From positions 16,508 to 80,507 of the forward strand of contig JADFPV010000001.1 in assembly GCA_022562155.1 (NCBI GenBank): a stretch of 64,000 nucleotides of DNA. Direction: 5' to 3'. Origin of the DNA: Chloroflexota bacterium. GTDB taxonomy: Bacteria > Chloroflexota > Dehalococcoidia > DSTF01 > RBG-16-68-14. The notes below the pieces were generated by a model. That model was given only the letters and a program-made list of their open reading frames with translations, had not been told where the DNA came from and ran no database searches. The position numbers were made by a program, and so were the translations under genes. How positions within the stretch are numbered: the first letter of the stretch is position 1; the number at the start of each line of letters is the position of its first letter. This document shows, piece by piece, positions 1 to 64,000 of this stretch.

Positions 1-2
1 AC

Positions 3-161
3 ACCCTGAACACGATCGACCTGAACATCATCCCGGAGGGCTTTGCCCGCTCGCACGACGGCTACCGTCGCGACGCCTTCTACCGCTTTAACCAGAGCCT
101 CCAGCACTTCTTCGACACCTCGTCGAAGATCGACACGGAATTCGCGGTAGGCGCAAAGTAG
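3..161 (+). CDS. C-terminal fragment of SCP2-like protein (paralog of 37521..37958); 5' partial
   Basis: Open frame from window edge to TAG. The C-terminal ...AFYRFNQSLQHFFDTSSKIDTEF closely matches the C-terminus of the SCP2-like ORF at 37521 (LFHRYSQTLHEFFNGAAEIETEF). Confidence 0.45.
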   Translation, partial: TLNTIDLNIIPEGFARSHDGYRRDAFYRFNQSLQHFFDTSSKIDTEFAVGAK

Positions 162-285
162 CTAACAGCGGTTGACGCCGGCCTAACCCACACCTAAGTA
201 GCGGAGGCCTTCAGGCCTCCCGCCGCGCAGCAGGCGCCCACACCGACGTCTCCCCTACTGTAGGGGCGGTCATCTGGCCGCCCGG

Positions 286-312
286 TGTGCTGAACCGCAA
301 GTTCAGCCGCTA
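286..312. repeat. REP-like palindrome (gctgaaccgcaagttcagc)
   Basis: Perfect inverted repeat; member of the recurrent ctgaacc-NN-aggttcag module. Confidence 0.7.
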
Positions 313-340
313 CACTTCTCGAATGAACGTTAGGATGTAG

Positions 341-400
341 CAGAAGGCAACCTGACCGAAGGTCAGGCCTTCTGCCAAGCTGAACCGAAGGTTCAGCCAG
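341..400. repeat. Composite REP-like element (nested gcagaagg..ccttctgc / ctgaccgaaggtcag / ctgaaccgaaggttcagcc hairpins)
   Basis: Three adjacent GC-rich hairpins sharing modules with elements at 1590, 2530, 3040 and 11000. Confidence 0.7.
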
Positions 401-409
401 GATGCAGAC

Positions 410-1549
410 TTGCTAGCTAGACTCTGGCTGCTGACCAAGCGCACCGTGCAGGAGTACGGCGACGACAACTGCTCCCACATGGCGGCTGCTATCTCCTACT
501 ACGTCCTGTTCTCTATCATCCCGCTCACGATCTTCACCGTCTCGATCTTCGGGCTAATCGTCCGTGACGAGGATACGCAGCAGAACATCGCCGAGGAGAT
601 CGTCGAGTTCCTCAACGTCGAAGAGGGCGTGCCATTGCTGGAGCCAAACGAAGAAGCGATCGAACGCCTGTACGGCGCCGAGGTTGTTGGAGAGGTCCAG
701 GCCGCGATCGACGACTTCTCCGTCCCGACGATCGAAGCACTCGCTGCGCAGCTTGAGGCCGATGAGGCGATCACGCTCACCGGCATTCAGCTGACGTCCG
801 ATGAGATAACTGTCCGCGCTGACAACATCGTCACGGATACGCTCGAGGGCGTCGCGAACGTGAGTGGCGCCTTGACCGTAGTGGGCCTAGTTGGCATGGC
901 GTGGGCGGCCTCGGCGATGTTTGGCGCGATCCGCAAGTCCCTCAACATCGCCTGGGATACCGACGTCCACCGTCCTGTTGTCCAGCAAAAGCTGGTCGAC
1001 CTCAGCCTCGTGCTGGGCCTCGGTATCCTGCTCGGCGCGTCGATCGTCGGGACAGGCGCGCTCCGCACCCTGCAGGCGCTCAGCGACGATAACCTCGGGC
1101 CGCTCTCGGAAGGGTCGGGCCTGCTCTGGTCGGTGCTGCCGCTCTTGCTGCCGGCGGTCTTCACGTTCCTTGTCTTCACCCTCCTCTACCAGTACGTGCC
1201 GAACGTGCCGACGCCGTTCCGCGACATCTGGCCCGGTGCCGTGCTCGCGACGGTGCTGTTCGAGCTGCTGAAGAACCTCTTTGCGCTCTACATCGCGAAC
1301 TTCAACAACTACGCGGGCGCGTACGGCGCGCTCGGCGGCTTGCTGCTCTTCCTGCTCTGGACGTATCTCACGTCGAACATCCTGTTGATTGGCGCCGAAC
1401 TCGCCGCCGAGTACCCGCGCGTCATGCGCGGCGACTACGACAACCTGCCCAGCGGCCCATCGCGGCCCCTGACCGAGAACGTGCGTCGTGTCGTCCGCAA
1501 CCTCTTCTTCGCCCCGTTCGATGACGATGAAGATGAGCCGAATGGCTAG
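410..1549 (+). CDS. YihY/BrkB family inner membrane protein
   Basis: AAAISYYVLFSIIPL N-terminal signature; multi-TM C-terminal half; long acidic loop. Confidence 0.65.
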   Translation: MLARLWLLTKRTVQEYGDDNCSHMAAAISYYVLFSIIPLTIFTVSIFGLIVRDEDTQQNIAEEIVEFLNVEEGVPLLEPNEEAIERLYGAEVVGEVQAAIDDFSVPTIEALAAQLEADEAITLTGIQLTSDEITVRADNIVTDTLEGVANVSGALTVVGLVGMAWAASAMFGAIRKSLNIAWDTDVHRPVVQQKLVDLSLVLGLGILLGASIVGTGALRTLQALSDDNLGPLSEGSGLLWSVLPLLLPAVFTFLVFTLLYQYVPNVPTPFRDIWPGAVLATVLFELLKNLFALYIANFNNYAGAYGALGGLLLFLLWTYLTSNILLIGAELAAEYPRVMRGDYDNLPSGPSRPLTENVRRVVRNLFFAPFDDDEDEPNG

Positions 1550-1587
1550 TCCCCGCGGCAGAGCGGTGTGCTACGATCCGTTCGCAA

Positions 1588-1630
1588 AAGGCAGATGCGG
1601 GCAGCAGCTGAACCACAGGTTCAGCCGGAG
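1588..1630. repeat. REP-like element (gcagatgc...cagctgaaccacaggttcagcc)
   Basis: Same ctgaacc-NN-aggttcag palindrome module plus cagatgc module. Confidence 0.65.
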
Positions 1631-1638
1631 GGCCTCAA

Positions 1639-2523
1639 ATGGTTTCGATAGCTAAAGGTGACATCCTCGTCGGCCAGGATATCGGCGCCCACGACTTCGA
1701 GATCACACCGGAACTCGTCGCCACATACATGGTCGGCACCGACGATCCGAACCCCTGGTACACCGGCCCCTCGCCGTTCGACGCCGGCCCCAGCGGGGCC
1801 GCTGTTGCCCCGGCGCTCGTTCTGCACTCAGAGGTCTACCGATTCGGGGGCTGGTACCTGAAGAACATCTTCGGGAACCTGCACGCGAAGCAGGAGTGGG
1901 ACCTCTTCGCCCCGATGATGGTCGGCGACACCGTCACCACGCATTCGACCGTCATCGACCGCTACATCAAGCGCGGGCGTGACTACGTTGTCAACGAGGT
2001 GCAGGTCTACGGCGAAGGAGGCAGGTTGCTCAGCCGCGCTCGCACGCACCAGAGCTTCCTGCTCGACGAATCGACCGAAGGATTCGCGGTCGACAAGAGC
2101 CGCGAAAAGAAGAAACGCACGGCAGAGACAGGCGGCGGCGACTTCGTAGAGGAGATCGCGCCGCTCGAGAAGCCGGTTTCTATCGACATGTGCAAGACGT
2201 TTTCGCCGGGTGTCACCTACCATAACGATGCCGATGCCGCGAAGAAGCTTGGCTTCCCGGACATCGTCGTCCAGGGCATGATGACCGTCTGCTTTCTGTC
2301 AGAGCTGATGACACTGCGCTTCGGCGAGGGCTGGTACAGTGGCGGGCGCATGTCGGTGAACCTCGTCAACGTCCTTTGGGGCGAGGACGGCGGCGTCACA
2401 TGCAAGGGCGTCATCCGCGAGTACACGTCTGAGTCCTCGGCCCGCCGCGCCCACTGCGAGATCTGGGCCGAGAAGGCCGACGGCACGAAGGTTATCGCGG
2501 GTACCGCCAGTGCAGTGGTGTAA
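1639..2523 (+). CDS. Double hotdog-fold MaoC-like (R)-specific enoyl-CoA hydratase/dehydratase
   Basis: N-terminal MaoC-N-like region (DFEITPELVATYMVGTDDPNPWY) and C-terminal MaoC-like motif (FPDIVVQGMMTVCFLSELM). Confidence 0.5.
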   Translation: MVSIAKGDILVGQDIGAHDFEITPELVATYMVGTDDPNPWYTGPSPFDAGPSGAAVAPALVLHSEVYRFGGWYLKNIFGNLHAKQEWDLFAPMMVGDTVTTHSTVIDRYIKRGRDYVVNEVQVYGEGGRLLSRARTHQSFLLDESTEGFAVDKSREKKKRTAETGGGDFVEEIAPLEKPVSIDMCKTFSPGVTYHNDADAAKKLGFPDIVVQGMMTVCFLSELMTLRFGEGWYSGGRMSVNLVNVLWGEDGGVTCKGVIREYTSESSARRAHCEIWAEKADGTKVIAGTASAVV

Positions 2524-2527
2524 CGAA

Positions 2528-2625
2528 AAAAGCAGCAGATGCGGCAGAAGCGAAGCTTCTGCGAAACAGAGCCGCAGGCTCTGCCAGCATCTGCCAAGCT
2601 GACCGGAGGTCATCGCTGACCACCC
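2528..2625. repeat. Large composite REP-like element (nested cagatgc[ gcagaagcGAAgcttctgc / cagagccGCAggctctg ]gcatctg + caagctgaccggaggtca)
   Basis: Nested perfect hairpins, read directly. Overlaps the 5' end of the downstream GGCT gene. Confidence 0.7.
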
Positions 2626-3062
2626 CGCCCGTCTGGGTCTTCTTCTACGGCTCGTTCATCAACCTCGACGTCCTCGCCAAGGTCGACTATGTGCCCGAGC
2701 GTTACGAAGTCGCCCGGCTCGATGGCTACGACATCCGCATCCGCCCGCTCGCCAACCTCGTGCCGTCAGATCGCGATAGCGTCTATGGCATCGTCGCGCT
2801 CGCTACTCACTCCGAATTGGAGCGGCTGTATGGGCAGGACTGGGTCGGATTGTACCTACCTCATCCCGTCGTCGTTAGCGTCACGGGTGGGACCCTTCGG
2901 CCAGCCTTGACCTACATCGCGCCGGACATGAAGCCCAAACCACCGGTCGATGACTACGTCGATCGCATCATCGGACCGGCACGCCGCCTCGGCTTTCCCG
3001 ACTGGTATGTCGAGCGGCTGGAGAAGGAGCGGGCAGCAGATGCGGAGCATCTGCCAAGCTGA
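2616..3062 (+). CDS. Gamma-glutamylcyclotransferase (AIG2/GGACT-like) family protein; start uncertain
   Basis: The conserved N-terminal motif VWVFFYGSFINLDVL (the YGS.. signature of GGCT fold) is encoded in-frame upstream of the tracked start at 2691. No canonical ATG/GTG lies in that stretch; it overlaps the REP element. Confidence 0.55.
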   Translation: MTTPPVWVFFYGSFINLDVLAKVDYVPERYEVARLDGYDIRIRPLANLVPSDRDSVYGIVALATHSELERLYGQDWVGLYLPHPVVVSVTGGTLRPALTYIAPDMKPKPPVDDYVDRIIGPARRLGFPDWYVERLEKERAADAEHLPS

Positions 3063-3080
3063 ACCGTAGGTTCAGCCAGC
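3036..3080. repeat. REP-like element (cagatgcGGAgcatctg + ccaagctgaaccgtaggttcagcc)
   Basis: Same modules as 1590 and 2530. Confidence 0.7.
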
Positions 3081-3192
3081 AGCGCACGTAGCTCCTTCAC
3101 CCCACGCAGGCGTCTGGCTATACTGCGAGTCCCAGATATGTAATCAGGCCGCGCATCGATAGCGTGGCATGACAGGTTAAACGGAGGATCGC

Positions 3193-4254
3193 ATGTACAA
3201 GATTGCCGTAATCGGTGGCGATGGCATCGGCCCGGAGGTCGTCGCCGAGGGCCTGAAGGTCCTCGAAGCTGCGACCGCCAGGACCGGCGTCACGTACGAG
3301 CTGGAGCACTACGACCTGGGCGGTGAGCGCTATCTGCGCACCGGCGAGGCGCTCCCAGAGGGCATGGTCGACGAGTTGCGGGGCTTCGACGCGATCTTCC
3401 TGGGCGCCGTCGGCCACCCGGAGGTCGCCCCCGGCATCCTCGAGAAGGGGTTGCTGCTGCGCCTGCGCTTCGAGCTGGACCAGTACATCAACCTGCGCCC
3501 GGTGAAACTCTACCCCGGCGTCGAGACCCCCCTCGCCGGCAAGGGCCCGGAAGACATCGACTTCGTCGTCGTGCGCGAGAACACCGAGGGCCTCTACAGC
3601 GGCATGGGCGGTATCCAGTACAAGGGCACGCCGCAGGAGGTCTCGACGCAGATCCACATGACGACGCGCTTCGGCGCCGAGCGAGCGATCCGCTACGCGT
3701 TCGAGCTGACGCGAAAACGTGATCGCGAGAAGAAGCTGACGCTCTGCGCCAAGACCAACGTCCTCACGTTCGTTCACGACACCTGGTGGCGCGCGTTCAA
3801 CGAGGTCGGCGAGGCCGACTACCCGGACATCGAGCGCGACTACGCCCACGTCGACGCGACATCGATGTGGATGATCAAGAACCCGGAGTGGTTCGACGTC
3901 ATCGTCACCGAGAACATGTTCGGCGACATCATCACCGACATGGGCGCGATGATTCAGGGGGGCCTCGGCGTCGCCGCCGGCGGCAACATCAACCCGGACG
4001 GCGTCTCCATGTTCGAGCCGATCGGCGGCTCCGCGCCCAAGTACGCGGGCCAGAATGTCGCCTGCCCGATCGCCGCGATCTCCGCGGGCCAGATGCTGAT
4101 GGAGACGTTGGGCGAAGAAGAGACCGCCACCCGCATCGAGAGCGCCGTCGAACGCGCGCTGGCGTCTGGCAAGATCAAATCGCTCGCTGCGGGCAAGATG
4201 GGCATGTCCACCTCCGAAGTCGGCGACCTCATCGCAGGCTACGCAGGCGAGTAA
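3193..4254 (+). CDS. Isopropylmalate/isocitrate dehydrogenase superfamily enzyme, tartrate/D-malate dehydrogenase-like
   Basis: [17 protein letters not shown]-terminus; DQYINLRP; [12 protein letters not shown]; NMFGDIITD motifs. 353 aa. Confidence 0.65.
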
Positions 4255-4306
4255 CGGCCTTCCTATCAACCCTCCCCCTTAGGGAGAAAGCCATTGGAGG
4301 TAACAA

Positions 4307-4546
4307 TTGAAAACAATGACATGTAACCAACTTGCTGGAGCTTGTGAGCAGGAATTTCATGCTGAGACGTTTGAGAAGATGGGGGAACTGAGTAGAACGC
4401 ATGCGATGGAAATGGCCGAGAAGGGCGATCAGGCGCACATCGACAAGATGGACGAGATGAAGGAACTCATGACGAAGCCCGGAGCAATGGAAGAGTGGTT
4501 CGCCGGTGCGCAGAAGGAATTTGATGCTCTACCTGAAGACAAATAG
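4307..4546 (+). CDS. DUF1059 family small protein
   Basis: 79 aa, MKTMTCNQLAGACEQEF... pattern typical of DUF1059; strong GGAGG RBS. Region visibly AT-richer than flanks. Confidence 0.45.
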   Translation: MKTMTCNQLAGACEQEFHAETFEKMGELSRTHAMEMAEKGDQAHIDKMDEMKELMTKPGAMEEWFAGAQKEFDALPEDK

Positions 4547-4560
4547 GTCTCAGCAGGTTT

Positions 4561-5006
4561 GTCCACAGGGTTCCTCCTCGCGCGGCCACTGAGCTGATCG
4601 GCGGCATCGACGAGGCGCGAGCAGGCTTAATCGCGTTCCTGCGTTCCAAAGATGCACAGGCGCTGGCCGAGCGTCCACCCTCCGGAGAGTGGTCGGTCAT
4701 CGAGAACGTGCGACATCTGCTCTTCGCGGAGCAGCTACACGTCGGCAAGTTCTTGCCTAACGGCTTCGAGTGGAACCGTGTGGGCTTGTCGGGAAGGACT
4801 GGCAAGCGGTACGCAGAGGCCGGCAAGGACGCGACCGACGACTTAAGAGGAAGTCCTCCAGGCTTGGGAAACGGTTCATCGACCGATTCGCGGAGCGGTC
4901 AGGGGAGGAGATGAGGAGGTCCAGAAAAAGCTGCGCCTCAACCTCAAGCACCTCGTGCGCCACATCGACACCATCAAGACGCTGCTCGCCGAGGCCGGCG
5001 GCTGAC
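4561..5006 (+). pseudogene. DinB/DinB_2 (DUF664) family protein, frameshifted and lacking recognisable start
   Basis: One frame gives ELIGGIDEARAGLIAFL...WSVIENVRHLLFAEQLHV... up to ~4850. The C-terminus (EEVLQAWETVHRPIRGAV...HLVRHIDTIKTLLAEAGG*) continues in another frame. No in-frame start after the upstream stop. Confidence 0.45.
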
Positions 5007-5037
5007 TCCTGGTAGCCCACGAGCCACAACCTCGTGG

Positions 5038-5066
5038 GACAGGCTGAAGCGAGGCTTCAGCCCCGC
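5038..5066. repeat. REP-like hairpin (ggctgaagcGAGgcttcagcc)
   Basis: Perfect 9-bp stem, 3-nt loop; same architecture as other REP modules. Confidence 0.6.
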
Positions 5067-6259
5067 GGCTCAGGAAGGCGTCCGCGAAGATCCTGCGGTT
5101 GGAACGGGCCCGGCTCCGCGATCAGGCGCCGCGCCGCATCGAGTTGCCCCCTGACGCCCCAGAGCAGGACACCCCGCACTCGCTCATCTTCCACGTAGTA
5201 GACAACGCCTCTCTTGTACGGCTCCTCGCTCCAGTCGCTGATGGTCTCGTGGCGAGCGTCGAGCTCCCCCACGGCCTGGTAGCCGAGGTCGAAAAAGTCG
5301 GTGTAGAAGTACGGCAGGTGGTCGTATGGCTCGCCGGCGCCCGCCATGTTTCTACCGGCCGCGCGCCCCATCACTCGCGCGTTGTCCTCGTGCTCCACCC
5401 GAACGCGGCGACCGAGCGCCGGGCTGGTGAACGCCGCGACGTCACCCGCGGCGAACACGTCAGGGTGCGACGTGCGCAGATATTCGTCGACGACGATGCC
5501 GTTCTCGACTTCAATGCCAGCCTGCTCGGCCAGTTCTGTGTTCGGAAGGAGGCCAAGGCCCGCGACCACGCCGTCGACTTCGAGTTCGCGTTCGTCGTGT
5601 TGGCCTTCGCCTTGCGCCCTCACCAAGAACTGCGCGCCGCGTTGTTCGACTCCGGTCACAAGAGTCTCGGTCAGCACCTCGACACCCTTGTCCTGGAAGT
5701 AGGTGGTGATGTGCTCCGAGAGATCACTCGGATATGCCAGGGCGCCGATGCCCGCCTCCGGGAAGATCATCGTTACCTGCTTGTCGTTCATGGCGAGCGC
5801 GGCCGCGATCTCCGACCCGATGAAACCGCCGCCAATCACGGCGAAGCGCTGACCTCGCTCAGTCTCCTCGCGCAGGCGGCGATAGTCAGCCAGCGTACGG
5901 AAGTAGTTGACGCCCTCAGCGTCGAACGGGAGGTGCCGGGGCCGACCACCGGTCGCGAGCAGGAGCTTATCGTACCCGAACTCCTCGCCATCTTCGGCGA
6001 CGACGCGCTTCTTGCCCGCGTCCAGTGTGTGGATCGTTCTGCCTGTGTGTAGCTCTGCCTGCTCGGCCGTCTTGTAGCCAATGCTCTCCAGCTTCATCTT
6101 CTTCCAGAGCCCCTTCGACAGTGGGGGCCGTCGGTAGGGGGCATCCGCTTCCTCGCTGACCACCCCGATCGATCCCTCGGCGTCGACCTCCCAGATACCT
6201 GCGACGGCCGCGTCGGCAGTCATCCCACCGCCGATGATCAGGTACTTGTAATCAGGCAT
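5057..6259 (-). CDS. FAD-dependent pyridine nucleotide-disulfide oxidoreductase (ferredoxin/rubredoxin reductase or AIF-like)
   Basis: N-terminal YLIIGGGMTADAA dinucleotide-binding motif; second Rossmann motif VIGGGFIGSEIAA; C-terminal dimerisation domain. Confidence 0.75.
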   Translation of the reverse strand: MPDYKYLIIGGGMTADAAVAGIWEVDAEGSIGVVSEEADAPYRRPPLSKGLWKKMKLESIGYKTAEQAELHTGRTIHTLDAGKKRVVAEDGEEFGYDKLLLATGGRPRHLPFDAEGVNYFRTLADYRRLREETERGQRFAVIGGGFIGSEIAAALAMNDKQVTMIFPEAGIGALAYPSDLSEHITTYFQDKGVEVLTETLVTGVEQRGAQFLVRAQGEGQHDERELEVDGVVAGLGLLPNTELAEQAGIEVENGIVVDEYLRTSHPDVFAAGDVAAFTSPALGRRVRVEHEDNARVMGRAAGRNMAGAGEPYDHLPYFYTDFFDLGYQAVGELDARHETISDWSEEPYKRGVVYYVEDERVRGVLLWGVRGQLDAARRLIAEPGPFQPQDLRGRLPEPRG

Positions 6260-6553
6260 GATGTCTAATTCCTCTTCGAGACTATGTCAGGCCGTCCGGC
6301 TCGCCGCATAGTATTGCGTGGACGAGGGCTAGGCAAGCATATTTGCCGGAGTTGTCCTCCAGATACGAAGGCGGTCCGAAAAACCCTTCCCAACCACGCA
6401 AGATACCCCTTAAGAGAGACTCGCTGGGACCCGGGTCGACTTAGGCTGGAGTTATCGATAAGCCGCGCGCTGTCGTTGTTCGTCTGGGCCCATTCAGATC
6501 AGCGCACGTAGGGCGCGCTGGTTCATCCTGAGCGAGGTAGGAGGAGGAATATC

Positions 6554-6940
6554 ATGAAGGGACTTGGCAAAGGCTCGCTGAGTGGTCTGGTGGCCATCGT
6601 TGGTGCGCTGTTTGTAATCGGAGTAGCGTGCGGCGGTTGGGGCGCTGGTAGCGATCCCTCGAAGGAGACGCCGTCTGTCGGCGTGACCGAAGTCCGCCTG
6701 GAGGACTTCGGGTTCGCGCCGGCGAACATCGTGATCGACGCCGGAACGACCGTCGCCTGGACGAATGACGACAACGTCGACCACACAGTGACGAGCGACG
6801 AAGGCGGCATATTCGACAGCTAACGCTTCGGCAAACACGGAACGTTCCGCCATACATTCGACACGCCTGGCGAATACTACTACCACTGCGAGCCACACTC
6901 CAACATGCACGGCCTCGTGACCGTGCTGCCCTTGCCGTAA
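6554..6940 (+). pseudogene. Cupredoxin (plastocyanin/amicyanin-like blue copper protein) interrupted by an in-frame TAA
   Basis: Signal/TM N-terminus; cupredoxin core VAWTNDDNVDHTVTSDEGGIFDS then TAA at 6821-6823. The same frame continues RFGKHGTFRHTFDTPGEYYYHCEPHSNMHGLVTVLP*, which carries the canonical C..H..M copper ligands. Confidence 0.6.
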
Positions 6941-7012
6941 CGAGTCGCGAGGCAGACGGGCCAGGCAATTGCTAGCTCGCACCTGCTTTCTTGGACCTCG
7001 GCTTAGGTGTGC

Positions 7013-7900
7013 TCAGTGCCGGAACCAGGGCACGAGTGCGGAGACGTGCTGCATCCGCTCGGCGTAAGCAGGCCGCCGTTGCAAGCTGCGCTTATCGAGC
7101 ATTGGGATGCTCACGATGAGGAACATGACGGTAATCGCCAGCGGGCCTGCAAGCGTCCACCACCAATCGCCGGGTCGTGCCGCAACACCGAAGAGCCAGA
7201 GGCCCCACCAGAACGAGATTTCGCCGAAGTAGTTCGGGTGGCGCGAGTGGCGCCAGAGGCCGCTGTCCATAGTCTCACCAGGTTCGCTCCTGCGGCCGAA
7301 TGCGCGCAGCTGTTCATCGGCTAGCGTTTCGATGGCTATGGCGCCCGCGGTGACGGTAACGGCAACGGCGTCGAGCCAGCCGAACGGGCGATGGCCGGCC
7401 ATAGCGGGGTAGAGCGCAAGGCAACCGAGGTACACCTGCAACGTGGGGAACAGATGGATGCCGGCGAAGCTCGCGCCCCAGTAGGCGCTGCCCGTGCTGC
7501 GTCGGATATCGGTATAGCGCCAATCCTCGTGATGCATGCCCGGCCAGCCTCGCGCCCAGTTGAACGTGAGACGCAGGCCCCACGCGGCGACGAGGGCGAG
7601 TACTAGCCAGTCTCGGGCGCCCCCATCCATGAAGTACAGGGCGATGATGGCCGGGGCAACGCTCCAATACGGATCGTACATCGACGAATTGCGCATGGTG
7701 ACGCTTGCCGCGAAGATCACTATTGTCCCGGTGAGGTCGGCCACAGCGACCACAGCGAGCGGGTACCAGTCGCGGACGGTCCAGCCGGCAGCCAGCGCCG
7801 CTGCCAGCGCGACGAGATACGCGACGACCACGACGGCAAACGCGGCCGGTCGGTTCAGTTCCCGGCCGACTTGAGGTTCAATGCTCGCGCTCACGACCAC
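7013..7900 (-). CDS. DUF1295 / steroid 5-alpha-reductase-like membrane protein
   Basis: Multi-TM; SRHPNYFGEISFWWG signature near C-terminus. Confidence 0.6.
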   Translation of the reverse strand: MVVSASIEPQVGRELNRPAAFAVVVVAYLVALAAALAAGWTVRDWYPLAVVAVADLTGTIVIFAASVTMRNSSMYDPYWSVAPAIIALYFMDGGARDWLVLALVAAWGLRLTFNWARGWPGMHHEDWRYTDIRRSTGSAYWGASFAGIHLFPTLQVYLGCLALYPAMAGHRPFGWLDAVAVTVTAGAIAIETLADEQLRAFGRRSEPGETMDSGLWRHSRHPNYFGEISFWWGLWLFGVAARPGDWWWTLAGPLAITVMFLIVSIPMLDKRSLQRRPAYAERMQHVSALVPWFRH

Positions 7901-7957
7901 ATGATACGTGACGCGTCGAGATTTCCCATGTGTAGGGGCGCATGGCCATGCGCCCAG

Positions 7958-8012
7958 CTCCCCCGGCGTCTATCCGCCGTCGGCGGAGGAGAGCGTAGCC
8001 CTACCGCATCAC
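7958..8012. repeat. Direct repeat copy A (ccggcgtcTATCCGCCGTCGGCGGAGGAGAgcGTaGCCCTACCGCA)
   Basis: ~47/52 identical to copy B at 9330..9385. Together they bracket the methyltransferase gene. Contains internal palindrome ccgccgtcggcgg. Confidence 0.7.
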
Positions 8013-8072
8013 TCGCCGCTCGCGTAAACACACTATGCTAAAGTCCGTCAACCACAGCAGGAGGGGGCGAGC

Positions 8073-9143
8073 ATGATTCTACGTATCGCAGCAGTCGGAG
8101 TTGTCTTCGCGCTCATCGCGGCTGCCCTGCGTAAAACGAGTTGGTACAGAACCAAGACCGCGTTTATCGGGTTGAAGCGTCTAGCAACGCTGTCCGAGGA
8201 GGACAAGCAAGCTGCTATCGACGGGTATAAATTCCTTCAACGAATGCAAGACGGTGAGAAGACCGAGACCGAGGATGAGACGAAAGCGGTCGCGGACTAT
8301 TACAAGGTCTTGAACAACGTGTTGTCGGTCTTCGATTTGGAGAAACTCTACCTCCCTCCATTGCTGAACGAATTTGAGGGTTTGTATGAGAATCAGTTGT
8401 TATGCGAACAAGCTGTGTTGCAGGAACTGAATCTAACGAACCCTGAAACGTCCCATCTATTGGATATGGGGTGCGGGAGAGGAAGAATTTCGCATTACCT
8501 CGCCACGCTGACCGGTGGCCAGGTATCCGGCTATAACATCGATCCGAATCAGATTGAAAACGCGATCGGCTGGGCCGCTGAATGTGGAATGAGCGATCGG
8601 CTCCACTTCAAAGTGGGCAATCATCACAATCCGCTTGAGTACGAATCAGGTACCTTCGATGGATGCTTTTCCTTCCAGGCCGTCTGGCCCTTCTTCAAGA
8701 AGGAGGAGCTGGATGACCATGCGAGAGAGATGTATCGCGTGTTGAAACCCGGAGCTCGATACTCTTGTTCTGAGTATTTGTTGACCCCTCATTTTGATTG
8801 GAACAACGAAGAGCATGTAACGCTTCAGAAAGCCTACCTTCCAACTCTGGCGGCCACTCAATCGATGTATCCAGCCGATGTCTGCGCCGCGTTGGAACGA
8901 GCGGGATTCAACATTCTCATTTCGGCGCCTTCGAGAGGCCCAGCCTGGCCGCTAGGCGAGCAGAAGCGCGATCTGATCTTGAGGGGCCGCAAAGTGGTCA
9001 GAGGCCTTGAGTCGATTCGCATGATGCCGCCATGGGTCGAAGAATTGCTCGAGCTACTTCAAACAGGTGGCCAGGCTTGGACGGATGCCGAAAAAGCTAA
9101 AATCGCCGATCTGAACTGGAGAATCGTCGCGGAGAAAGAATGA
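8073..9143 (+). CDS. Membrane-anchored class I SAM-dependent methyltransferase, sterol C-24 methyltransferase (ERG6/SMT)-like
   Basis: N-terminal TM helix. Motif I LLDMGCGRGRIS. FDGCFSFQAVWPF / MYRVLKPGARY / TPHFDWNNEEH regions parallel the ERG6 regions FDKVYAIEATCHAP / IYKVLKPGG / YDENNPEH (recalled from memory), but the YEYGWG sterol-binding motif is not conserved. Low-GC codon usage; strong RBS aggaggggg. Confidence 0.6.
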   Translation: MILRIAAVGVVFALIAAALRKTSWYRTKTAFIGLKRLATLSEEDKQAAIDGYKFLQRMQDGEKTETEDETKAVADYYKVLNNVLSVFDLEKLYLPPLLNEFEGLYENQLLCEQAVLQELNLTNPETSHLLDMGCGRGRISHYLATLTGGQVSGYNIDPNQIENAIGWAAECGMSDRLHFKVGNHHNPLEYESGTFDGCFSFQAVWPFFKKEELDDHAREMYRVLKPGARYSCSEYLLTPHFDWNNEEHVTLQKAYLPTLAATQSMYPADVCAALERAGFNILISAPSRGPAWPLGEQKRDLILRGRKVVRGLESIRMMPPWVEELLELLQTGGQAWTDAEKAKIADLNWRIVAEKE

Positions 9144-9179
9144 TCGTGTACGGTAAGGCAGCCAGCAAAGTCCAAGCTT

Positions 9180-9300
9180 ACCCGCAGGATAAGCCGTTCC
9201 GCAAAGCTGAGCCTACGCCTCAGCCTGTCACTCTGAGCGAAGCTGCCTGCCCTGAGCGGAGCCGAAGGGAAGAGGCTAATCCGCCTCGCCGACACGCTGG
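9180..9300. repeat. Cluster of short GC hairpins (gctgagcctacgcctcagc; gtcactctgagcgaagc; ctgccctgagcggagc)
   Basis: Read directly. The module ctgtcactctgagcg recurs at 62017..62040. Confidence 0.55.
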
Positions 9301-9329
9301 CAAACCAGCAGCACGACTCGCCGGCAGGT

Positions 9330-9385
9330 CCCCTCTCCCGGCGTTTATCCGCCGTTGGCGGAGGAGAAGGTGGCCCTACCGCAAA
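9330..9385. repeat. Direct repeat copy B (ccggcgttTATCCGCCGTTGGCGGAGGAGAagGTgGCCCTACCGCA)
   Basis: Pairs with 7958..8012. Confidence 0.7.
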
Positions 9386-9461
9386 GCGGGAGGGCCGGGT
9401 GAGCGCACCACGGCCAGCTCGCCGAGGTGGGCGGGACGGCGAGGACAGTGCGGATTGTGGG

Positions 9462-10298
9462 TCAGGCCTGCTTCAAACCCCGGGCCTTGATGAGGTCTTC
9501 AACCGTCTCGACCACAGTGGAAGCCTTGTAGACGACTCCCAGATCTATCATCTCTCTCGTCTTCACAAATGGTACCTGCGCCGTAGGGATTGACCTAAAA
9601 CCAATCTCTCCTTCATCTTCCCTATATGCGACTTGGCCGACCAGCCCGAGAAAGATGATCCTACTTCCCACCACGAGGCCCTTCATGGTCGAGTAACTGC
9701 CAACGTTGTGGATGAAGACTGGGCTTCCGCTTGAGCCCGGAAAGACCGATGCATCTATCAAAAAGACTGGTTCGCCGTTGTAATCGAGAGCCAGCGGCGT
9801 TGCGGTTGTCCCTCTTCGCATGATCGGCGTAAGGTTCTTGGTATCTAACAGACCGTTCGGATAGCCGACGAAAACCACCTCTTCCAGTGCATCTAGTTCC
9901 TCGATCTGCTCTTCTGTCGGAATCCAGTCGCTTGGGACGAACCTGAAGAAAATCTGCTTCTTCAGCTCCCTGATCTTCGTGATGAGGGGGCCCAAGGGCA
10001 TCACTGCTACGTCGACCTCGTCCCGGGGATGCCCGTGCCACTGTGAGGCGGCATCTTCAATTGTGAACCCGACGGCCTTCCCGATTACGGGTTCCTTGCC
10101 ATCGCTCGCTGTAAAGAAGAAACGAGCGGTCTCCGCGCGCTCCACTACGTGTTTGTTGGTCACAAGTACCGGTACGGCGGCGTCATCCTTGAGATAGTTG
10201 AATACGAACGTCGTAGCGGTACCAGCCCCAGTCGGGCCAACGGTCTCAAGCCGTACGGTACTGAAGAGAAGCTGTTGCGCTAGAGTTTCGACCTTCAT
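9462..10298 (-). CDS. Cytoplasmic trypsin-like (S1/Trypsin_2 fold) serine protease
   Basis: No signal peptide. His region VLVTNKHVV; catalytic Ser motif GSSGSPVF; Asp region. Lower GC than genome. Confidence 0.65.
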   Translation of the reverse strand: MKVETLAQQLLFSTVRLETVGPTGAGTATTFVFNYLKDDAAVPVLVTNKHVVERAETARFFFTASDGKEPVIGKAVGFTIEDAASQWHGHPRDEVDVAVMPLGPLITKIRELKKQIFFRFVPSDWIPTEEQIEELDALEEVVFVGYPNGLLDTKNLTPIMRRGTTATPLALDYNGEPVFLIDASVFPGSSGSPVFIHNVGSYSTMKGLVVGSRIIFLGLVGQVAYREDEGEIGFRSIPTAQVPFVKTREMIDLGVVYKASTVVETVEDLIKARGLKQA

Positions 10299-10313
10299 CT
10301 CTCGGTTGCGAGG

Positions 10314-10547
10314 CTACCTTGGCTCATAGCGAAGGGGCCGACCTTCAGCCCTAAACAGGTGCGGATACTTCCTTACTCGGGCACTGATCTGACTAGGAGG
10401 AGGGTAGTCGCCGTCGTGGCGAACGTAAAGGCCACGCCGCTCGATCTCGGCTGAGATCTCTCGCGCAGGTAGCTGGCGCCCTACCCTACGCAGGACGTCT
10501 AGTATCGCTTCGTGGAGCGTGACCTGCTCAGGCGTGCGATTCGGCAC
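10314..10547 (-). CDS. HARE-HTH (winged-helix) small DNA-binding protein
   Basis: TLHEAILDVLRRVGRQLPAREISAEIERRGLYV...ISARVRKYPHLFRAEGRPLRYE matches the HARE-HTH/Mrr_N-like pattern. Probable GTG start at 10547 with GGGAGAG SD (the tracked ORF extends to 10622). 15-nt gap to the protease start. Confidence 0.55.
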   Translation of the reverse strand: MPNRTPEQVTLHEAILDVLRRVGRQLPAREISAEIERRGLYVRHDGDYPPPSQISARVRKYPHLFRAEGRPLRYEPR

Positions 10548-10994
10548 TGGTACTCTCCCGGCTCTCGGTCCGCCACCTGACCCTAAGCGCTCTCGCTTCT
10601 GGCTTCTACTATCGCAACCCACCCGCTATCCTAGCACCTCGCCCACCGTATGCTCCGTCGGAGCGAACCGCTCCGGCTCGCTGGCGATCGTGACCACCGC
10701 AGCCGCCACCTTCTCCTGGCTGGCGGACGCGATCTGCAGGCCAGGACGCCACCATCCTCTTCAGGCTCTCGCTGCTAGCTGTTACGCTCGACAGGCCATC
10801 GTCCAAGTTACCCAACGGGTAGCCGGGTACCTTACCAACTAAATCGCACCGGCGTCGCGAAAAACAACGTGAATCTACCACCGGATTCAATCAACCAAAA
10901 CCGTCTAAAACGGCCTCGACTCGAATCTGACCGGTTTCCAAAACCGCGATTTTAATCAAACAATCAAAACGGCCAGATCAGTCGTAGGGGCGCT

Positions 10995-11045
10995 GCTCGC
11001 CGCGCCCTGCAGAAGCGAAGCTTCTGCCAAGCTGACCGCAGGTCA
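10995..11045. repeat. REP-like element (gcagaagcGAAgcttctgc + caagctgaccgcaggtcagcc)
   Basis: Same modules as 341, 2530 and 3040. Confidence 0.7.
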
Positions 11046-11666
11046 GCCGCCCGGCCGACGCAGTGCCTCGCCCGACTTGCTCGCTGCGAACGTCTCCGGG
11101 TCGAGCTGCAGCCCGAGGCCGTCGGCCATGCGCGTCAGGTAGTTGAACACCCCGACGATGTGCGCCACTTCCAGGCACTGCTCATCGTCAAACCCGAGGT
11201 CACGGAGCGGTTGCCAGTCCTCCTCCACCATCCGCGTCGGCGTCGCGCTCATCTTGTGCGCCACCTCGCATAGCGCCCGGTCTTTGGGAGACAGCTCAAG
11301 CTCCTGCCAGCGGTGCTCCTCAATCGCCTTCACCAGCTCATCGTCGCCGCCTTCAGTACGCAGAAACTCTGCGTGGGAGACCGTTCAGTAGTGGCAGTCC
11401 TGGCCCGCCGATGTCACAGCGGCCACCATCTCCCGCTCGCGACGGTTCAACGTGCCATCCTCGCTGAACATGATCTCGGAGAACAACTGTCCAAACTTGG
11501 CCCCGATGCGGCCGTGCGCCATGATCAGCCGCGCCATCGCCGGGAAGAAGCTGGTGAAGTCGTAAGGGTGGACCGGAGCCTCGCGGTCTTTGGGCGCGCC
11601 CGCCATCAGCTCTTCGCTTGTCGGTATCTTCACCCAGGCGTCAGTCGTCTTCTTCTCGGTCACCAT
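11043..11666 (-). CDS. AhpD-like / carboxymuconolactone decarboxylase family peroxidase-related protein with in-frame UGA (candidate selenoprotein)
   Basis: Tracked ORFs 11385..11666 and 11043..11333 are one frame separated only by TGA (11385-11387). Read through it gives ...SAGQDCHY[U]TVSHAEF..., matching the AhpD active site C-x-x-C-x-x-x-H with Sec at the second Cys. Confidence 0.6.
11350..11384 (-). promoter_or_regulatory. Candidate bacterial SECIS hairpin downstream of UGA
   Basis: mRNA UGA-ACGGUCUCCC-ACGCAG-AGUUU-CUGCGU: 6-7 bp perfect stem starting 10-11 nt after UGA, with G/U in the apical loop. Confidence 0.45.
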
Positions 11667-11721
11667 GGCGGCCTCCTCGAGCCTACTGATATCTGGGCCA
11701 GTATATCAGGGAGATAGCCGG

Positions 11722-12303
11722 CTACGGCAGCAAGTCGTACCGCGACACGATCTCGCCGATCTCCTCGAAATCGCGCAAGACCGTCCTGTAAATCTCCGTG
11801 TAATGACTCTCGAAACGGGCCTCCATGACGCGGCGCGCTTCCTCCGGCCCGACGACTTCGATCATCGACCAGTATTCCAGGTAGCAGACCAGGTAGTGCA
11901 GATACGACGAGCCCTTGTCCCCGGCGCCCTCCGGAAACGCGATTGGGGGATCCGGGTACCGTGACCTTAGGTCCCCCAGAGCGCGACGCGCCTTGCGGTA
12001 GCGCCGCCAGGTGAACCAGTGGAGCTGCTCGTGCAGATACGTGCTCAAGGCGAGTGAATCGTCGTCGGGATGGAGCGTGTTCACCGTGAGGACTGGATGG
12101 CTATGTGCGATCACACCCTGCTCGATGCGCACTCGATTCGTGAACTGCCATCTGCGGAGATTGTATAGATCGAGTAGTCGGAGCAGTTGGTCTCGGGCAC
12201 GGCCCTCGCGCTCTGTGCCATTGGCCAGGGAAATACTCAGCGGTCGCGTCGGGTCCTCGGGGAGTAGAGAACGCGGCCAGTCGATAAGGTCGCGGAGGCG
12301 CAT
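11722..12303 (-). CDS. Hypothetical protein (contains HEQLH, possible HExxH)
   Basis: Clean ORF, no recognisable family. Confidence 0.35.
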   Translation of the reverse strand: MRLRDLIDWPRSLLPEDPTRPLSISLANGTEREGRARDQLLRLLDLYNLRRWQFTNRVRIEQGVIAHSHPVLTVNTLHPDDDSLALSTYLHEQLHWFTWRRYRKARRALGDLRSRYPDPPIAFPEGAGDKGSSYLHYLVCYLEYWSMIEVVGPEEARRVMEARFESHYTEIYRTVLRDFEEIGEIVSRYDLLP

Positions 12304-12354
12304 GGTGCCTGCCAGTATAGCCGAAGCTAGCCTCTGGCTAGCCCCAGCCCCTAC

Positions 12355-13347
12355 CTAGCCGAACACGTCCTGATCGACGCCGTCCAGCGACGTCAGGTTG
12401 CCCCAGAGGTATGGCTGGTCGAGCGAATAGCCCTGGCAGGCGCGGCCCAGCTCGTATAGCGTCTCCCAGACAAGGCGGATCAACCGCAGCGGGAGAAGCG
12501 CCTGCCGCTCCTCGCTCAGGATCTCGCCGCCGCAGTCGACGTACAGCTCGACGAACTCGCGCGCGGCTGCTGGGTCGAACTCGTAGCCGAGTTCGCCGCG
12601 GCCAAACGAACACGCGGCATCGACGACTTCGATCGCGCGCCAATCGACCGCGCACTCGTCCCAGTCCACAATGCCGACGATGCGGCCATCGCGCTCGATC
12701 AGGTTCCCTTCCCAGTAATCGTTGTGGATCGGCATCGTTGGTAGGCCGCGCCTGGCGAGCTGATCCAACGCGTCTGGGAGCACGACCACCTCGCCGATCA
12801 GACGTCGATGCAGCCCGGCGGCATCAGTGCCGCCTAGCTCATCCAGGTCGTGCTCCTCCAAGTAGCGCTCGATATCGTGCCACGACCACCAGCGAGTTTG
12901 CTCCCAGTCCAGGTCGCCTCGAGCTGGAAAGCCGGGACGTGGTGCGGGCGTCTCGATAGACGCCGCCACGCTGTGTAGCCGCGCCAGCATCTCAGCCCCC
13001 GCCCGGCGATGCTGCGGGTTTTGGCGGTCCGGCTTCTCGCCTTCGACGAATGTCGTCAGCACCGCGACGCGCCCGCCCTCGGCGGCTTGTAGCTCGCCGC
13101 GGTCAGTTCGTATTGCGGCCGGCACCTCCGGCAAGCGTTCCGCGAATGGCGCTACCAGCTCTAACTCAGAGGCCACGTCTTCCGGCGAGACATCCGGCGT
13201 GTAGATTCGCAGCGCATACGGCCCGCCGTCCGCATCGATGCGATAGACGTCCTTTAGCTCACCGCCGCCCAGGCGCGCGAACTCGTTCGCGTCGTGAAGC
13301 TCGCCCCAGTGCCGAGAGAACCCTCGGGCTAGTTCGGAGGCCTTCAT
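12355..13347 (-). CDS. Aminoglycoside phosphotransferase (APH/ePK-like) family kinase
   Basis: Brenner motif IHNDYWEGN and DFD-equivalent IVDWDE. Start placed at MKASELARG (tracked ORF has an Arg-rich unlikely N-extension). Confidence 0.65.
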   Translation of the reverse strand: MKASELARGFSRHWGELHDANEFARLGGGELKDVYRIDADGGPYALRIYTPDVSPEDVASELELVAPFAERLPEVPAAIRTDRGELQAAEGGRVAVLTTFVEGEKPDRQNPQHRRAGAEMLARLHSVAASIETPAPRPGFPARGDLDWEQTRWWSWHDIERYLEEHDLDELGGTDAAGLHRRLIGEVVVLPDALDQLARRGLPTMPIHNDYWEGNLIERDGRIVGIVDWDECAVDWRAIEVVDAACSFGRGELGYEFDPAAAREFVELYVDCGGEILSEERQALLPLRLIRLVWETLYELGRACQGYSLDQPYLWGNLTSLDGVDQDVFG

Positions 13348-13421
13348 CAGGACTGCATAATAGCCAAAGGGCCGGAAATCGAAATCCGGCCCTTCTCGCA
13401 GCTTGGTAGGAGGCGTCTTGT

Positions 13422-14624
13422 CTAGATGATTTCCAGCATGCGGTCGAGCGCAACCTTCGCCCAGCGCTTGTCGTCGTCCGGCACCTTGATCTGGTTGACG
13501 ACCTCGCCGTCGGCGAGCGCTTCGATGACCCATGAGAGGTAGGCGGGATGCACGCGGTACATGGTGCTGCACGGGCAGACGACCGGGTCCAGGCAGAACA
13601 CCGTCTTGTCCGGGTTCTCCTTCGCCAGCCTGCTCACCAGGTTGATCTCGGTGCCTATGCCCCAGATGCTGCCCGGTGGCGATTCGCTCACGGAGCGCAC
13701 GATGAACTCAGTCGAGCCGTCGGAGTCGGCCGCCTCAACGACCTCCGCGCGACACTCTGGATGTACGACGACTTGTGCGCCGCGCTCACGGGCCTCGTTG
13801 ATCTGGTCGACAGTGAAGCGCTGATGAACTGAGCAGTGGCCCTGCCACAGCAGCACCCGGCTCCGTTCGAGGTCTTCCTGGGTGGTGCCGCCCAGCGATC
13901 CGAACGGCAGCCTGTAGTTCCAGAGTGGCATCTCGTCGAGCGAAACGCCCATCTTGATGCCGGTGTTTCGTCCCAGGTGCTGGTCTGGGAAGAAGAGGAC
14001 GCGCTTTTTGCGCTCGAATGCCCACTTCAGCACCTTCGGCGCGTTGCTGGACGTGCAGACGGCCCCACCGCGCTCGCCGACGAACGCCTTCAGCGATGCC
14101 GCCGAGTTCATGTAGGTGATCGGCATCGTGTCCTTGGCGACACCGGCCTCCTCTAGTTCGTCCCAGGCAGCGTAGACGTCCTCCGGGTCGGCCATGTCGG
14201 CCATAGAGCAGCCGGCGGCCATGTTCGGCAGGACCACCCTCTGGTGGGGGGCGCTCAGGATGTCTGCGGCCTCCGCCATGAAGTGGACGCCGCAGAAGAC
14301 GATGAACTCCGATTCCTCATGCTCGACCGCCCATTGGGCCAGCTTGAACGAGTCGCCCTTGAAGTCGGCGAACTGGATGATGTCCTCGCGCTGGTAGTGG
14401 TGGCCGAGCACGATTAGGCGCTCGCCCAGCTTCTGCCGGGCGATGCGGATGCGCTCGATGATCTCACGGGGCTCTAGTGCTAGGTACTGCTGAGGGATGT
14501 CCTGCTGCCAGAAACCAAACGACCGCTCCTCTGTCAGGGGAACGGTCTCAGTGCTGTCTGCCTCGCAAGCGATGCCTGGGAGGACGGTCAATTGGCCGGG
14601 CACTGTTTGCGTAATCATTACCAC
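13422..14624 (-). CDS. nadA: Quinolinate synthase NadA (long form)
   Basis: FIVFCGVHFMAE, three-fold repeat architecture, conserved Cys ligands. Confidence 0.85.
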   Translation of the reverse strand: MVMITQTVPGQLTVLPGIACEADSTETVPLTEERSFGFWQQDIPQQYLALEPREIIERIRIARQKLGERLIVLGHHYQREDIIQFADFKGDSFKLAQWAVEHEESEFIVFCGVHFMAEAADILSAPHQRVVLPNMAAGCSMADMADPEDVYAAWDELEEAGVAKDTMPITYMNSAASLKAFVGERGGAVCTSSNAPKVLKWAFERKKRVLFFPDQHLGRNTGIKMGVSLDEMPLWNYRLPFGSLGGTTQEDLERSRVLLWQGHCSVHQRFTVDQINEARERGAQVVVHPECRAEVVEAADSDGSTEFIVRSVSESPPGSIWGIGTEINLVSRLAKENPDKTVFCLDPVVCPCSTMYRVHPAYLSWVIEALADGEVVNQIKVPDDDKRWAKVALDRMLEII

Positions 14625-14632
14625 AAGATAAT

Positions 14633-14651
14633 TAGTGTACTTAGTACACTA
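14633..14651. promoter_or_regulatory. Perfect 19-bp palindrome TAGTGTACT-T-AGTACACTA immediately upstream of nadA start; candidate operator
   Basis: 9-bp perfect arms, read directly. Lies 9-15 nt upstream of the nadA start codon in the divergent intergenic region. Confidence 0.55.
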
Positions 14652-14731
14652 AACCCTACCACAACGTCACCGGCTCGTCAATACCAGGTTTGACATCCGC
14701 GTCAGTGGGGGTATACGCTCGGCACCTGATG

Positions 14732-16150
14732 AGATGGGCCATCCCATTCGTTTTGCTCCTGGTGGCCTTCGTCGCTTCGTGCGCGGAAAACAGTGGCGAG
14801 GAACCGGCCGGGGATGCGTCAACGCTGTCCGAGATGTCTGCCCAGGGCTGGACGATGCCCGGCTACGATGTGCGGTCCAGCTTCCACAACACGCATGAGG
14901 GCACGGTCTCCGTCGCCAACGTGGGCGACCTGGAAGAGTTCTGGCAAATCGAAGCACCCGTTAACGGCATGGCTGCCGTCGTGGACAACGTCGTCTATGT
15001 GCTGTCGACTGATAGCTTCACCGCGCGGGACGTCGCGACCGGCGAACTGATCTGGGAGAACGAAGACATCCGCGGTACGTCGACGCCTTCGTTCAGCAAC
15101 GCCATGCTCTTCGTGAACGCGGGCAACTCGGTCGTGCACGCGCTCGGCCCTGAGACGGGCGAAGAGCTGTGGCAGGCCGTGGTCGACCCGCACCCAAACG
15201 CGAGCGGGTTCTCATCGCCGGTCGTCTATGGCGATCTCGTCATCGTCGGCAGTTCGTCGGGGGAGGAGGCCGTTGTCGCGGAGAACGCGACCTTCCGAGG
15301 TGCCGTCGTCGCCTTCGATAGAGAGACGGGCGAGGAGGTGTGGCGCTACTACACCGTGGAACCACCCGAGAACGGCGTCGCCGTCTGGTCGTCCGTATCG
15401 ATCGACGCGGAGGCCGGTGTCATCTACGGGACTACGGGCAACAACTACACAGGTCAGGCCGGCGGGACGTCCGACTCCATCTTCGCGCTCGATGTCGAGA
15501 CCGGCGAGCTGCTCTGGCTCACGCAGCTCACCGAGGGAGATCTCTTTACGATCGTCAATCCGCGGAGTGAGGACAGCGACTTCGGGACGAACCCAATTCT
15601 GTTCGACGTGAATGAGCGCAAGCTACTCGGCGCCGGCCAGAAGTCGGGAATGTTCTGGGTGCTCGACCGCGAGACCGGTGAAGTTGTCTGGAGCAGGCAG
15701 GTGAGCGGGGGCAGCGCGCTCATCGGCGGGGTCTTCAACAACGGCGCCTACGATGGCGAGCGCATCATCGTAGCCGGCAACAATGGAGAGAGCGATGGCC
15801 CGGGGAGCGAGCCCGCGACTGGCGAGAGCGAGGCCGGCGCTGCTCGCGGATTTGGTACGTCCGTGCTGATGGCGATGGACCCCGAGGACGGCTCGATTCT
15901 ATGGGAACGGCAGCTGCCAGCCTGGGTCTGGGCGCCGATCACGATCGCGAACGGCGTCGGCTACGTGTCAGCCGAGAGCGAGTTGCAGGCGTTCGACGTG
16001 GCGACCGGCGAGAAGCTGTTCACGTTCCAGACCGGCGGCACGATCACGAGCGGCGCGGCTGTCGTCGATGGTCAGATTTACTTTGGGAGCGGCCTTGCCT
16101 ACTTCACCACGACGCCGAACAACATCTTCCACGCGTTGGCGCTGCCCTAG
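14732..16150 (+). CDS. PQQ-repeat beta-propeller lipoprotein (BamB-like fold)
   Basis: Lipobox LVAFVASC; >=7 repeats of TGE(L/E)(L/V)W. Confidence 0.7.
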   Translation, partial: RWAIPFVLLLVAFVASCAENSGEEPAGDASTLSEMSAQGWTMPGYDVRSSFHNTHEGTVSVANVGDLEEFWQIEAPVNGMAAVVDNVVYVLSTDSFTARDVATGELIWENEDIRGTSTPSFSNAMLFVNAGNSVVHALGPETGEELWQAVVDPHPNASGFSSPVVYGDLVIVGSSSGEEAVVAENATFRGAVVAFDRETGEEVWRYYTVEPPENGVAVWSSVSIDAEAGVIYGTTGNNYTGQAGGTSDSIFALDVETGELLWLTQLTEGDLFTIVNPRSEDSDFGTNPILFDVNERKLLGAGQKSGMFWVLDRETGEVVWSRQVSGGSALIGGVFNNGAYDGERIIVAGNNGESDGPGSEPATGESEAGAARGFGTSVLMAMDPEDGSILWERQLPAWVWAPITIANGVGYVSAESELQAFDVATGEKLFTFQTGGTITSGAAVVDGQIYFGSGLAYFTTTPNNIFHALALP

Positions 16151-16156
16151 GCCTCG

Positions 16157-17314
16157 CTAACGCGCAGCCAGCATCTGCCGCGCTCGGTCGGCGCGATCGA
16201 GCACGAAGTAGGCGACCTGCGCCCAGCGCTTGATGACCTCCTCGACTGGACGATGCCAACTACGTTCGACCTGCTCCCGACGTTGTTCGTTCAGGATCAG
16301 GTCGAGCGTCTGTGGCACGAGTCCCAAGCGCAACGCGACGGCTGCCGTGAAGCCAAGGCGCACCGCGCGTTCATCGCCGCTCCAGCCGGCGTCGCGCAGG
16401 CCGGCGACGTAACCATCCAGTACGGCATCCTCCAGCGCGTCGGCGTCCTTCATGTCGACGGCCATCCGGCGCAGCGTGGCGATCACCAAGTACGTGATGT
16501 CCCCTGACAGCGGCCCGATGCCCACCAGCTCCCAATCGATGGCGACCGTCTCCTGCGTACCGTCCTCGCGTGAGCGCGAGAAGAGGTTCTCGGTATGCGA
16601 GTCGTTGTGGCAGAGCGTGGTGGGTAGTCGAGCGATCGCATTCTGGAAGGCCCGTCGGTCAGCCCACTGTTGTTTCAGTCGCTCGGCGATTGGCTCCGGG
16701 TAAGCGCGTTTTACGTCAGGATGCTGCCACGTCCTTTCGTCACTGATCAACGCTCCGGCGGCGGCCCACCCACCGCCACCGCCTGCGCCTCCGGGTCTTC
16801 TCAGCAACCAGTCTTGATCTGGGAGCGTGCGCTTCTCCAGATACGCGCCGCCCATCTGGCCAAGATGCCGCGCGGCCAGCCCGTACCGTTCGAGCGGCCA
16901 GCCGTTCTCGTACTCGTCGACGAGGTCTTCCAGCCAGAAGACAAACGTCGAGCCTTTCGTCTCGGTGATGTCGTAGCAACGGACGGCAGTGAGACCGGGT
17001 AGGTCGCTCAGGAGGCCTGACCGAAACGCGAGCGCTTCACGATTCCAGAACCCAGGGTGCGCAGGATTGTCAGTGGCGGTCGGATGGCGGCGAACCACCT
17101 TCAGGATCGCGGACCACGGCCTCGAGTGGCCGCCAACCTCGGCTGAGCCTTTGAACCGAAGGATGCCTCGGTAGTCTGGTAGACCGCTTACGACCGCTAG
17201 CTGTGCGTACTTCCATTCCCCGAGCCGCGCTCGATCGTCACCGAGGATACTGCGGACGACTGGCGTGAGCGCGTGGTCGTCCACCGAGGACGCGATCTCG
17301 TCGACGCTCGGCAC
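16157..17314 (-). CDS. APH-family phosphotransferase
   Basis: LCHNDSHTEN (HxDxxxxN) and AIDWE motifs. Confidence 0.65.
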   Translation of the reverse strand: MPSVDEIASSVDDHALTPVVRSILGDDRARLGEWKYAQLAVVSGLPDYRGILRFKGSAEVGGHSRPWSAILKVVRRHPTATDNPAHPGFWNREALAFRSGLLSDLPGLTAVRCYDITETKGSTFVFWLEDLVDEYENGWPLERYGLAARHLGQMGGAYLEKRTLPDQDWLLRRPGGAGGGGGWAAAGALISDERTWQHPDVKRAYPEPIAERLKQQWADRRAFQNAIARLPTTLCHNDSHTENLFSRSREDGTQETVAIDWELVGIGPLSGDITYLVIATLRRMAVDMKDADALEDAVLDGYVAGLRDAGWSGDERAVRLGFTAAVALRLGLVPQTLDLILNEQRREQVERSWHRPVEEVIKRWAQVAYFVLDRADRARQMLAAR

Positions 17315-17317
17315 GCG

Positions 17318-17800
17318 CTAGCCTTCGCGGTACCACCCGGCCTGGCCGGGCATCTCCTCGACGCCAACGGCCAGCGATGTGATGTTCTTCGCGCCTCGCT
17401 CCTCCAGTAGCGCCCGGATGTGTTCGGCGAACCAGCGCGCGAGCTGCTCCACCGTGCTGTTGTCGATCGGCAGCGCGATCACGTCTGCTTTCGGGAACAC
17501 CCAGCCTTTGGCCTCGTAACGGATCTTCCAGTTTGACTTGCCTTCGTCGATTTTGAGCACCTTGCTGTCGCGCTGCAGTAAAAACTTGTGGTCCAGCTCT
17601 TTACACAGGTCACGCGTGATTTTCTTCAACGCGCCGAAGTCGAAGAGCCAGCCGACGTCGGTCAACTCCCCCTCGACCTCGACGATCACATCGTAGTTGT
17701 GGCCGTGCAGCGGTTCGCAGCTGTTCTCAAACGTCGCGAAGTGGGCGGCCGCAAAGCGCAGCGTGTTTCGTCCGACGGTGACCTTGTAGGGCATACTCAA
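17318..17800 (-). CDS. 6-pyruvoyl-tetrahydropterin synthase family (PTPS/QueD-like)
   Basis: CEPLHGHNY zinc-binding motif; ~160 aa. Confidence 0.75.
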   Translation of the reverse strand: MSMPYKVTVGRNTLRFAAAHFATFENSCEPLHGHNYDVIVEVEGELTDVGWLFDFGALKKITRDLCKELDHKFLLQRDSKVLKIDEGKSNWKIRYEAKGWVFPKADVIALPIDNSTVEQLARWFAEHIRALLEERGAKNITSLAVGVEEMPGQAGWYREG

Positions 17801-19029
17801 CCTCCAGATGTGTCTACAGTCTCGCTGTCTGCTGTTTCCCTACGCAAGGCCTGCTCGCCCAAGTACCAGATGCCGGCAGCCAGCATCAGAGTCAAAACGG
17901 CGAAGCCGCTCAGCACCAGGAACACGGAGTCGGTGCCCCAGCGGTCCGCGAAGAAGCCTGAGAAGCTGGCCGCGAACGATCCGATGCCGAAGGCTGCGAA
18001 GAACGAGACGCCGTAGCTACGGCCCAGCGCCTGGGGTGGTGTATAGTCGGCGATCAGCCCAGCGTAAATCGGCTGGCTGGAGAAGTTCGCGAATACAAAC
18101 AGCGAGGCGAAGAGCACCACCCAGATGCCGCTCGAAACGCCGATCAGCAGCAGCGTGGGCAGCAGCGCGAACGTTAACGGTATGGCCATGCGTTCAAGGC
18201 GGAAGCGCTCCGAAAGCGCTCCGCCGAAGAGCTGCCCAACCGCCCCGGCTAACAACGCCAGCGTTGTCAGCGAGCTGGCAAGCCACACCTCATCGAGACC
18301 GAACCAGGAAAGGCTGAGCGTGTTTTCGATGTGAACGGGCAGGAACGTCAGGCTGCCTCGATAGATGAAGCCGTTGAGTACGAACACACCGTAGACGAGC
18401 AGTAGGGGTAACGGCATGCGAAAACGGCGCGTTGCCGATCGGTCGGCCTCCTCGTTGGAAGCCGGCTCTTGGCTGGCTTCGGGACGGATGGTGACGAATC
18501 GCAGTGAGAGCGCTGCGAGCAGGCAGAGGAAGGCCATCAGCACATACGCCCAGCGCCAGCCGAACGCCTCCGCCATCCCGATCGTGATGATCGGCGCGGC
18601 CGCGATTCCGAGGTTGCCTGCCAGCCCGTGCCAGCCGAGCGCCAAGCCTCGCCGGGACGTTGCCTGCGCGATGAACGAGATGCCCGCCGGATGATAGAGC
18701 CCGATGCTCAGCCCCAGAAGACCGAGGAACAGGCCTAGCACCACAGTATTAGGCGACGTCGCGACCAGCAGCGCCGCGATCGCCGCCAGCGTGAACGCGA
18801 TCGTCAGCACGCGTTGCGTTCCGAGACGATCGACTAGGATTCCCGACGGCAGCGCGCTGAACCCGAACGTGAACGCGAATCCGTTCGCGATGATGCCCAG
18901 CACAAAGAGGCCCGCGCCGAACTCGCTGTCGATGCGCGACAGCAGCGCCGCGTAGCTGAACTCGACGGTGTGGATTAGCCCGTGCACCACGGAGATGTAC
19001 GCGACCATGCCCGATTGTTTAACCCGCAC
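17797..19029 (-). CDS. MFS transporter
   Basis: 12 predicted TM segments; GxLaDRxGrR-like loop (LVDRLGTQRV). Confidence 0.8.
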   Translation of the reverse strand: MRVKQSGMVAYISVVHGLIHTVEFSYAALLSRIDSEFGAGLFVLGIIANGFAFTFGFSALPSGILVDRLGTQRVLTIAFTLAAIAALLVATSPNTVVLGLFLGLLGLSIGLYHPAGISFIAQATSRRGLALGWHGLAGNLGIAAAPIITIGMAEAFGWRWAYVLMAFLCLLAALSLRFVTIRPEASQEPASNEEADRSATRRFRMPLPLLLVYGVFVLNGFIYRGSLTFLPVHIENTLSLSWFGLDEVWLASSLTTLALLAGAVGQLFGGALSERFRLERMAIPLTFALLPTLLLIGVSSGIWVVLFASLFVFANFSSQPIYAGLIADYTPPQALGRSYGVSFFAAFGIGSFAASFSGFFADRWGTDSVFLVLSGFAVLTLMLAAGIWYLGEQALRRETADSETVDTSGG

Positions 19030-19183
19030 GCGGATGCCCCCGGCTACGATGATGGGATGTAGCTGACTATTGCGTGCGTCAGAAGTGGTGTCAACCTAAC
19101 CGCGAGTAGAGGAGCTTCACTCCTATGCTAGAATGGAGCCCCAAAACGCCTGGCTGGCAACACCTCACTACACAGGAGCGCAC

Positions 19184-19819
19184 GTGATCCTCTCAGACCG
19201 CGATATCCGCGCCGCACTCGAATCAGGCAAGATCAGGATCGATCCCAGCGATGGTCTGGAGGACCGCATCGGGCCGGATGGCATCGACCTGCGCCTCGCC
19301 ACTACGTTCCTCGTCTTCGAGCGCAACAAGCAGGCTTATATTGATCCCCGGAAGCCGGAGTCGGCCAAGGGCACGACGCGTCAGATCGACGTCAAGCCGG
19401 GCGAGCCGTTCATCATCCACCCTCATGAACTCGTGCTCGCATCGACGATCGAGCGGCTGACCATCAGCAACGATCTGCTCGGACGGTTGGAAGGCCGCAG
19501 CAGCTTGGGGCGCCTCGGCATTATCGTGCACAGCACCGCGAGCATTTTCCATCCGGGCTGGGACGGCACTGCCACCATGGAGCTGGGCAACCTGGGCGTG
19601 ATGCCAGTGGCGCTCTACCCCCGCATGCGCATCTGCATGTTCACGTTCGAGCGGATGTCGTCACCCGTCGAGAACCCGTACGGTTCGAAGCCAAACAAGT
19701 ACCAGGGCCAGACCGGTCCGCTGCCAAGCGGCGTCTGGGACGAGTTGGACGACGAGCTGGAGCAGGATGAGCTGCAGAAGGGCAAGCAGGCAGGTCTGTT
19801 CAGGGAAGGCGGCCAGTGA
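19184..19819 (+). CDS. dcd: dCTP deaminase
   Basis: VILSDRDI N-terminus (GTG start after AGGAG); conserved IIVHSTA...GW.G...E core. Confidence 0.8.
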   Translation: MILSDRDIRAALESGKIRIDPSDGLEDRIGPDGIDLRLATTFLVFERNKQAYIDPRKPESAKGTTRQIDVKPGEPFIIHPHELVLASTIERLTISNDLLGRLEGRSSLGRLGIIVHSTASIFHPGWDGTATMELGNLGVMPVALYPRMRICMFTFERMSSPVENPYGSKPNKYQGQTGPLPSGVWDELDDELEQDELQKGKQAGLFREGGQ

Positions 19820-20988
19820 GCGACCACAACACTAAAGAGGCGGGCAAGTTTATGTCGCGGGCGTTGGCGTTGGCCCGGGAAGTGCAGGGCCGTACGAGTC
19901 CGAACCCCGCTGTCGGCGCAGTTTTTGTGAAGGATGGTCGCATCGTCGGTGAGGGCGCGACCGAGAAGCCGGGCGAACGCCACGCCGAGATCGTCGCGCT
20001 GCAGGCGGCCGGTTCGGAGGCCAACGGCGCGACGCTCTACGTCACCCTGGAGCCCTGCTGCTACCAAGGGCGCACCGCGGCCTGTACGGAAGCCATCATC
20101 GCCGCCGGCGTTGCGGATGTGCACTTCTCGCACGAGGATCCGGACTCCCACGTTTCTGGCAGGGGGAAGGCGCAGCTCGCGGAATCCGGGATACCCGTGG
20201 TCGTGGGTGAGGGCGAGGACGAGGCCCGGCGCATCAACGAAGGCTATCTGATGCATCGCACACAGGGCCGCCCGTTCGTGATCGCGAAGTTCGCTACTAG
20301 CCTCGACGGCAAGATCGCCGCGACCAGCGGCGACTCTCGCTGGGTGAGCGGCCCGGAAACGCGCGCCTGGTCGCATGAGTTGCGAACGCGCATCGATGCC
20401 ATCGCTGTCGGCGTGAGCACGGTGTTGATAGACGACCCGCAGCTAACAGCCCGTCTTGCCCCTTCGGCAGGCTCAGGGCAGGCTCCTTCGGCAGGCTCAG
20501 GCCAGGCTCAGCTGGCCGAACATCAGCCGTTGCGCATTGTCATAGACTCCAAAGGCCGCACACCTAAGGACGCCAGCGTTCTCGGGTGCGGCACGCCAAC
20601 GCTGATCGCGACGACTCGCGCCTCGCCGGAGGCGTGGCGTGCTGAGATGACGCAGGCCGGCGCTCGCGTCGAAGTCCTGCCGGACGACGGCGCGGGTCGC
20701 GTCAGCCTGCCGGCGCTGGTGAAGCACCTTGGTGAGTCTGACGTGCTGACACTGTTAGTTGAGGGCGGTGGCGTTCTGCACGGTTCATTCTTCGACGAAG
20801 GCCTCGTCGACAAGGTACATGCCGTCGTCGCGCCGCTGATCGTTGGTGGCGACGCGCCATCAGCCGTCGTCGGCCGCGGCGCCGAGCGCATGGCGGACGC
20901 GCTTCGGCTGAACGACGTTAGCGTCGAGCGTCTCGGCGACGACTTCTTGATCACCGGATACACATCCGCACGGGCGATATCAACGTAA
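19816..20988 (+). CDS. ribD: Bifunctional riboflavin biosynthesis deaminase/reductase RibD
   Basis: CMP/dCMP deaminase zinc motif HAEI...LEPCCYQGRTAAC; C-terminal RibD reductase domain. Start overlaps dcd stop (ATGA). Confidence 0.9.
   Translation: MSDHNTKEAGKFMSRALALAREVQGRTSPNPAVGAVFVKDGRIVGEGATEKPGERHAEIVALQAAGSEANGATLYVTLEPCCYQGRTAACTEAIIAAGVADVHFSHEDPDSHVSGRGKAQLAESGIPVVVGEGEDEARRINEGYLMHRTQGRPFVIAKFATSLDGKIAATSGDSRWVSGPETRAWSHELRTRIDAIAVGVSTVLIDDPQLTARLAPSAGSGQAPSAGSGQAQLAEHQPLRIVIDSKGRTPKDASVLGCGTPTLIATTRASPEAWRAEMTQAGARVEVLPDDGAGRVSLPALVKHLGESDVLTLLVEGGGVLHGSFFDEGLVDKVHAVVAPLIVGGDAPSAVVGRGAERMADALRLNDVSVERLGDDFLITGYTSARAIST
20460..20515 (+). repeat. In-frame tandem repeat inside ribD (ccttcggcaggctcagggcaggct x2; APSAGSGQ APSAGSGQ AQ)
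   Basis: Direct tandem duplication read in sequence, in the linker between RibD domains. Confidence 0.7.
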
Positions 20989-20998
20989 GGAGACGGCA

Positions 20999-21850
20999 AT
21001 GCCATTCTTCTTCAGCATAGTTCCCGAATACAAGAGGCTAGTGCACTTCCGATTCGGCCGGTTGGTGGGCGCCAAGGGGCCTGGCTTTATCTTCCCCCTA
21101 TTCCCCATTATCGACCAAGTGGTGACGGTCGATCTGCGCGAGGATGTGCTCGACGTTGAGCCGCAGACGTGCATTACGAAGGACAACGCGCCCGTCTCGG
21201 TCGACATGCTTGTTTATCTGAAGGTGGTCGAGCCGATTGAGTCGGTGGTCCAGGTCGAGAACTACATGTGGGCCGCGCGCGGCATGGCGGTTACCACGCT
21301 TCGCGCTGTCGTTGGTGACATATCCCTTGATGACGTGCTCGCCAAGCGCGACCAGATCAACCAGACGATGCAGGTCAAGCTGGACCAAGTCACCGACCGC
21401 TGGGGCGTGAAGGTCATGGCCGTCGAGATCAAGGAGATTACGCCGCCGCGTGATATCCAGGAAGCGATGAGCCGCCAGATGTCCGCCGAGCGCAACCGGC
21501 GCGCGGCCGTTCTTGACGCCGATGGCCAGGCCGAGGCCGCCGTTAAGGTGGCGGAGGGAAACCGGGCAGCGGCCATCCTGAGCGCTGAAGGCGAGAAACG
21601 ATCGGCCATCCTCCACGCTGAAGGTGGGAAAGAGGCGGCCCTGCTGGAGGCGGAAGGTCTCGCTAGCGCGCTGGAGAAGATCCACGAGGTGGGTAAGGGG
21701 CTGGACCCGAACACCATGAGCCTCCAGTATCTCGAAGTGATGCGCGCTCTCGCCGACAGCGAATCAAGCAAGTGGCTGATCCCGACGGAGCTGACGCAGT
21801 TCATTTCGAGGTTCGCCGGCCAGGTTACGGACGGCCAGGCCCAGAACTAG
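20999..21850 (+). CDS. SPFH/band-7 (stomatin/HflK/C-like) family protein
   Basis: SPFH core; C-terminal Ala/Glu-rich coiled-coil AEAAVKVAEGNRAAAILSAEGEK. Confidence 0.8.
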   Translation: MPFFFSIVPEYKRLVHFRFGRLVGAKGPGFIFPLFPIIDQVVTVDLREDVLDVEPQTCITKDNAPVSVDMLVYLKVVEPIESVVQVENYMWAARGMAVTTLRAVVGDISLDDVLAKRDQINQTMQVKLDQVTDRWGVKVMAVEIKEITPPRDIQEAMSRQMSAERNRRAAVLDADGQAEAAVKVAEGNRAAAILSAEGEKRSAILHAEGGKEAALLEAEGLASALEKIHEVGKGLDPNTMSLQYLEVMRALADSESSKWLIPTELTQFISRFAGQVTDGQAQN

Positions 21851-21852
21851 GG

Positions 21853-21921
21853 ATGTTCACCGGCATCATCGAGGAGCTAGGTACCGTCCGCGAGGCGGAG
21901 GCCGGGCTGGCATCGTTGTGA
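21853..21921 (+). pseudogene. Duplicated 5' fragment of ribE (MFTGIIEELGTVREAEAG...*)
   Basis: ~50 bp nearly identical to the true ribE start at 22950 (atgttcaccggcatcatcgaggagct.gg..gtccgcga.gcggagg); terminates after 22 codons. Confidence 0.6.
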
Positions 21922-21925
21922 GGCG

Positions 21926-22942
21926 GTGTCCGCTCCTCGGGCAGTAGGCGTGGCGGGCAATCGAGCGCCGCCTCGCAGCTTTGCGCGGTTGGTAGAGCGA
22001 CTCGAACCAGGAGGACGGCTAGTAGGAAGGCGCCGCCTGCGCGGCGGCGTCGGCGCGCGGATGGACGTGCTCGATATTGAGCGGGCGGGCGGTGCGCGGA
22101 GGAAGGTCACGCTGCGTCGCTTCCCGCGCGATAACCGTTCGTCGCAGCCGGAGCACGTCGCGCACGAGTACCACGTTCTTCAGCTCGTGGAGAAGGCCGG
22201 TATTCCAGCGCCAAGGCCGCTCCTGCTGGACGCGGAGGCAGAGCTGTTCGGCGTGCCTGCGATTGTCCTGACCTATCTGCCTGGCGCTCCTGTCTATCTG
22301 CCGCGCGACCTGTGGGCCTGGGCGGACCAGCTGGCGCGGGCGCTGCTCGCGATTCATGCAGTAACGTCGGATCGCTTCGACCTGTCGATCCTCAATATGC
22401 ACCTGCGGGATGGCGTGCGCCAGGAGCTCAAGAGGCGTTGGCCCTCCGCGAAAGAACACGGCGCGCTCGCGCGTTCGGTCCACGCGGCTCTCGTCGAAGA
22501 CATAGACCACGTCGACTGGCAGAAAGCGACCCTGGTGCACGACGATTTCTGGCCAGGCAACACGGTCTGGTATCGTGGCAAGCTCGCGGGCGTGGTCGAC
22601 TGGACGCACGCTGAGATCGGCGATCCACGCACCGACGTTTCGCAGTGCCGGATCGACCTGGCGATGATCCTCGATCTCGCGGCGGCGGAGGTCTTCCGCC
22701 AGGCCTACCAATCGAATGCGGCCATTCCCGTACCAGACATTTGGTACTTCGACCTCTTGCGCGGTCTGCGCGCGCTGTTGTCGTATGAGTTCTGGCTGCC
22801 TGGTTACCACGACGCCGGCCTCGCGCACGTTACCAAGCGTAGGGCGCGATCCAGGATCGAGGCGTTCTTGCGGGCGGCCCTTGAGGAGCGTAAGACGGTC
22901 CGGCGGGCCATGCCCAGGCGTAGGGCGAAGCGGCTACAATAG
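21926..22942 (+). CDS. APH-family phosphotransferase, inserted in rib operon
   Basis: LVHDDFWPGN (HxDxxxxN) and VVDWTHAEIGDP motifs. Confidence 0.65.
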   Translation: MSAPRAVGVAGNRAPPRSFARLVERLEPGGRLVGRRRLRGGVGARMDVLDIERAGGARRKVTLRRFPRDNRSSQPEHVAHEYHVLQLVEKAGIPAPRPLLLDAEAELFGVPAIVLTYLPGAPVYLPRDLWAWADQLARALLAIHAVTSDRFDLSILNMHLRDGVRQELKRRWPSAKEHGALARSVHAALVEDIDHVDWQKATLVHDDFWPGNTVWYRGKLAGVVDWTHAEIGDPRTDVSQCRIDLAMILDLAAAEVFRQAYQSNAAIPVPDIWYFDLLRGLRALLSYEFWLPGYHDAGLAHVTKRRARSRIEAFLRAALEERKTVRRAMPRRRAKRLQ

Positions 22943-22949
22943 CAACGTC

Positions 22950-23546
22950 ATGTTCACCGGCATCATCGAGGAGCTCGGCGTCGTCCGCGAAGCGGAGGAG
23001 GGCAAGCTCGTCATCGATGCCAAGCTCGTGCGTGGCACCAACCTGGGAGACAGCATCGCCGTGAACGGCGTCGATCTGACAGTCGGGTTCCAGGACGAGA
23101 AGGGCTTCGCGGCGAACGTGATGCCTGAATCGTACCGGCGCACGAACCTGAGCGACCTTAAGCCGGGAGATCCCGTGAACCTTGAACGTTCCCTAACGCT
23201 TGCCGATCGCCTGAGCGGCCATCTCGTGCGTGGAGTAGTCGAGGCGACGGGCACGTTGGAGTCGCTGAGGCCGGAAGCTGGTGCGATCATTGCCCGCTAC
23301 AAAGCGCCGCCGGAGATCCTTCACTATGTCATCGTCAGGGGCCCGATTACGGTCGATGGCGCTAGTCTGACCGTGATCGAGAAGACGGATGATACCTTTG
23401 CTGTTTCGCTTGTCGAGTACACACAGGAGCACACGAATCACACTCGAAAAGCCCCTGGCGATAGGATAAACTTAGAGTCCGATATCATCGCCCGCTACGT
23501 CGGGCAGCTCCTCGAGGCCTCGCAAGGCGGCGGCCACGGCTTGTGA
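22950..23546 (+). CDS. ribE: Riboflavin synthase alpha subunit
   Basis: MFTGIIEELG start; two lumazine-binding repeats. The tracked ORF's N-extension is rejected. Confidence 0.9.
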   Translation: MFTGIIEELGVVREAEEGKLVIDAKLVRGTNLGDSIAVNGVDLTVGFQDEKGFAANVMPESYRRTNLSDLKPGDPVNLERSLTLADRLSGHLVRGVVEATGTLESLRPEAGAIIARYKAPPEILHYVIVRGPITVDGASLTVIEKTDDTFAVSLVEYTQEHTNHTRKAPGDRINLESDIIARYVGQLLEASQGGGHGL

Positions 23547-23591
23547 GGAGCATAGCAGCGCGACAAGAGCGGGCTGCCAGGGAGGGGGAAC

Positions 23592-24836
23592 ATGGCCAAG
23601 AGTAAGAAGGCTTCGACGCCAGTGCTGGCGACGATCGAAGAAGCGATCGAGGAGTACCGCCAGGGTCGCTTCGTCATCATCATTGACCACGAGGACCGCG
23701 AGAACGAAGGCGACCTGACGCTGCCGGCGCAGTTTGTCGATGCGGACGCCGTCAACTTCATGGCCAAGTACGGCCGCGGCCTGATCTGCATCTCGATGAC
23801 GTCCGAACGTATCGACAAGCTTGGCATTCCGATGATGGTTGGCCGCAACGATTCGCACTTCGGCACGGCGTTCACGGTCACAGTCGAAGCCCGTTCAGGC
23901 GTCAGCACCGGTATCTCTGCCGCCGACCGCGCCCGCACCGTGGAGGTGCTGATCGACCCGAGGACGCGTCCCGAGGACGTGGTCATGCCTGGCCACATGT
24001 TCCCGCTGCGCGCTCGCGACGGTGGCGTGCTGGTGCGTGCCGGCCAAACGGAAGCCGTGGTAGACCTCTGCCGCTTGGCCGGGCTCAACCCTGCCGGTGT
24101 CTGCTGCGAGATGATGAAGGCAGACGGCACCATGGCGCGGCTGCCGGACCTCAAGCGCTTTGCCACACGGCATAAGATGAAGATCATCAGCGTTGACCAG
24201 CTCATCGCGTATCGGAAGCAGAATGAGCGCTTGATCGAGCGGTCCGAGGAGACTGTGTTGCCCACCAAGTTTGGTGAGTGGAAGGCGTATGCGTACAAGA
24301 GCCCGATCGATGCCGATGAGCATGTCGCGCTTGTGATGGGGGACATCTCGGAGGGCGGGCCGGTCCTCGTCCGCGTCCACAGCCAGTGCCTCACTAGCGA
24401 CGTCTTTGGCAGCCAACGCTGCGACTGCGGTGAGCAACTCGAGATGGCGATGGGCATGATTGCTGAGGAAGGGCGAGGCGTCATCGTCTACATGCGTCAG
24501 GAGGGCCGTGGTATCGGCCTGCACAACAAGATGCGGGCCTACGCATTGCAGGACGAAGGCCTAGACACCGTCGAGGCGAATCAGGCGCTCGGTTTTCCGG
24601 CCGACCGCCGCGACTATGGCATCGGCATGCAGATCCTCGTTGATCTCGGTGTCACGGATATCCGTCTTCTCACCAACAACCCGACCAAACGGGCGGGCCT
24701 GGAAGGCTACGGGCTGAAAATCGTCGAGCGCGTACCGATCGAAGTCGAACCGAACGCGCACAACGTCCGCTACCTGGAAACCAAGCGCACGAAGCTGGGC
24801 CACCAGCTCAATTCGCACGAGGAAGGAAGCCTCTAG
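23592..24836 (+). CDS. ribBA: Bifunctional DHBP synthase / GTP cyclohydrolase II
   Basis: RENEGDL (RibB) and CDCG..GRGIGL (RibA) motifs. Confidence 0.95.
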   Translation: MAKSKKASTPVLATIEEAIEEYRQGRFVIIIDHEDRENEGDLTLPAQFVDADAVNFMAKYGRGLICISMTSERIDKLGIPMMVGRNDSHFGTAFTVTVEARSGVSTGISAADRARTVEVLIDPRTRPEDVVMPGHMFPLRARDGGVLVRAGQTEAVVDLCRLAGLNPAGVCCEMMKADGTMARLPDLKRFATRHKMKIISVDQLIAYRKQNERLIERSEETVLPTKFGEWKAYAYKSPIDADEHVALVMGDISEGGPVLVRVHSQCLTSDVFGSQRCDCGEQLEMAMGMIAEEGRGVIVYMRQEGRGIGLHNKMRAYALQDEGLDTVEANQALGFPADRRDYGIGMQILVDLGVTDIRLLTNNPTKRAGLEGYGLKIVERVPIEVEPNAHNVRYLETKRTKLGHQLNSHEEGSL

Positions 24837-24844
24837 CGGGCGCA

Positions 24845-25315
24845 ATGGGCACGACCTATCAGGGCGATCTGGACGGAGCAGGGCTGCACATAGCCATCGC
24901 GGTGTCTCGCTTCAACGAACCCGTCACCTCAAGACTGCTCGAAGGCGCTCGCAAGGCGCTGGAGCGGCACGGTGTCGAAGACAAAAACGTTGCCGTCGCG
25001 TGGACGCCCGGGGCCTTCGAGCTGCCGCCGGTGGCTCGGGCCTTCGCGGAGTCGGGAGCGTATGATGCGGTTGTCTGCCTGGGAGCAGTGATCCGCGGCG
25101 AGACGTCCCATTTCGACTTCATTTCAGCCGAGACAGCGCGGGGGATCGGCCAAGTCTCCGCTGATACGGGTGTCCCTGTGATCTTCGGCGTTATCACGCC
25201 GAACACGCTGGAGCAGGCCCTTGATAGGGCGGGGGGCAAGGCCGACAAGGGGTATGATGCCGTTGTCAGCGCCATCGAGATGGCGAACCTGATGCGGAAG
25301 ATACGGCCTGAGTGA
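24845..25315 (+). CDS. ribH: 6,7-dimethyl-8-ribityllumazine synthase
   Basis: Canonical RibH ~155 aa; AWTPGAFELP motif. Confidence 0.95.
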   Translation: MGTTYQGDLDGAGLHIAIAVSRFNEPVTSRLLEGARKALERHGVEDKNVAVAWTPGAFELPPVARAFAESGAYDAVVCLGAVIRGETSHFDFISAETARGIGQVSADTGVPVIFGVITPNTLEQALDRAGGKADKGYDAVVSAIEMANLMRKIRPE

Positions 25316-25409
25316 CAGATCGTTCCAAGTTGCCCATAGGAAGATCGGTGGTATGCTAAAGGTCTGAGCATCCCTGCTCTCCTACCTGGCATTCTGAGGA
25401 GGTCCCGCT

Positions 25410-25835
25410 ATGACCCGCGCCGCTGAGCGCCCCACGGCCGTGGAACCTGAAGATGACATGACCGAGATGGACCAAGATGAGCTGTGGCAACATGGTGTCG
25501 AAGGCGAAGCGCCCGACAACGCGACGACCCAGGCACTCAATCTTGCTCATCGTGCAACGGAGAAGTTCCCCGAGCTGGCTAAGCGTTACAGGGCCTACGC
25601 CGGTCCTGCCGCTATCGTGTCCGGCGCGTTGATGGCACTGGCCGGTGTCGCCGTAGCGAGGCGGCTAAGGCGAGGCCAGCACCCAGATGAGATCCTCGAG
25701 CAAATCACGTCTGAGGAGATCGAACGCGCAGCCGGAGTCAGCAATCGCCAGAATCGCGTCTGGCGTATGGTGAAGCGCATCGCGCGACGCCGCTACGGTT
25801 CGAATAGCGAAACGACCACACCCTCGGACGAGTAG
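25410..25835 (+). CDS. Hypothetical protein (acidic N-terminus, one TM)
   Basis: ORF only. Confidence 0.35.
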   Translation: MTRAAERPTAVEPEDDMTEMDQDELWQHGVEGEAPDNATTQALNLAHRATEKFPELAKRYRAYAGPAAIVSGALMALAGVAVARRLRRGQHPDEILEQITSEEIERAAGVSNRQNRVWRMVKRIARRRYGSNSETTTPSDE

Positions 25836-25858
25836 TCGTCACGATAGTCCAGTAACCC

Positions 25859-26257
25859 ATGCCAAAGGAGCGCGAATCGCGCCTGCTGGCTCTTGGCGTT
25901 CGTCTGGGCATCAACGCGGCGGCACTGTGGCTTGCGGCTGAGTGGGTGAGCGGGTTCGATATCGATGGCTGGCCATCGCTGATCGCGGCGGCTGCCATCT
26001 TCGCGGCCGTGAACGCTGTTGTTAAGCCGATCGCCGACTTCGTCGGTCTGCCGGCGACGTGCCTGACCCTAGGTCTGTTTCACCTCGTCATCAACGCCGT
26101 GATGCTGGCACTCACAGCCTGGCTCGCCGGCCTGTTCGATTTCGACGTGGACATTGATGGCTTCGTGGCCGCTTTCCTGGCGGCCCTGATCGTAAGCGTC
26201 GTGAGTACTCTGCTTAGCGCATTCGTCGGACGTCCCATACGGTCGGCGTTGCGATAG
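25859..26257 (+). CDS. 4-TM membrane protein, phage holin_4_2 / mycobacterial 4TM-like
   Basis: Four hydrophobic helices; resembles PF04020-type proteins. Confidence 0.5.
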   Translation: MPKERESRLLALGVRLGINAAALWLAAEWVSGFDIDGWPSLIAAAAIFAAVNAVVKPIADFVGLPATCLTLGLFHLVINAVMLALTAWLAGLFDFDVDIDGFVAAFLAALIVSVVSTLLSAFVGRPIRSALR

Positions 26258-26353
26258 CCTCAGGTTGACAGGGTGCGGCCCCGAATTTACAATTAGCACG
26301 CATATTCTATAGCGCGAACGAGGTTCGCCTGTACGCCCAATGAGGTCGGGCCT

Positions 26354-27655
26354 ATGTCCGAGACGCCTCGAACCATCATGCACGTCGACCTCGACGCGTT
26401 CTATGTCGCGGTCGAGCAGGTTCGCGATCCAAGCCTGATCGGCAAGCCCGTCATCGTCGGCGGCGACCCCGACGGCCGGGGCGTGGCCGCGACGGCTTCC
26501 TACGAAGCCCGCGTCTTCGGCGTGCGGTCCGGCATGCCGCTCCGCACGGCCCGCCGGCTCTGTCCACAGGCGATTTTCCTACGAGGCGACTATCGTGCCT
26601 ACGGACGTGTGTCCAAGCTGTTCCACGGCATTCTCCGCGACTACTCGCCGATCGTTCAGCCGATGGGCCTTGACGAGGCTTACCTGGACCTCACGGGTTG
26701 TGAGCCGGTCGTGATGTCGCTCGCGGGCGTGAGCGAGGCCGAAGTCGCCACCCCGGAGACGCTCGGGAGCGTGGCCGGCAAATCGATTCGCCATCGGGTG
26801 CGCGAAGACCTGAAGATCGCGGCGTCAGTCGGGGTGGCCTCCGGGCGATCGGTCGCGAAGATTGCGTCAGATGCTGCCAAGCCGGATGGGTTGCTCGTCG
26901 TCCCCTTCGGCCAGGAAGCGGAGTTTCTGGAGCAGCGGCCCGTGCGCGACTTGCCCGGCCTCGGACCGAAGGCCGAGTCGGAGCTGGCGCGACAGGGAGT
27001 CCGTACGCTTGGCCAGCTCGCCGCGCTGCCGGAGTCACAACTCAGGAGCCTCTTCGGTCAGGCGGGACGGTCGCTTGCCCAGCGGGCTCGGGGGTTCGAT
27101 ACCGAGGCCGTGCCCGCTGATCGAGACCCGGCGAAGTCCGTCAGCCGCGAAGGGACCTACGCAGAGGACATCGTTGACAGGCAGGTGTTGCTCGCTACGC
27201 TCCGCGGGTTCGCCGAAAGCGTTGGCGCGGAACTTAGGCGATCGAAGATGCGCACGCGCTGCGTCACGCTGAAACTGCGGTACGGCGACTTCACGACCAT
27301 CACCCGCAGCCACACGCTTGACCGTCCGGCGTTCGCGGATGACGTGTTGTACGAGGAGACTGCGGCGCTACTCGACCGGGCGCTCGCCGAGGACGGCCGC
27401 GCGGTAAGGCTGATCGGGCTGGGGACGTCGAACTTCACCGACGACTCTGTGCAGCTCGATCTATTCAACTCGCAAGAGCAGGACGAAGAAGTACTGCTCC
27501 ACAACATCGACCGGCTACGCCAGAAATACGGTCGCCGGGTCTTGGAGACGGGGCTCACCTTTTTCGATGAGAACTCCAGCGATGAGGACTACAGCCCGGA
27601 CCGGCGGACGGGGCTTTCCTCACAGATCGGCCTCAAGAAGGAAGACGGCCGCTAG
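26354..27655 (+). CDS. dinB: DNA polymerase IV
   Basis: MHVDLDAFYVAVE, Y-family polymerase palm, HhH, little-finger domain. Confidence 0.9.
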   Translation: MSETPRTIMHVDLDAFYVAVEQVRDPSLIGKPVIVGGDPDGRGVAATASYEARVFGVRSGMPLRTARRLCPQAIFLRGDYRAYGRVSKLFHGILRDYSPIVQPMGLDEAYLDLTGCEPVVMSLAGVSEAEVATPETLGSVAGKSIRHRVREDLKIAASVGVASGRSVAKIASDAAKPDGLLVVPFGQEAEFLEQRPVRDLPGLGPKAESELARQGVRTLGQLAALPESQLRSLFGQAGRSLAQRARGFDTEAVPADRDPAKSVSREGTYAEDIVDRQVLLATLRGFAESVGAELRRSKMRTRCVTLKLRYGDFTTITRSHTLDRPAFADDVLYEETAALLDRALAEDGRAVRLIGLGTSNFTDDSVQLDLFNSQEQDEEVLLHNIDRLRQKYGRRVLETGLTFFDENSSDEDYSPDRRTGLSSQIGLKKEDGR

Positions 27656-27687
27656 CTCAGGCATCGCGATACTATAGACTGCACACC

Positions 27688-28590
27688 ATGGCGAAAGCCG
27701 ATTCAGATGTCGCGATCAGTTCCCCGGATCTGATGCGCCGCGTGCGCCGGCTGGAGATCCGGGCGAAGCGACTCGTAGCCGAACGACTCTTCGGGCAATA
27801 CGGCAGCGTTTTTCGCGGTCGCGGCCTTGAGTTCTCCGAGGTGCGGGCGTACCAGCCCGGCGACGACATACGCATCATCGACTGGAACGTCACCGCGCGC
27901 ATGGGCGTCCCCTACGTCAAGAAGTTCGTCGAGGAGCGGGAGCTGACGGTGCTCATCGCCCTCGACCTGAGCGGCTCACAGCAGTTCGGCACGGAGGCTT
28001 CTACAAAGGCGGAACTCGGCGTCGAGCTGTCTGCTCTGCTCGCGTTTGCCGCCGTCGCTAATAACGACCTAGTGGGCTTGCTGACGTTCACCGACCAGAT
28101 CGAGACGTTTGTCCCGCCAGCCAAGGGATCAAGACACGCGTTGCGCATCCTCCGTGAACTTATCGGTGGCCGGCTTGCCAGCCGAGGAACAAGCATCTCC
28201 ACGGCTGTCGCGTATCTGCAACGTGCCCTGCGTCGGAGGGCCATCGTTTTCCTCATCTCCGACTTCCTGGACGAGGAGTTCGAATCCAACCTTCGTTATG
28301 CGGCCCGCCGCCATGATGTGATCGCGCTGGCCCTAAGCGATCCCCGCGAAAGCGTGATGGCGCCGATAGGCCTTGCCGAGTTCGAGGATGCGGAGACGGG
28401 ACGTCGTGTCTGGCTCGACACGGCCGATGCAGGCGTGCGACAGCGGTTCGCAGAGCGGGCGTCAGCTGATGCGCTTAGCCGCCGCCGGCAGCTTATGTCG
28501 TTGGGCGTTGACGTCGTCCCGATCTCGACCGAACACGACTACATCGTGCCGCTCACGGCATATCTGCAGGCCCGCGCCCGGAGGAGATAA
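27688..28590 (+). CDS. DUF58 domain protein (MoxR-system partner)
   Basis: Conserved RGRGLEFSEVRAYQPGDDIRIIDW block; vWA-like fold. Confidence 0.7.
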   Translation: MAKADSDVAISSPDLMRRVRRLEIRAKRLVAERLFGQYGSVFRGRGLEFSEVRAYQPGDDIRIIDWNVTARMGVPYVKKFVEERELTVLIALDLSGSQQFGTEASTKAELGVELSALLAFAAVANNDLVGLLTFTDQIETFVPPAKGSRHALRILRELIGGRLASRGTSISTAVAYLQRALRRRAIVFLISDFLDEEFESNLRYAARRHDVIALALSDPRESVMAPIGLAEFEDAETGRRVWLDTADAGVRQRFAERASADALSRRRQLMSLGVDVVPISTEHDYIVPLTAYLQARARRR

Positions 28591-28591
28591 C

Positions 28592-29524
28592 GTGCGTTGG
28601 GCCGTGTACGTGGCCGCTTTGGTGCTCGCGCTCGTCCTTAGTCGGGCGGGCGGGCAGGAAGCCTATTCAGCCCAAGTCACGATAGAGCCGCAGCACGTTA
28701 CCGTGGGCGACCGCATCACACTGTCCATCTCAGTAGAACACGACCCGGGAGTCGTGCTGGAAGCTCCTGACGATCCGGAAGCGTTTGCCCCTCTCGACCT
28801 CATCGACGTACCCGAGCCCGTTACGAGGGAGATCGCCGGCGGCCGCAGTGAGACGCTGTTCGAGTACGAGCTCGCAGCGTTCGTCATCGGCAATGTGGAG
28901 CTGAGTCCGCTCAGCATCACAGCGACCGGGGCGGAAGTACTCCGAGTGAAGCCGGCTTCGATCGTGGTTGAGAGCGTTGTGCCCCCGGACGTCCCGGTCC
29001 AGTTCCGAGATCTGAAGGCGCCCCTCCAAGCGTCAACCGGCCCGCCGAGGTGGATCTGGGCAGCGCTCTTCATGGCAGGGTTCGCGGCCATCTCTGTCTT
29101 CACGATGGCCCTTGCGCGCGTTCCCACGCTGAGCCGCCCGCCCGTGCTTGTGAAGGAGCCTGTGGAGCCGGAGGAGGATGCCCAAGACATCATCCGAGCA
29201 GAGTTCACCGACCTCGAGGAAGCGGGCCTTCTCGACAATGGAGAGCTGACTGACTACTACGAGCGCATAGGAGAGACCTTACGCCGCTACCTGTCGCGGC
29301 GCTTCGACGTTCCGGCGATCGCGATGACGCCGAGCGAGATCGAGAAGCAGCTCGACGCTATCGCCATGAACAAGCTCGCGGTCCGACAGGTCGTGAGCAC
29401 GTTGGAGCAGTGCCAGGCTGTCCAGTTCGCCGGATACAGACCGGCTCGGGAACGGGCCAAGGCTGATCTCGCTGCGGCGCGTGAGGTCGTCAGGCTCACG
29501 TCGGAAGCGGAGCCAGGAGAATGA
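28592..29524 (+). CDS. BatD-like/DUF4381-like secreted/membrane protein
   Basis: GTG start after GGAGGAG; signal peptide, central TM. Position between DUF58 and BatA as in bat operons. Confidence 0.4.
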   Translation: MRWAVYVAALVLALVLSRAGGQEAYSAQVTIEPQHVTVGDRITLSISVEHDPGVVLEAPDDPEAFAPLDLIDVPEPVTREIAGGRSETLFEYELAAFVIGNVELSPLSITATGAEVLRVKPASIVVESVVPPDVPVQFRDLKAPLQASTGPPRWIWAALFMAGFAAISVFTMALARVPTLSRPPVLVKEPVEPEEDAQDIIRAEFTDLEEAGLLDNGELTDYYERIGETLRRYLSRRFDVPAIAMTPSEIEKQLDAIAMNKLAVRQVVSTLEQCQAVQFAGYRPARERAKADLAAAREVVRLTSEAEPGE

Positions 29525-30477
29525 ACCTTCAGTTCGACTGGCCACTGGCGCTGGTACTCCTGACCGTCGTCCTCCTGTTGGCGGTGTGGCAGTTCCGCAG
29601 TGGAGCACCTCGCCCCACCCTGCGCTTGAGTAACCTTTCAGGCGCCGAGGGCATCGCGGCCTCATGGCGCGTTCGTATCCGATGGCTCCCGGTCGTGCTG
29701 CGTCTGGCGGCGATTGCGCTCCTGATCGTCGCTGTCGCGAGGCCGCAAAGTGGCCAGGCCGAGTCTGTTCTGCCTCAGGAAGGTATCGATATCGTCCTCG
29801 TCCTCGACACATCCACGAGCATGCGACAGCCCGTGGCCGGCGGAGAATCGCGGCTGGAGATCGCGCAGCGAGTCCTGCGCAGGTTTGTCGCAGAGCGCGA
29901 GACGGACCGGCTGGGCCTCGTCGCCTTCCGTTCGCGTAGCTTCGTTCTCAGCCCGCTGACGGTCGACTACAGCGCTTTCCAGAGCCTCGTCGACGGCGCA
30001 GACGACCTCGATCTGCCGAATGGCACCGCGATCGGGCTCGCGCTCACGGACGCCATCAACCTGCTGCGCGACTCGAAGGCCGAGAGCCGCATCGTAATAT
30101 TGCTCAGCGACGGCGAGAATAACCGGCCCGAGGTCGAGCCGACGGCTGCGGCACGCATCGCTCAGGCGCTGGGCGTTCGCATCTACACCATCGGCGTGAC
30201 GGATGTTGCGTCTGTGGAAGGCTCGCCTGCCCCATTCCAACTCAACGAAACGGTGCTCCGCACAGTCGCGGAGTTGACGGACGGCCGCTATTTTCGCGCC
30301 GCTCCCGAAGCGCTCGGCGATGTCTACGACTCTATCGATTCGCTCGAGCGGTCCCGCATTGGTCCCGAGCGTTTCGCCTCGGTGGATGAGCTGGCGCCCT
30401 ACGCACTCGGCCTCGCCCTCGCTCTGATTGCGCTGGAGGTTGTCCTGAGTACGTTCGTGCTACGCCGGATGCCCTAA
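29521..30477 (+). CDS. vWA domain protein BatA-like
   Basis: 2 N-terminal TM, MIDAS DTSTSM, C-terminal TM. Confidence 0.7.
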   Translation: MNLQFDWPLALVLLTVVLLLAVWQFRSGAPRPTLRLSNLSGAEGIAASWRVRIRWLPVVLRLAAIALLIVAVARPQSGQAESVLPQEGIDIVLVLDTSTSMRQPVAGGESRLEIAQRVLRRFVAERETDRLGLVAFRSRSFVLSPLTVDYSAFQSLVDGADDLDLPNGTAIGLALTDAINLLRDSKAESRIVILLSDGENNRPEVEPTAAARIAQALGVRIYTIGVTDVASVEGSPAPFQLNETVLRTVAELTDGRYFRAAPEALGDVYDSIDSLERSRIGPERFASVDELAPYALGLALALIALEVVLSTFVLRRMP

Positions 30478-32153
30478 TGAGTTTCGAATCGCCGGCCTAT
30501 CTCGCCCTGCTGCTGTTGTGTCCGGTGGCGCTACTGGCGTACGTAACGCTGGCCCGCTGGCGTCGAGATGCGGCGGCCCTGTTCGCTCCCGGCCGGACCG
30601 AACGCGCAATCGATGGGACATCGAACGCGATGCGGACGATCAAAGCATCGCTTGTAGTGCTGGCCGTTGCACTTCTGGCCGTAGCGTTGGCACGGCCGCT
30701 CATCGGAGACCAGCACGTTGTCGTCGAGCAGGAGGGCGCTGATGTCGTCATCGCGCTAGACGTGTCACGCAGCATGCTCGCGGCCGACGTAGAGCCGACG
30801 AGACTGGATCAAGCGATGGAGCAGACTGCTGCGCTCGTCGAGCGCTTGCGTGGTCATCGTGTGGGGCTCGTGATCTTCGCCGGGACGGCGGTGGTGCGTT
30901 CGCCGCTCACGACCGATACCGCGCCACTGCGCGTGTTCGTCGCCGGGGCCCGAGAGGACAGCTTGCTCGTCGAGCCGGGATCCGATCTGGGAGCCGCCGT
31001 GCGGGCCGGCATGCGTGTTCTCCAGAACAGCGATACAGAGAGCCGCGTGATCCTGCTCATCTCAGACGGGGAGGACCACGAGGGCGACGCGCTTCCGGCA
31101 GCGTCAGCGGCCGCGTCCCAGGGCATCCTGCTCTACACTGCCGGGTTCGGTACGCTATCCGGTGCTGCCGTGCCGGACGAAGAGCCCGTCCAGGGCGTAC
31201 CTGTGGTCACGCGGTTCAATGAAGGCCTGCTGCGACAAATATCTATCGAAAGTGTCGGAGGCCGCTACGCTCCCGGCACACAACTGGCCGGTCTGGCTGA
31301 TGACATCGACCGCCTTGATCGCTCTATCTTCGCCAGTGAGCGCCAACGGCTACCGATAGAGCGCTTCCAGTGGGTCGCGCTCGCAGTGGTACTCCTGCTC
31401 GTCTTAGAGATGATGCTGCCGGAGCGCGGTTTGCGTCTGCGCCTGCCGCGTCGCGTTCCCCAGGTGGCAGGGGCAGTTGGCCTTCTCAGCACGCTCCTTC
31501 TGGTGGGAGCCGCGTGCAGCTCTGCGGCGGCCGACCTGATTGCCGAGGGAAACAGAGCCTACGAACGCGCCGACTATGCGGAAGCGTTGGAGTCATTCCG
31601 CCGCGCGGCGGTCGACGATCCGGACAGGCCGGAGCCGCATTACAACGCAGGCGCGACGCTTCATCGGCTGGAGGAATACGAGCTTGCGGCCGCCGCGACC
31701 GTTCGCTCATTTCCTATCGATGACCCTCTAGAAGCCGCTCAGGCCTATTACAACCTCGGCAGCCACTATGCGCTGCTGGGCGAGCTGGACGAGGCGTTTA
31801 GCGCCTTCCGACAGGCATTGCTGCTCGATCCCGACGATGTCGACGGCAAGTACAACCTAGAGCTGGTGCGGCAACTCATGATCCAGCAAGTGACGGCGGA
31901 AGGCTCGCCCGGCGAGCAGGAGCCAGGCGACGACGGCGACTCAGATGCCTCCAGTGGCGAAGCGACGGTGGGTCTGGAGGCCAGGCAGGAGGCGCTGAGC
32001 CAGGCGCTGCGAGCGGCGCTCGCTGGAGCGGAAGATGAACTGACAGTGAGCGAAGCGCTCAGTGCGCTGCAGCTGGCGCAGGAACTGAACTCGACGCTGC
32101 CTTTGGCTGACCAGGTCGACCAGCCAAGCTCCTCGGATAGCCCTGACTACTGA
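30477..32153 (+). CDS. vWA + TPR protein BatB-like
   Basis: MIDAS DVSRSM, TM, C-terminal TPR repeats, acidic tail. Confidence 0.7.
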   Translation: MSFESPAYLALLLLCPVALLAYVTLARWRRDAAALFAPGRTERAIDGTSNAMRTIKASLVVLAVALLAVALARPLIGDQHVVVEQEGADVVIALDVSRSMLAADVEPTRLDQAMEQTAALVERLRGHRVGLVIFAGTAVVRSPLTTDTAPLRVFVAGAREDSLLVEPGSDLGAAVRAGMRVLQNSDTESRVILLISDGEDHEGDALPAASAAASQGILLYTAGFGTLSGAAVPDEEPVQGVPVVTRFNEGLLRQISIESVGGRYAPGTQLAGLADDIDRLDRSIFASERQRLPIERFQWVALAVVLLLVLEMMLPERGLRLRLPRRVPQVAGAVGLLSTLLLVGAACSSAAADLIAEGNRAYERADYAEALESFRRAAVDDPDRPEPHYNAGATLHRLEEYELAAAATVRSFPIDDPLEAAQAYYNLGSHYALLGELDEAFSAFRQALLLDPDDVDGKYNLELVRQLMIQQVTAEGSPGEQEPGDDGDSDASSGEATVGLEARQEALSQALRAALAGAEDELTVSEALSALQLAQELNSTLPLADQVDQPSSSDSPDY

Positions 32154-32164
32154 CCGCGAGCGGC

Positions 32165-32653
32165 CTAGTAGTGGACGCCCTCCGCCTCGAGCAGTCTCCT
32201 TTTGAGATTGATGTCACCGCCGAACCCGCCGATGCCGTTCGACGCCACCACTCGATGGCAGGGAATGAGCAGCGGGATCGGGTTGGAGCCCACGGCCTGG
32301 CCAACAGCTCTGGCGGCGCCGGGATAGCCGATTCGTTCAGCAAGCTCCCCATACGTGAGCACTTCGCCCTTTGGGATTGTGCTGACGCCGTACCAGACGG
32401 CGCGTTGGAACTTCGTGCCGGTCCCTATGCGAACGTTGCCGTCCAGCTCGATGTCGTCTCCCGCTGCCGCGCGCATCACCATGTCGATGAACGGCGCGGC
32501 CTCTTCTTCGCTGGCGGGCTCGTCGGCGCCCCAGTCGGTGATCGCCAGTTCCGCCGCCCCTCGCGACGCCGGTAGCGCGGCTGCGCAGACGGCACCGGCC
32601 TCGATGCCAATGGCCGCCCAGCCGAGGTTCGTCTCAATCAATACGTGCTTCAT
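32165..32653 (-). CDS. ogt: Methylated-DNA-protein-cysteine methyltransferase
   Basis: Active site IPCHRVV. Confidence 0.9.
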   Translation of the reverse strand: MKHVLIETNLGWAAIGIEAGAVCAAALPASRGAAELAITDWGADEPASEEEAAPFIDMVMRAAAGDDIELDGNVRIGTGTKFQRAVWYGVSTIPKGEVLTYGELAERIGYPGAARAVGQAVGSNPIPLLIPCHRVVASNGIGGFGGDINLKRRLLEAEGVHY

Positions 32654-32699
32654 GGGAATCTACGAGGCCAGCATAGTCAGGGTGTGTTGGGCCGTCAAG

Positions 32700-34991
32700 C
32701 TACTTCAGCCGGAGCAGCTTCCGCAGTAATCTGTTTCGAACCCTCTGCCAGGTATCTGTGAAGCCCGCGCCCTCCTGAGCCGCCGCGGTCTCCTGGCTAA
32801 ACTGCTGTTGGACGTATCTGTCAGCGAGTACGTCGACGCCGTCAAGCCCGCCTACTCGCTCCCCTAGCTTGGCGGCAAACTCATGGGGCGTCTGCGCCGG
32901 GTCCGGTCCGTTGCCGGACCACGAGGCCAAACGGATCGTCTGCTCCCAGCGCTGCGCCGCCTCGGGCACCCCTGCAAGTCCGCGCACCCAGAGGTAGCGC
33001 CCCCAGCCAGCGCCCGTCATGAGAATCGCGCCTAGTCCGGCCAACACACCGAGGAGGATCCAGCGGTTTCGGTTGCTGGATGAGCCGGTTCCCAGCGCCA
33101 GCGCGCCGGCGTCGCCTTCAGCTCCTATCTGGCCGGGCAGGTTCTCCAAACCGAGCGTCGCTGGAACGTCCTCGCCGTCCTCGTCGTCGGCCGCTGTGGC
33201 GATGATCGGTTCAAACCGCTGGATGCGCGGCTGGCTGGGCGTCGGGTTGAACTCGATCCAGCCGAACCCCGGGAAGTAGACCTCTGGCCACGCGAAGGCG
33301 CTTTGCTCGGTGACGCGGTAACGATTCGTATTCGGCTGACGCTCCTCAGGCTGGAGTACGTAGCCGACGGCCAACCGCGCCGGAATGTCGATCGACCGGA
33401 GTATCACGACCATCGCCGATGCGTGGTAGTCGAAGTAGCCCCGCTGGAGTTCGAAAAGGAAGTAGGTGATCGTGTCAAGGCCGCGCGGCGTCTGCGGGAT
33501 GTCCAGGTCTATTGGGAATGTACGCAGGTAATCCTCGATGCTCGCAGCCGCGTCATACGCGTTCGTGTCGGCCGCTGTCAGTCCCAAAGCGAGCCGACGG
33601 ACGTCGATAAATACGTTGACTGGTAACTCGCGATAGGTGAGTTGCATGACCGCCGGATAGTCGTTGCCGGCGCTGCGCAACTCCTCTACCGTCGCCACGG
33701 ACAAGCTGCCGGTCGTCTGGAAGGTCGAACCGTCGCGTAAGCTGCCAGTGAGGTTGACTCCGGTGACATTCTCTAGTCCAGACATCCACAGCGCTGTGGC
33801 AGGCTCATCCACGCGGCGTGGCTGGCCGATGCTGAACGCGGTATCGCCCGTCTTCCCCTCCGACGTGATCCAGGCGGACACCGTCGTCCGAGCGCTCAGG
33901 TCATCGTCGACACGTGTGATCTCATCCGCCTCGAGTTCGATGTCGCGGCGCGCCCCCTGGCGCCAGCCGGTCGGTGTGTAAATCTCGAACGACTTGGCGC
34001 GCAAGTAGCGGCGCTGGTCGAGCGGTTCGGTCACAACGTCGAGCACCAGCGTCTCCGGCAGCTCGATTGCTCCCTGGAACGGCACGAAGTTGTCGTATCG
34101 ATGCACGAGCGCGTCTTGCGGCCCACGCACAGCCACGAAGAGGCGGCTGAGCCGCTCGGCCCGGGCAGAGATCGGAGCGGTCGCGTTATCCCAAGCTGCC
34201 CCCAGCGGCCCGGATTCGCCGGCCTGCGGCATGATCCACGCTACTACCATCAGCACGATCGCCAGCCAGAATGTCACATGGAGGACGGAGAGGCTTAGGA
34301 ATGGCGGGTACGGCGTGTCCTCCTCTCGCCACGCCTTAGAACGCGATATGAGATGCAGGCGCGTAACCAGCAACGCCCCGGCAAACAGGAACACGAGGAC
34401 GGAGAAGCTGAACTGGTCTGAAAAATAGCTGACGTTCGAGAGCAGCAGGAAGCCGGCTGGGATCAGTGCCAGCCAGACGTTTCGCCAGCGGAACACCGCG
34501 CACGACGAGAGGTAGGCTGCCAGCCAGGCCAGCGGGACGACCAGCACGATGAACGGCAGGTCGTCGCTGCTGATGCCGCCGTTGAACGCGATGTTGAACC
34601 AGGCGCCCATGCGCTCGTGCAGCTCGTCGTACCGCGCCCACGGCGTCGCGCCCGGGACGATGCTCAGGATCGTGCTGAGAGCGGCAGCTGCTCCGAGCGG
34701 CAGCGCCAGGAGATGGATCGCGACCTCTGGCCAGCGTACGCGGGCCAGCATCGCGCCCATGAGCAGGCCGAAGAACGTGATCGGGTACAGCGATGGCATC
34801 TCGGCTACCCACCCGGCCCGATACACGGAATCGACAACGGCGAACAGGATCAGGCTCAGAAGGAGGAAGCTGAGCACGTCCTCCCACCAGAAGAAGCGAC
34901 GCCACCCTTGCGGCTCCTGGGGTATGTCCGGCGTCAGCACCAGCGACTCGCGCCGGGGCGCGAACATCTCGTTCCAGCTTGCCTGTCTCAT
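32700..34991 (-). CDS. Transglutaminase-like domain membrane protein (TgpA-like), catalytic Cys apparently replaced
   Basis: Multi-TM N-terminal half (DUF3488-like). TGase core DIPARLAVGY..FAWPEVYFPGFGWIEFNPT; nucleophile position reads GYFDYHAS rather than G.C..(Y/F)A. Confidence 0.65.
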   Translation of the reverse strand: MRQASWNEMFAPRRESLVLTPDIPQEPQGWRRFFWWEDVLSFLLLSLILFAVVDSVYRAGWVAEMPSLYPITFFGLLMGAMLARVRWPEVAIHLLALPLGAAAALSTILSIVPGATPWARYDELHERMGAWFNIAFNGGISSDDLPFIVLVVPLAWLAAYLSSCAVFRWRNVWLALIPAGFLLLSNVSYFSDQFSFSVLVFLFAGALLVTRLHLISRSKAWREEDTPYPPFLSLSVLHVTFWLAIVLMVVAWIMPQAGESGPLGAAWDNATAPISARAERLSRLFVAVRGPQDALVHRYDNFVPFQGAIELPETLVLDVVTEPLDQRRYLRAKSFEIYTPTGWRQGARRDIELEADEITRVDDDLSARTTVSAWITSEGKTGDTAFSIGQPRRVDEPATALWMSGLENVTGVNLTGSLRDGSTFQTTGSLSVATVEELRSAGNDYPAVMQLTYRELPVNVFIDVRRLALGLTAADTNAYDAAASIEDYLRTFPIDLDIPQTPRGLDTITYFLFELQRGYFDYHASAMVVILRSIDIPARLAVGYVLQPEERQPNTNRYRVTEQSAFAWPEVYFPGFGWIEFNPTPSQPRIQRFEPIIATAADDEDGEDVPATLGLENLPGQIGAEGDAGALALGTGSSSNRNRWILLGVLAGLGAILMTGAGWGRYLWVRGLAGVPEAAQRWEQTIRLASWSGNGPDPAQTPHEFAAKLGERVGGLDGVDVLADRYVQQQFSQETAAAQEGAGFTDTWQRVRNRLLRKLLRLK

Positions 34992-36250
34992 GTGCCGCTC
35001 CCAGTCGTTGTGGCGGCACCAACCTCGGTTCCCAGCGTCCGCGCCAGGTCGTCGCTGCGTTTGACCATATACGTGGAGATGCCGGCGGCCGTCAGCGCGC
35101 CGAACACGAGCAGCGCGCTCGCTTCGCCGCCGTAGGTGCTCGGTTCGAGGAGGACGGAGGCAAGCTTGACGCCGCGTCCCGCCAGCATCTGCATGCTGAC
35201 GACCCAGGACTCATCCGTCGATGACGTGATCGCGACGAGCGTCGTGTGGCGCCCGAAGCGCGGACTCTCATGGTTGAGCAGATCCGCCAGCGTCACGTCG
35301 CCAATCGCTCTGGCCAACGCGAGTTGCTCCAAGATGCGCGTGTACTGCGACACGCCGCGTTGCGCCTCTTCGATGTGTAGCTGCTGGCCATACGCCATGA
35401 AGCCGACGCTGCGGTTGGCCAGCAGGAAGTAGCGCGCGATCGACGCGGCGATGCGCACGCCGTGCTCCTCGGTGCCGTCATCGCCCTCGCCGCTTTGTAT
35501 GTCTTCGTGCAGGTCCAGCACCAGCCAGATGTCGCTCGCCGGGTCCAGCTCAAAGAGCTTCACGGCCAGGTTGCCCGTGCGCGCCGTCGTGCGCCAGTGG
35601 ATTCGGTTAAAGCTGTCGCCGGGCTGGTAGTCACGGACGCCGGACGCGTTCGGCGTAATCAAGTGGCTTGGCCTTCGGAAGCGGCCCTCTCCCGGCAGCA
35701 GGGCTGGTGGCACAGAGAAGTTCGGCAGCTCGACGGCGCGCGGATAGACAAGGACGTGCTGGGACCGCCCGAACGCCTTCGTCTTCCGGAACATGCCGAA
35801 CAGGTCCCCGGACGTGATTTGAAGCGGCCCGATGCTATAGCGGCCGCGTCGCCTGCACTGCGAGACCGTGCGCCACGTTCGTCGCTGCTTCGGTCCAAGG
35901 CTGATGACGCGCTTCGCGCTGTGGCCCGGCAGGTCGGATGGGTCCTCGACTTCCAGCCAGAGCTTCGTGAACCAGCTCGTATTCGTGACGGTGATGCGCT
36001 CCTCGAAGTCGTTGCCTTCCTGCAGCCGGTCTACGGGCCGTTCTACCGTGACCTCCAGGTGGTTCAGGTTGAAGCGCGTCCAGACATAGGCCAGCGGGAT
36101 CGCGATTAGGATCAGGTTCGCCAGTCGCGACATCAGCCAAAAGTCGTTCGAGAGCGCAACAATCAGCGCCACGAAGAACAGCGTCGTGAGGATCGTGAGC
36201 GAGCGGCGCTCAATGAAGAGGATGCGAAAGAGGCGCAGGAGCCCGCGCAT
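34988..36250 (-). CDS. DUF58 domain protein
   Basis: 2 N-terminal TM; DUF58 core; overlaps TGase stop. Confidence 0.7.
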   Translation of the reverse strand: MRGLLRLFRILFIERRSLTILTTLFFVALIVALSNDFWLMSRLANLILIAIPLAYVWTRFNLNHLEVTVERPVDRLQEGNDFEERITVTNTSWFTKLWLEVEDPSDLPGHSAKRVISLGPKQRRTWRTVSQCRRRGRYSIGPLQITSGDLFGMFRKTKAFGRSQHVLVYPRAVELPNFSVPPALLPGEGRFRRPSHLITPNASGVRDYQPGDSFNRIHWRTTARTGNLAVKLFELDPASDIWLVLDLHEDIQSGEGDDGTEEHGVRIAASIARYFLLANRSVGFMAYGQQLHIEEAQRGVSQYTRILEQLALARAIGDVTLADLLNHESPRFGRHTTLVAITSSTDESWVVSMQMLAGRGVKLASVLLEPSTYGGEASALLVFGALTAAGISTYMVKRSDDLARTLGTEVGAATTTGSGT

Positions 36251-36256
36251 CGCTCG

Positions 36257-37306
36257 TTAGCGAGCGGGCTGCTCGCTAGGCCGTCCGGGGCGGGCGCCGG
36301 GCACGGGCACACGCGCTAGGCAATCTTCGACAATGTTCGCTGGTGCTATGTCCTTGACGCGCGCTGAGGGGCTGATGATGATTCGATGTCCCAGCGTCGC
36401 CAGCGCCAGCTCCTTGACGTCGTCGGGCCGGACAAAGTCGCGTCCGTCCAGTAGCGCCCAGGCTTGGCTCGTCCGGTAGAGCGCCAGTGAGCCCCGAGGC
36501 GAGGCGCCCAAATACACCGACTCGTGCTCTCGAGTCGCGGCGCTCACCGCGGCGATGTACTGCTTGATCAGCGGGTCTACGTAGATCTCTTTGATGGCGC
36601 GCTGGATGCTCAAGATCTCATTGGGATCGGTCACCTGTTCCAGCGAATCGATCGGATGGGCGAGTTGCTGGGCTTCCATGATCAGCACCTCGTCGGTCTG
36701 GCTTGGGTAGCCCAGCTCGATACGCAGCAGAAAACGGTCCAGTTCCGCTTCCGGCAGTGGGAACGTGCCCTCGTACTCGATCGGGTTCTGCGTCGCAAGC
36801 ACGATGAACGGCTGCGGCAGCTTGTGCGTCACGCCATCGACGGTGACCTGGCCCTCCCCCATCGATTCCAAGAGCGCGGACTGGGTCTTCGGCGTCGCAC
36901 GATTGATCTCGTCGGCAAGCACGACCTGCGCGATGATCGGTCCCTCATGGAACTCGAAGTCGCCTGTCTTCTGGTTGTAGATCGAAACGCCGGTCACGTC
37001 TGTGGGTAGCAGGTCGGGTGTGAACTGGATGCGGCGGAAGCTGCAGCCGGTCGAAGTCGCCAGGCTTCGCGCCAAAATCGTCTTACCTACGCCCGGCACA
37101 TCCTCGATCAGCACGTGGCCTCGGCACATCAACGCGACGAGGGCGAGACGAACGGCTTCCGCCTTGCCTATGATGACGCGCTCGACGTTCTGGAGGATGC
37201 GCTCCGCGATGATCTTCGGGTCTTCCAAGACACCTCCACATGCGAAACTCCGTGCGTTCGCAGCCCGTCGATTATAGCAGCCGCGAGCGCCGCCTAGGTG
37301 AGCCAC
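36257..37306 (-). CDS. MoxR-family AAA+ ATPase
   Basis: Walker A GVPGVGKT, Walker B, sensor motifs. Confidence 0.9.
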
Positions 37307-37520
37307 ATTCCGAGAATCGAAAGCGGTTGGACCCTGCCGGATGGCTGTGGGGAAAGGGCCGTCTGGCAGACGTAGATCAACATGGCAGGCACTAGGCTAA
37401 GCTCTCAAGCCCCGATGGTAGAGGTATCGAGCGGGTAGACATGACGAAAGCACGTAGTCCACCCCCGTTCCGTAACTCGCATCTCAGAAGAGGCCCCGTA
37501 CTAGCGGAAGGAGCAATGCC

Positions 37521-37958
37521 ATGAAGTTCCCGTCCACGCAATGGTTTGAGGCACTCCAAATACAGGCAGCTCAAGAGCCTGACAAGTTCAAGAAGTTCGG
37601 CTTCGTCGACGCGAATGTGGGCGTCATGGTGGCCCCTAAGAACGGTGGTCCGGGGGCCGGTTTCATCCTGGAGTTCAAAGGGTACGGCTGCAAAAGAGTC
37701 TCCGAGGCGGACAATCCGGCGGAGTTGGCTGATTTCGTTGTGACCGGCACGTCCGACGCATGGCAGGAGATGATCGAGAACATCCACAGCAACGGCGAAG
37801 CAGACCTCGATCACACACTCGACGCCCTCACGCTTTCCGGCGCCTCGTTGAAGATCGAGGCCGAGGACCAGCTACAAGAAGACCTCTTCCACCGGTACAG
37901 CCAGACGTTACACGAGTTTTTCAACGGGGCGGCTGAAATTGAGACGGAATTCGACTGA
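37521..37958 (+). CDS. SCP2-like sterol-carrier domain protein
   Basis: ~145 aa SCP2 fold pattern. Paralogous C-terminus to the fragment at 3..161. Confidence 0.45.
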   Translation: MKFPSTQWFEALQIQAAQEPDKFKKFGFVDANVGVMVAPKNGGPGAGFILEFKGYGCKRVSEADNPAELADFVVTGTSDAWQEMIENIHSNGEADLDHTLDALTLSGASLKIEAEDQLQEDLFHRYSQTLHEFFNGAAEIETEFD

Positions 37959-38079
37959 TCTTGGGCGAGGTAGCGCGACCGACAGACTCGTAAGGCAGAG
38001 TTGCGCAGGATCCTCCAATAGCTCGCAGGCAGGTGCATCAGGTTACCCTGCGGCTCGATGTACAATACTGGCAAGCCCA

Positions 38080-39024
38080 ATGCGCCTGCTTCGCCTCTCG
38101 CCTCTGCTGCTATTCTCATTCGCGTTTGTGGGCTGCGGCGTCTTTTCAGATGCGTCGCCTACGCCCACGCCTACGTCGACGCCAACCGCCACGCCGACAT
38201 CGACACCCAGTCCTACGCCGACCCCGACGCCGGAACTCCTCACTCCCAGCGTGCAGATCCCGCAGGGTGATGTGGGCGTGATCGAGGTTAACGCTCGAGC
38301 TGCCTCCGCGATGGCCTCGTTCGACGGCCGTAACTACACGATGCTCGCCAAGGAAGGCGGGTTTTGGGCCGTAATCGGCGTGGGCGCCGCGCAACCCCTC
38401 GGTGCGTATCCAGTCGTCGTTGCGTTGCGTGCCGAAGACGGAACTGACCTAGATCGCTTAGACGCGACGATCTCCGTCGTCGAAACGGCCTACCCGTTCG
38501 AGTCGATTACGTTGGCGCCGGACCAGTCCGCGTTGCTTGACCCTGCCCTATCGCAACAAGAGGCCGCGATGCGCGAGGCCCTCTACTCGCGACACACCGC
38601 TGAGCAGCGCTGGTCAGGTGTCTTTCTCCAGCCACTTCCAGGCCCGATCAGCAGCCCATATGGCGTCGGGCGAAGCTACAATGGCGGCCCCGTCACCAGC
38701 TTCCACCACGGCACGGACTTTGGTCTCGACGAGGGGACGCCAGTAGCTGCCGCCAACACGGGCCGCGTGGCCTTTGCCGATGAGATGCCGATCCGCGGCC
38801 TGAGCGTGGTGCTGGATCACGGCGGGGGGGTGTTCACCGCGTACCATCATCTCTCTGGAGCAGCGGTAGTAGAAGGCCAGCTTGTAGCGATCGGCGACTT
38901 GGTGGGCTTCGTCGGGGCCTCAGGCCTAGCGACGGGGCCGCATTTGCACTGGGAGTTGATTGTGAACGGCGTTGAGGTCGACCCGATGCTCTGGACGCTT
39001 GGGCTCGTTGGGCCTACTGGCTGA
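38080..39024 (+). CDS. M23 family metallopeptidase lipoprotein with Pro/Thr-rich linker
   Basis: Lipobox FVGCG; (PTPTST)n linker; HHGTDFG...GPHLHWE zinc motifs. Confidence 0.8.
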   Translation: MRLLRLSPLLLFSFAFVGCGVFSDASPTPTPTSTPTATPTSTPSPTPTPTPELLTPSVQIPQGDVGVIEVNARAASAMASFDGRNYTMLAKEGGFWAVIGVGAAQPLGAYPVVVALRAEDGTDLDRLDATISVVETAYPFESITLAPDQSALLDPALSQQEAAMREALYSRHTAEQRWSGVFLQPLPGPISSPYGVGRSYNGGPVTSFHHGTDFGLDEGTPVAAANTGRVAFADEMPIRGLSVVLDHGGGVFTAYHHLSGAAVVEGQLVAIGDLVGFVGASGLATGPHLHWELIVNGVEVDPMLWTLGLVGPTG

Positions 39025-39928
39025 CGATCAGGAGCCGCCAGTCGCCGTCGGCGCGACGCTCCAGCCCTCTCGCTCCAGCTTGCAGCAGCGCTTCAACGCA
39101 GCTCTCTTCCTGGTCCGCCACGATGCCACTCACGAATGCGGCGCCGCCTTCTCGGAGCGCGCCCAGCAGTTCGCCTGAGAGTTCTCGCACGATGCGGGCG
39201 CTGAGGTTGGCCAGCACGAGGTCGTAGCCCCCCGAGGGCGCCTCATCGAACGGCCAGGCTGCTCCTAATGAGCCTTGTCGGACGTTGACCCGGTCCGATA
39301 CCTGATTAGTCGCGGCGTTCTGGAGCGTCGCGCTGACGGCCGCGGGGTCTATGTCTACGGCGTCCACGCGCTCTGCTCCCAACAGCGCCGCGCCAACGGA
39401 CAGGATGCCAGAGCCTGAGCCTACGTCGAGAACTACCATCCCTGGCTCTGAGCGGCGTTCCAGTTCGACCAGACACATCTGTGTAGTCTCGTGCTGGCCC
39501 GTCCCGAAGGCGCGCCCGGGATCGAGTTCGACGACGATGTCGCTAGGCTCCGGGTCGTATTCGCGCCAGGATGGCTTCAGCACGATCCGTTTGCCCATGC
39601 GTATGACGTGGAAATGTTCCTTCCACGCATCCGCCCAGTCAGCTTCAGCAACGGACTTCACGCTGAGCCCGTCGACGATATCGCTCTCGAGGTCGAGCAG
39701 GTCAGACCGCAGGTGGTCGATAGCGTACTCCGTCGCGTCCTGGCCGGCGGGCAGCCACGCGCGCAGACGGACAGGCCGATCGATGGGAAACGCGACGCCT
39801 CCTTCTTCATCGATCGCGTCGAAAGGAGTCTCGATGCTCACGCCTGAAGGCGCGTACCGTCGCAGGAGATCGGCTATCGCCTCCACCGCATGCGGGCGGA
39901 CGGCGATAGCCAGTTCCAGGTGCTCCAT
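39014..39928 (-). CDS. prmA: Ribosomal protein L11 methyltransferase
   Basis: VLDVGSGSGILS motif I. Located downstream of dnaJ as in many bacteria. Confidence 0.8.
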   Translation of the reverse strand: MEHLELAIAVRPHAVEAIADLLRRYAPSGVSIETPFDAIDEEGGVAFPIDRPVRLRAWLPAGQDATEYAIDHLRSDLLDLESDIVDGLSVKSVAEADWADAWKEHFHVIRMGKRIVLKPSWREYDPEPSDIVVELDPGRAFGTGQHETTQMCLVELERRSEPGMVVLDVGSGSGILSVGAALLGAERVDAVDIDPAAVSATLQNAATNQVSDRVNVRQGSLGAAWPFDEAPSGGYDLVLANLSARIVRELSGELLGALREGGAAFVSGIVADQEESCVEALLQAGARGLERRADGDWRLLIVSQ

Positions 39929-39931
39929 GGG

Positions 39932-41047
39932 TTAGCCGAGGGCGTCTTTAATCTTGTTGAGGAGGCCTTTGTCGTCTGGAGAGAGTGGCGTGCCCATCGA
40001 TTCCGCCAGCCGGGCCAGGAGCTCCTTCTGCTCGGCGGACAAGTTCTTTGGTGTCACTACGTGTGTGTGGACCAGCAGGTCGCCGCGCCCGCCGGAGCGC
40101 AGGTGGGGAACGCCCTGTCCCCTGAGGACGAAGACCTGACCACTCTGTGTCCCGCTCGGAATGCGCAGTGAATGCGGCTTTTCGAGGGTCGGGATCTCGG
40201 TCTGGTCGCCAAGCGCCGCCTGGGCGAAGTTCACCTCAAGGTTGTAGATCAGGTCGTCCCCGTCGCGCTGGAAGTGCTTGTGCGACTTCACGTTCACCTG
40301 CAGGTAGAGGTTGCCCCGCGGCCCACCGCGCTCGCCCACTTCGCCTTCTCCGGTTAGGCGCATCTGCGCCCCATTATCGATGCCTGCCGGGATCTTCACT
40401 TGGAGCTTACGTGTCTTCTCTTCGTACCCGCGGCCCCGGCAGGTCTTGCAAGGCTTGGAGACGACCGCGCCTTCTCCCTGACAGCGGTCGCACATGGAGA
40501 CGTTGACGAACTGGCCAAAGACGCTCTGCTGGACGCGCCGCAACTCGCCGGTACCTTCGCAGTTCCTACAGCGCTCCGGTTCGGAACCGGGCTCTGCGCG
40601 CCGGCCTGCGCAACGAGAGCACAACTCGTAACCGTCCACGCTGATCGTCTGGTCGGTACCGAACGCGGCCTCCTCGAACGAGATGCGCACGCTCTGACGC
40701 AGGTCGGCTCCGCGGCGTGGCCCTCCTCGGCGGGCCGTGCTGCCGCCGAAGAACGCGTCGAAGATATCGCCGAAACCGCTGAAGCCGAAGCCCTCGAAGC
40801 CGCGCGCTCCGCCGAAGGCCTGCTGCGGTCCTGCGTGGCCGAAGCGGTCGTACATGGCCCGCTTCTCCTGGTCGGAGAGCACCTCGTAGGCCTCGTTGAC
40901 AGCCTTGAACTGCTCGCTGGCATCTCCGCTGTTGTTGCGGTCCGGATGATACTTCATCGCCAGTTTCCGGAACGCCTTCTTGACGTCTTCGGGCGTTGCG
41001 TTGCCGGAGATGCCTAGGACGTCGTAGTAGTCGCGCTTCGCTGCCAA
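39932..41047 (-). CDS. dnaJ: Chaperone DnaJ
   Basis: J domain HPD, G/F region, four CxxCxGxG zinc repeats. Confidence 0.95.
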
Positions 41048-41140
41048 GGTTCCTCGTTTCTTAATCGGCCTAGCGTAGTATTCGGTTCAATACTCTATTG
41101 TAGCAGGGGTAGGCGTTTGTGCAGTGGTGGATTGGCTGCG

Positions 41141-42151
41141 TCAGATGATCGCTTCGCCGGTGATCTGCCCGGCCAGTCCGACGACGAACAGAATGCCGTA
41201 GCGTCGGTTGTGGATGAAGGTCATCCCGACGAACCAGAGTGGCCATGCTGGGTAGTGCTCGGGCGGTTTGTCCGGCTTTGCCTTGTTGTAGCCACGCAGC
41301 ACCATCCACAGCAGCGGAAGAGCGCCGGCCACCAGGAGTAATCCAGGCATCTGTTGCCAGATCACGAGCGCGACGACCGAAACGTACATCCCGATCGACA
41401 GCACCTGCGTGAGCCGGCGCGCGCCCCGTTCGCCGAGTAGCATAGGCAGCGTGAAGATGCGCTTCGTCGTGTCGAACTCCAGCTTGTCCAGGTGCTTGCC
41501 CATAAGCACGGTTGTGACGCCGAGTGCGTAAGGGAATGAAGCTAGGATAACCCAGCCCGGCAGGTCGCCGGCCATCACGTAGTACGTGCCGCCGATCATA
41601 AGCGGTCCCCAGATGATGAATACAGCGATCTCGCCCAGGCCGAAATACTTTAGCGGCAGAGGCCCGCCCGAGTAGAGCATCAGGCCAAACGCGCCACTCA
41701 GCGCGAAGATCAGGACGCCGGGGCCGGTCTCCACGGTTAGGTAGATGCCGATCGCTGTCGCGATCGCCAGGATGACGACCGTGATGAGCGCGAACGACCG
41801 CATGTCGGCGGACTTCTCCGTCAGCGGATGTGGCCCGTACCTGGCGCGCGGGGAGTCCGGGCTGTCTGCGCCCCTACGGTAGTCCCAGAAGTCGTTGACG
41901 AGGTTGCTTGCCGTGTGCGCCAGCACGAGACCGGCAGCCGTCAGTACGAAGAGCGGCCAGTCGAACACATCGTCGCGAGCGGCGAGCAGCCCGCCCAGGA
42001 CGGCGGACGTCGCCGTCATGACCACGACCGAAGCGCGCGAAAGCACAAGCCAGCGAGTCACGGGGTCGACCAGGCTCAGGTCGACCTGCGGGATCGTATA
42101 GAGCGCCTGCATCCAGAGGCGGGGCGCTGACATCTTCGTTGCTGTAGCCAT
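41141..42151 (-). CDS. UbiA family prenyltransferase (MenA-like)
   Basis: NDFWDYRRGAD Asp-rich motif; 8-9 TM. Confidence 0.65.
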   Translation of the reverse strand: MATATKMSAPRLWMQALYTIPQVDLSLVDPVTRWLVLSRASVVVMTATSAVLGGLLAARDDVFDWPLFVLTAAGLVLAHTASNLVNDFWDYRRGADSPDSPRARYGPHPLTEKSADMRSFALITVVILAIATAIGIYLTVETGPGVLIFALSGAFGLMLYSGGPLPLKYFGLGEIAVFIIWGPLMIGGTYYVMAGDLPGWVILASFPYALGVTTVLMGKHLDKLEFDTTKRIFTLPMLLGERGARRLTQVLSIGMYVSVVALVIWQQMPGLLLVAGALPLLWMVLRGYNKAKPDKPPEHYPAWPLWFVGMTFIHNRRYGILFVVGLAGQITGEAII

Positions 42152-42273
42152 GCTGTCCTTTCGATCTCCGAACTGTTCGGCTCGGATATCATACCGGAGC
42201 CGAGAGAATGGCAGCAGTCCTCCCGCTTGCCCGCTTGCCCCGCACGTGCCAAACTCGGCTAACAGGGAGTCAG

Positions 42274-44094
42274 ATGCTCAAGACACACTACTGCGGCGAT
42301 CTGCGCAAGGAGCACGTTGGCCAGGAAGTAACGGTGGCTGGCTGGGTGCATCGTCGTCGCGACCACGGCGGCCTGATTTTCATCGACCTACGGGATAGAC
42401 GTGGCTTAGTTCAGGTCGTCTTCCATCCTGATGACGCGCCGGAAACGCACGAGATCGCTGGCGATGTGCGGTCAGAGTTCGTCCTGTCCGTGACCGGCGA
42501 GGTCGCCGCGCGCAAGGAGGGCACTGAAAACTCGGACATGCCGACAGGCGAGATCGAAGTACGCGCGCGCAAGCTGGAGGTGCTCAACGAGGCGAAGACG
42601 CCACCGTTCCCGATCAACGAGGAGACCGAGGTAGAGGAGCTGCTGCGGCTCCGATATCGTTATCTCGATTTGCGACGCGAGCGCATGCAGCGAAACCTGC
42701 GGCTCCGCGACAAAACGACAATATTTATCCGCAAGTTTCTCCACGAACGGGACTTCACAGAGATCGAGACGCCGATACTGACGAACAGCACACCAGAGGG
42801 CGCCCGCGACTACCTCGTACCGTCGCGAATGCAGCCAGGTTCGTTCTACGCGCTTCCGCAATCCCCCCAGCAGTACAAGCAGTTGTTGATGGTAGCTGGC
42901 GTGGAGCGCTACTTCCAGATCGCGCGCTGCGCCCGCGATGAAGACCTGCGGGCCGACCGCCAGCCCGACTTCACGCAGCTCGATCTCGAGATGAGCTTCG
43001 CAACTGAAGAGGACGTGCTTTCGCTGTTCGAAGAGCTGTTCTCCGGCCTCGTTGAAGATGTCAGACCTGACCTCAAGTACGTCTCACCCTTCCCGCGGAT
43101 CACGTATGAGGAGTCGATGCGTCGGTTCGGTACGGACAAGCCCGACCTGCGCTATGGCATGGAGCTGTTCGACATCAGCGACCTCGCTGGCTCATCGGAG
43201 TTCGGCGTGTTCAGGAATGCGGTCGAATCGGGTGGGGCGGTGGAAGGCATCTGCGTGCCTGGCGGCACCGAGTTCTCGCGCAAGGACATCGACTCGCTCA
43301 CCACGTTCGTGCAGGGCCTCGGGGCCAAGGGCCTCGTCTCGATCGGTATCCTTGGCCAGCCCGGCTCGCTCGACGAAGAAGGAATCCGCTCTCCGGTCGC
43401 GAAGTATCTCGCGCTTGACCTTGTCGAGGCCGCCGCCAAACGCTCTGACGCAAAGCAAGGCGATCTACTGTTGCTCGTTGCCGGCGAGGGCGGCAAGCCA
43501 AAGCTAGAGCCCGGATCCTCGAGTCGCGTGCGTCCGTCGCTGGATGGCCTGCGTCGGGAGGTCGCCGCCCGTCTGAAGCTGGCCGACCCGCAGATGCTCC
43601 ACTACGCGTTCATCACCGAGTTCCCGCTCGTCGAATGGGACGAGGATGAAGAGCGCTGGGACGCGTTGCATCATCTGTTCGTAGCGCCAATGGAAGAGGA
43701 CCTGCACTACTTTGAAACGGATCCAGGCCGTATTCGGAGTCGCGCTTACGACACCATCTGCAACGGCGAGGAGTTGGGCAGCGGCAGCGTGCGAATCTAC
43801 CGACGCGAGATGCTGGAGCGCGTGCTACACATGCTTGGCATGGACGATGCAGAAGCGCAGAAGAGGTATGGCCACATGCTGGAGGCGTTCGAGTACGGCG
43901 CGCCGCCTCACGCCGGTTTCGCGCCCGGCATCGACCGCATCGTGGCGCAGCTCGCCCAGGAGGAAGACATCCGCGAGGTAATCGCCTTCCCCAAAACGAA
44001 GAGCGGTGCCGAGCCGATGACTGGCGCGCCGTTCGCGGTCACGGAGGAGCAGCTCCGCGTGCTCGGCATCAGCGTTGTAAAGCAGCCTGAGTAG
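42274..44094 (+). CDS. aspS: Aspartyl-tRNA synthetase
   Basis: MLKTHYCGDLR start; class II motifs; GAD insertion. Confidence 0.95.
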   Translation: MLKTHYCGDLRKEHVGQEVTVAGWVHRRRDHGGLIFIDLRDRRGLVQVVFHPDDAPETHEIAGDVRSEFVLSVTGEVAARKEGTENSDMPTGEIEVRARKLEVLNEAKTPPFPINEETEVEELLRLRYRYLDLRRERMQRNLRLRDKTTIFIRKFLHERDFTEIETPILTNSTPEGARDYLVPSRMQPGSFYALPQSPQQYKQLLMVAGVERYFQIARCARDEDLRADRQPDFTQLDLEMSFATEEDVLSLFEELFSGLVEDVRPDLKYVSPFPRITYEESMRRFGTDKPDLRYGMELFDISDLAGSSEFGVFRNAVESGGAVEGICVPGGTEFSRKDIDSLTTFVQGLGAKGLVSIGILGQPGSLDEEGIRSPVAKYLALDLVEAAAKRSDAKQGDLLLLVAGEGGKPKLEPGSSSRVRPSLDGLRREVAARLKLADPQMLHYAFITEFPLVEWDEDEERWDALHHLFVAPMEEDLHYFETDPGRIRSRAYDTICNGEELGSGSVRIYRREMLERVLHMLGMDDAEAQKRYGHMLEAFEYGAPPHAGFAPGIDRIVAQLAQEEDIREVIAFPKTKSGAEPMTGAPFAVTEEQLRVLGISVVKQPE

Positions 44095-44107
44095 AGGACT
44101 CTCGCAC

Positions 44108-45697
44108 ATGGCCGAACGGCTTCGCCGCGTCCAGCCGGAGAGAAGCGCGCGAAGCGGCCAGATTGCGGACGTAGTGGGTTCGCCGATCGCCCGCGTAGGC
44201 GGAATCGTCGCCTTAATCGCGGCCGTTCTGGGGGCATTCCTGATCCAGGCGCCCGTTCTGGATCACTATTTCTTTGGTGACGACTTCGTACCGCTAGCGG
44301 ACTTCTCTTCTCGGGGTACGCTCGGCTACGTCAAAGACCTCTTCCTGCTGCAGGACGAGACGCCTAACTGGCGTTTTCTGACCGGCCTGGCTTACGGGGG
44401 CATCTACCGGACTGTTGGCTTGGCTGCGCTGCCATTCCTGTTGACCTCGCTGGCGGTACATACGATGACAGCGGGCCTCATCTTCATCTTCGTGCGACGT
44501 GTGTCGCGTCAAGTCTGGCCTGCCCTACTGGCAGCTCTTATCTTCGGGCTCACCCCAGCATCCGTGCCAACGGTAGGGCAGGTAACCGCGTTCAACAACG
44601 TACTGGGCGCATTCTTGCTGATGCTCGCTCTCGTGACCCTATACGAGGGCCTCGCACGGGAACAACTCATTCCATGGACGCTGGCATCGATCGTCGCGTT
44701 TGCTGGTGCAGTCGCGGCGAACGACCTGCTCGCGCTGCTGGCTCCGATGCCTGTATTGGTCTTGGGGCTGTGCTGGTCGCGCGACAAGGATTGGTGGCGC
44801 GATCGGCGTCGATTTCGTCAACTCATCATGATCGCCACACCGTTCGCGATCATAGGTGGCGCCGCCATCGTCGCTCTCGCCGTCTGCGATTGTACGTCGG
44901 TGGCGGCCAGTAGCCGCTATGGGTTCGGCATGCATATGCTCGACAACCTCTGGCTGTTTCTTGGGCGCCTCCTGTATCCGGTTGGAATGGAGCCGCTCGG
45001 TGAACTCGAAACCGCGCACAAAGTCGCGGGCCCCGTACTGGCGGCCGTTTCCCTCGTACTATTCGTTCGGGGGCCAGCCGCCGCTCGATTCGCCGTAGCG
45101 TTCCTGATACTGGCACTGCTACCGTTCCTGCCGTTGAAGCTTTGGTCGGCGTCGCGCTACGTGTACCTCGCAACCATCCCGTTCTCCATGCTGGCCGCCG
45201 TCACGGTGACGGACGTCGCGCGCATCGGCCGGGCTACCGGACCTGTCATTCCGGCTCTGACCGCGTTCCTCGTGATCGGCGTATTAAGCCTGTACGGCTG
45301 GCAGACTGTCAGCCAGAATGATGACTTCGAAGCGAGTACCGGCGACTGGCGCACTCTGGTAACTGGTCTACAGGACCTCTACCCGGAGTTACCCGAGGGC
45401 AGCACGGTCTACGTACGCGGCGGCTCGCTCTGGGACGAAGCTCTGCTGCAGTGTGCCGTGCTTCCGGCAGTGGGAGAGGTCATCTGGGGAGGGGTTGATG
45501 TCTTCTTCATCTATGATCTAGGCGCTCGTATTAGGCCTGGTTACGACGTGTTCTTCGCCGATGCGAGGGAAGAGGTCTTCGAGGATGTACTGGTCCCGAT
45601 CGCCCGGCCTGGAGAGGAAGTCGTCACGCTTGTCCCGCAGATCCCGCCTGGCACGACGGGCAATCTCTGTCGGGAAGATGTGCCTCGCCTCCCATGA
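44108..45697 (+). CDS. Polytopic membrane protein, possible GT-C type glycosyltransferase
   Basis: >=10 TM N-terminal region plus soluble C-terminal domain. Confidence 0.35.
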   Translation: MAERLRRVQPERSARSGQIADVVGSPIARVGGIVALIAAVLGAFLIQAPVLDHYFFGDDFVPLADFSSRGTLGYVKDLFLLQDETPNWRFLTGLAYGGIYRTVGLAALPFLLTSLAVHTMTAGLIFIFVRRVSRQVWPALLAALIFGLTPASVPTVGQVTAFNNVLGAFLLMLALVTLYEGLAREQLIPWTLASIVAFAGAVAANDLLALLAPMPVLVLGLCWSRDKDWWRDRRRFRQLIMIATPFAIIGGAAIVALAVCDCTSVAASSRYGFGMHMLDNLWLFLGRLLYPVGMEPLGELETAHKVAGPVLAAVSLVLFVRGPAAARFAVAFLILALLPFLPLKLWSASRYVYLATIPFSMLAAVTVTDVARIGRATGPVIPALTAFLVIGVLSLYGWQTVSQNDDFEASTGDWRTLVTGLQDLYPELPEGSTVYVRGGSLWDEALLQCAVLPAVGEVIWGGVDVFFIYDLGARIRPGYDVFFADAREEVFEDVLVPIARPGEEVVTLVPQIPPGTTGNLCREDVPRLP

Positions 45698-45779
45698 CGG
45701 CGTGACGATCGACTGTGTGGGATGCGTTGGCTAATATGGAGCGCATCGTGTTGGGAGAGTAAGAAGGAGGGAGTGGCTT

Positions 45780-47033
45780 ATGACTCACGGGACGTGGCGA
45801 GATCGTACGCTGTCACGCAGAGGGCTGCTCAAGGCCGCTGCCGGGGTCACTGTTGGTGGTGCGGCACTCGCCGTTGCAGCGTGCAGTGATGGAGATGGCG
45901 GTGGGGCCGCCACCGCGACTGTCATGAGTGGAAACCCAGCTGTGGTCGGCCCTGTTGAGCAGCAGCGGCAGCGCAGGGCTGGCACTGGCCTCACCGGTTA
46001 CGATCCTTCCAAGACGTTCGACGGGTACACGCTCTTCGCTACGCTACAGGGCACCACGGCGTATGTCGTCGACATGATGGGTGAAGTTGTCAACACTTGG
46101 ACACTCACTACGGACCCGCGTGAGCGTAGCGTGTTCGGTGTGCAGCTGCTAGAGAACGGAAACCTATTCGCCGCCATGCACCAGCAAGAGGAAGGCGCGC
46201 CACCGTTCGTCTTCAAGGGCGGCGTGCTCATGGAGGTGGACTGGGACGGCAACGTAATCTGGCAGTTCGAGGACGAAGACCAGCATCACGATGCTCGCGT
46301 GCTTCCCAACGGCAACCTGCTGATCCTGCGTGCGGAGGTACTTCCGCCGGAGTTGGAGGAGCGCGTCTCAGGCGGCCAGCCTGCGGGGCAGGAGTTGGGA
46401 ATGTGGACGGATTGGGTAGCCGAAGTCACCCGCAAGGGAGAGACTGTGTGGGAGTGGCACGCGCGGGATCACATGGTGCCGGAAGAGTACCCGATCAACG
46501 CCCTGGACCTTCGCGATGAGTGGACGCATGGAAACGGCATCGCGCCGCTCCCCAACGGGGACGTGCTGATCAGCTTCCGCAACGTCAATACCGTCGGTAT
46601 CATTGATCGCGACAGTGGCGAGTTCAGGTGGACAATGCGTGCGCCTGAGCTGGCTCAGCAGCATAACCCGAGTATACTGCCAAACGGTAATGTCCTCATT
46701 TTCGATAACGGCGGGCATCGCGAGAACAGTGGGCTCAACTACTCGCGTGTGATCGAGGTCGACCCGGCCACAACCGAGATCGTGTGGGAGTACATCGATG
46801 CGAGCATCCTCAACTTCTTCAGTCCGTTCGTTTCGAGCGCGCAACGCTTGCCAAACGGCAACACGTTCATTTCGGAGGGCAACTACGGCCGCCTGTTCGA
46901 GGTCACAATCGACGGTGAGATCGTCTGGGAGTATATTAACCCCTTCTTCATCTTGAACCCTATCCTCGGTGATGTGAACACGGTATTCCGCGCCTGGCGT
47001 TATCCGACCGAAGCCTTCCAGATAGGCGCTTAA
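45780..47033 (+). CDS. Tat-secreted lipoprotein, arylsulfotransferase (ASST)-like beta-propeller
   Basis: RRGLLKAAAG Tat motif + Cys lipobox; repeated NGN(L/V)L propeller blades. Confidence 0.45.
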   Translation: MTHGTWRDRTLSRRGLLKAAAGVTVGGAALAVAACSDGDGGGAATATVMSGNPAVVGPVEQQRQRRAGTGLTGYDPSKTFDGYTLFATLQGTTAYVVDMMGEVVNTWTLTTDPRERSVFGVQLLENGNLFAAMHQQEEGAPPFVFKGGVLMEVDWDGNVIWQFEDEDQHHDARVLPNGNLLILRAEVLPPELEERVSGGQPAGQELGMWTDWVAEVTRKGETVWEWHARDHMVPEEYPINALDLRDEWTHGNGIAPLPNGDVLISFRNVNTVGIIDRDSGEFRWTMRAPELAQQHNPSILPNGNVLIFDNGGHRENSGLNYSRVIEVDPATTEIVWEYIDASILNFFSPFVSSAQRLPNGNTFISEGNYGRLFEVTIDGEIVWEYINPFFILNPILGDVNTVFRAWRYPTEAFQIGA

Positions 47034-47046
47034 GCTCCAGTTCTGC

Positions 47047-48405
47047 ATGTCAGCCGCGCTAGCATGGACGCGCCAGCGTTGGGTCTCATGGGCAGGCGAG
47101 CGTACCGGGACCGAGTTGCGGCTGCTGGTGGTGATCCTCGCGATCGCGGCGATCCTACGGCTGCTGTGGGTACTTTACGCCGCGCGCGAACCGCAAGGCG
47201 TCCACGACCCGACGTTCTACTTCGGCTACGGCCAGGCCATCGCGGAAGGTATCGGCTACGAGCTCCCCGCTGTCGGATCGATCGCCGCCGGACCGACGGC
47301 CTACTATCCTATCGGCTATCCGGCGGCTCTCGGCGCCGTGTTTGCGCTGGTCACGCACACGCCGATCCCGGACAACCTGGTGTTGACGATGGGCTTCTTT
47401 CAGCTCTTCCTCGGCGTTGCGACCGTTGCAATGGTCTACGAGGTCGGGCGAAGGCTCTTTGGGCCACAAGTAGGGTTGGTGGCCGGCCTGTTGTTGGCCG
47501 TCTTCCCGAACCTGATCTTCCACACTGCGGCATTCCTGACCGAGACGCTCTTCATGTTCCTGGTCATGGCAGCGCTGCTCGTCCTCTTGTGGGAGGACTG
47601 GCGCGAACGCCCGCCCGGCCTGCCTCGCCTCATGTCGTTCGGTCTTCTGCTGGGCGCGTCGGTGCTTGTCCGCCCCATCTCGCTGCTCTTTCTCCCGCTG
47701 CTGCCCGTCGTATGGCTAGTTGCGCGCGTTGGCTGGCAACGGGCGTTGCTGGATACGGGGGTGGTCCTCATCGTGACGGTCGCCGTGATCGCGCCCTGGT
47801 CGGTTCGCAACTTCATACGGATGGACTCGCCCGTAATCATCTCGACCAACCTAGGCGACAATCTCTGCATCGGGCACCATGCCGGGGCTCCCGGCAGCTT
47901 CGCGCTGCCTCCTAGCTGCTTTCCGGAAGATGCCGATGCCGATGCCGGTATCGACCGCGCTGAGTTCGAGGTCAGACGCAACAACGACAACATTGAGAAG
48001 GCGGTCGAGTTCGCGCTTGCCAATCCGGCCGCGGAACTGAAACTGCTCTCTCGCAAGGCCTACTACCTCTGGCGGCAAGACCACGATGGCTTGTGGGCAG
48101 TCGAGTCCTTCGGCGAGAATTCGTTCATGGACGACTCGGTCCGGACCGCGCTCGAACGCGTGGCCGATGTCTTCTTTTTCGTCACGATCAGTTTAGGAGG
48201 GCTGGGTCTCGCGGGGCTCGTGTCCCGGCCCGCTGATGGGCGGCGGTGGTATTTCTTGCTGGCGCTGCTGTCGCTGGCCGGAATACCGCTTGTCTTCTTC
48301 GGAGACGCTCGGTTCCATGTGCCGGTCATGCCGCTGCTGGTGGTGCCTGCGGCGTGGGTGGTCGTGTCTTCCGTGACGTTCCTGCGGAAGCGCTACGTGT
48401 CGTAG
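47047..48405 (+). CDS. Glycosyltransferase family 39 (PMT_2/ArnT-like) membrane protein
   Basis: Multi-TM with FPNLIFHTAAFLTETLFMFL region typical of GT39. Confidence 0.5.
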   Translation: MSAALAWTRQRWVSWAGERTGTELRLLVVILAIAAILRLLWVLYAAREPQGVHDPTFYFGYGQAIAEGIGYELPAVGSIAAGPTAYYPIGYPAALGAVFALVTHTPIPDNLVLTMGFFQLFLGVATVAMVYEVGRRLFGPQVGLVAGLLLAVFPNLIFHTAAFLTETLFMFLVMAALLVLLWEDWRERPPGLPRLMSFGLLLGASVLVRPISLLFLPLLPVVWLVARVGWQRALLDTGVVLIVTVAVIAPWSVRNFIRMDSPVIISTNLGDNLCIGHHAGAPGSFALPPSCFPEDADADAGIDRAEFEVRRNNDNIEKAVEFALANPAAELKLLSRKAYYLWRQDHDGLWAVESFGENSFMDDSVRTALERVADVFFFVTISLGGLGLAGLVSRPADGRRWYFLLALLSLAGIPLVFFGDARFHVPVMPLLVVPAAWVVVSSVTFLRKRYVS

Positions 48406-49532
48406 TAGTTACTGACGGTGAAGGTGCGGCGGCGCATCAGGATGCTCTGCAGTACGCCAATGCAGATGAAGAGCGTAATCAAGGAGCTGCCTCCCTGGCT
48501 CACGAATGGCAAGGGGATGCCCGTCACTGGCAGCAGCCCTACGTTCACCCCAACGTTGATGAAGGTTTGCAGCAGGATGAAGATCACCATCCCCGTCGCC
48601 AGCAGCCTCCCGAAGAGGTCGCGGGACAGCTCGGCAACGCGCAGCGCCCGCCACAAGAGGATGATGAACAGGGAGAACAGCAGGATCGCCCCGATGAAGC
48701 CTAGCTCCTCTCCGAGGACGCTGAAGACGTAGTCGGTCGTCTCCGTACGTAGATAGTCGAGTTGCGTCTGCCCGCCTTCCGTCAGCCCTTTCCCGAAGAA
48801 GCCGCCTGAGCCGATGCCAATCTGGGCCTGTAACGACTGAAAACCCGCGCCCAAAGGATCACTCTCAGGATCGAGCCACGTCGCGATGCGGTTACGCTGG
48901 TAGTCGGTGACGAGCCCAACGAACGCAAACGGTACCGCGACGAGGCTGACACCCACTAGGCCCACCACGTGACGCAATCTCGCGCCAGCGGCCAGCACCA
49001 TCCCCAGCCAGATCGCCGCGAAGATAACGGCTGAACCAAGGTCAGGCTCGGCGAACACGAGGAGCGTCGGGACGGCAGCCATCGCGAGCGATGTGAGGAA
49101 GACACGTAGGTCCCCTATCTGCTCTCGATGGTCCGAGAGGTACTTCGCCAAGGCGATTATCACGACCAGTTTCGCGATCTCCGATGGCTGGACCTGCGTC
49201 CCGCCGATTTCAATCCAGCGCCGGGAACCATAGGTGGCGTCGCCCGCGACGACAAGGAAGGCTAGCACCGCGATCGCTGCGACGTACATGCCGACGCTGA
49301 GCACGCCCAGCGCTCGATAGTTTGCACGTGCGATGGCGAGGGCGATGACCAACCCTACTGTCGCGAACGCGGCTTGTCGCATCGCCGGATGGGCCAGATC
49401 GCCTATAGCGGGGGTGCCAAACTGGTTGAGGCTGGCGCTGTAAATCAACAACGCGCCGATTCCGACCAGCGCAAGCGCCGCTAGCATGAGCACCGGGTCG
49501 AAATCGCGTAGCCGGATCGTTCGCGTGTTCAA
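48393..49532 (-). CDS. rodA: Rod shape-determining protein RodA (SEDS family)
   Basis: GIPLPFVSQGGSSL; adjacent to mrdA. Confidence 0.9.
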   Translation of the reverse strand: MNTRTIRLRDFDPVLMLAALALVGIGALLIYSASLNQFGTPAIGDLAHPAMRQAAFATVGLVIALAIARANYRALGVLSVGMYVAAIAVLAFLVVAGDATYGSRRWIEIGGTQVQPSEIAKLVVIIALAKYLSDHREQIGDLRVFLTSLAMAAVPTLLVFAEPDLGSAVIFAAIWLGMVLAAGARLRHVVGLVGVSLVAVPFAFVGLVTDYQRNRIATWLDPESDPLGAGFQSLQAQIGIGSGGFFGKGLTEGGQTQLDYLRTETTDYVFSVLGEELGFIGAILLFSLFIILLWRALRVAELSRDLFGRLLATGMVIFILLQTFINVGVNVGLLPVTGIPLPFVSQGGSSLITLFICIGVLQSILMRRRTFTVSNYYDT

Positions 49533-51448
49533 GGCGCGTTCTCGACGAGCCGCTGACGGTCGAAGTAGTAGTCGAAGATCTGCTTGGCGACTGGGCCCGC
49601 GTTGGTTGAGCCGACGCCCTGCTCCAAGAAGACGACGACGGCGATCTCAGGATCGTCGAACGGCGCGTATGCCGTGTACCAGGCGTGGCTGTTTGGGTAG
49701 GTCCCGTCCGCCAGCGGCTGGCCGAATTCAGCCGTACCGGTTTTCCCCGCGATCGTCACGAATCGGCTCGCGCCCGTCCTTGCTGGGCCATAGTCGGCCG
49801 CCTGGCGAAGCGCCTCTTGCATGATGCCCAGGTTGCGCTGCGAGATGTTCAGTGTGTGTGAGACCTCACGGGACATCTGCTGAAGGACGTTGCCTTGTTC
49901 ATCGACAACACGCTCTAGCGTGCGCGGTACCAGCACATCGCCGCCGTTTGCGATCGCGGCGACGGCGACCAACAGTTGCATCGGCGTGACTGTCAGGAAG
50001 CCCTGGCCGATACCGAAGTTGTACGTATCGCCTAGCGTCCAGACGGCACTCTCGCCAAAGGTCGCCTCCTTCCAAGCAGGGTCTGGTACTAGACCGGCCG
50101 CCTCGCCGGGCAGGTCGATGCCCGTGAGGCTACCGAGGCCATACTCGCGGGCATACGCGGACAGCCGCTCGACGCCGAGGCCTTCGAAAAGCTCCTCGCC
50201 GCCTTGGAAGTAGCCACCGGAGAGGTAGTAGAAGTACACGTCAGAGGACATTGCCAGCCCGCGATAGAAGTCCATCGTCCCCAGCGCAGCCCAGTCTCGC
50301 ATCACCCAGGTACGGTTAGGATCGTACTCGTCCTCTACGGTGATCAGCCCGCGGCTTGTGATCGTCGTGTCTGGCGATGCGACTCCCTCTTGCAGCGCAG
50401 CCGTGCCCGTGATCTGCTTGAACGTGCTCCCCGGCGGGTACACCTCCGAAATGGCGTGGTTGACCATCGGCTTGGCCAGGTTCTCGTAGAGGGCAGGAAG
50501 GGCGCTCTGATCGACCGGGTCGGTGAGGAGGTTATTGTCATACGAAGGCAGCGACACCATCGAGAGGATGCCGCCGGTGTTGACGTCCATTACCACGGCA
50601 ACGGCGTTCAGCGAGTTGCCCTTTGCCTCAAGTAGATATCGCTCAACCTGACGTTGGAGGTCCAGGTCGAGCGTCAGCACGAGGTTGCCGGCCGGCCTCG
50701 GATCGTTTCTTCCAATCTGTTTGATTTCCTGGCCAGCGGCGTCGATCTCGACCTGGCGGTAGCCCGGCGAGCCACGTAGCATCGCCTCGTAAACGTACTC
50801 GACGCCAGCCTTGCCGAGACGGTCGTTAATCAGGTAGCCGTCGCCGCGAAGGTCTGCGTACTCTCCTTCGTCAATGCGGCCGACGAAGCCTAGCAGGTGA
50901 GAGATGAGCGACTCGTAGGGGTAGGAACGGATCGATTCAACGAGGACCTGGACCCCCGGCAACTCCGGGACGCGCTCGCGGAGCAGGAAGGCCGTTTCTT
51001 CGTCCAGGTCTGGCTTGATAACCACGGGCGTAAACGGGTCGGCGCTATCCTGGGCCTCCAGGATGCTGAGCGCGATCTCTTCCGGAGGCACGTTTGTGAT
51101 ATCCGCCAAGCCCGCGACTACCGTCAGGAACTGGTCCTCCGGTACGTCCGCTGGGATTACTGCAGCCGAGAAGATCGGCAGGTTCTCGACAAGCTGCTCG
51201 CCGTAACGATCGTAGATTAGCCCTCGTGCTGGAATCTCTGGGATGGTGCGGAGGCGGTTCGACTCTGCGCGGACCTCGTACTCGTCGTGTTGCAGGATCT
51301 GCATGCGCACGAGCTGGATCGAAAGGATGCCGAAAAGCAGGATGATCAGCGCACGCAGAAGCAACGAGCGATGCTGCGCAACCTCCGTTGGGCGTGGCTC
51401 TGTGGCACGTGAACGCCAGCGGCGTTTGCCAGGCGGTGGTAGTTGCAT
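49529..51448 (-). CDS. mrdA: Penicillin-binding protein 2
   Basis: PBP dimerisation + transpeptidase STFK, SxN, KTGT. Confidence 0.9.
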   Translation of the reverse strand: MQLPPPGKRRWRSRATEPRPTEVAQHRSLLLRALIILLFGILSIQLVRMQILQHDEYEVRAESNRLRTIPEIPARGLIYDRYGEQLVENLPIFSAAVIPADVPEDQFLTVVAGLADITNVPPEEIALSILEAQDSADPFTPVVIKPDLDEETAFLLRERVPELPGVQVLVESIRSYPYESLISHLLGFVGRIDEGEYADLRGDGYLINDRLGKAGVEYVYEAMLRGSPGYRQVEIDAAGQEIKQIGRNDPRPAGNLVLTLDLDLQRQVERYLLEAKGNSLNAVAVVMDVNTGGILSMVSLPSYDNNLLTDPVDQSALPALYENLAKPMVNHAISEVYPPGSTFKQITGTAALQEGVASPDTTITSRGLITVEDEYDPNRTWVMRDWAALGTMDFYRGLAMSSDVYFYYLSGGYFQGGEELFEGLGVERLSAYAREYGLGSLTGIDLPGEAAGLVPDPAWKEATFGESAVWTLGDTYNFGIGQGFLTVTPMQLLVAVAAIANGGDVLVPRTLERVVDEQGNVLQQMSREVSHTLNISQRNLGIMQEALRQAADYGPARTGASRFVTIAGKTGTAEFGQPLADGTYPNSHAWYTAYAPFDDPEIAVVVFLEQGVGSTNAGPVAKQIFDYYFDRQRLVENAP

Positions 51449-51487
51449 GTCCTTACGCGATGAAACGCGTCCCTGCGTGGGACTGGG

Positions 51488-51988
51488 TTAGCGGAGCGCC
51501 GGGCGCTCCCTGAGATCCAGGCTGGCGATACGGATCAGCCCGTACACAGGAATAAGTAGCAATGCGTTCGCAATAGCTGCTGGCACCAGGACGCTCGTGA
51601 CACTGGCGAGCCACGCGATCGGCTCGCCCCTCATCGACAAGCTTACCATGATCGTGCTTTCGTAGACTACGGTTGCGGCCACCGTGAGCACAATTGCCGG
51701 CAAGAGATCAGAGTCCACTAGACGTAACTCACGGATATCGGTCATTAGGGTAAGTGGCGCCAGCGCCAACATCGCCAGACCCAAGGGCTGGCTGTCGAGC
51801 AGCCCGTGGACGAACCCCGCGATCGGAATCAACACGAGGGCTTCTCTTCGGCCGCGTGCTGCCATCCAGCCGACGAGGAGCACGATCACGAAGTTCGGTT
51901 GTACGCCGAACACGTTGAACGCCGGCATGATCGCGATTTGCGCGATCACGGCCACAAGCACGACCAGCAGTCCGATGGCGTAGTTCAC
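51488..51988 (-). CDS. mreD: Rod shape-determining protein MreD
   Basis: Small polytopic protein following mreC. Confidence 0.65.
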   Translation of the reverse strand: MNYAIGLLVVLVAVIAQIAIMPAFNVFGVQPNFVIVLLVGWMAARGRREALVLIPIAGFVHGLLDSQPLGLAMLALAPLTLMTDIRELRLVDSDLLPAIVLTVAATVVYESTIMVSLSMRGEPIAWLASVTSVLVPAAIANALLLIPVYGLIRIASLDLRERPALR

Positions 51989-52809
51989 GGAGACCCCGTA
52001 TCCAGTGGAACGAAGCTGCTAAGCACCAGGACAGTCTCCAAGCGCGAGAGGTCTGCCAGCGGCTCTACGCGGACCTCCTGGAACAGCTGTTGCGGAGTGC
52101 GCTGGATGTCGACCACCTCGCCGATCACCTCGTTGGGCGGGTGCTGTCCGCTGAGGCCTGACGTGAGGACCAGGTCACCAGCCTTGATGTCCGCCGTCTC
52201 CCGCACCAAGTCCATCGTTAACGTCCCGTCGGGAGAGCCTACCACGACTCCCTGGGCGCGTGACTCTTGAATCAGAGCGCCTATGGCGCTCGTTTGGTCA
52301 GTCACCAGCGTGACCCACGCCGCGTGTTCAAGCACGCGGGAGATTGTGCCAACGACGCTTCCTTGCTGGGTCAGCACGAGCATCTCTTGGCGTATCCCGT
52401 GCGCGCTCCCCCTGTCGATGGCGATCAATTGCTGCGAGTTGCTTGGCTCAACGGCGAACACATCGGCCCGGATGAACGTTTCGCCCTCGGCGACGCCACG
52501 AAGATTCATGAAACCCTGAAGCTGTTGCAATTCCTGCTCGGCCTCGGAGAGTCGCGCGTTTTCGGCGATGAGGCGTTCATTTTCGTCCCTGAGCGCCTGG
52601 TTCTCGTTCGAGAGCAGGTTAATGTCAGTGATGTTGTTGATGAACTCCGCGACGGGCCTCGTCGCGTTCCTTAGCCCTGACTCGATTGGCGCGGCGACCG
52701 TGAGCGCTCCGTCTTCCAGCGGTCCGAAGAGAGCGACGCGGCTAGCAGCAAGGAAGAGAAGACTGGCCAAGACGACGAAGCCAAACCACGTACGGGTACG
52801 GACTCGCAT
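51985..52809 (-). CDS. mreC: Rod shape-determining protein MreC
   Basis: N-terminal TM, coiled coil, beta-rich C-terminus. Confidence 0.85.
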   Translation of the reverse strand: MRVRTRTWFGFVVLASLLFLAASRVALFGPLEDGALTVAAPIESGLRNATRPVAEFINNITDINLLSNENQALRDENERLIAENARLSEAEQELQQLQGFMNLRGVAEGETFIRADVFAVEPSNSQQLIAIDRGSAHGIRQEMLVLTQQGSVVGTISRVLEHAAWVTLVTDQTSAIGALIQESRAQGVVVGSPDGTLTMDLVRETADIKAGDLVLTSGLSGQHPPNEVIGEVVDIQRTPQQLFQEVRVEPLADLSRLETVLVLSSFVPLDTGSP

Positions 52810-52876
52810 GGTGTTCCTCTCTAGGGAATGCGCCCGCGTGGCGGTAGATCGCTGTACGCGACAGGTTCAGCGCCTG

Positions 52877-53938
52877 TCACCGGGGCGGCTTGCGGCTCGC
52901 CAGGCTGGCCTGCACCTTTTCCAGCATCGCCGTCTCTTCAAGCATCTCGCCGGTACCATGCACGACGCTGGAAAGCGGCTCCTCCGCGACGTAGACCGGG
53001 AACTTCGTTTCCTGAGCAAGCCGCCGGTCCAAGCCTCGCAGCAGAGCGCCGCCACCAGCCAGCACGATGCCACGGTACATGAGGTCCGCTACCAACTCTG
53101 GCGGCGTGATCTCGATCGTCGAGCGCACTGCTTCCACGATCGCGCCGATCGACCCGGAGAGCGCGTCTCGCAACTCGACGGTGCTGACTTCGACGGACTT
53201 GGGCAGCCCCGTCGCCAGGTCGCGCCCGCGGATATCAATCGTCTCTTCCTCCTCGAGAGGGAACGCAGAGCCAGCCTGGATCTTGATCTCCTCCGCCATC
53301 CGTTCACCGATCAGCATGTTGTGTACCTGGCGGGAGTACGCGATGATCTCCTGGTCCATCTCGTCGCCCGCGATGCGGATCGATGTGCTGACAACGACGC
53401 CGCCCAGCGCGATTACGGCCACCTCGGTCGTGCCCCCACCAATGTCGACGATCATGCAGCCGTGGGGCTCCATGACGGGCAGGCCGCTGCCGATAGCGGC
53501 CGCCATTGGCTCCTCGACCAGGAATACGGCGCGCGCGCCGGCGTTCAGCGCCGCGTCATAGACAGCTCGCTTTTCGACCTCGGTCACGCCGCTGGGGATG
53601 CCGAGGACGACGCGTGGCCGTGGGATGGCCATGCCGAAGCGGTCGTGCACCGACCGGATGAAGTAGTGAAGCATGCGCTCCGTCACTTCGAAGTCGGAAA
53701 TCACGCCGTCCTTCAGCGGCCTGACGGCGACGATGTTGGAGGGCGTCCGCCCCACCATACGCTTCGCCTCAGAGCCGATCGCCAAAATCTTTTTCGAGAT
53801 CTTGTCGATGGCGACGACCGATGGCTCGTCGATAACGATGCCACGACCGCGGACCATGACGAGCGTGTTCGCCGTCCCGAGGTCGATGCCGATATCGTGG
53901 GAGAAGATACCGAGGAGAGCGTTGAGCGGATTAATCAC
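52877..53938 (-). CDS. mreB: Rod shape-determining protein MreB
   Basis: IGIDLGTANTLV; actin fold. Confidence 0.95.
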   Translation of the reverse strand: MINPLNALLGIFSHDIGIDLGTANTLVMVRGRGIVIDEPSVVAIDKISKKILAIGSEAKRMVGRTPSNIVAVRPLKDGVISDFEVTERMLHYFIRSVHDRFGMAIPRPRVVLGIPSGVTEVEKRAVYDAALNAGARAVFLVEEPMAAAIGSGLPVMEPHGCMIVDIGGGTTEVAVIALGGVVVSTSIRIAGDEMDQEIIAYSRQVHNMLIGERMAEEIKIQAGSAFPLEEEETIDIRGRDLATGLPKSVEVSTVELRDALSGSIGAIVEAVRSTIEITPPELVADLMYRGIVLAGGGALLRGLDRRLAQETKFPVYVAEEPLSSVVHGTGEMLEETAMLEKVQASLASRKPPR

Positions 53939-54094
53939 TGCGCGTCCCTACGCTGAATGTAAGAGAAGAAGAAAACCACCAGGCCCGGCGGGTGCTCAGC
54001 GATTATACCGGAGAGGCGGACGGCTGTGAAGGGGTTCGCCGCATTTTGGCTTAGAAAATTCATGTGGCCCTAATCGAAGCGTCGGGACCTAGAC

Positions 54095-56167
<2,073 letters not shown>

Positions 56168-56653
56168 CTAGCGAGTGTCTTCCCGCCAAATGCTGCGCAC
56201 AGGCCGAGTGTCCGGCTGGCCGACGTTCTCCCAGTAGGCCATCATTGCTTCCTCGATGTCGTACTCAAAGAGCAGTTCTTCCGGCTTGAGGTTGAGCAGC
56301 GCACCGTCTGGCTGCCGGCCGGCCTCCGGTCCTTCGGCCAGTACCATCGCCTTCGTTTCCGCGTCGTCGATAAAGCGGGCGCGGCCTCGCACTTGGAACT
56401 CGGCGTCGTTCTCGCCGGGCAGCATATGCAGGACGTAGCGGCCGTCGCGCTTCAGGTCGTGGCGCTTCGGCGACTCTGGGTCCGTCGCGATGAAGAGCCG
56501 TCCGCGGACGACGAACGGGCATACCGGATGGAGGCGCGGCGAACCGTCCTTGCGCACGGTCGCAAGGAACGCCATGCCGAAGTTAGCTCGAAGCTCTGAG
56601 CCTAGTTCGGCCATCTCCGGAGCGGCCTCCGCGAACTCAGCCCAGGTTGCCAA
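56168..56653 (-). CDS. Pyridoxamine 5'-phosphate oxidase family (possibly F420-dependent) protein
   Basis: PNPOx-like split barrel pattern. Confidence 0.55.
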   Translation of the reverse strand: MATWAEFAEAAPEMAELGSELRANFGMAFLATVRKDGSPRLHPVCPFVVRGRLFIATDPESPKRHDLKRDGRYVLHMLPGENDAEFQVRGRARFIDDAETKAMVLAEGPEAGRQPDGALLNLKPEELLFEYDIEEAMMAYWENVGQPDTRPVRSIWREDTR

Positions 56654-56656
56654 CGC

Positions 56657-57022
56657 TTAAGAGCCTGGCGGCGTGAACTCGATGAGCTGGCCGTAGTTGC
56701 CGTCGGGGTCGACGAACGTCGAGATGACGCCTCCCCACTCCTCCTTGCCGGCCGTGCGGATAAATTCGACGCCAGCGCTTTCTAGGCGCGACTGCTCGGC
56801 GTTCAGGTCGTCGACGAAGAAGTTGATCAGCACGCGCGGCGGGTCGCTGTTCGTTCCCGAGACCTCGCTGTGGCCGTCGATGAGGAACGTCGTGCCTCCT
56901 GCGTTGAACGCGTTCGGGCCGATAGCAGGGTTGCCCTCCAGGCCGATGACGTCCCGATAGAACGCACCGAGTTTGTCCGGGTTTCCGCTGTTGAGATTGA
57001 CGATGCACTGGTTGACCTTCAT
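56657..57022 (-). CDS. VOC (glyoxalase/bleomycin-resistance) family protein
   Basis: Two beta-alpha-beta-beta-beta modules; 121 aa. Confidence 0.7.
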   Translation of the reverse strand: MKVNQCIVNLNSGNPDKLGAFYRDVIGLEGNPAIGPNAFNAGGTTFLIDGHSEVSGTNSDPPRVLINFFVDDLNAEQSRLESAGVEFIRTAGKEEWGGVISTFVDPDGNYGQLIEFTPPGS

Positions 57023-57197
57023 CTGTTGGTCTCCTTTCTGAAGGTGATGTAATTTGCCGTGCGCGACCCACTCTACAGGTACGTCGTGACAGCGGGATGT
57101 CAGTAGGGTGGTCGTTTTTCGAGCGGCAGGTTGTGCGAGGCTCTGCAGCGCTCGTGGCTGCCTATTGGTTGGCGCGGGCAGTTCGAAGCATTGCTAA

Positions 57198-57262
57198 CGG
57201 ACGCCTTAGCGTCCGCGGATGCCGTCAGGCATCCGAACGGGATGCTTTCAGGCATCCCCGTA
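57198..57262. repeat. Three tandem GC hairpins (gacgcCTTAgcgtc; gatgccGTCAggcatc; ggatgcTTTCAGgcatcc)
   Basis: Read directly. Overlaps the 3' end of the WYL regulator gene, upstream of the VOC-PPOX-ligA genes. Confidence 0.6.
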
Positions 57263-58177
57263 TGCCTCGGCCAACGCACGTGCTTCGTCCCGTACGCGTT
57301 CGACCACGAGTTCAGGCGAGAGCACTCGGGCTGATGCACCCCAGCTTAAGAGCCAGGGCAAAAGTCGCCGCAGGTCGCGCGACTCGTACACGAACACGGA
57401 CCCGCCTTCGCTCTGCTCCTCGCCCCGCAAGCCGTAGGCGGGCGCCTCCCGCGCCCACGGAACACTCGATGCCTCTATCCAGACACGAACTTCTTGGTAT
57501 TCTCCTTCGTGATAGGTCGACTTGAGATCGACGTCAGCAAGTCGTTCGAAGCGCTCGTCCAGCAACTCCGCCTCGCGGATGCGTCCTGCCCGAAAGTCGC
57601 GCATCTCCTGCCGCAGGCGGCAGTAGGCGACCAGGTGCCAGTCGTTGCCGTAGTGGACGAGGTAGTACGGCTCCACCTGCCGTTCGGTTAGCTCGTCAGA
57701 CCCAAACGAGTGATAGCGTAACTCCAGCACACGGTCGTGGATCACCGCCTGCTGGAGGATCGGTAGCCATGGCGTCGTTTCTTGCTGCGTCCACCGGGAC
57801 ACGCGGATGCGCTCACGAAGGCGGTCGACCTCCTCGCGTGTCTCCGGCCGCAGCGCTGCTTCGACCTTCGTGGCGGCTGACTTCGTAGCCTCGCGTTGGC
57901 CTGCCGTGCCCAATCCGAGCGCGAGGTCGCTCCCGAGGAGGAGCTGGACAGCCTCCTCCGCCGTGAACGCGATCGGAGGCAGGTGATAGCCCTCCACTAG
58001 GCGGTAGCCCTCGCCGGGCATCGCCGCGACGGGCACGCCCGCATCACAAAGCGCGTCGATGTCGCGGTAGATCGTGCGCACCGAACACTCGCAGACCTCA
58101 GCGAGGTCAGCGGCTCGCACGGGACGCTCTTCCCGCAGTCGCATGAGGATCAACAGGCGACGGTCCATCTGCTTCAT
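57248..58177 (-). CDS. HTH-WYL-WCX transcriptional regulator (PafBC/YafY-like)
   Basis: N-terminal wHTH VRTIYRDIDAL; central WYL domain; C-terminal WCX. Confidence 0.8.
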   Translation of the reverse strand: MKQMDRRLLILMRLREERPVRAADLAEVCECSVRTIYRDIDALCDAGVPVAAMPGEGYRLVEGYHLPPIAFTAEEAVQLLLGSDLALGLGTAGQREATKSAATKVEAALRPETREEVDRLRERIRVSRWTQQETTPWLPILQQAVIHDRVLELRYHSFGSDELTERQVEPYYLVHYGNDWHLVAYCRLRQEMRDFRAGRIREAELLDERFERLADVDLKSTYHEGEYQEVRVWIEASSVPWAREAPAYGLRGEEQSEGGSVFVYESRDLRRLLPWLLSWGASARVLSPELVVERVRDEARALAEAYGDA

Positions 58178-58222
58178 GGGCGTTCATTATACGGCGAAGC
58201 ACCATGCTAGAATTCAGGTGAA

Positions 58223-58849
58223 ATGGCCAGAAAACGCGTCATCATCCTAGATTACGGCGCCGGGAACCTGAGGAGCGTTGCCCGTGCGGTCGAGCACCTT
58301 GGATTCACGCCCGACGTGTCCGACGATCCACGCGCTCTGGATGACGCCGACGCCGTGATCATGCCCGGCGTCGGTGCTGCTGCCGATACGATGCGCAATC
58401 TGGACGAACGCCACTTCAGCGATCCGCTCCGTGAATACATCAAGTCTGGCCGGCCGTTCTTAGGCGTGTGTATGGGCCTCCAGGCACTCCTGACTGTGAG
58501 CGAAGAGGGCGGCGAGCACAGATGCTTGGACGTGGTTGAAGGGCGGGTCCGCCGATTCGAGCGCAAAGGCGACATGAAGATCCCCCACATGGGCTGGAAC
58601 GCCGTCGAGCAGGTGCGGGAGCACCCCGTATTCGCTGGGATTCCAGATGGCAGCTTCTTCTACTTTGTGCATGGCTACTACCCAGACCCTGAGGACGAAT
58701 CGATCGTGATTGGGCGTACTGACTACGGTGGGCCGTTCGCGTCCGTCATTGCCTGTGACAACCTGATCGCGACGCAGTTTCACCCAGAGAAGAGCGGCAA
58801 GGTGGGCTTGCAGCTGTATCAGAACTTCCTAGAGGACGCGGTTTCATGA
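58223..58849 (+). CDS. hisH: Imidazole glycerol phosphate synthase glutaminase subunit
   Basis: GVCMG catalytic Cys, HxE. Confidence 0.9.
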   Translation: MARKRVIILDYGAGNLRSVARAVEHLGFTPDVSDDPRALDDADAVIMPGVGAAADTMRNLDERHFSDPLREYIKSGRPFLGVCMGLQALLTVSEEGGEHRCLDVVEGRVRRFERKGDMKIPHMGWNAVEQVREHPVFAGIPDGSFFYFVHGYYPDPEDESIVIGRTDYGGPFASVIACDNLIATQFHPEKSGKVGLQLYQNFLEDAVS

Positions 58850-59247
58850 GCCGCGATAACGACGGCGTCGAGATCGATTTCCCGTTCTTCCGTTTCTACG
58901 CGGGCAGCCGGGGCGTCCACATTGGTTCTTCCGATGACGAGGGGGTGATTGACATGGAGATGGATGATGCGGCCGAGTATCGGCAAGTCCGACGAATTGT
59001 CCGGCGGAGGTTGCGCTTCGTGCGACATCTGTTTGTCTACCTGGCTCTCAACGCGTTCTTCGTCCTGATCGACTGGCAGACCGGCGGCTCGGGTAGAGGC
59101 ATCTCCTGGTCGATCTGGGTCGCCGCCATCTGGGGCGTCTTCCTAGCCTGGGAGTTCGTCTCCAACTTCGTCGCTCCTTACCTCTGGGGTCGCAATATAG
59201 AGGAGCGGCTGATCCAACGAGAGCTGCGCCGCAGACGCGAAGGCTGA
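58846..59247 (+). CDS. 2TM-domain small membrane protein
   Basis: Arg-rich segment followed by two TM helices. Confidence 0.45.
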   Translation: MSRDNDGVEIDFPFFRFYAGSRGVHIGSSDDEGVIDMEMDDAAEYRQVRRIVRRRLRFVRHLFVYLALNAFFVLIDWQTGGSGRGISWSIWVAAIWGVFLAWEFVSNFVAPYLWGRNIEERLIQRELRRRREG

Positions 59248-59251
59248 TCAC

Positions 59252-59974
59252 GTGGAAGTCATCCCTGCAATCGACCTGCGTGGCGGCCGTTGCGTTCGTC
59301 TGACGCAGGGTGACTACGACCGCGAAACCGTCTTTTCCGACGACCCTGTTGAGATGGCCCGGCGCTGGGAGGCGCAGGGCGCGACGCGCATCCACGTCGT
59401 CGACCTCAATGGCGCGCGCAAAGGCCAATCGATCAACGGTGAGGTTGTTCGGAAGATCATCGAGGCTGTCGAGCCCCCCGTGCAAGTCGCGGGCGGTGTG
59501 CGCACGCTCGATGCAGTTCAGACGTGGCTCGATCTCGGAGCCGACCGCGTCATCTTAGGCACCGCGGCTGTCCGCGATCCGGAACTCGCGGCCGAGGCGG
59601 CACGCCGGCACGGAGAGCGCATCGTCGTGTCCATCGATGCGCGCGGCGGTGTCGTTGCGGTTGAAGGCTGGCGGGAGGAAACGAAGCTCGATGCCGAATC
59701 GTTCCTCCAGACGCTGTCGGCGTTGGGTGTGCCACGCTTCGTGTACACCGACATCAACCGCGATGCGATGCTCGATTCGCCGAACTACGAGATGGTCGAA
59801 AAGATGGTCGGCGCCACGGAGCGTCCCATAATCGCCGCCGGCGGCGTTGCGGATGTAGAGAACCTCGTGCGCCTCGCCGAACTAGGCGTGGAAGGCGCTA
59901 TCGTCGGCCTCGCGCTGTACGACGGCCGCGTCCAGCTCCCCGAAGCGCTGAGGCGACTGGAACTGCTACCCTAG
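59252..59974 (+). CDS. hisA: ProFAR isomerase HisA
   Basis: VIPAIDL...G; TIM barrel phosphate-binding motifs. Confidence 0.9.
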   Translation: MEVIPAIDLRGGRCVRLTQGDYDRETVFSDDPVEMARRWEAQGATRIHVVDLNGARKGQSINGEVVRKIIEAVEPPVQVAGGVRTLDAVQTWLDLGADRVILGTAAVRDPELAAEAARRHGERIVVSIDARGGVVAVEGWREETKLDAESFLQTLSALGVPRFVYTDINRDAMLDSPNYEMVEKMVGATERPIIAAGGVADVENLVRLAELGVEGAIVGLALYDGRVQLPEALRRLELLP

Positions 59975-60005
59975 CTTAGGTAGAATTTGCAGGGTCGGCG
60001 GTTAG

Positions 60006-60395
60006 ATGGCTATGAAGCAAGTCGTGACATGGAGAACAGGCGCACTGATAGCGCTCCTGGCGCATGCGCTGTTGCTCATGTCCGCAGCGTTCACTATCGC
60101 GATACTGGCTGCCGTTGGGAAGGAGATCGACGTTCGGGTCGAGATCGATGAGCAGATTGTCGCCCTCCTGGTATTCGCAGCGGTCATTCCCTACGTTCCC
60201 ATCTTCGTGTTGTACGTGCCCACTGTAGCTTCCAGGCTGCGAGTCACTGGGTTCGGCTTCAAGCTAGGCCCGTTCGAGGTCAAGGGCGAGCTGAGTGATG
60301 AGTATGATGAGACGGCAAGACATTTGAGGGCTGCCGAGTCCGAAGTTGATATAATGATTGAGGGAGTTCGGCATCAGATTGGTGAGGATCTCTAA
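60006..60395 (+). CDS. Small 3-TM membrane protein with acidic C-terminal tail (inserted in his operon)
   Basis: Low-GC ORF; three hydrophobic helices. Confidence 0.45.
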   Translation: MAMKQVVTWRTGALIALLAHALLLMSAAFTIAILAAVGKEIDVRVEIDEQIVALLVFAAVIPYVPIFVLYVPTVASRLRVTGFGFKLGPFEVKGELSDEYDETARHLRAAESEVDIMIEGVRHQIGEDL

Positions 60396-60397
60396 CC

Positions 60398-60823
60398 ATG
60401 AACATGGAATCAGAAGTCTCCAGTTTCAGTGCGACAGACCAACCCGAGTTGGCTCTTGTCGAGATGCGACGCGGGCTTGAGAGAAAGTTGAGACGGCTGG
60501 CTGACGCTGTGCCTCCGCCGGACATGGGTGGTTTGCTAGGGGAAACAAAGTCTTCCACCGAGCTACTTACAGGACTGAAAGAGTGCGGCGTATTGAGCAA
60601 AAACCTGGCAGCCTCAGTCCACGGTGTCCTGAAGCTAGCCACCCCTGCTGCTCACGGGATACGAGTCAGTCCTGCAGATGCGGCTAGAACGATAGATCTC
60701 GGCGACTCCGTTGTTGAAATCCTTGATCAGCTGATAAGTGTTGCGACCCCGTTCTCTATAAGTGAACCGGCCGCTGGTGTTGCAGAACCAACTGCTGAAT
60801 CTAGACCGGCCGACCAAGGCTGA
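60398..60823 (+). CDS. DUF4145/HEPN-like small cytoplasmic protein
   Basis: LALVEMRRGLERKLRRLAD...ELLTGLKECGVLSKNLAASVHGVLKLATPAAHG resembles the DUF4145 helical pattern. Starts 2 nt after the upstream stop. Confidence 0.4.
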   Translation: MNMESEVSSFSATDQPELALVEMRRGLERKLRRLADAVPPPDMGGLLGETKSSTELLTGLKECGVLSKNLAASVHGVLKLATPAAHGIRVSPADAARTIDLGDSVVEILDQLISVATPFSISEPAAGVAEPTAESRPADQG

Positions 60824-60908
60824 CATCGTCTTCAGGCCGACCCGAGGAGACCTCCTAGTCTCGACATCGCCAGCAAATCACCGGCTCCCACTCAGCTGAG
60901 ATGAAATC

Positions 60909-61673
60909 ATGCTGACAAAGCGTGTCATTCCTTGCTTCGACGTCGAAAACGGACGCGTCGTTAAAGGCATCTCGTTCGTGGAGCTGCGCGACGCCGGTGA
61001 TCCCGTCGAACTGGCCGGCATCTACGAGGAGCAGGGCGCGGACGAGCTGGTCTTTCTCGATATCACTGCTTCTTCCGACGAGCGGCAGACCGTCTACGAC
61101 ATGGTGGCGCACGTCGCTGACCAGGTCTTCATACCGTTCACGGTCGGCGGTGGCGTCCGCAGTCCTGAGGACGCGCGCATGCTCCTCGAACTGGGCGCCG
61201 ACAAGGTGTCGCTGAACACGGCCGCCGTCGACGACCCCGAGGTGATCTCGCGGTGCGCGCAGCGTTTCGGCAACCAGAACATCGTCGTCGCCATCGACGC
61301 CAAGGGCGTCGCGGAAGGCAAATGGGAGGTCTACACCCATGGCGGCCGGAGGCCCCGCGACCTCGACGCCGTCGAGTGGGCGCGTCAGGTTGTCGAACGT
61401 GGCGCCGGCGAGATCTTGCTGACGTCGATGGACGCGGACGGCCATCAGACCGGCTACGACCTGCCGTTGACGAAAGCGATCTCGGAGGCGGTAGAGGTGC
61501 CCGTCATCGCGTCCGGCGGCTGCGGCGAGCCATCGCATATGGTCGACGCCATCCTCACCGGCAAGGCCGACGCTGTGCTTGCGGCCAGTATCTTCCACTT
61601 CGGCACCTACAGCATCGAGGAGACCAAGCGGCAGCTCGCCGAGGCCGGTATCCCCGTGCGGCCGAAGCAATAA
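60909..61673 (+). CDS. hisF: Imidazole glycerol phosphate synthase cyclase subunit
   Basis: KRVIPCLDV; conserved. Confidence 0.95.
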
Positions 61674-61685
61674 ACGAAGGAGCAG

Positions 61686-62015
61686 CATACGGACGTCAAC
61701 GAGCTAGATTTCGCCAAGGGCGACGGCATTATCCCCGCCATCATTCAGGATGCTGACAGCGGCGAGGTGCTGACGCTCTTCTATATGGATAAGGAAGCCG
61801 TCGAGAAGACGCAGCAGACCAAAGAGGTCTGGCGCTTCAGCCGCGCCGAGAACAAGCTGATGCGCAAGGGCGACACCTCAGGCAACGTCCTCCACGTCGA
61901 GAGCCTTGCCGCGGACTGCGATCAAGATGCCCTCGTTGTCCGCGTTCACCCTGTCGGGCCGGCCTGCCACACAGGCGAGCGCACCTGCTTCCACAATCCT
62001 ATGGGGCTGAGCTAG
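61686..62015 (+). CDS. hisI: Phosphoribosyl-AMP cyclohydrolase; start codon non-canonical/unclear
   Basis: The conserved N-terminal LDFAKGDGIIPAIIQDADSGEVL lies in-frame upstream of the only ATG (61767), directly after the hisF TAA. AAGGAG sits 6 nt before an ACG codon. C-terminal CHTGERTCFH zinc motif. Confidence 0.6.
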   Translation, partial: HTDVNELDFAKGDGIIPAIIQDADSGEVLTLFYMDKEAVEKTQQTKEVWRFSRAENKLMRKGDTSGNVLHVESLAADCDQDALVVRVHPVGPACHTGERTCFHNPMGLS

Positions 62016-62045
62016 AGCAACCAGCTGTCACTCTGAGCGCAGCGA
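62015..62045. repeat. Hairpin module ctgtcactctgagcgcagcgaag (copy of 9216..9236 module)
   Basis: Shared 15-mer with 9216. Confidence 0.5.
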
Positions 62046-62058
62046 AGAGTCTGATCCC

Positions 62059-62685
62059 TTGCGGTCATCATGCCTTGTTGTGGGCGGGGCCTGCTATATT
62101 ACGTCCGTTATGTGGCGGTCCGTTGTTGCGATCACGTTTCTCCTCTTCCTCTCCGCATGCGCGAGTTCCGCGAACGCGCCAACGGTCCAGCCATTTCCGA
62201 CATCAACCGTGCTTTCGAAAGATCAGGCGCTAAGCTCTTGCGAGACACTGGAAGACGTGCCTAACGCTGTACTCTCCTACGGGGATCAGAGACAAGACGA
62301 CGCAAGGATGGCGATAAATTGGCAGTTCGACGACTGCGCCATCACTGGCCATCCTTTCGTCACGCTACCGCTTCCGCCCTCTGTGATTCGCATTCCGCGT
62401 GGTGAAAGGCCAGTGCTGGAATTTTCGGCTCAGCCAGAGTCTGTTTCGGGTTACGCCTGGGAACCCGCTTTCGACAAGGTGGAGGAGTCATCGAGCAACC
62501 GGCTGGAGGTACCCCTCGACGATCTCCGCCGCTCTACGCTGATCGATCTAGAGTTTGAACCGTCTATCTCGCAGGTGCTGGACCTTAGTGCGCTGCCACC
62601 GGCTGAGTATGCCATAGAGGTGTTTACTGGTTGGCGCAGAGGGTCGTCAGGATTCGCATTCCGCGTAGAAATCATAGAGCCTTAG
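62059..62685 (+). CDS. Hypothetical lipoprotein
   Basis: Signal + LSACASS lipobox; lower GC; no family recognised. Confidence 0.4.
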   Translation: MRSSCLVVGGACYITSVMWRSVVAITFLLFLSACASSANAPTVQPFPTSTVLSKDQALSSCETLEDVPNAVLSYGDQRQDDARMAINWQFDDCAITGHPFVTLPLPPSVIRIPRGERPVLEFSAQPESVSGYAWEPAFDKVEESSSNRLEVPLDDLRRSTLIDLEFEPSISQVLDLSALPPAEYAIEVFTGWRRGSSGFAFRVEIIEP

Positions 62686-63233
62686 CCGCCAAACTCCCGC
62701 TCGAATCGCTTCTTCGCAGGATCGAAGACCGCTACGTCCGGGAAGCGGATGCTCTTCCAGAGTGAGGTCGCTTCTTCAGGACCAAGTTCCATGACGTCCG
62801 AAAGGTACAGTGTCAGCACGATGCCATGCGAGATGATTCCGAAGCTCAGATCAGTGTGCCGCCCGACGATGCCATCGATGCAACTCCGTACGCGCGCCCG
62901 CGCGTCATCGAGCGGCTCCCATCCCTCCGGGGTGTTGCCAGAGAGATACGCATGTACTTGTTCTGCGTAGCCCGTTTCCACCCAGGCCCGGCCCTGGACT
63001 TCCCGCAGGTCACGCTCGATGCGGATCGGCAGTTCGTTCGCCGCGGCGATGCGTTGCGCAGTCGCGACCGCCTTCGGCTCGACGCTCGTGTGAATGCCGC
63101 GCAGTTCTCCCCAGTAGGGCTCTTCACCGAGCTTCTCAGCTGCAGCACGCCCGTCTGGCGATAGATACCAACGCGATCCTGGGAGGTCCGGCCTGGGTGT
63201 GACCGCTGCGTGGCGAATCAGGTAGACGTGCAC
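62682..63233 (-). CDS. Histidine phosphatase (phosphoglycerate mutase-like) family protein
   Basis: LIRHA (RHG-type) N-terminal motif, second His region ISHG. Confidence 0.7.
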   Translation of the reverse strand: MHVYLIRHAAVTPRPDLPGSRWYLSPDGRAAAEKLGEEPYWGELRGIHTSVEPKAVATAQRIAAANELPIRIERDLREVQGRAWVETGYAEQVHAYLSGNTPEGWEPLDDARARVRSCIDGIVGRHTDLSFGIISHGIVLTLYLSDVMELGPEEATSLWKSIRFPDVAVFDPAKKRFEREFGG

Positions 63234-63236
63234 GTG

Positions 63237-63941
63237 TCAGTCTAGGAGGTCGAAGAGTTCCAGAAGCGATGTGACGACGGGGCAGTCGACCTCAGGCGCA
63301 CGACCCTCGCGGTCGATTAACACGGCAGCGATGCCCGCCGTTCGCGCACCGAGCACGTCCGAGATGTAGGAGTCGCCCACATACAGCACCTCGTGCGGTT
63401 GGAGTCGCGCTCGCACGAGGGCGTAGCGAAAGATGTCTGGGTGGGGTTTCGCTGCCCCAACCGCCGCGGATGCTACTACGAAGTCGAGGTGTTGCGTGAT
63501 CTCATGCGCGTGCAGGATCGGTACGAGGTCCGTTCCCCAATCCGAGATGATTCCCTGGGACAGGCCTTGTTCATCGGCCCGACTTAGCGTCTCCAACGAC
63601 TCCGGGTAAGGAAGCCACTGCTCCGGTTCTTGGTACCAGTCGTAGAGCGCGTCGGCCGCCGATTGCAGAGTCTCCTTCGGAAGGTCGACGCCGGTCTCCC
63701 GCATCGCTTGGATGTAGTAGGAAGCCCAGAAGCTGCGTGCACGCTCGTCGGAATCGTACGCGCCCATGCCATCCTCGCCAAACCGCGAGTAGAAGTGGTG
63801 GCCTACGTCCGGCAGCGCGCGTTCGCGGGCCAGCTTCATGCCTAACTGATCGCCTAAGAAATCCCAGATATCGGGGGCTTCCAGTCTGGGCTGGATCAGC
63901 GTTCGTCCGGCGTCGTAGAGAATCGCTCGAATCGTGTTCAT
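63237..63941 (-). CDS. HAD-IA family hydrolase
   Basis: C-terminal LYVGDSYISDVLGARTAGIAAVLID motif IV region; N-terminal DxG-like nucleophile region. Confidence 0.7.
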   Translation of the reverse strand: MNTIRAILYDAGRTLIQPRLEAPDIWDFLGDQLGMKLARERALPDVGHHFYSRFGEDGMGAYDSDERARSFWASYYIQAMRETGVDLPKETLQSAADALYDWYQEPEQWLPYPESLETLSRADEQGLSQGIISDWGTDLVPILHAHEITQHLDFVVASAAVGAAKPHPDIFRYALVRARLQPHEVLYVGDSYISDVLGARTAGIAAVLIDREGRAPEVDCPVVTSLLELFDLLD

Positions 63942-64000
63942 GGAGAGTGTAGGCTCATCATATCGGCTGCGACGTTTGACCGCCGCTACGGCTCCCAGCT

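Follow-up and report, generated by a model that had tools for sequence, protein, structure and literature searches.

A predicted methyltransferase of the sterol methyltransferase superfamily, flanked by local direct repeats in a Chloroflexota bacterium

The gene and its surroundings

In the 64-kb stretch of Chloroflexota DNA analysed here (the window), an open reading frame at 8073–9143 on the + strand, with an ATG start and the sequence AGGAGG upstream, encodes a protein of 356 aa and is a real, intact gene. Its translation contains all of the motifs quoted in the initial annotation, LLDMGCGRGRIS, FDGCFSFQAVWPF, MYRVLKPGARY, TPHFDWNNEEH and FDLEKLYLPPLL. It adjoins a divergent DUF1295 gene, and lies between two direct repeats designated R1 and R2. 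The features referred to below are as follows.

7958–8008, + strand: direct repeat R1, 51 nt, intergenic between the divergent DUF1295 (−) and methyltransferase (+) genes; would form the left boundary of the 1375-bp segment proposed to have been duplicated
8012–8072, + strand: 5′ leader, conserved in the Chloroflexota-type gene unit, containing the Shine-Dalgarno sequence AGGAGG at 8059–8064
8073–9143, + strand: CDS of a predicted class I SAM-dependent methyltransferase of the SMT superfamily ('EKMYIPP' clade), 356 aa
8073–8132, + strand: codons 1–20, N-terminal hydrophobic helix, a predicted signal-anchor/TM segment
8292–8372, + strand: clade-specific segment ADYYKVLNNVLSVFDLEKLYLPPLLNE, residues 74–100, in place of SMT Region I
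8445–8765, + strand: predicted Rossmann-fold SAM-binding core, residues ~125–231, with motif I LLDMGCGRGRIS; Pfam Methyltransf_25/11/31
8946–9140, + strand: C-terminal helices and final strand, residues ~292–356, aligning with ERG6 ~305–369, below Pfam detection
9144–9332, + strand: 3′ spacer from the stop codon to R2, of which the first 10–12 nt are common to other Chloroflexota-type loci and the remainder is unique to the locus
9333–9383, + strand: direct repeat R2, 51 nt, with 88% identity to R1; proposed to be what is left of the segment's second copy
9462–10298, − strand: trypsin-like protease matching the PADLOC phage-defence candidate PDC-S45; GC 0.548, GC3 0.651, the second compositional outlier

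The methyltransferase gene has a GC content of 0.522 and a GC3 of 0.610, against means of 0.634 and 0.772 for the 36 window ORFs of at least 250 aa, and is the lowest of these 36 in both measures, which bears out the AT-richness claimed for it at the outset. With the adjacent PDC-S45 match it occupies a small, variable, horizontally acquired islet. Elsewhere a WS/DGAT gene is divergently adjacent in several Myxococcota loci, although recurrent neighbours are seen in a minority of loci only.

Residues 1–19 have a mean Kyte-Doolittle hydropathy of 2.53, with no second such segment in the protein, and the AF2 model places a helix at residues 2–18. The added N-terminal TM helix proposed earlier is therefore upheld as a prediction; it is restricted to Chloroflexota-type variants, the canonical protein, 335 aa long in one homologue, beginning at about residue 22 (MNWYR...). 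Homology of the leader with loci L004, L005 and L090 begins at about 8036, and with a solo leader copy in L090 at 8012. No conserved hairpin is supported in the leader (consensus −1.8 kcal/mol), an Rfam search of 7800–9600 returned sub-threshold miRNA noise only, and no sigma-70 promoter or intrinsic terminator was found in a scan of the locus.

Relationship to sterol C-24 methyltransferases and the likely acceptor

Pfam recognises generic methyltransferase domains only, with Methyltransf_25 (58 bits) and Methyltransf_11 (53 bits) both over the cut-off. The SAM motif I is invariant in the subfamily alignment, and the alternating strands and helices of the AF2 model (deep alignment, pLDDT 92.9) fit a Rossmann-type core. 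The product is best explained as a functional class I SAM-dependent methyltransferase, and this forms part of a combined account (family, history of horizontal transfer, duplication scar and substrate class) to which, taken as a whole, we give about an even chance. A PADLOC 'mad2' match of the methyltransferase was disregarded, as it spans the generic core only. Membership of the CMAS family (PF02353) was rejected, the match being partial (profile positions 43–179 of 273, residues 104–248) and, at 26.0 bits, under the gathering cut-off of 27, whereas the similarity to SMT is much stronger. The likeness to these cyclopropane-fatty-acyl-phospholipid and mycolic acid synthases lies in this weak match and in their being horizontally mobile genes that stand alone and whose products act on a ubiquitous membrane olefin.

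In a two-sequence BLASTP comparison the window protein matches ERG6 with 29% identity, 80 bits and E = 5e-21, and hhalign gives a probability of 99.3% over 280 columns, C-terminal region included, at 27–29% identity. Pfam validates the ERG6 query, finding Sterol_MT_C in it at 97 bits. These comparisons identify the window protein, at the level of sequence, as a full-length but remote ERG6 homologue. The segments FDKVYAIEATC, IYKVLKPGG and YDENNPEH of ERG6 pair with FDGCFSFQAVW, MYRVLKPGA and FDWNNEEH respectively, and the parallels that the initial annotation had drawn are thus true alignments. A gap of five residues falls exactly at YEYGW of ERG6, where SVFDLEKLYLPP stands and the Region I motif YEYGWGxSFHF is absent; the residue opposite ERG6 E195 is Q202, an invariant Gln. 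BLASTP, hhalign and this gap together support the proposal of an ERG6/SMT-superfamily methyltransferase in which the sterol-binding Region I has been replaced. A placement among generic profiles with no SMT C-terminal domain had been named as evidence against that proposal; it is true that Sterol_MT_C (PF08498) is not reported by Pfam even at E ≤ 1, leaving Methyltransf_11 and Methyltransf_25, but hhalign aligns query residues ~300–356 with ERG6 305–369, and on this alignment the C-terminal region is homologous to Sterol_MT_C but divergent. Sterol_MT_C is itself present in 7 of 51 members of the broad alignment.

The protein therefore resembles SMT/ERG6 (EC 2.1.1.41; Pfam Methyltransf_11 plus Sterol_MT_C) in its SAM motif, its KVLKPGG and YDxNNxEH segments, and a C-terminal helical region with a terminal strand ending ...VAxKP, as well as in its nearest solved structures. 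It differs in having LEKLY(I/L)PP for YEYGW in Region I, Gln at the E195 position, a Sterol_MT_C region below Pfam detection and an extra N-terminal TM helix. Nearly all of its nearest full-length relatives (25–43% identity) carry EKMYIPP, while YEYGWG occurs in one of the 41 distant representatives aligned. The motif LCxLGxxEKMYIPP of these relatives stands in place of YEYGWGxSFHF, and the window protein, with LEKLYLPP and the ending ...RIVAEKE, agrees with a clade definition of E(K/R)(M/L)Y(I/L)PP, ~335–360 aa and an ending in ...VAxK. By these sequence features we place the gene in an 'EKMYIPP' clade that is the sister group of the sterol C-24 methyltransferases. Members are found in environmental Chlamydiota, on a Legionella lytica megaplasmid, in amoebae (Mastigamoeba), in fungi (Ophiostoma) and in archaeal MAGs. 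They share with the window protein the architecture and length, the Region I replacement, the Q-for-E substitution and the ...VAxKP ending, and are mostly solo genes; unlike this wider clade, the subfamily of the window protein is separate and far tighter (at least 72% identity), with its own invariants FDWNNEEH and ADLNWRIVAEK.

Methylation of the sterane side chain serves as a biomarker of eukaryotes and sponges. The sterol-binding segment is missing from dozens of the best matches and of the wider-clade members that automatic annotation nevertheless names 'sterol 24-C-methyltransferase', and treating the 'EKMYIPP' members as a separate clade prevents over-counting of SMTs. Metagenome surveys now include counts of SMT homologues from bacteria, with criteria of BLASTP to ERG6 at E ≤ 1e-50, at least 30% identity and both conserved domains (Brown et al. 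2023, PMC10070321). The window protein falls outside these, at 29% identity and E = 5e-21 with one domain missing, a pairwise E value not being strictly comparable with that of a database search.

The PDB neighbours of the AF2 model in Foldseek (AtmM/RebM, 2o57, SpnF, MitM, TleD and GPP C-MT) are largely the same as ERG6's own best PDB sequence matches. The best structural matches, the terpenoid/olefin C-methyltransferases TleD, GPP 2-C-methyltransferase and BezA together with RebM/AtmM/MitM (E 1e-16 to 1e-14, target-normalised TM 0.66–0.87), appear from the model to share with the window protein a Rossmann core and helical lid, although identity is 14–21% and they are without its ~100-residue N-terminal helical region and its SMT-type C-terminal extension.

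Our best reading is that the enzyme probably methylates a hydrophobic, non-sterol acceptor of lipid or isoprenoid type. As literature searches found no characterised member of the clade, this assignment draws on homology and on loose hints from the neighbourhood. The initial annotation had proposed a lipid/isoprenoid C-methyltransferase of altered specificity; the hydrophobic lipid-type acceptor stands as the best guess, but the methyl group may go to an atom other than carbon, because O- and N-methyltransferases are also found among the Foldseek neighbours. The WS/DGAT adjacency in Myxococcota, the DUF1295 adjacency in the window and the Chloroflexota TM anchor are features that hint at lipids.

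It is possible, if somewhat unlikely, that the enzyme methylates O, N or S of small molecules instead, in detoxification, natural-product resistance or the making of osmolytes. A one-step function of this kind, if selected for, would account for solo spread, recurrent amplification and residence in variable or defence-type islets, and the gene is indeed solo in nearly all contexts, is tandemly amplified at two loci (L090 and L044) in a manner typical of dosage selection, and has as neighbours PDC-S45 in the window, SLFN_AlbA_2 in L001 and an rve integrase with ParE in L003; natural-product enzymes (RebM/AtmM/MitM) and a sarcosine/dimethylglycine methyltransferase are among its structural neighbours. 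However, against ERG6 the protein scores 80 bits, about twice the 38 bits that any solved natural-product methyltransferase reaches; aromatic and hydrophobic residues abound in the invariant core; and the TM anchor and the adjacency of WS/DGAT and DUF1295 at some loci fit poorly with a small soluble substrate. A narrower form of the preferred lipid reading, that of a single-gene, horizontally spreading olefin C-methyltransferase of the SMT lineage retargeted to a non-sterol lipid or isoprenoid, we regard as unlikely. Were it true, many marine and sediment-dwelling bacteria (SAR86, Halieaceae, Myxococcota, Chloroflexota, Actinomycetota) would contain an unrecognised methylated lipid that could be a new biomarker source, and the gene would systematically be mistaken for a 'bacterial sterol methyltransferase' in metagenomes.

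Least probable by far is a true sterol C-24 methyltransferase acting on endogenous or scavenged sterols: the full-length ERG6 homology seen with hhalign, the JGI automatic name 'sterol 24-C-methyltransferase', the few distant clade relatives that exceed the Sterol_MT_C threshold and the frequency of the wider clade in amoeba-associated bacteria, which are known to carry sterol-modifying genes, are outweighed by the missing Sterol_MT_C match, the deletion of YEYGW with Gln at the E195 position, and pairwise values far from the published criteria. Of the recurrent neighbours in 80 neighbourhoods and the called genes, with flanks of up to 5–10 kb, none was recognised as belonging to a sterol pathway, and the hosts are bacteria, mostly of lineages not known as sterol makers; they include SAR86, Nocardioides and Chloroflexota, which to our knowledge do not produce sterols. 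Sterols are thus an unlikely acceptor, and the window enzyme probably does not act on them.

Distribution and horizontal acquisition

Homologues number 842, of which the best 120 are 78–95% identical, and 168 genome loci were recovered from Chloroflexota, Myxococcota, Gamma- and Alphaproteobacteria, Actinomycetota, Binatia and Desulfobacteria. Within the subfamily the minimum pairwise identity is 72% and dN/dS is 0.05–0.17, so that it is under strong purifying selection, while GC3 follows the host, from 0.26 in SAR86 to 0.98 in Nocardioides. The gene is nearly always solo and lies in unrelated genomic contexts. Identity of at least 72% across phyla with such a range of GC3 argues for very strong constraint together with repeated transfer, and the subfamily therefore probably has an important role, exerted in one step, in bacteria of the sea and of sediments. 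That role is open to testing in hosts that are cultured or nearly complete, such as Nocardioides, Halieaceae and complete Myxococcales MAG chromosomes; the gene is carried by the complete MAG chromosomes CP070713.1, CP070650.1 and OY968771.1. Horizontal spread among marine and sediment bacteria of many phyla is the explanation that we favour, as part of the same evenly weighted account. Carriage by phages or viruses was rejected, with no copies in IMG/VR or INPHARED, and the only plasmid-borne relative is the 30%-identical clade member on the Legionella lytica megaplasmid, which likewise stands alone.

At least five Chloroflexota-type contigs carry the same variant, leader and TM extension included. 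In a neighbour-joining tree (p-distances, no support values) the window copy groups with those of L004 and L005, all within a Myxococcota/'delta' clade, and the Chloroflexota-type copies form one clade nested among Myxococcota, with the TM-anchor extension in common. Homology at the DNA level to the other Chloroflexota-type loci is confined to window positions 8036–9153. Among the three Chloroflexota copies compared dS is 0.28–0.51, against 0.27–0.74 for the native neighbour DUF1295, and because these copies diverge as much as a native gene the acquisition appears to be old rather than recent.

We conclude from these comparisons that the methyltransferase gene was in all appearance acquired horizontally, long ago and from a source that was not eukaryotic. 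Of what the initial annotation had suggested, horizontal acquisition and foreign composition are supported by the lowest GC3, the multi-phylum distribution and the tree. A 'eukaryote-type' gene finds no support, since the copy belongs to a tight subfamily of bacteria and falls there inside the Myxococcota/'delta' clade; nor does a 'recent' insertion, given the number of contigs with the same variant and the dS values. A plausible course of events is that a Chloroflexota lineage acquired the gene from a Myxococcota-type donor, that the gene then gained an N-terminal membrane anchor of 20 residues, and that it would have kept its low GC while being reshuffled into differing contexts.

The flanking direct repeats

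R1 and R2 are identical at 45 of 51 positions (88%; blastn E = 2.6e-14), with a longest perfect match of 11 nt. Direct repeats had been reported here before, and they are present, but are slightly shorter than the 7958–8012 and 9330–9385 first given. The 22-nt core of the repeat occurs at two sites only in the window, R1 and R2 (0 expected in shuffles), and a search for it elsewhere in 241 million metagenome records gave a single match of 29 nt, due to chance, in an unrelated CDS; a dispersed REP- or MITE-like element was rejected on these counts. Flanking direct repeats of local sequence are found at 4 of 5 Chloroflexota-type loci, 5 of 69 other loci and 4 of 105 control intervals (Fisher p = 6e-5). 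Across loci the repeats measure 51, 185 or ~300 nt and their divergence ranges from 0.016 to 0.235. L090 contains two 98.4%-identical tandem copies of the gene with a period of 1320 nt, plus older partial copies, in a low-coverage short-read contig where the tandem array may be in part an assembly effect; L044 has a 2-kb tandem duplication of the canonical gene.

The repeats are best read as the scar of a local segmental tandem duplication, with the same roughly even confidence that attaches to the account as a whole, because one of the four repeat-flanked Chloroflexota-type loci (of five) is an intact tandem duplication. The direct orientation, the local flanking sequence and the intact duplicates of the unit in related loci all agree with this. 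The 1375-bp segment 7958–9332 carrying the gene would have been duplicated in tandem, and the second copy would later have been deleted save for its first 51 nt, now R2. The evidence for duplication followed by deletion is indirect: neither an empty site nor a pre-duplication state was found via DUF1295 orthologues (82–92% identity; contexts all differ and only the CDS aligns), as gene order is fluid around even this native gene. Insertion with target duplication would leave the same end state.

An insertion footprint, essentially what the initial annotation had taken the repeats to indicate, is a tentative alternative that we think is probably not correct. It would involve either a staggered-break insertion that duplicated a 51-nt target or Campbell-style integration of a circularised fragment at a homeologous 51-nt stretch. 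The repeats do bracket exactly the low-GC segment, they are not a dispersed element, the composition of the gene is clearly foreign, and L004 and L089 likewise have local-sequence repeats around the gene. However, repeat lengths and the non-homologous ends of the 'insert' differ between loci, so that there are no defined element termini, and neither the 11-nt longest perfect match nor the intact tandem duplications (L090, the unit; L044, the canonical gene) speak for such a footprint. No integrase or transposase adjoins the gene in the window, and no tRNA was found in the 64 kb. Nor would an insertion be recent, because divergence of the gene among Chloroflexota equals that of the native gene. 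A discrete mobile element (IS, transposon, integron cassette or integrative element) was set aside, given undefined and differing ends of homology between loci, repeats of 51 to ~300 nt, and no phage, viral or close plasmid copies.

It is highly improbable that the two 51-nt copies function in cis, for example as protein-binding sites or terminators, or resemble each other by chance: R1 does sit between divergent promoters and R2 between convergent 3′ ends, each with a short GC-rich palindrome, but folding of both strands is no better than in shuffles (z −0.3 to −1.3), there is no promoter or terminator consensus, Rfam match or further copy in the window or metagenomes, and the E value of R1 against R2 excludes chance similarity.

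Adaptive tandem gene amplification followed by decay is known from experimental evolution, and the duplication scar that we favour would resemble it in its local direct repeats, a unit of 1.3–2.7 kb, recent, intact duplicates at sister loci and a range of repeat ages. It would differ in that the window keeps just the 51-nt remnant of the second copy, and dosage selection may at most be suggested by the analogy.

The methyltransferase and its family

The methyltransferase occupies an intact reading frame with AGGAGG eight bases before its ATG. The features referred to are:

7013-7900 (-), native DUF1295 gene, encoding a steroid-5-alpha-reductase-like membrane protein
8073-9143 (+), methyltransferase ORF, intact, 356 codons
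9462-10622 (-), trypsin-like protease of 278 aa matching PDC-S45 (PADLOC), then a 102-aa HARE-HTH protein
11043-11666 (-), two CMD/AhpD-like ORFs forming one 207-codon frame with a single in-frame TGA at 11387-11385

The initial annotation described a recent horizontal insertion of a eukaryote-type ERG6/SMT-like methyltransferase; its observation is confirmed and its interpretation partly supported. The motifs it cited are all found in the ORF, and residues 1-19, the added N-terminal TM helix, form the sole TM-grade hydrophobic stretch. The low GC is likewise real: GC is 0.522 (mean 0.634) and GC3 is 0.610 (mean 0.772), the means being those of the 36 ORFs in the window that encode 250 aa or more, and among these the gene is the top compositional outlier. 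We find no promoter, terminator or Rfam signal around the gene and no supported hairpin in its leader, and ARAGORN reports zero tRNA or tmRNA genes across the window (1-64000).

The proposed SMT identity holds at the level of the superfamily, but not for the features that define an SMT, and the protein fails the bacterial-SMT criteria of Brown et al. (PMC10070321). Pfam and NCBIfam profiles recover only generic class I methyltransferase domains and no Sterol_MT_C, with a CMAS score slightly under threshold, and a PDB sequence search returns natural-product methyltransferases at about 38 bits. Using as reference a yeast ERG6 sequence validated by Pfam (Sterol_MT_C, 97 bits), BLASTP gives 29% identity across residues 59-284 (E = 5e-21), and hhalign aligns query 65-356 of the family with ERG6 62-369 (280 columns, probability 99.3%), a span that includes the Sterol_MT_C-equivalent region. 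The YEYGW of ERG6 falls exactly at a five-residue gap in the window protein, and Gln202, invariant in alignment A1 (25 sequences), pairs with ERG6 E195. The AlphaFold model (pLDDT 92.9, deep alignment) best matches AtmM/RebM, 2o57, SpnF, MitM, TleD, GPP C-methyltransferase and BezA in the PDB; the top hits of ERG6 itself largely overlap these, and no bona fide SMT structure was found in the PDB search with ERG6.

Searched exhaustively, 1.84 billion cluster representatives yield full-length relatives at 25-43% identity; those with a source name, in Ophiostoma, Mastigamoeba or JGI metagenomes, carry the label 'sterol C-methyltransferase', and a single archaeal relative narrowly passes the Sterol_MT_C threshold. 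LCxLGxxEKMYIPP stands at the Region-I site in nearly all distant relatives, and YEYGWGESFHF in just one. Their profile retrieves mainly proteins of about 353 aa, with no characterised protein among its matches, the organism-named ones being environmental Chlamydiota. A 30%-identical clade member lies on a Legionella lytica megaplasmid (NZ_CP071528.1, 24674-25687; L088). This wider clade is found mostly in amoeba-associated bacteria (environmental Chlamydiota, Legionella), with further members in Mastigamoeba and a fungus, a distribution that hints at transfer of these SMT-like genes between domains. The window enzyme thus belongs to the SMT superfamily, in a sister clade that is distinct and uncharacterised. 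As an uncharacterised form of a known kind of enzyme it is of moderate interest, on account of its extreme conservation, cross-phylum spread and systematic mislabelling as a sterol methyltransferase.

Direct repeats around the gene

The direct repeat reported around the gene is present as R1 (7958-8008) and R2 (9333-9383), identical at 45 of 51 positions, a likeness not due to chance (E = 2.6e-14; 22-nt core expected 0 times). Neither copy has a special fold. Two tandem arrangements at other loci are relevant here:

L090, 1182-4299, Chloroflexota-type gene unit arrayed in tandem
L044, 5487-9013, 2-kb tandem duplication with the canonical gene, from a 'delta proteobacterium' long-read MAG

Repeats flank the gene at 4 of 5 Chloroflexota-type loci, 5 of 69 other loci and 4 of 105 shifted control intervals (Fisher p = 6e-5), with divergences from 0.016 to 0.235. 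Direct repeats of local sequence flank the gene at L004 (46 and 258 nt, 80-89% identical) and L089 (185 nt, 93%). In L090 the gene is present in full twice, at a period of 1320 nt and with 98.4% identity across 1328 nt, alongside older partial copies, and the duplicated unit includes a fragment of the upstream lactamase gene; this array may in part be an assembly effect of a low-coverage short-read contig. After the two full copies there are at least two 'solo' copies of a leader of about 40-66 nt (3840-3903, 4091-4149), and at 4129-4244 the upstream flank recurs with 83% identity; there the contig stops, possibly within another copy. The L044 unit comprises a gene for a 130-aa membrane protein and the canonical 337-aa methyltransferase gene, with a duplicated upstream flank of 514 nt (96% identical).

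The repeats vary from locus to locus in sequence and length, as do the non-homologous ends of the segment they enclose, and no recombinase or tRNA lies near the methyltransferase, which argues against a discrete mobile element. Because of this we propose that R1 and R2 are a duplication scar: 7958-9332 would have been duplicated in tandem, and later deletion of the second copy would have left both repeats behind. Insertion with target duplication is a live rival to such a scar, as our searches gave no pre-event state. A dispersed element is rejected, as the search for the repeat elsewhere found two copies only in 64 kb and one match in 241 million metagenome records, a 29-nt coincidence between the core and unrelated coding sequence.

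Spread and history of the subfamily

A word-indexed search returns 842 homologues, the top 120 at 78-95% identity, and relatives are encoded at 168 loci (one genome per species). The best 80 of these (77-95% identity, from MAGs) belong to Chloroflexota, Myxococcota/Polyangiales, SAR86, Halieaceae, Spongiibacteraceae, Lysobacterales, Rhodobacterales, Actinomycetota including Nocardioides, Binatia and Desulfobacteria, with one in a Nitrosopumilus-labelled bin (L074). The L074 contig probably reflects mis-binning, not an archaeal copy of the gene; its flank GC is 0.65, its gene GC3 0.82, and the gene clusters with Binatia. Pairwise identity is at least 72%, dN/dS is 0.05-0.17, and the neighbour-joining tree is broadly taxon-coherent. 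Gene GC3 follows the host (0.26 to 0.98), so most copies have been in their hosts for a long time. Each locus has its own, unrelated genomic context, and the searched collections hold no phage, viral or close plasmid copies.

Two comparisons point to Chloroflexota as the probable source of the window: the methyltransferases of two Chloroflexota MAGs match its own at 94-95% identity, and a contig sharing a sample with one of these MAGs matches its DUF1295 at 86%. The 356-aa TM-helix form is confined to the Chloroflexota-type group, the canonical protein beginning MNWYR. The five Chloroflexota-type loci have five different contexts; DNA homology between the window and the others covers only 8036-9153 (88-94% identical), taking in some 40 nt of leader and ending about 12 nt beyond the stop. 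DUF1295 orthologues on L085, L086 and L087 (82-89% identical in DNA) also have different neighbours on every contig, so gene order is generally, and unusually, fluid in this lineage. Methyltransferase dS among the window, L004 and L005 (0.28-0.51) is of the same order as that of native DUF1295 (0.27-0.74), which speaks against a 'recent' acquisition, and the claim of a eukaryotic source gives way to the position of the Chloroflexota clade, nested among Myxococcota/'delta' sequences (dS to locus L007, 0.47). The simplest reading of these comparisons is that the gene came in once, from a Myxococcota-type donor, before these Chloroflexota split, and has ameliorated little since.

Function and neighbouring genes

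The enzyme has an intact SAM-binding core, is under strong purifying selection and has a good RBS. Several features suggest that the acceptor is hydrophobic, of lipid or isoprenoid type but not a sterol: the enzyme descends from the SMT lineage yet has its sterol-binding segment replaced, aromatic residues abound in its invariant core, the Chloroflexota-type variant has a TM anchor, and the neighbours WS/DGAT and DUF1295 are lipid-related. A role in detoxification or on other small molecules would fit equally well, the gene being solo, self-sufficient and repeatedly amplified.

DUF1295 is the neighbour in the window, and a WS/DGAT gene is divergently adjacent in several Myxococcota loci; this wax-ester/TAG synthase lies 19-153 nt away in L021, L027, L028 and L039 (also L015, L025, L064). 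In about four independent lineages (L004 from Chloroflexota, L029, L058, L059, L060, L077) a group of Sulfotransfer_3, DUF1214-like and SDR genes recurs within 0.7-3.7 kb. Next to the methyltransferase, the trypsin-like protease is a full-length PADLOC match to the phage-defence candidate PDC-S45 (E = 6.6e-95) and has the second-lowest GC3 of the window (0.651), so that the methyltransferase sits in a small variable islet. Protease and HARE-HTH protein look like a separately acquired defence-type module.

The CMD/AhpD-like frame is probably that of an AhpD-like selenoprotein, with a bacterial SECIS: around the TGA, C-H-Y-TGA-T-V-S-H matches the redox motif CxxU(Sec)xxxH, and about 13 nt downstream of the TGA begins a hairpin, CGCAGA-GTT-TCTGCG.

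Follow-up and report, generated by a model that had tools for sequence, protein, structure and literature searches.

Results

Gene organization and composition of the locus

The window, by which we mean the whole stretch of 64,000 nucleotides analysed from an uncultured Chloroflexi genome, contains two minus-strand genes separated by a 15-nt gap, an arrangement already given in the preliminary description and upheld by the open reading frames. The upstream gene encodes a small winged-helix protein (hereafter, the HTH protein) and the downstream gene a protease. The features of the locus and of its surroundings are as follows.

8073..9143: methyltransferase, class I small-molecule SAM type (CMAS/UbiE-like), from profile matches
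9412..9462 (+): C-terminal stub of a PEP-utilising-enzyme-like gene, which bounds the variable slot on the right
9462..10298 (-): protease, 278 aa from an ATG start; based on the ORF, Trypsin_2, PDC-S45, PHROG 7688, the catalytic triad and the AF2 model
10299..10313 (-): junction of 15 nt between the stop codon of the HTH gene and the ATG of the protease, where synteny with related genomes stops
10314..10547 (-): HARE-HTH-type winged-helix protein, 77 aa from a GTG start, small and basic (pI 10.4)
10548..10627 (-): leader of the HTH gene, including its Shine-Dalgarno region, conserved here and more patchily up to about 10903, from blastn and alignment

The longest ORF of the HTH gene spans 10314-10622 on the minus strand, and its true start is likely the GTG at 10547, because a GGGAGAG Shine-Dalgarno sequence lies 6 nt upstream of it, independent gene calls on three other contigs also give 77 aa, and the starts and Shine-Dalgarno sequences align among three relatives. 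The protease gene had been proposed to be translationally coupled through a GAGAG preceding its ATG. This motif abuts the ATG with zero spacing and is therefore not a well-placed Shine-Dalgarno sequence; as the protease lacks a well-spaced one, translational coupling is not evident. A sequence scan found no terminator-like site between the two genes, and a promoter scan found neither a sigma-70 consensus nor a sigma-70-like promoter at the HTH leader. The spacer and flanks contain no Rfam family (a single miRNA match is at chance level), and there is no tRNA in the 64-kb window.

On the other side of the protease, the PEP-utiliser remnant runs up to the protease stop codon (9462-9464) and slightly into it. 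Its frame, 9301, reads ...GQLAEVGGTARTVRIVG, is preceded by an in-frame stop, and matches the end of an intact minus-strand gene in a related contig (L086; ...NGQLVEVDGDAGTVTVVG and stop) with a 28-nt blastn match.

The low GC content previously noticed is confirmed by the GC3 values, which are 0.65 for the protease, 0.63 for the HTH gene and 0.61 for the methyltransferase, versus 0.72-0.86 for the flanking genes. The protease is thus compositionally foreign. The upstream spacer, which had been called AT-rich, has a GC content of 0.60 and is not notably rich in AT.

The protease is a predicted cytoplasmic serine endopeptidase of a catalogued family

The protease matches the Pfam family Trypsin_2 (E 6.4e-9; 37.1 bits, with a gathering score of 27.6) and, over its full length, the PADLOC model PDC-S45 (E 6.6e-95, 315 bits, with residues 1-271 aligned to profile positions 11-285 of 293); PHROG 7688 also matches it (E 2e-69). 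It carries the His motif VTNKHVV and the Ser motif GSSGSPV, and residues H50, D96 and S192 do not vary among the 81 family members compared. Homologues cluster at lengths of about 265-320 aa and have one Pfam domain. The AF2 model (pLDDT 85.4) has a PA-clan fold that matches those of DegQ, V8 and TEV proteases with probability 1.0. The best fold matches in the PDB are DegQ (3pv5) and V8 (1qy6), with TM-scores of about 0.5 and about 15% identity; beyond such generic PA-clan matches, searches of the PDB and BFVD gave no close, informative structural relative. A C-terminal beta-hairpin and helix in the model are specific to the family, and the N-terminus belongs to the folded core. No hydrophobic N-terminal segment is present in any of the 81 members, in which 19-residue windows over the first 58 aa never reach a Kyte-Doolittle value of 1.6. 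The trypsin-like fold, the His and Ser motifs and the lack of a signal peptide that had been read from the letters are thus all confirmed, and the protein, in which the His-Asp-Ser triad is intact, is predicted to be a cytoplasmic serine endopeptidase of the chymotrypsin fold.

Two other assignments were rejected. A periplasmic HtrA-like protease does not fit a 278-aa single-domain protein without an N-terminal hydrophobic segment or a PDZ match, and the matches to the retron type XI RT-protease are marginal (E 0.002), cover only the protease part of the profile and involve no RT domain.

PDC-S45 is one of 145 putative single-gene phage-defence candidates (PDCs), a set collected by guilt-by-embedding from genes located within BREX, DISARM and type I R-M systems (Payne et al., bioRxiv 10.1101/2024.01.29.577857). 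Beyond this source paper, our literature search on PDC-S45 returned one bioinformatic listing. Judged by its sequence, the window protease belongs to a family already catalogued as a phage-defence candidate.

Distribution and genomic contexts of the protease family

The family comprises more than 5000 protease homologues in bacteria and archaea. The gene typically stands alone, and its recurrent placements are type I R-M operons, sites beside other restriction enzymes or TIR genes, accessory ('moron') positions of prophages, and small plasmids. Type I R-M genes surround the homologues of six loci (L003, L010, L014, L017, L032 and L058), and in four of them (L003, L010, L032 and L058) the protease gene lies between hsdS and hsdR with 4-nt overlaps. 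Other homologues have as neighbours a PstI-type REase (L027), an Eco57I/MmeI-type enzyme (L045), a NERD protein (L070), a TIR protein (L123), or an RHS/Imm26 locus (L121). A homologue is found between the tail genes and the integrase/lysis genes of a Bacillus phage-plasmid, another on a 12-kb Acinetobacter plasmid, and 114 IMG/VR contigs carry homologues beside terminase, lysis and recombinase genes. Since the family is patchy across bacterial and archaeal phyla and is present on plasmids and on these 114 viral contigs, its distribution indicates that it spreads horizontally as accessory cargo across both domains. The neighbours in the 54 non-carboxysome genome loci are mostly unrelated housekeeping genes, with no recurring neighbour family except type I R-M subunits, integrases and transposases; in 80 viral loci, none recurs except ordinary phage genes.

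A different context is shared by 25 of the 80 genome loci, which form a monophyletic protease clade embedded in alpha-carboxysome / cbbQO loci, where synteny with cbbQ, cbbO, BMC shell and SulP/STAS genes is kept across about 25 species. We found nothing in the literature on a protease in carboxysome loci. With the PDC-S45 model, the members of this clade reach scores as high as that of the window protease; a function outside defence is therefore probable for at least some of the family, whose role in defence is unproven.

The nearest relative of the window protease, from another Dehalococcoidia genome (L084), is 57% identical and occupies the same chromosomal position, which resembles vertical retention more than a recent move. 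The protease diverges faster than NadA, for which the identity is 74%.

The HTH protein and its family

The Pfam HARE-HTH model (PF05066) scores the HTH protein at 22.7-23.8 bits (E 5.9e-5), just under the gathering score of 25.9, and matches 11 of 22 HTH relatives at E <= 0.01, the best at 2.3e-7; one relative also has a precomputed PF05066 match. The proposed HARE-HTH type therefore stands at the family level, with the window protein itself just below the threshold. At least 399 proteins make up the family, most of them stand-alone and 69-85 aa long. The AF2 model (pLDDT 79) has three helices, and its Foldseek list is led by winged-helix regulators (Fur, Zur, MecI, ArgR), every one of them at E > 1; a sequence profile of the family gave no match in the PDB.

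The two genes are neighbours and not conserved partners

We searched for HTH relatives near the proteases by tblastn, with a 5-sequence HMM and with a 22-sequence HMM, in 7571 ORFs from 160 loci, namely 80 species-representative genomes (3 kb on each side) and 80 IMG/VR viral contigs (up to 5 kb on each side). None of the 160 loci contains an HTH relative, and nothing was obtained below E 0.1. Conversely, no member of the protease family is present in the 25 metagenome loci of HTH relatives, nor was one found on the contigs of HTH relatives P0122-P0125. Within the same species, two further metagenome contigs carry the pair unchanged, and a third is not long enough to show the HTH gene. In L084, where the closest protease relative occupies the same position, the HTH gene is absent. 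The recurring HTH-protease module that had been suspected is not borne out, since lack of co-occurrence elsewhere is what the preliminary description itself had named as refuting it, and the HTH gene is a local neighbour of the protease, not its conserved partner. The HTH protein most likely acts as a small DNA-binding protein or transcription factor, which would be co-transcribed with whatever cargo sits downstream, and not as a sensor subunit dedicated to the protease.

The protease occupies a small variable slot

When the window is aligned with L091, L092 and L086, the sequences cease to resemble one another exactly at the TAG that ends the HTH gene. With L091 and L092, blastn gives 72% identity over window positions 10627-10354 and a further match at 10903-10861. 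In three related genomes, the HTH gene is followed 7-88 nt downstream, on the same strand, by a different gene; the closest HTH relatives, with 72% identity and at the same chromosomal position, have as cargo either PadR plus a 209-aa protein or a Cys-rich HNH-like gene. In all relatives, the HTH gene and its cargo have GC3 values of 0.54-0.70, versus 0.85-1.0 for the host flanks. The protease thus fills a small variable Chloroflexi slot, documented by three short contigs, whose borders are the HARE-HTH gene and the PEP-utiliser stub and whose cargo differs among relatives.

Behind the HTH gene of more distant relatives, too, lie unrelated genes, one of them for a GIY-YIG nuclease, at distances of -11 to +39 nt. 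These downstream genes include no common partner, and their proteins are mutually unrelated except between close relatives. Pfam assigns them to ADP-ribosylglycohydrolase or GIY-YIG, gives a weak HicA match, or finds nothing, and PADLOC finds nothing significant among them, with one marginal PDC-S14 match (E 6e-4).

Neighbouring methyltransferase and search for a defence island

The methyltransferase at 8073-9143 has as its top matches Methyltransf_25/11/31, CMAS and UbiE, which are all small-molecule types; weak generic matches to MTS and PrmA appear only at E > 0.01, and there is no clear match to a DNA methylase. A restriction-modification link through it is rejected, the enzyme being a small-molecule CMAS/UbiE-like type and not a DNA methylase. 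PADLOC recognised no defence system in the 64-kb window, and its matches there are isolated and generic (WYL, Cas3c-like, mad2-like MTase and PDC-S48), so the locus does not lie in a defence island.

Discussion

The earlier proposal of a defence candidate survives for the protease, whose family was independently flagged as PDC-S45, and fails for the HTH-protease module. The explanation that we prefer, and to which we give about an even chance, is that the protease is a self-contained single-gene PDC-S45 / PHROG 7688 cassette that has spread horizontally, lies here in a variable Chloroflexi slot, and acts as a latent defence protease. Such a protease would be triggered during phage or plasmid invasion and would cleave a phage protein or an essential host protein; the outcome would be either a direct block of the invader or the abortion of the infected cell.

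It is possible, if unlikely, that the protein is a non-defence cytoplasmic enzyme, engaged in regulatory or quality-control proteolysis and carried on mobile DNA in some lineages, in which case PDC-S45 would be a false-positive candidate. The carboxysome-locus clade, with its conserved synteny and its equally strong scores on the PDC-S45 model, speaks for such an enzyme, as do the position of the protease, conserved between two Chloroflexi genomes, the many housekeeping neighbours, and a window without a defence island. Against it stand the repeated nesting in type I R-M operons, where stop and start codons overlap, a distribution of horizontal accessory cargo (patchy among phyla, on plasmids and on 114 viral contigs), the atypical composition of the window locus, and the fast divergence of the protease (57% versus 74% for NadA). 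A dedicated two-gene system, in which the HARE-HTH protein would sense foreign or modified DNA and activate the downstream protease as effector, appears highly improbable to us. The genes do share a strand, a 15-nt gap without a terminator and a low GC3, the pair is intact on two other contigs of the same species, and Pfam describes HARE-HTH as a "restriction endonuclease HTH domain". However, co-occurrence is 0 of 160 protease loci and 0 of 25 HTH loci, synteny breaks at the HTH stop codon, a 72%-identical HTH gene at the same locus is followed by PadR and the 209-aa protein or by a Cys-rich protein, the sister protease in L084 has no HTH gene, and the protease lacks a well-spaced Shine-Dalgarno sequence, so that coupling is not evident.

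The HTH gene could instead be the conserved core of a mobile or variable islet, as a regulator or common sensor for interchangeable cargo, which would be the protease here and an HNH-like gene, PadR with the 209-aa protein, GIY-YIG or others elsewhere, by analogy with the WYL regulators (BrxR/CapW) found ahead of diverse defence systems. We consider this distinctly unlikely. It accords with an HTH gene kept at 72% identity in three related genomes with a different gene 7-88 nt downstream, with the low GC3 of HTH gene and cargo, unlike the host flanks, with the unrelated genes at -11 to +39 nt in distant relatives, GIY-YIG included, and with a family of at least 399 mostly stand-alone members. 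On the other hand, the downstream genes have no common theme and give a single marginal match to defence models (PDC-S14, E 6e-4), some of the cargo does not look like defence (an Alistipes lipoprotein encoded between uvrB and dnaG; ADP-ribosylglycohydrolase), and the slot is seen on three short contigs only. Very doubtful is the broader form of this proposal, namely that the HARE-HTH gene is the core of an undescribed Chloroflexi mini-islet and, more widely, that the family of at least 399 stand-alone genes provides a common DNA-state sensor or regulator arming interchangeable cargo (PDC-S45 protease, HNH-like, GIY-YIG, PadR and membrane protein), as the HARE-HTH counterpart of the BrxR/CapW WYL regulators.

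With this locus, a large family that is already on record as a defence candidate gains one more member, found in an uncultured Chloroflexi genome. For annotators, a tight gene pair with a suggestive HARE-HTH domain does not make a system unless it is recurrent, and the analysis of the junction tells a neighbour from a partner. Users of PADLOC should consider that the PDC-S45 model also captures the alpha-carboxysome/cbbQO clade, and that context is needed before its matches are counted as defence. Should the protease family prove protective against phage, it would represent a minimal defence made of one protease protein, whose trigger and substrate would merit mechanistic study.

Comparison with known systems

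The window protease resembles PADLOC PDC-S45 in its full-length profile match and single-gene architecture, and its relatives sit in type I R-M operons, which is the defining criterion of PDCs; it differs from the basis of that candidacy in that it is not in or near a known defence system. With HtrA/DegP/DegQ and the V8/Spl-type S1 proteases it shares the chymotrypsin (PA clan) fold and a serine motif of the GxSGSPV type, but it has no signal peptide, PDZ domain or propeptide, and its family has its own C-terminal hairpin and helix. The HTH protein shares with HARE-HTH PF05066, known from the N-termini of Mrr-type restriction enzymes and from the RNA polymerase delta subunit, the pattern LHEA...EI...LY...DG...QI.AR...Y..LF and a predicted three-helix winged-helix core, but it is a stand-alone protein of 77 aa with no fused catalytic domain.

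Trypsin-MBL modules (Hachiman, Avs2 and Argonaute-associated) are a case of a trypsin-like protease in anti-phage immunity, in which a trypsin domain, fused to a sensor (HamAB, Avs2) or found beside it, cleaves a co-occurring nuclease of the metallo-beta-lactamase fold (bioRxiv 10.1101/2025.09.03.673762). They provide a precedent for protease-mediated activation, but the window protease has neither an MBL gene nor a fused sensor, and among the top 25 of the 99 Pfam families neighbouring the protease homologues there is no MBL, HamAB, Avs or pAgo. Membership in these modules is rejected, as the MBL nuclease and sensor partners are absent beside the window protease. Two solitary abortive-infection effectors, Lit and PrrC, could serve as working models of defence by a lone protease. 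Lit is a latent zinc metalloprotease in which a phage peptide triggers the cut of a host translation factor, and PrrC is an anticodon nuclease. Neither has a sequence or fold relationship with the window protease, and the likeness would be one of functional analogy only; PrrC sits between hsd genes, as do several PDC-S45 homologues.

Gene starts, junction and composition

Both adjacent same-strand genes of the preliminary description are present, with 15 nt separating the stop codon of the upstream gene from the ATG of the downstream one:

10314-10547, minus strand: HTH gene, 77 aa from the likely start GTG at 10547 (longest reading 102 aa, from the GTG at 10622)
9462-10298, minus strand: protease gene, 278 aa, ATG start

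In the alignment, the N-terminus of the protease matches its homologues residue for residue. The GTG at 10547 is likely the true start of the HTH gene: GGGAGAG precedes it at a spacing of 6 nt, the start and Shine-Dalgarno sequence align in three relatives, and gene callers arrive at the 77-aa product in three independent metagenome contigs from this organism. On L086, a contig carrying one of the closest HTH relatives, only 3 nt separate the end of the preceding gene from the HTH start, so that the longer reading is impossible there. No terminator-like hairpin was found in the 15-nt junction, which makes co-transcription plausible. The proposed translational coupling through a GAGAG is unsupported, since this motif directly abuts the protease ATG, with zero spacing, and is poorly placed as a ribosome-binding site.

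The lower GC content noted earlier is borne out by GC3 values of 0.63 for the HTH gene, 0.65 for the protease and 0.61 for the convergent methyltransferase gene (8073-9143), compared with 0.72-0.86 in the surrounding genes and 0.70-0.92 in most genes of the window. Three further low-GC3 ORFs (0.50-0.65), at 60006-60820 and 62059-62682 (plus strand), may represent another foreign stretch.

The protease belongs to a widespread single-domain family

The protease matches Pfam Trypsin_2 above threshold, the single-gene PADLOC model PDC-S45, a phage defence candidate, over its full length (E 6.6e-95), and phrog_7688 of PHROGs (E 2e-69), whose function is unassigned there; NCBIfam gave no match. A search of 5.8 billion proteins returned 5292 relatives, those listed being about 265-320 aa long with a single domain. 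Scanning one genome per species gave at least 545 loci, distributed among Bacteria (Chloroflexota, Actinomycetota, Planctomycetota, Bacteroidota, Bacillota, Pseudomonadota) and Archaea, including Nitrososphaeria, Bathyarchaeota, Woesearchaeota, Nanoarchaeota and Methanophagaceae.

All 81 family sequences keep His50, Asp96 and Ser192. AlphaFold2 confidently predicts (pLDDT 85.4, pTM 0.87) a double beta-barrel core, after which come a long beta-hairpin, a loop modelled at low confidence (229-250) and, at the C-terminus, a conserved helix. Foldseek searches with this model retrieved generic PA-clan proteases only (DegQ, V8, FAM111A, TEV, 3C-like; TM about 0.5, 10-17% identity). An N-terminal hydrophobic segment is absent from all 81 sequences checked; judged by sequence, the protease is a cytoplasmic enzyme, as first described, and the alternative of a secreted or periplasmic HtrA-like housekeeping protease is ruled out by this family-wide absence.

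The HTH protein

The HTH protein is basic (pI 10.4), and its match to Pfam HARE-HTH (22.7-23.8 bits) falls just below the gathering score of 25.9. Its known relatives grew from 4 in a first search, through 25 further loci in a metagenome scan, to 399 proteins in a profile search. Half of a 22-member sample of relatives match HARE-HTH (best E 2.3e-7), and the family shares the pattern LHEA..V...EI...LY.R.DG..P..QI.AR...Y..LF. The AlphaFold2 model has three helices (pLDDT 79); neither sequence profiles nor Foldseek gave a significant match to a solved structure, the non-significant top matches being winged-helix regulators. We accept the assignment to a HARE-HTH-type winged helix at the level of the family, the window protein itself being sub-threshold.

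This family comprises at least 399 proteins, mostly stand-alone, of 69-85 aa, many of them in Bacteroidota, and no described function was found for it. The close downstream gene (-11 to +39 nt) varies by lineage and encodes a GIY-YIG nuclease, a 160-aa protein, a lipoprotein or a member of a 296-299-aa family, while some relatives are fused to a C-terminal domain and lie beside an ADP-ribosylglycohydrolase.

The two genes are not a recurring pair

Using tblastn and HMMs of 5 and 22 HTH sequences, we found no HTH relative at E < 0.1 among 2779 ORFs within 3 kb on either side of the protease in 80 genomes, nor among 4792 ORFs of 80 protease-bearing viral contigs. In the opposite direction, none of the 25 metagenome HTH loci has the protease nearby. 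The HTH and protease genes are thus not a recurring pair, and the two-gene DNA-sensing module proposed earlier fails on co-occurrence in both directions. In the tree, the protease groups with a sister from Dehalococcoidia (L001/L084) that is 57% identical, with NadA of the same comparison at 74%. Upstream of this sister are nadA and what is left of the CMD-like gene also present in the window, and the HTH gene is absent beside it. In L084 this CMD/AhpD-like remnant is short and lies just upstream of the protease.

A variable slot in related Chloroflexi

The three closest HTH relatives, on contigs L086, L091 and L092, are each 72% identical to the window protein. In L086 the HTH gene follows the same CMD/AhpD-like gene (C-terminus ...VFNYLTRMADGFGLLLDP...) and precedes a PadR regulator and a 209-aa protein. 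L091 and L092 share with the window, at the DNA level, the end of the CMD-like gene, parts of the spacer, an 80-nt leader and the entire HTH gene; 7 nt downstream lies a gene for a Cys-rich protein without a Pfam match, which we read as HNH-like from its motifs. In the four-way alignment, similarity stops at the HTH stop codon. The far side is marked by a stub:

9412-9462, plus strand: PEP-utiliser-like C-terminal remnant, 17 codons (GQLAEVGGTARTVRIVG), preceded by an in-frame stop

The corresponding gene is intact in L086 (end ...NGQLVEVDGDAGTVTVVG*). With similarity ending at the HTH stop and the stub on the other side, the protease alone fills the slot between them. In every relative, the HTH gene and its cargo have a GC3 of 0.54-0.70 versus 0.85-1.0 in the host flanks, so that the HTH gene belongs compositionally to the islet and not to the host backbone.

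Upstream of the slot, the CMD/AhpD-like gene is represented by two minus-strand ORFs (11043-11333, 93 aa; 11385-11666, 96 aa), which differ in frame and are separated by 51 nt; the gene may be disrupted. The rest of the PEP-utiliser-like gene appears to have been lost where the methyltransferase now sits.

The methyltransferase (8073-9143) is of the CMAS/UbiE/Methyltransf_25 kind, a small-molecule type. It is repeat-flanked, as originally reported, by 51-nt direct repeats (7958-8008 and 9333-9383; 88% identical, unique in the window), and because these repeats are its own it looks like a separate insertion and not part of the HTH/protease slot. Positions 7932 and 10984 each carry a GTAGGGGCGC-type hairpin motif.

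Genomic neighbourhoods of the protease

PADLOC recognised no defence system in the 64-kb window, where only generic models match (two class I methyltransferases, a WYL protein, a Cas3c-like helicase and a weak PDC-S48); the window locus is thus not placed in a defence island. Elsewhere, hsdS of type I R-M systems overlaps the protease start by 4 nt in two loci (L010, L058), and hsdR lies just downstream in L003 and L010 and upstream in L032. Other conflict-type neighbours are a BsuBI/PstI endonuclease (L027), an Eco57I/MmeI-type enzyme (L045), a NERD protein (L070) and an RNase T-like exonuclease (L020); one homologue adjoins a TIR protein, and another belongs to an RHS/Imm26 toxin locus, where the next gene is Rce1-like. 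Genomic neighbours also include integrases and DDE transposases, as well as housekeeping genes (OTCase, malate synthase, GATase). The protease is a lone cargo gene on a 12-kb Acinetobacter plasmid, and in a Bacillus phage-plasmid it sits between tail genes and an integrase/lysis block. It is encoded on 114 IMG/VR contigs, with terminases, endolysins, holins and recombinases as recurring viral neighbours; by our reading of the contig ranges, a contig end is often no more than a few kb away, with the caveat that predicted prophage borders can take in host genes. These neighbourhoods match the definition of the PADLOC PDC set, whose genes lie within BREX, DISARM and type I R-M systems and of which 145 candidates were released (bioRxiv 10.1101/2024.01.29.577857). 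Beyond this source, the literature on PDC-S45 consisted of a prophage annotation table only.

An Rce1-like (CPBP/Abi-family) intramembrane protease gene lies 150-370 nt downstream of the protease in two loci (L121/L122:7001-8802 and L125:7001-8605), one of which, from Anaerolinea thermolimosa, has RHS-repeat toxin and Imm26 immunity genes alongside as well.

A clade at carboxysome loci

In the tree, 25 of the 80 genomic protease loci (within L038-L080) form one clade from about 25 chemolithoautotroph species, including Thiobacillus, Thioalkalivibrio, Methyloversatilis, Rhodocyclaceae and Hydrogenophilales. Its protease lies at the end of alpha-carboxysome/cbbQ-cbbO loci, with a CbbO-like VWA protein, BMC-domain proteins and SulP/STAS proteins as common synteny. 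The annotated order on the Nitrobacter hamburgensis plasmid is csoS2-csoSCA-csoS4AB-csoS1-PCD-parA-cbbQ-cbbO-hyp-protease:

L118:9001-9828 (NC_007959.1 290277-291104): carboxysome-locus protease, Nitrobacter hamburgensis X14 plasmid 1

Proteins of this clade match PDC-S45 as strongly as the window protease (2e-91 and 7e-89), so the model does not tell them apart from other family members. This suggests either a function connected with carbon fixation or a PDC-S45 model that systematically yields false positives. Like the lack of a recognised defence system in the window and the small-molecule type of the adjacent methyltransferase, the clade speaks against a defence reading. We found no paper describing the association, and the clade is perhaps a more interesting lead than the window locus.

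Proposed function

Our analysis shows an intact, single-domain cytoplasmic serine protease of a horizontally spread family, occupying a single-gene slot and having no conserved partner. Support for the earlier view of a defence candidate extends to the protease by itself, as a member of the PDC-S45 kind, and not to a DNA-sensing module with the HTH protein. As this candidate status is already catalogued, the window locus adds one member. Most simply, the HARE-HTH protein would be a small DNA-binding regulator transcribed ahead of any slot cargo. A more interesting but less probable reading makes it a sensor or regulator shared by interchangeable effectors, based on three short contigs and on the heterogeneous neighbours of more distant HTH relatives. 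For the protease as a stand-alone candidate, solitary abortive-infection effectors nested in R-M loci and latent immunity proteases offer the analogy. On this model it would stay inactive until cued by infection, with the predicted C-terminal hairpin and helix, both conserved, and the flexible 229-250 loop as a candidate regulatory element, and would then cleave a target in the phage or the host.

Follow-up and report, generated by a model that had tools for sequence, protein, structure and literature searches.

The SECIS element of E. coli fdhF is a hairpin in the coding region that follows right after the UGA; the G-U in its apical loop is the presumed contact of SelB, and the element contains a bulged U. 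Among the described prokaryotic selenoprotein families, the AhpD-like proteins come closest to the locus studied here. They were reported in 2005 in the Sargasso Sea study, where the AhpD-like protein (COG2128) was described as a CxxU selenoprotein family not known before, with 27 sequences and a bacterial SECIS element (PMC1088965). In the GOS table from 2008, 'AhpD-like 1' (COG2128) ranked fourth in abundance among the selenoprotein families, with 299 Sec forms and 902 Cys forms (PMC2398784). A review table from 2026 lists the AhpD-like protein as TIGR01926, with the motif CxxU and one Sec (PMC13188914), and the family can also be browsed in BSepDB. For the Cys enzyme of M. tuberculosis (MtbAhpD), it was shown that the exposed second Cys, Cys133, is the one that attacks the oxidised cysteine of AhpC and that Cys130 is buried in part (PMC6626918). 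In AhpD of Burkholderia thailandensis the first Cys matters more, and the assignment of the attacking residue is not universal (PMC6626918).

We studied a locus on the minus strand of a 64-kb stretch of DNA, which was analysed as a whole and is called the window in the following. The ORF list gives two entries for this locus, 11385..11666 (-) of 93 aa and 11043..11333 (-) of 96 aa. When 11043..11666 (-) was translated in one frame, the sole internal stop was found between ...AAVTSAGQDCHY and TVSHAEFLRTEGG..., and the motif around this TGA reads QDC-H-Y-U-TVSH. The second listed ORF begins at a GTG located 17 codons past the TGA, and the intervening 51 nt are open in the same frame. A first-pass annotation of this DNA had stated that the two ORFs share one frame and are separated by the TGA alone, which is what the 207-codon frame with its single internal stop confirms. 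In both halves the GC content at third positions is 0.86, a value typical of genes in this window (62.6% GC). From these data and the comparisons described below, we conclude that 11043..11666 (-) is very probably one Sec-encoding AhpD-like (TIGR01926/COG2128) gene, with a predicted selenoprotein of 207 residues as its product. The features of the gene are listed in Table 1. A scan for promoters and terminators gave nothing relevant on the strand of the AhpD-like gene.

Table 1. Coordinates of the features of the AhpD-like gene in the window.
Feature	Position	Strand	Remarks
AhpD-like gene, complete, predicted selenoprotein	11043..11666	-	ATG 11664..11666; 207 sense codons; Sec = codon 94; terminal TGA 11043..11045
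Shine-Dalgarno-like GAGGAGG	11672..11678	-	5 nt 5' of the ATG; read from the sequence
In-frame UGA, codon 94, second position of C91-H-Y-U94	11385..11387	-	TGA/Cys alignment column
Cys91 codon, first position of the CxxU redox pair	11394..11396	-	Invariant in the homologue alignment and in all 88 loci
His98 codon, H of C-x-x-U-x-x-x-H, equivalent to MtbAhpD His137	11373..11375	-	Invariant in the homologue alignment; proton relay per PMC3141380
Glu79 codon, 12 residues before Cys91, equivalent to MtbAhpD Glu118 and PA0269 Glu36	11430..11432	-	Invariant in the homologue alignment; spacing as in Glu118-Cys130 and Glu36-Cys48
SECIS-type hairpin ACGCAG-AGUUU-CUGCGU	11358..11374	-	Stem 11369..11374 with 11358..11363; loop AGUUU 11364..11368
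Terminal UGA (codon 208), true stop with no hairpin behind it	11043..11045	-	Homologues end at the same place

For profile searches, the read-through protein was used with a Cys in place of the internal stop. It matched the NCBIfam family TIGR01926 'peroxidase-related enzyme' with 124.8 bits (cutoff 81.8), and this match extends over residues 11-191 and model positions 2-178 out of 178. TIGR00778, the AhpD core domain, was matched with 34.9 bits (cutoff 27.8) and Pfam CMD (PF02627) with 38.6 bits (cutoff 23). With all three scores above their cutoffs, the initial assignment of the protein to the AhpD/CMD family holds. The top solved homologue was AhpD DR_1765 of Deinococcus radiodurans (PDB 6k40, E = 2e-23), which is classed as COG2128. 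It is joined by 2oyo, 2prr, 3c1l and 2pfx, labelled 'uncharacterized peroxidase-related proteins', as the best solved homologues (E = 2e-23 to 8e-16, near full-length), all of which derive from cultivated organisms. The structures 6k40, 2oyo and 2prr align with the window protein over residues 41-193 without a break and through the TGA position, indicating that the two ORFs are halves of one domain. In these structures C-V-Y-C-A-V-S-H lies opposite C-H-Y-U-T-V-S-H, and the active-site string of the solved homologues, C-x-Y-C-x-V-S-H, has a Cys where the window protein would have Sec. The homologue alignment shows no variation at Glu79, Cys91, Tyr93 and His98, and their spacing matches that of the PA0269 relay, which consists of Glu36, Cys48, Tyr50, Cys51 and His55 (PMC3141380).

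Three narrower assignments were considered and rejected. Residues Glu118, Cys130, Cys133 and His137 of M. tuberculosis AhpD (Rv2429) correspond to Glu79, Cys91, Sec94 and His98 with identical spacing, but this Cys enzyme is distant in sequence and differs in the order of its helices. Moreover, M. tuberculosis ahpD forms one operon with ahpC, whereas the window gene has no adjoining peroxiredoxin gene. A mycobacterial-type AhpD was therefore discarded, as ahpC is not adjacent and no AhpD family of the M. tuberculosis type was among the NCBIfam matches. The second candidate was NF041238 (AhpD_rel_CFYUT), an alkylhydroperoxidase-related (seleno)protein known as 'hypothetical protein 1' of the Sargasso Sea. 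It has the AhpD-type domain in common with the window protein, and its Sec motif is very similar (C-F-Y-U-T, compared to C-H-Y-U-T). However, the score of 66.6 bits falls short of the cutoff of 175, and the match is limited to positions 213-343 of its 357-position architecture. Finally, for gamma-carboxymuconolactone decarboxylase (PcaC), only the generic Pfam CMD was matched and no PcaC family was listed, and the CxxC/U relay is present in the window protein. Members of the gamma-CMD group lack this relay (PMC3141380).

We then compared the position of the internal TGA among 88 loci, comprising the best 80 of 292 related stretches (one genome per GTDB species) and loci added by exact protein look-ups. 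In this set the codon-94 column contains TGA at 87 loci and TGC at one. A Cys is found in the same column in the full-length homologues P0001 and P0005-P0008. The first-pass annotation had placed the UGA exactly at the second Cys of C-x-x-C-x-x-x-H and had proposed an alignment of the read-through protein as a check; this alignment yielded a Cys/Sec column, and neither a gap nor a true stop. The close relatives sampled are 56-84% identical to the window protein. Those closest by sequence and local synteny are the Chloroflexota/Dehalococcoidia MAGs L009 (84% identity), L010, L011 and L013. The MAG labels of the 88 loci cover at least ten phyla, and TGA forms occur in MAGs labelled Chloroflexota/Dehalococcoidia/Thermomicrobiales, Candidatus Binatia, Deltaproteobacteria/Myxococcales/Thermodesulfobacteriota, Acidobacteriota, Actinomycetota, Alpha- and Gammaproteobacteria, Gemmatimonadota, Nitrospinota, Candidatus Dormiibacter and Candidatus Elarobacter. 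A nonsense mutation or an assembly error does not account for a TGA that is spread over so many phyla. As a further observation, locus L093 carries a tandem fusion with two Sec.

Protein searches returned full-length Cys forms, full-length W forms and dozens of C-terminal fragments of ~115 aa, which start one or two codons past the TGA position. This pattern shows that the gene is cut at the TGA by gene callers. Public gene calls accordingly consist of two hypothetical proteins of ~90 and ~115 aa, or they have a Trp at the TGA. The claim that ORF callers miss this gene was thus correct, since gene callers either split it or give a Trp at the TGA. Because the gene is mis-annotated wherever it is found, a correct call repairs the annotation, and it also marks the source organism, presumably a Chloroflexota/Dehalococcoidia MAG, as a likely selenium user.

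The perfect hairpin that had been noticed ten nucleotides after the UGA was located again on the minus strand (Table 1), where it lies inside codons 98-103 (H-A-E-F-L-R). It has a 6-bp stem and an MFE between -8.2 and -9.0 kcal/mol, and 16 nt separate the UGA from the loop. In its A-G-U-U-U loop the first A and the last U are pairable, and the G-U is found 17-18 nt past the UGA. According to the model for bacterial SECIS elements, the apical loop has 3-9 nt, the upper stem 4-16 bp and the spacing ranges from 16 to 37 nt, with a G within the first two positions of the loop (mostly as N1-G-[G|U]-N-N2, where N1 can pair with N2) and an MFE at or below -7.5 kcal/mol (PMC13188914). The window hairpin agrees with all of these rules, its spacing being at the lower limit. 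Like the SECIS element of E. coli fdhF, it is placed directly behind the UGA and has a G-U in the apical loop, but it differs in sequence, has a shorter and fully paired stem and lacks the bulged U. About 3.5% of the TGA trinucleotides in the window precede a perfect hairpin with 6 bp or more that fits the SECIS loop and spacing rules, and the fold of the 81-nt region is no more stable than that of shuffled sequence (z = +0.82). On its own the hairpin is thus only mildly unusual, and the case rests on comparative evidence. No SECIS or tRNA-Sec family was detected with Rfam, either when the whole window was searched at gathering thresholds or when 11250..11450 was scanned at a permissive E-value.

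In an alignment of 79 distinct TGA-form sequences, 95.9% of the helix cells are paired, with one compensatory change from C-G to U-A (L057 and L073) and eleven changes from A-U to G-U. Most relatives have a 7-bp stem, of which the seventh pair, C-G, is C/A in the window sequence. RNAalifold recovered only five of eight pairs from the 79-sequence alignment and gave a weak covariation term. Covariation is scarce in an element with so little variation: a near-invariant 19-nt element, CACGCAGAGUUUCUGCGUG, is found in the TGA forms and doubles as the codons for H-A-E-F-L-R. We therefore took the entropy at synonymous sites and the contrast with Cys forms as a test instead of covariation.

As the hairpin lies inside the codons of the conserved peptide H-A-E-F-L-R, the choice of codons is the key test. 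In the TGA forms, Ala at position +5 is encoded by GCA in 66 out of 77 and by GCG in the remaining 11 sequences, and GCA makes up ~5-10% in other Ala columns. Arg at +9 is encoded by CGT in 82 of 83 sequences, compared to 8 of 78 for Arg at -16, which served as the comparison column. Leu at +8 (CTG, 78/83) and Phe at +7 (TTT, 73/80) are similarly restricted. Outside of the hairpin, Ala columns of the TGA forms favour GCG or GCC and Arg columns favour CGG or CGC. Overall, the synonymous entropy was 0.09-0.59 bits at the six hairpin codons versus 0.7-1.9 bits at flanking conserved codons. Five Cys forms have a nearly identical peptide, but they use GCC (in one case GTC), TTC (in one case CTC) and varied Leu and Arg codons, with CGT kept in two of the five. 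At the equivalent positions, the Cys forms fold with 0 to -2.9 kcal/mol versus -10.8 kcal/mol for the TGA-form consensus. The Cys forms thus encode H-A-E-F-L-R by other codons and form no hairpin, which shows that the RNA structure is not dictated by the peptide. Together, the codon bias and the contrast with the Cys forms show that the RNA structure is selected, and only where the UGA must be recoded. This supports the original reading of the hairpin as being sited like a bacterial SECIS element, with the published rules followed and the synonymous sites conserved in TGA forms only.

With ARAGORN, no tRNA was detected in the 64-kb window, and by eye no sel gene was found among the 58 predicted genes of the window, about ten of which were run through Pfam. 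We also scanned for further TGA-split frames, once with strict settings and once with relaxed settings and redox-motif contexts. Apart from the AhpD-like gene, both scans returned only off-frame matches of non-coding appearance, and no second selenoprotein candidate was found in the 64-kb window. The neighbouring genes encode NadA, an APH-family kinase, an unknown 193-aa protein and HARE-HTH and Trypsin_2 proteins, and Pfam searches with ten neighbouring genes gave no peroxiredoxin, thioredoxin or sel gene. The synteny with NadA, the APH kinase and the 193-aa protein is common only to the closest Chloroflexota relatives, and being confined to these, it gives no functional clue. In six distinct Dehalococcoidia genomes, a tRNA-Sec with the anticodon UCA is located 7-9 kb upstream of the TVSH-type orthologue. 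Dehalococcoidia, including UBA1141 (the source of locus L072), have been listed among the bacteria richest in selenoproteins. Both observations lend indirect support to a Sec trait of the source genome. When the first 40 nt of the window were compared with JGI metagenome contigs, no exact match was obtained.

Three other explanations of the locus were weighed against the Sec-encoding gene. It could be a pseudogene, either because the lineage lost the Sec machinery after inheriting a Sec-type gene or because the TGA is a nonsense mutation, and only a 93-residue fragment would be made. The lack of visible Sec machinery in the 64-kb window would fit with this, and single relatives do decay, as locus L070 has a TAA two codons past the TGA and locus L095 has GGA instead of TGA. 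However, the TGA is ancestral, being present at 87 of the 88 loci (best 80 of 292 and look-ups). The downstream half has an intact frame with a third-position GC of 0.86 and is 90% identical to L009, the hairpin is perfect, and the same intact AhpD-like gene was found on three independent metagenome contigs. We therefore regard a pseudogene as very unlikely. That two separate small genes are present, with the hairpin as a by-product of the conserved peptide SHAEFLR, has hardly any credibility and is the least probable of the three, even though callers report two ORFs and the hairpin is entirely contained in strongly conserved codons. In that case the single-domain AhpD-like fold, which spans both halves, would be divided and its catalytic motif split. 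Furthermore, the first start codon after the TGA follows 17 codons on, past conserved residues, and the Cys forms encode H-A-E-F-L-R without the hairpin.

The UGA might also stand for a standard amino acid (Trp, Gly or Cys), owing to an alternative code or to near-cognate read-through. Database calls with a W at this position (P0002, P0004 and P0012) are in line with this explanation. For P0002 (locus L094), the one W form checked, the DNA contains a TGA and the source caller had used another translation table. Translation of a TGA with an alternative code accounts for a part of the W and G forms in the protein database but not for all of them, as P0003 (G) has a genuine GGA codon. TGA is the commonest stop in the window (TGA 24, TAG 23 and TAA 11 among the 58 predicted genes) and also terminates the AhpD-like gene at the place where its homologues end, which excludes an alternative code (codes 4 and 25). 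In homologues with a genuine sense codon, the position pairs with Cys and not with Trp. Moreover, a SECIS-type hairpin under synonymous constraint goes together with the TGA, and relatives have a tRNA-Sec. Decoding as a standard amino acid is thus highly improbable, even more so than a pseudogene.

For the Sec-encoding gene, what is established about Sec insertion in bacteria allows decoding of UGA94 by SelB and Sec-tRNA(Sec) to be proposed. SelB-GTP loaded with Sec-tRNA(Sec) would bind the hairpin loop when the ribosome is at UGA94 and deliver selenocysteine. The ribosome would then melt the hairpin and read it as H-A-E-F-L-R, the predicted active-site helix, and translation would end at the second UGA, UGA208, which has no hairpin. 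In the product, Cys91 and Sec94 would form the redox pair, and the proton relay would consist of Glu79 and His98. Judged by M. tuberculosis AhpD, Sec94 would be the exposed attacking residue. It may form a mixed selenenylsulfide with an oxidised peroxiredoxin (such as AhpC, AhpE or BCP) or react directly with a hydroperoxide, after which Cys91 would resolve the Sec94 intermediate. As Sec94 corresponds to MtbAhpD Cys133, Sec94 is most likely at the attacking position and Cys91 the resolving residue. The first-pass annotation had described the UGA as replacing the 'second (resolving) Cys'. The position at the second Cys is right, but the role is probably the reverse, given that Cys133 attacks in MtbAhpD (PMC6626918).

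The description of AhpD-like proteins as a known prokaryotic selenoprotein family agrees with the literature, in which the family is listed with the CxxU motif (PMC1088965, PMC2398784 and PMC13188914). The window gene and the known family have in common the domain family, the CxxU motif and a small hairpin with an apical-loop G immediately past the UGA. Judged from its sequence, the window gene conforms to the known AhpD-like family on every criterion and differs in nothing of substance. An AhpD-like CxxU selenoprotein gene is already a known kind of gene, and scientifically little is new. The comparative set, on the other hand, is an unusually clean demonstration of selection at the RNA level on synonymous sites in a SECIS element.

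In the wider family, the GOS data contain 902 Cys forms but only 299 Sec forms, whereas the close relatives sampled here have Sec at 87 of 88 loci. One rather doubtful proposal is that this clade is almost obligately Sec-dependent and has one 'universal' compact SECIS element, with which it has spread horizontally as a self-contained Sec cassette. If this were true, the SelB proteins of many phyla would accept the same minimal element, and the scarcity of Cys forms would indicate a chemistry for which Cys is not sufficient. The two-Sec tandem fusion of L093 could then be seen as a further elaboration of the cassette.

The AhpD-like domain was found twice, in tandem, within one 428-codon frame of a metagenomic locus (L093). 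This frame contains in-frame TGA codons at positions 94 and 314, and both are followed by the same hairpin, CACGCAGAGUUUCUGCGUG, while its terminal TGA carries no hairpin. As judged from the sequence, the product appears to be an AhpD-like protein with two Sec residues that arose by fusion of two domains. Among the 61 protein clusters obtained in the homologue search, eight (P0009, 21, 28, 30, 31, 32, 37 and 39) represent 'C-half plus N-half' fragments of this architecture.

The canonical hairpin is absent from three TGA-form orthologues (L040, L050 and L068), which derive from MAGs labelled as alphaproteobacterial, 'Enterobacteriaceae' and gammaproteobacterial, and in which the peptide at the hairpin site reads SHTEFLR. 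A different hairpin, UUCCUC-CGUGUY-GAGGA(A), with a folding energy of ~ -6 kcal/mol, is located a few nucleotides farther downstream and may represent an alternative SECIS of a sub-clade.

In L070, a CAA codon shortly after the Sec TGA is changed to TAA with the hairpin intact, which is probably due to recent pseudogenization or an assembly error. The gene encoding P0003 (L095) harbours a true GGA (Gly) codon at the TGA position, one base away from the Sec form, and its hairpin is mostly kept, with CGC instead of CGU. The gene directly downstream has a weak GTP_EFTU_D2 match and could be a fragment of an elongation-factor-like protein, possibly SelB. In the protein sequence of P0010, a full-length homologue of 198 aa, the Sec/Cys column is occupied by Phe (QNCHYFTYHH).

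Furthermore, six Dehalococcoidia genomes share a syntenic arrangement in which the AhpD-like selenoprotein gene is preceded, at a distance of 7-9 kb, by a tRNA-Sec gene with the anticodon UCA. At the equivalent place in the window, no tRNA was found.

Location of the features in the window and at homologous loci (L numbers)
Feature	Location	Strand	Remark
Region downstream of AhpD-like gene	window 9462..11040		
HARE-HTH protein gene	window 10314..10622	-	beyond AT-rich stretch
Trypsin_2 peptidase gene	window 9462..10298	-	beyond AT-rich stretch
APH-family kinase, longest ORF	window 12355..13572	-	
nadA	window 13422..14624	-	
tRNA-Sec and orthologue	L056, L059 (= L004), L067, L071, L074, L084		tRNA ~700..2800, orthologue at 10001
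Orthologue with extra stop	L070 10247..10306		TAA two codons past Sec TGA
P0003 gene	L095 261..893		
Next gene downstream of P0003	L095 929..1186		
TGA forms without canonical hairpin	L040 10232..10291, L050 10253..10312, L068 7282..7341		
Two-domain AhpD-like gene	L093 2719..4008	+	JGI 3300013761, Ga0180335_1000282; single frame

Directly downstream of the window AhpD-like gene is an AT-rich intergenic stretch (~10880..11040). Since the HARE-HTH and Trypsin_2 pair is shared with no contig other than L001, which is near-identical to the window, and is absent from the syntenic relatives L009-L013, it may constitute a small inserted island. On the other side, the APH-family kinase gene, if taken as its longest ORF, would share ~150 nt with the end of nadA. 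The Pfam match of the kinase begins only at residue 99, and the true start is therefore probably located farther downstream.

Follow-up and report, generated by a model that had tools for sequence, protein, structure and literature searches.

Our question was what two small genes of unusual composition are doing in the middle of a histidine biosynthesis operon. They were found in the window, by which we mean the whole stretch of 64,000 nucleotides that was analysed, and they encode two proteins (MCH7697379.1 and MCH7697380.1, NCBI tags IH865_00370/00375) that we refer to as ORF1 and ORF2. The host is a Chloroflexota MAG and not an actinobacterium. The genes of the operon lie on the + strand, in the order hisH, 2TM, hisA, ORF1, ORF2, hisF and hisI. 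The hisH gene (58223-58849) is followed by a gene for a 133-aa PF13239 '2TM' protein (58846-59247), and this second membrane protein gene is likewise conserved within the operon. The insert is flanked upstream by hisA (59252-59974; PF00977, 268.6 bits) and downstream by hisF (60909-61673; PF00977, 278.1 bits). ORF1, a membrane protein of 129 aa, is encoded at 60006-60395 and ORF2, a soluble helical protein of 141 aa, at 60398-60823, which leaves a spacer of 85 nt (60824-60908) before hisF.

The sequence-only reading of this DNA had described two tightly coupled genes between hisA and hisF, and its coordinates are exact. ORF1 ends with the TAA at 60393-60395 and ORF2 begins with the ATG at 60398, giving a gap of 2 nt. 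A Shine-Dalgarno-like GTGAGGA can be read inside the end of ORF1 (60382-60388), 9 nt 5' of the ORF2 ATG, and this placement would be consistent with translational coupling of the two genes. The true start of ORF1 could be the ATG at 60012, in agreement with the start in the close relative L002. An antisense reading frame at 60280-60642 was also considered as a coding frame and dropped, since both the homologues and the dN/dS signal lie in the + frames.

No Rfam family, terminator or promoter was found in or around the pair, including the 85-nt spacer, so we infer that it is co-transcribed with the his genes. There are no direct or inverted repeats flanking the insert, and hence no hint of a transposon, an attC site or an integration scar. 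The left edge can be placed by comparing the junctions of the window and of two relatives, L005 and L008, where the junction is empty. In these the heptamer TAGAATT lies directly 3' of hisA, and it persists to the left of the insert in the window (59981-59987) as a vestige of the hisA stop and of the junction before the insertion; being common to both arrangements, it marks the left edge of the insert. The lower GC that had been remarked on from the sequence is also real, at 0.549 for each of ORF1 and ORF2 compared to 0.626 for the whole window, and only 1.5% of 818-nt windows have a GC as low (z = -3.1). GC3 is 0.65 in ORF1 and 0.50 in ORF2 in comparison to 0.74-0.84 in the his genes, and the low GC of the pair is also seen in L002 and L003.

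To place the pair among its relatives, GTDB species representatives were scanned with HisA. The same order of hisH-2TM-hisA-ORF1-ORF2-hisF-hisI is found in the MAG SZUA-185 (L002 and L004, with L001 being an independent Logan assembly of it), whose hisA is 87% identical to that of the window. The pair is thus present at the junction there, with ORF2 split by a 1-nt insertion into frames of 97 aa and 59 aa in all three assemblies. For L006 (hisA 86% identical) the contig stops inside hisA and the junction falls outside the sequence. Further out, in L005 (71%) and L008 (61%) the order is hisH-2TM-hisA-hisF and the junction, of 12-13 nt, is empty, L007 (68%) carries a HicB/HicA pair at the same junction (37.7 and 46 bits), and a SAM methyltransferase occupies it in a more distant group (L020-type Dehalococcoidia). 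In Actinobacteria impA is an occupant of this junction. The hisA-hisF junction is evidently permissive for inserted genes.

More divergent copies of the pair are found next to hisF as well. On a 691-nt ENA contig (L003) a partial ORF1 homologue (41-43% identity) is followed by P0006, which is 31-34% identical to ORF2, and then by the start of hisF, and the 742-nt contig of another ORF2 homologue, P0005, has an overlapping upstream gene as in L003. The pair adjoins hisF in three lineages, and all known close homologues, at 31-72% protein identity, directly precede hisF. At the same time the pair is patchy across the clade and extremely rare in public data, with all of its sequence clusters being singletons. 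Word-indexed protein searches with ORF1 and ORF2 returned the proteins themselves and one relative each, two metagenome scans (with the ORF1 and ORF2 alignments) and one viral scan gave no relatives, and tblastn against phages and plasmids left the pair unmatched. The patchiness could come either from a single ancient insertion that was later lost or replaced in places, or from repeated use of the junction. The lack of mobility signs together with the hisF linkage fits a long vertical residence, possibly with a his-linked role.

Both ORF1 and ORF2 are genuine coding genes, as can be seen from their homologues and from purifying selection on them, which is nevertheless relaxed relative to the neighbours. 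Against the syntenic relative SZUA-185 (L002) dN/dS is 0.31 for ORF1 and, for ORF2, 0.40 in the N-terminal part and 0.28 in the C-terminal part, compared to 0.04-0.09 for the his genes in the same comparison; the pair has a dS of 0.7-0.8 and the neighbour genes have one of 1.0-1.8. Given that the purifying signal persists past the frameshift, the break in the SZUA-185 ORF2 is recent. The insertion of the pair is older than the split of the window genome and SZUA-185, and since its low GC has been kept over a dS of about 0.8 it is no recent import.

These numbers bear on the possibility that the pair is a relic, that is, a cassette that was inserted once in an ancestor, has lost its function and is now drifting while the essential operon keeps it in place. 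A dN/dS of 0.3-0.4 where the neighbours have 0.04-0.09 would agree with this, as would the low GC3, the frameshift of ORF2 in SZUA-185, the lack of the pair in L005 and L008 and its extreme rarity as singleton clusters. For both genes, and on either side of the frameshift, the ratios are however well under 1. Both frames are intact in the window, the L003 ORF2 is intact and its partial ORF1 frame open despite identities of only 31-43%, and motifs have been kept across 16 distant relatives. We regard loss of function as very improbable.

The linkage to hisF raises another possibility, in which ORF2 is a non-catalytic regulator or adaptor of HEPN fold with a housekeeping task tied to the his operon, much as MtlR belongs to the mannitol operon. 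By way of ORF1 it would bind a partner protein at the membrane and modulate his expression or enzyme activity. The position of all close homologues directly upstream of hisF speaks for this, together with the purifying selection on both genes and the conservation of a second membrane protein, 2TM, in the operon. Against it, L005 and L008 lack the pair, L007 has HicBA in its place and in SZUA-185 ORF2 is broken by a frameshift, from which it follows that histidine synthesis can do without the pair, and its composition is atypical for the operon. The sequence-only reading had itself named conservation in the his operon with normal composition as what would speak against its proposal of a conflict-type module; the adjacency to hisF holds and the composition is abnormal, so half of this combination is found. 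A his-linked regulator has in our view a small but real chance of being the answer, and further evidence on it comes from ORF2 itself.

ORF2 taken alone has no match in Pfam (even at E <= 1), NCBIfam, PADLOC or PHROG, and the direct Pfam check that had been suggested for it therefore came back empty. Its family is more informative. Searched exhaustively with phmmer, 1.84 billion representatives yielded no more than 17 proteins, ORF2 included, and the alignment used here (A2) holds 16 sequences of the family. PF13643 (DUF4145), which has a gathering score of 23.1 bits, is matched by 11 of these 16. The nearest full-length homologue, P0005 (41% identity, E 5.6e-15), scores 23.3 bits, and P0009 (25.8 bits), P0016 (25.3 bits) and P0017 (31.8 bits) are over the gathering cut-off as well. 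Consensus sequences reach 35.9 bits for the whole family and 26.4 bits for the four-member close group. Among the secondary matches of the consensus only HEPN-clan families recur (HepT-like, HEPN_MAE_28990 and HEPN_Swt1), and the HepT-like Pfam matches are sub-threshold with E-values of 0.02-0.04. Searches of PDB sequences with ORF2 and the family profile gave chance-level matches only. On the basis of sequence comparison, ORF2 belongs to DUF4145 at the level of the family and its profile, with no gathering-score match for the single sequence.

The predicted structure points in the same direction. The AlphaFold2 model of ORF2, built from the 16-sequence alignment (pLDDT 83, pTM 0.70), has helices at residues 16-37, 53-62, 68-85 and 92-116 and a disordered tail at 117-141. 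When this model was compared to the PDB with Foldseek, HEPN proteins ranked first, although as weak matches (E 0.18-2, TM 0.45-0.54). The top matches were 1wwp, HepT of MntA-HepT (7bxo, 5yep, 6m6w), the HEPN toxin 7ae8/7ae9, YutE and HI0074, and MtlR was among the matches, weakly and at rank 27. According to Anantharaman et al. 2013 (PMC3710099) the HEPN motif lies where the third helix ends. In the model H86 comes immediately after the third core helix (68-85), so that the conserved His of this HEPN-like helical bundle has the position expected for the motif. ORF2 is in this way indirectly supported as a very divergent protein of DUF4145/HEPN fold, which bears out the DUF4145 or HEPN-like assignment made from the sequence.

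The presence of a catalytic site is less clear. HEPN RNases require an Rx4-6H motif, and in the RAZR RNase both R146 and H154 are required, the Arg being placed eight residues N-terminal to the His (PMC13017515). In ORF2 the positions H-5 to H-8 are A81, L80, K79 and L78, and there is no Arg among them to give either Rx4-6H or the Rx7H of RAZR. It had been suggested that a K stands in for the R; the Rx6H position is indeed taken by K79, but the substitution is not meaningful, since the family as a whole has no Arg at H-5 to H-8. The K79 column is unconserved (E, E, K and S in the nearest relatives), and the H-5 to H-8 columns are non-basic in 15 of the 16 members, with P0016 alone having RNAAAH. 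What is conserved in ORF2 is P16, R24 (60467-60469), E28 (60479-60481), H86-G87 (60653-60658) and A95. H86 is kept in 15 of the 16 A2 sequences, and E28 is invariant in A2 and belongs to an Ex3[KR] motif (E28-x3-R32 in ORF2) of the kind described in PMC3710099. R24, in the first helix, is found in 15 of the 16 sequences, and the sole exception is P0016, which is also the only bearer of the canonical RNAAAH. This one case hints that the catalytic Arg may have been relocated to the first helix. With the canonical Arg missing, RNase activity of ORF2 is possible but doubtful. The missing Arg and the presence of MtlR among the fold matches can both be counted in favour of a regulator.

For ORF1 the sequence-only reading had proposed 129 aa, an acidic tail and three TM helices. 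The length and the tail stand, and in place of three helices the hydropathy and a low-confidence model both indicate two hydrophobic segments at about 12-38 and 50-76. The loop between the segments is acidic and the flanks are basic, a basic FKLGPFEVKG segment is present, and the C-terminus forms an acidic amphipathic helix (97-126). The most plausible topology would be two TM helices with both ends in the cytoplasm. The AF2 model itself is poor (pLDDT 54) and unfit for fold comparison. ORF1 has no Pfam, NCBIfam, PADLOC or PHROG match, and its homologues are P0004 (72% identity) and the partial gene of L003. Identity with SLATT was ruled out as well, as ORF1 and seven related TM modules gave no SLATT Pfam match at E <= 5.

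The more distant relatives of ORF2 help to interpret ORF1. In seven of them (P0009, P0010 and P0015-P0019) an N-terminal TM region is part of the same polypeptide. Where the genes are split, a small 2-TM gene abuts or overlaps the start of the ORF2-like gene at all five readable loci (L003, L084, L090, L091 and L092/93), and the 2-TM proteins at these split loci share with ORF1 the motif VALLV..A.I.P.VP. The pattern is alike in L092, 'VKINTAVVALLVLALIAPLVPF...VPGGG', and in ORF1, 'VEIDEQIVALLVFAAVIPYVP...FKLGPFEVKG'. BLASTP of ORF1 against a TM-module protein gave 42% identity over 53 residues with an E-value of 0.12, and when the 602 window ORFs were ranked by an HMM built from the TM regions at the N-termini of the fused proteins, ORF1 came only fifth, with an E-value of 6.5. 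In hhalign comparisons of ORF1 to the 2-TM modules of the relatives the probability rose from 3.7% to 23% to 49% (E 1.7e-4) as members were added, and the support became moderate only once the split-gene TM proteins were included. On this evidence, in which the gene context weighs most and the sequence similarity is moderate, ORF1 is probably a homologue of the TM module of the relatives.

The fusions also weigh on whether the two genes make up a classical toxin-antitoxin module, in which ORF2 would be a HEPN toxin neutralised by ORF1, or ORF1 a membrane toxin controlled by ORF2. In favour of such a module, the genes are small, translationally coupled and of atypical composition, the best fold matches of ORF2 are toxins of the HepT type, and L007 has a genuine toxin-antitoxin pair, HicBA, at the very same junction. 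The loss of ORF2 in SZUA-185 while ORF1 remains intact would fit ORF2 as the toxin. However, both parts are fused in seven relatives, which would be unusual for a toxin and its neutraliser and suggests one functional unit instead. In addition, the domain scans found in ORF1 no DNA-binding or MNT-like domain or other recognised antitoxin domain as expected of type II, the canonical Rx4-6H is missing from ORF2, and neither protein is matched by toxin-antitoxin or PADLOC models. We consider a neutralising pair distinctly improbable.

A different picture emerges from the surroundings of the relatives. P0007, P0008, P0012 and P0014 are homologous to ORF2 at E-values of 1e-6 to 3e-4, and all four have a C-terminal GAAD domain, with an ORF1-like 2-TM gene lying upstream of each. 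Kaur et al. 2020 (PMC7159879) define GAAD as an adaptor by which effector domains are linked to GAP1 in the GAP1-N1 type of GTPase-centric conflict systems. A GASH gene lies downstream of three of the four GAAD-bearing relatives (P0007, P0012 and P0014), and DO-GTPase genes are also found downstream of P0012 and P0014; the short contigs of P0008 have neither. In these relatives the ORF2-like domain and its TM partner fill an effector slot of predicted GAP1-N1 GTPase-centric systems. Other members point to conflict as well. P0016 resides in a defence island with a Type ISP R-M system, Ymh, AbiTii, ArdC and a PDDEXK REase, and AbiEi/AbiEii adjoin the L090 locus. P0017 is a lone gene 3' of cysNC/cysD. 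The family consensus matches the PADLOC candidates PDC-M16A and PDC-S06, and the DUF4145-like part of PDC-M16A is touched only by the consensus and P0017. In PADLOC-DB v2 neither ORF1 nor ORF2 matches a system protein model. For the window pair the neighbours are hisA and hisF, and none of GAAD, GASH, GAP1 or DO-GTPase accompanies it. The occurrence of more distant relatives in GTPase-centric conflict operons and a defence island, with none in his operons, is a further argument against a his-linked regulator.

Taken together, the pair is most likely a cassette of the stress, abortive-infection or selfish kind, as opposed to a component of the histidine pathway; its low GC, its patchy presence, the HicBA at the L007 junction and the frameshift in SZUA-185 are all counted as the behaviour of a cassette. 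The notion of a conflict module within a biosynthetic operon is thus upheld by the GAAD, GASH and DO-GTPase contexts, the defence island and the HicBA of L007, while the toxin-antitoxin relation that was offered along with it is disfavoured by the seven fusions, and an Abi-like or toxin-antitoxin label is plausible only if taken broadly, to mean a conflict cassette. In more specific terms, we give about an even chance to the pair being a split, membrane-anchored, Arg-less DUF4145 module of conflict-system origin that is stimulus-gated and has become lodged in the his operon. ORF1 would supply the two-helix membrane anchor and an acidic cytoplasmic helix and ORF2 the cytoplasmic HEPN-like helical domain. 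The two would be coupled in translation and presumably assemble into a single complex on the cytoplasmic side of the membrane. The window pair would then be the stand-alone form, without the GAAD adaptor, of a module that elsewhere is fused or GAAD-coupled. In one Chloroflexota lineage it may have entered the hisA-hisF junction as a promoterless insert, and it would since have been passed on there and expressed together with the his genes. The gate would be some signal from the membrane or from infection, and the output would be harm released by that stimulus, through either RNA cleavage at an atypical R24/E28/H86 site or perturbation of the membrane by ORF1; the toxic or RNase activity of the pair is in this sense presumed.

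A bolder form of this proposal is that the 2-TM partner and a DUF4145 subfamily with an R24/E28/H86 site, its catalytic Arg having moved out of the His-bearing helix into the first helix, are an undescribed two-component effector. This would be employed in GTPase-centric conflict systems when GAAD-coupled and also as a stand-alone cassette, which in the present lineage has been stably domesticated in the his operon. There it would possibly respond to stress at the membrane or from infection by cleaving RNA or permeabilising the membrane, while its expression goes along with that of an essential pathway. We think that this is unlikely to hold in full.

Whichever form applies, DUF4145, membrane-tethered HEPN domains and GAAD-coupled effectors are already known. 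What appears to be previously undescribed is an Arg-less subfamily with a dedicated 2-TM partner, fused or split, its role as effector pair of GTPase-centric systems, and the stable residence of the pair at the hisA-hisF junction. If the split, membrane-anchored module is the right reading, a membrane-partnered, Arg-less branch joins the DUF4145/HEPN effectors, of which only RAZR is characterised so far, and the GTPase-centric conflict systems gain a previously unlisted TM and HEPN-like effector pair. The Chloroflexota hisA-hisF junction would be a place where small conflict cassettes settle, with this pair in one lineage and HicBA in another, which bears on how selfish or defence genes could secure their expression by lodging within essential operons. 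For annotation, two 'hypothetical proteins' would become a recognisable module.

When the pair is compared to known systems, HicBA, the SAM methyltransferase and impA share its position in the operon and are unrelated proteins. HepT-MntA provides the best structural matches of ORF2 and likewise consists of two small genes, the second of which encodes the HEPN protein, but the window pair has neither a nucleotidyltransferase partner nor an Rx4H motif. MtlR is a HEPN family often lacking the catalytic motif and found in a metabolic (mannitol) operon (PMC3710099). ORF2 resembles it in having the HEPN fold, no motif and a home in a metabolic operon; the operon is however a different one, MtlR has no membrane partner, and the likeness is at the level of the fold only.

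Within DUF4145 the characterised example is RAZR/PD-T7-4, a zinc finger joined to a DUF4145 RNase, and proteins of this family are typical of defence and conflict settings (PMC3710099; PMC13017515). ORF2 shares with it a profile-level relationship, the HEPN-like fold and the His at the end of the third helix. It differs in having L78 where RAZR has R146, and in having a membrane protein as partner and no zinc finger. The likeness to GAP1-N1 systems is through the homologues of ORF2 that carry GAAD with an ORF1-like 2-TM gene upstream, while ORF2 itself ends in a disordered tail of 25 residues with no GAAD. A TM and HEPN-like effector pair is not among the effectors given for GAP1-N1 systems in the portion of PMC7159879 at hand.

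A parallel in architecture is the membrane-associated DUF4145 with an N-terminal TM domain and a WP signature described by Anantharaman et al. 2013 (PMC3710099), which we compared by its description. ORF1 departs from it in being a separate gene with no WP or Pro after the first segment, and among the relatives the motif Arg is absent save in P0016. However, WP does follow the first TM helix in P0016 and P0018, as does a Pro in P0009, P0015, P0017 and P0019, and the window pair and its relatives have the same combination of a TM anchor and a cytoplasmic DUF4145 domain. The logic proposed for such proteins is that a stimulus at the membrane is coupled to the cytoplasmic HEPN domain (Anantharaman et al. 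2013, PMC3710099).

The two-gene pair between hisA and hisF is low in GC and GC3 to an equal degree in three lineages, namely the window (60006-60823), its syntenic relative from the MAG SZUA-185 (L002, 10001-10822) and a short ENA contig (L003, 2-652), despite a synonymous divergence of about 0.7-0.8. The base composition of the pair has not moved toward that of the host. In SZUA-185 the ORF2 homologue (L002, 10429-10822) is divided by a 1-nt insertion into frames of 97 aa and 59 aa, while ORF1 is intact. The same split is found in three assemblies (L002, L004 from the same MAG, and the independent Logan assembly L001) and there is no long homopolymer at the site; it looks like a recent pseudogenisation. 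Among the 16 aligned sequences of the ORF2 family, only P0016 has the canonical Rx4H motif (RNAAAH), which the other 15 do not have, and P0016 alone lacks R24, a first-helix residue that is conserved in all the others. Judging from the alignment, the active-site arginine may have switched helix between P0016 and the rest of the family.

A 133-aa PF13239 '2TM' membrane protein is encoded on the forward strand between hisH and hisA (58846-59247), with a 4-nt overlap between its start and the hisH stop. L002 and three further relatives (L005, L007 and L008) retain this protein at 59-85% identity, and its dN/dS of 0.036 is below that of both hisH and hisA. This is a membrane protein under strong constraint within the histidine operon. 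Immediately downstream of the hisF stop, and preceded by an AAGGAG, 27 conserved N-terminal codons of hisI can be read in frame (61674-61766), but this stretch contains no ATG, GTG or TTG upstream of 61767, whereas L002 does have an ATG in that place. Translation of the window hisI may begin at a non-canonical codon, for instance the ACG at 61689, or the gene may be truncated at its N-terminus.

Between hisI and the His_Phos_1 gene lies a forward-strand ORF of 208 aa (62059-62685) with a signal-peptide-like N-terminus, a low GC of 0.56-0.58 and no match in Pfam. Because L002 holds just a 56-aa gene here, this interval is a second variable spot beside the his operon. The remaining low-GC stretches of the window fall in 7672-10560 (minimum GC 0.506) and cover two ORFs, one methyltransferase-like (8073-9143) and the other for a trypsin-like protease (9462-10298). 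Divergent from hisH, on the reverse strand, is an HTH_11-WYL-WCX regulator (57248-58177) that is also kept in L002; defence or stress genes are frequent targets of WYL regulators.

The hisA-hisF junction has other occupants elsewhere. In L007, a Dehalococcoidia MAG with a hisA 68% identical to that of the window, exactly this junction is filled by a toxin-antitoxin pair (2913-3352) made up of a HicB-like protein of 74 aa and a HicA-like protein of 91 aa, also of lower GC (0.59-0.63, against 0.68-0.72 in the flanks). In a group of more distantly related Dehalococcoidia and SAR202 genomes, the gene between hisA and hisF encodes a class-I SAM methyltransferase about 190 aa long (L020, 4731-5300; also L019, L024, L031, L039, L042 and L044).
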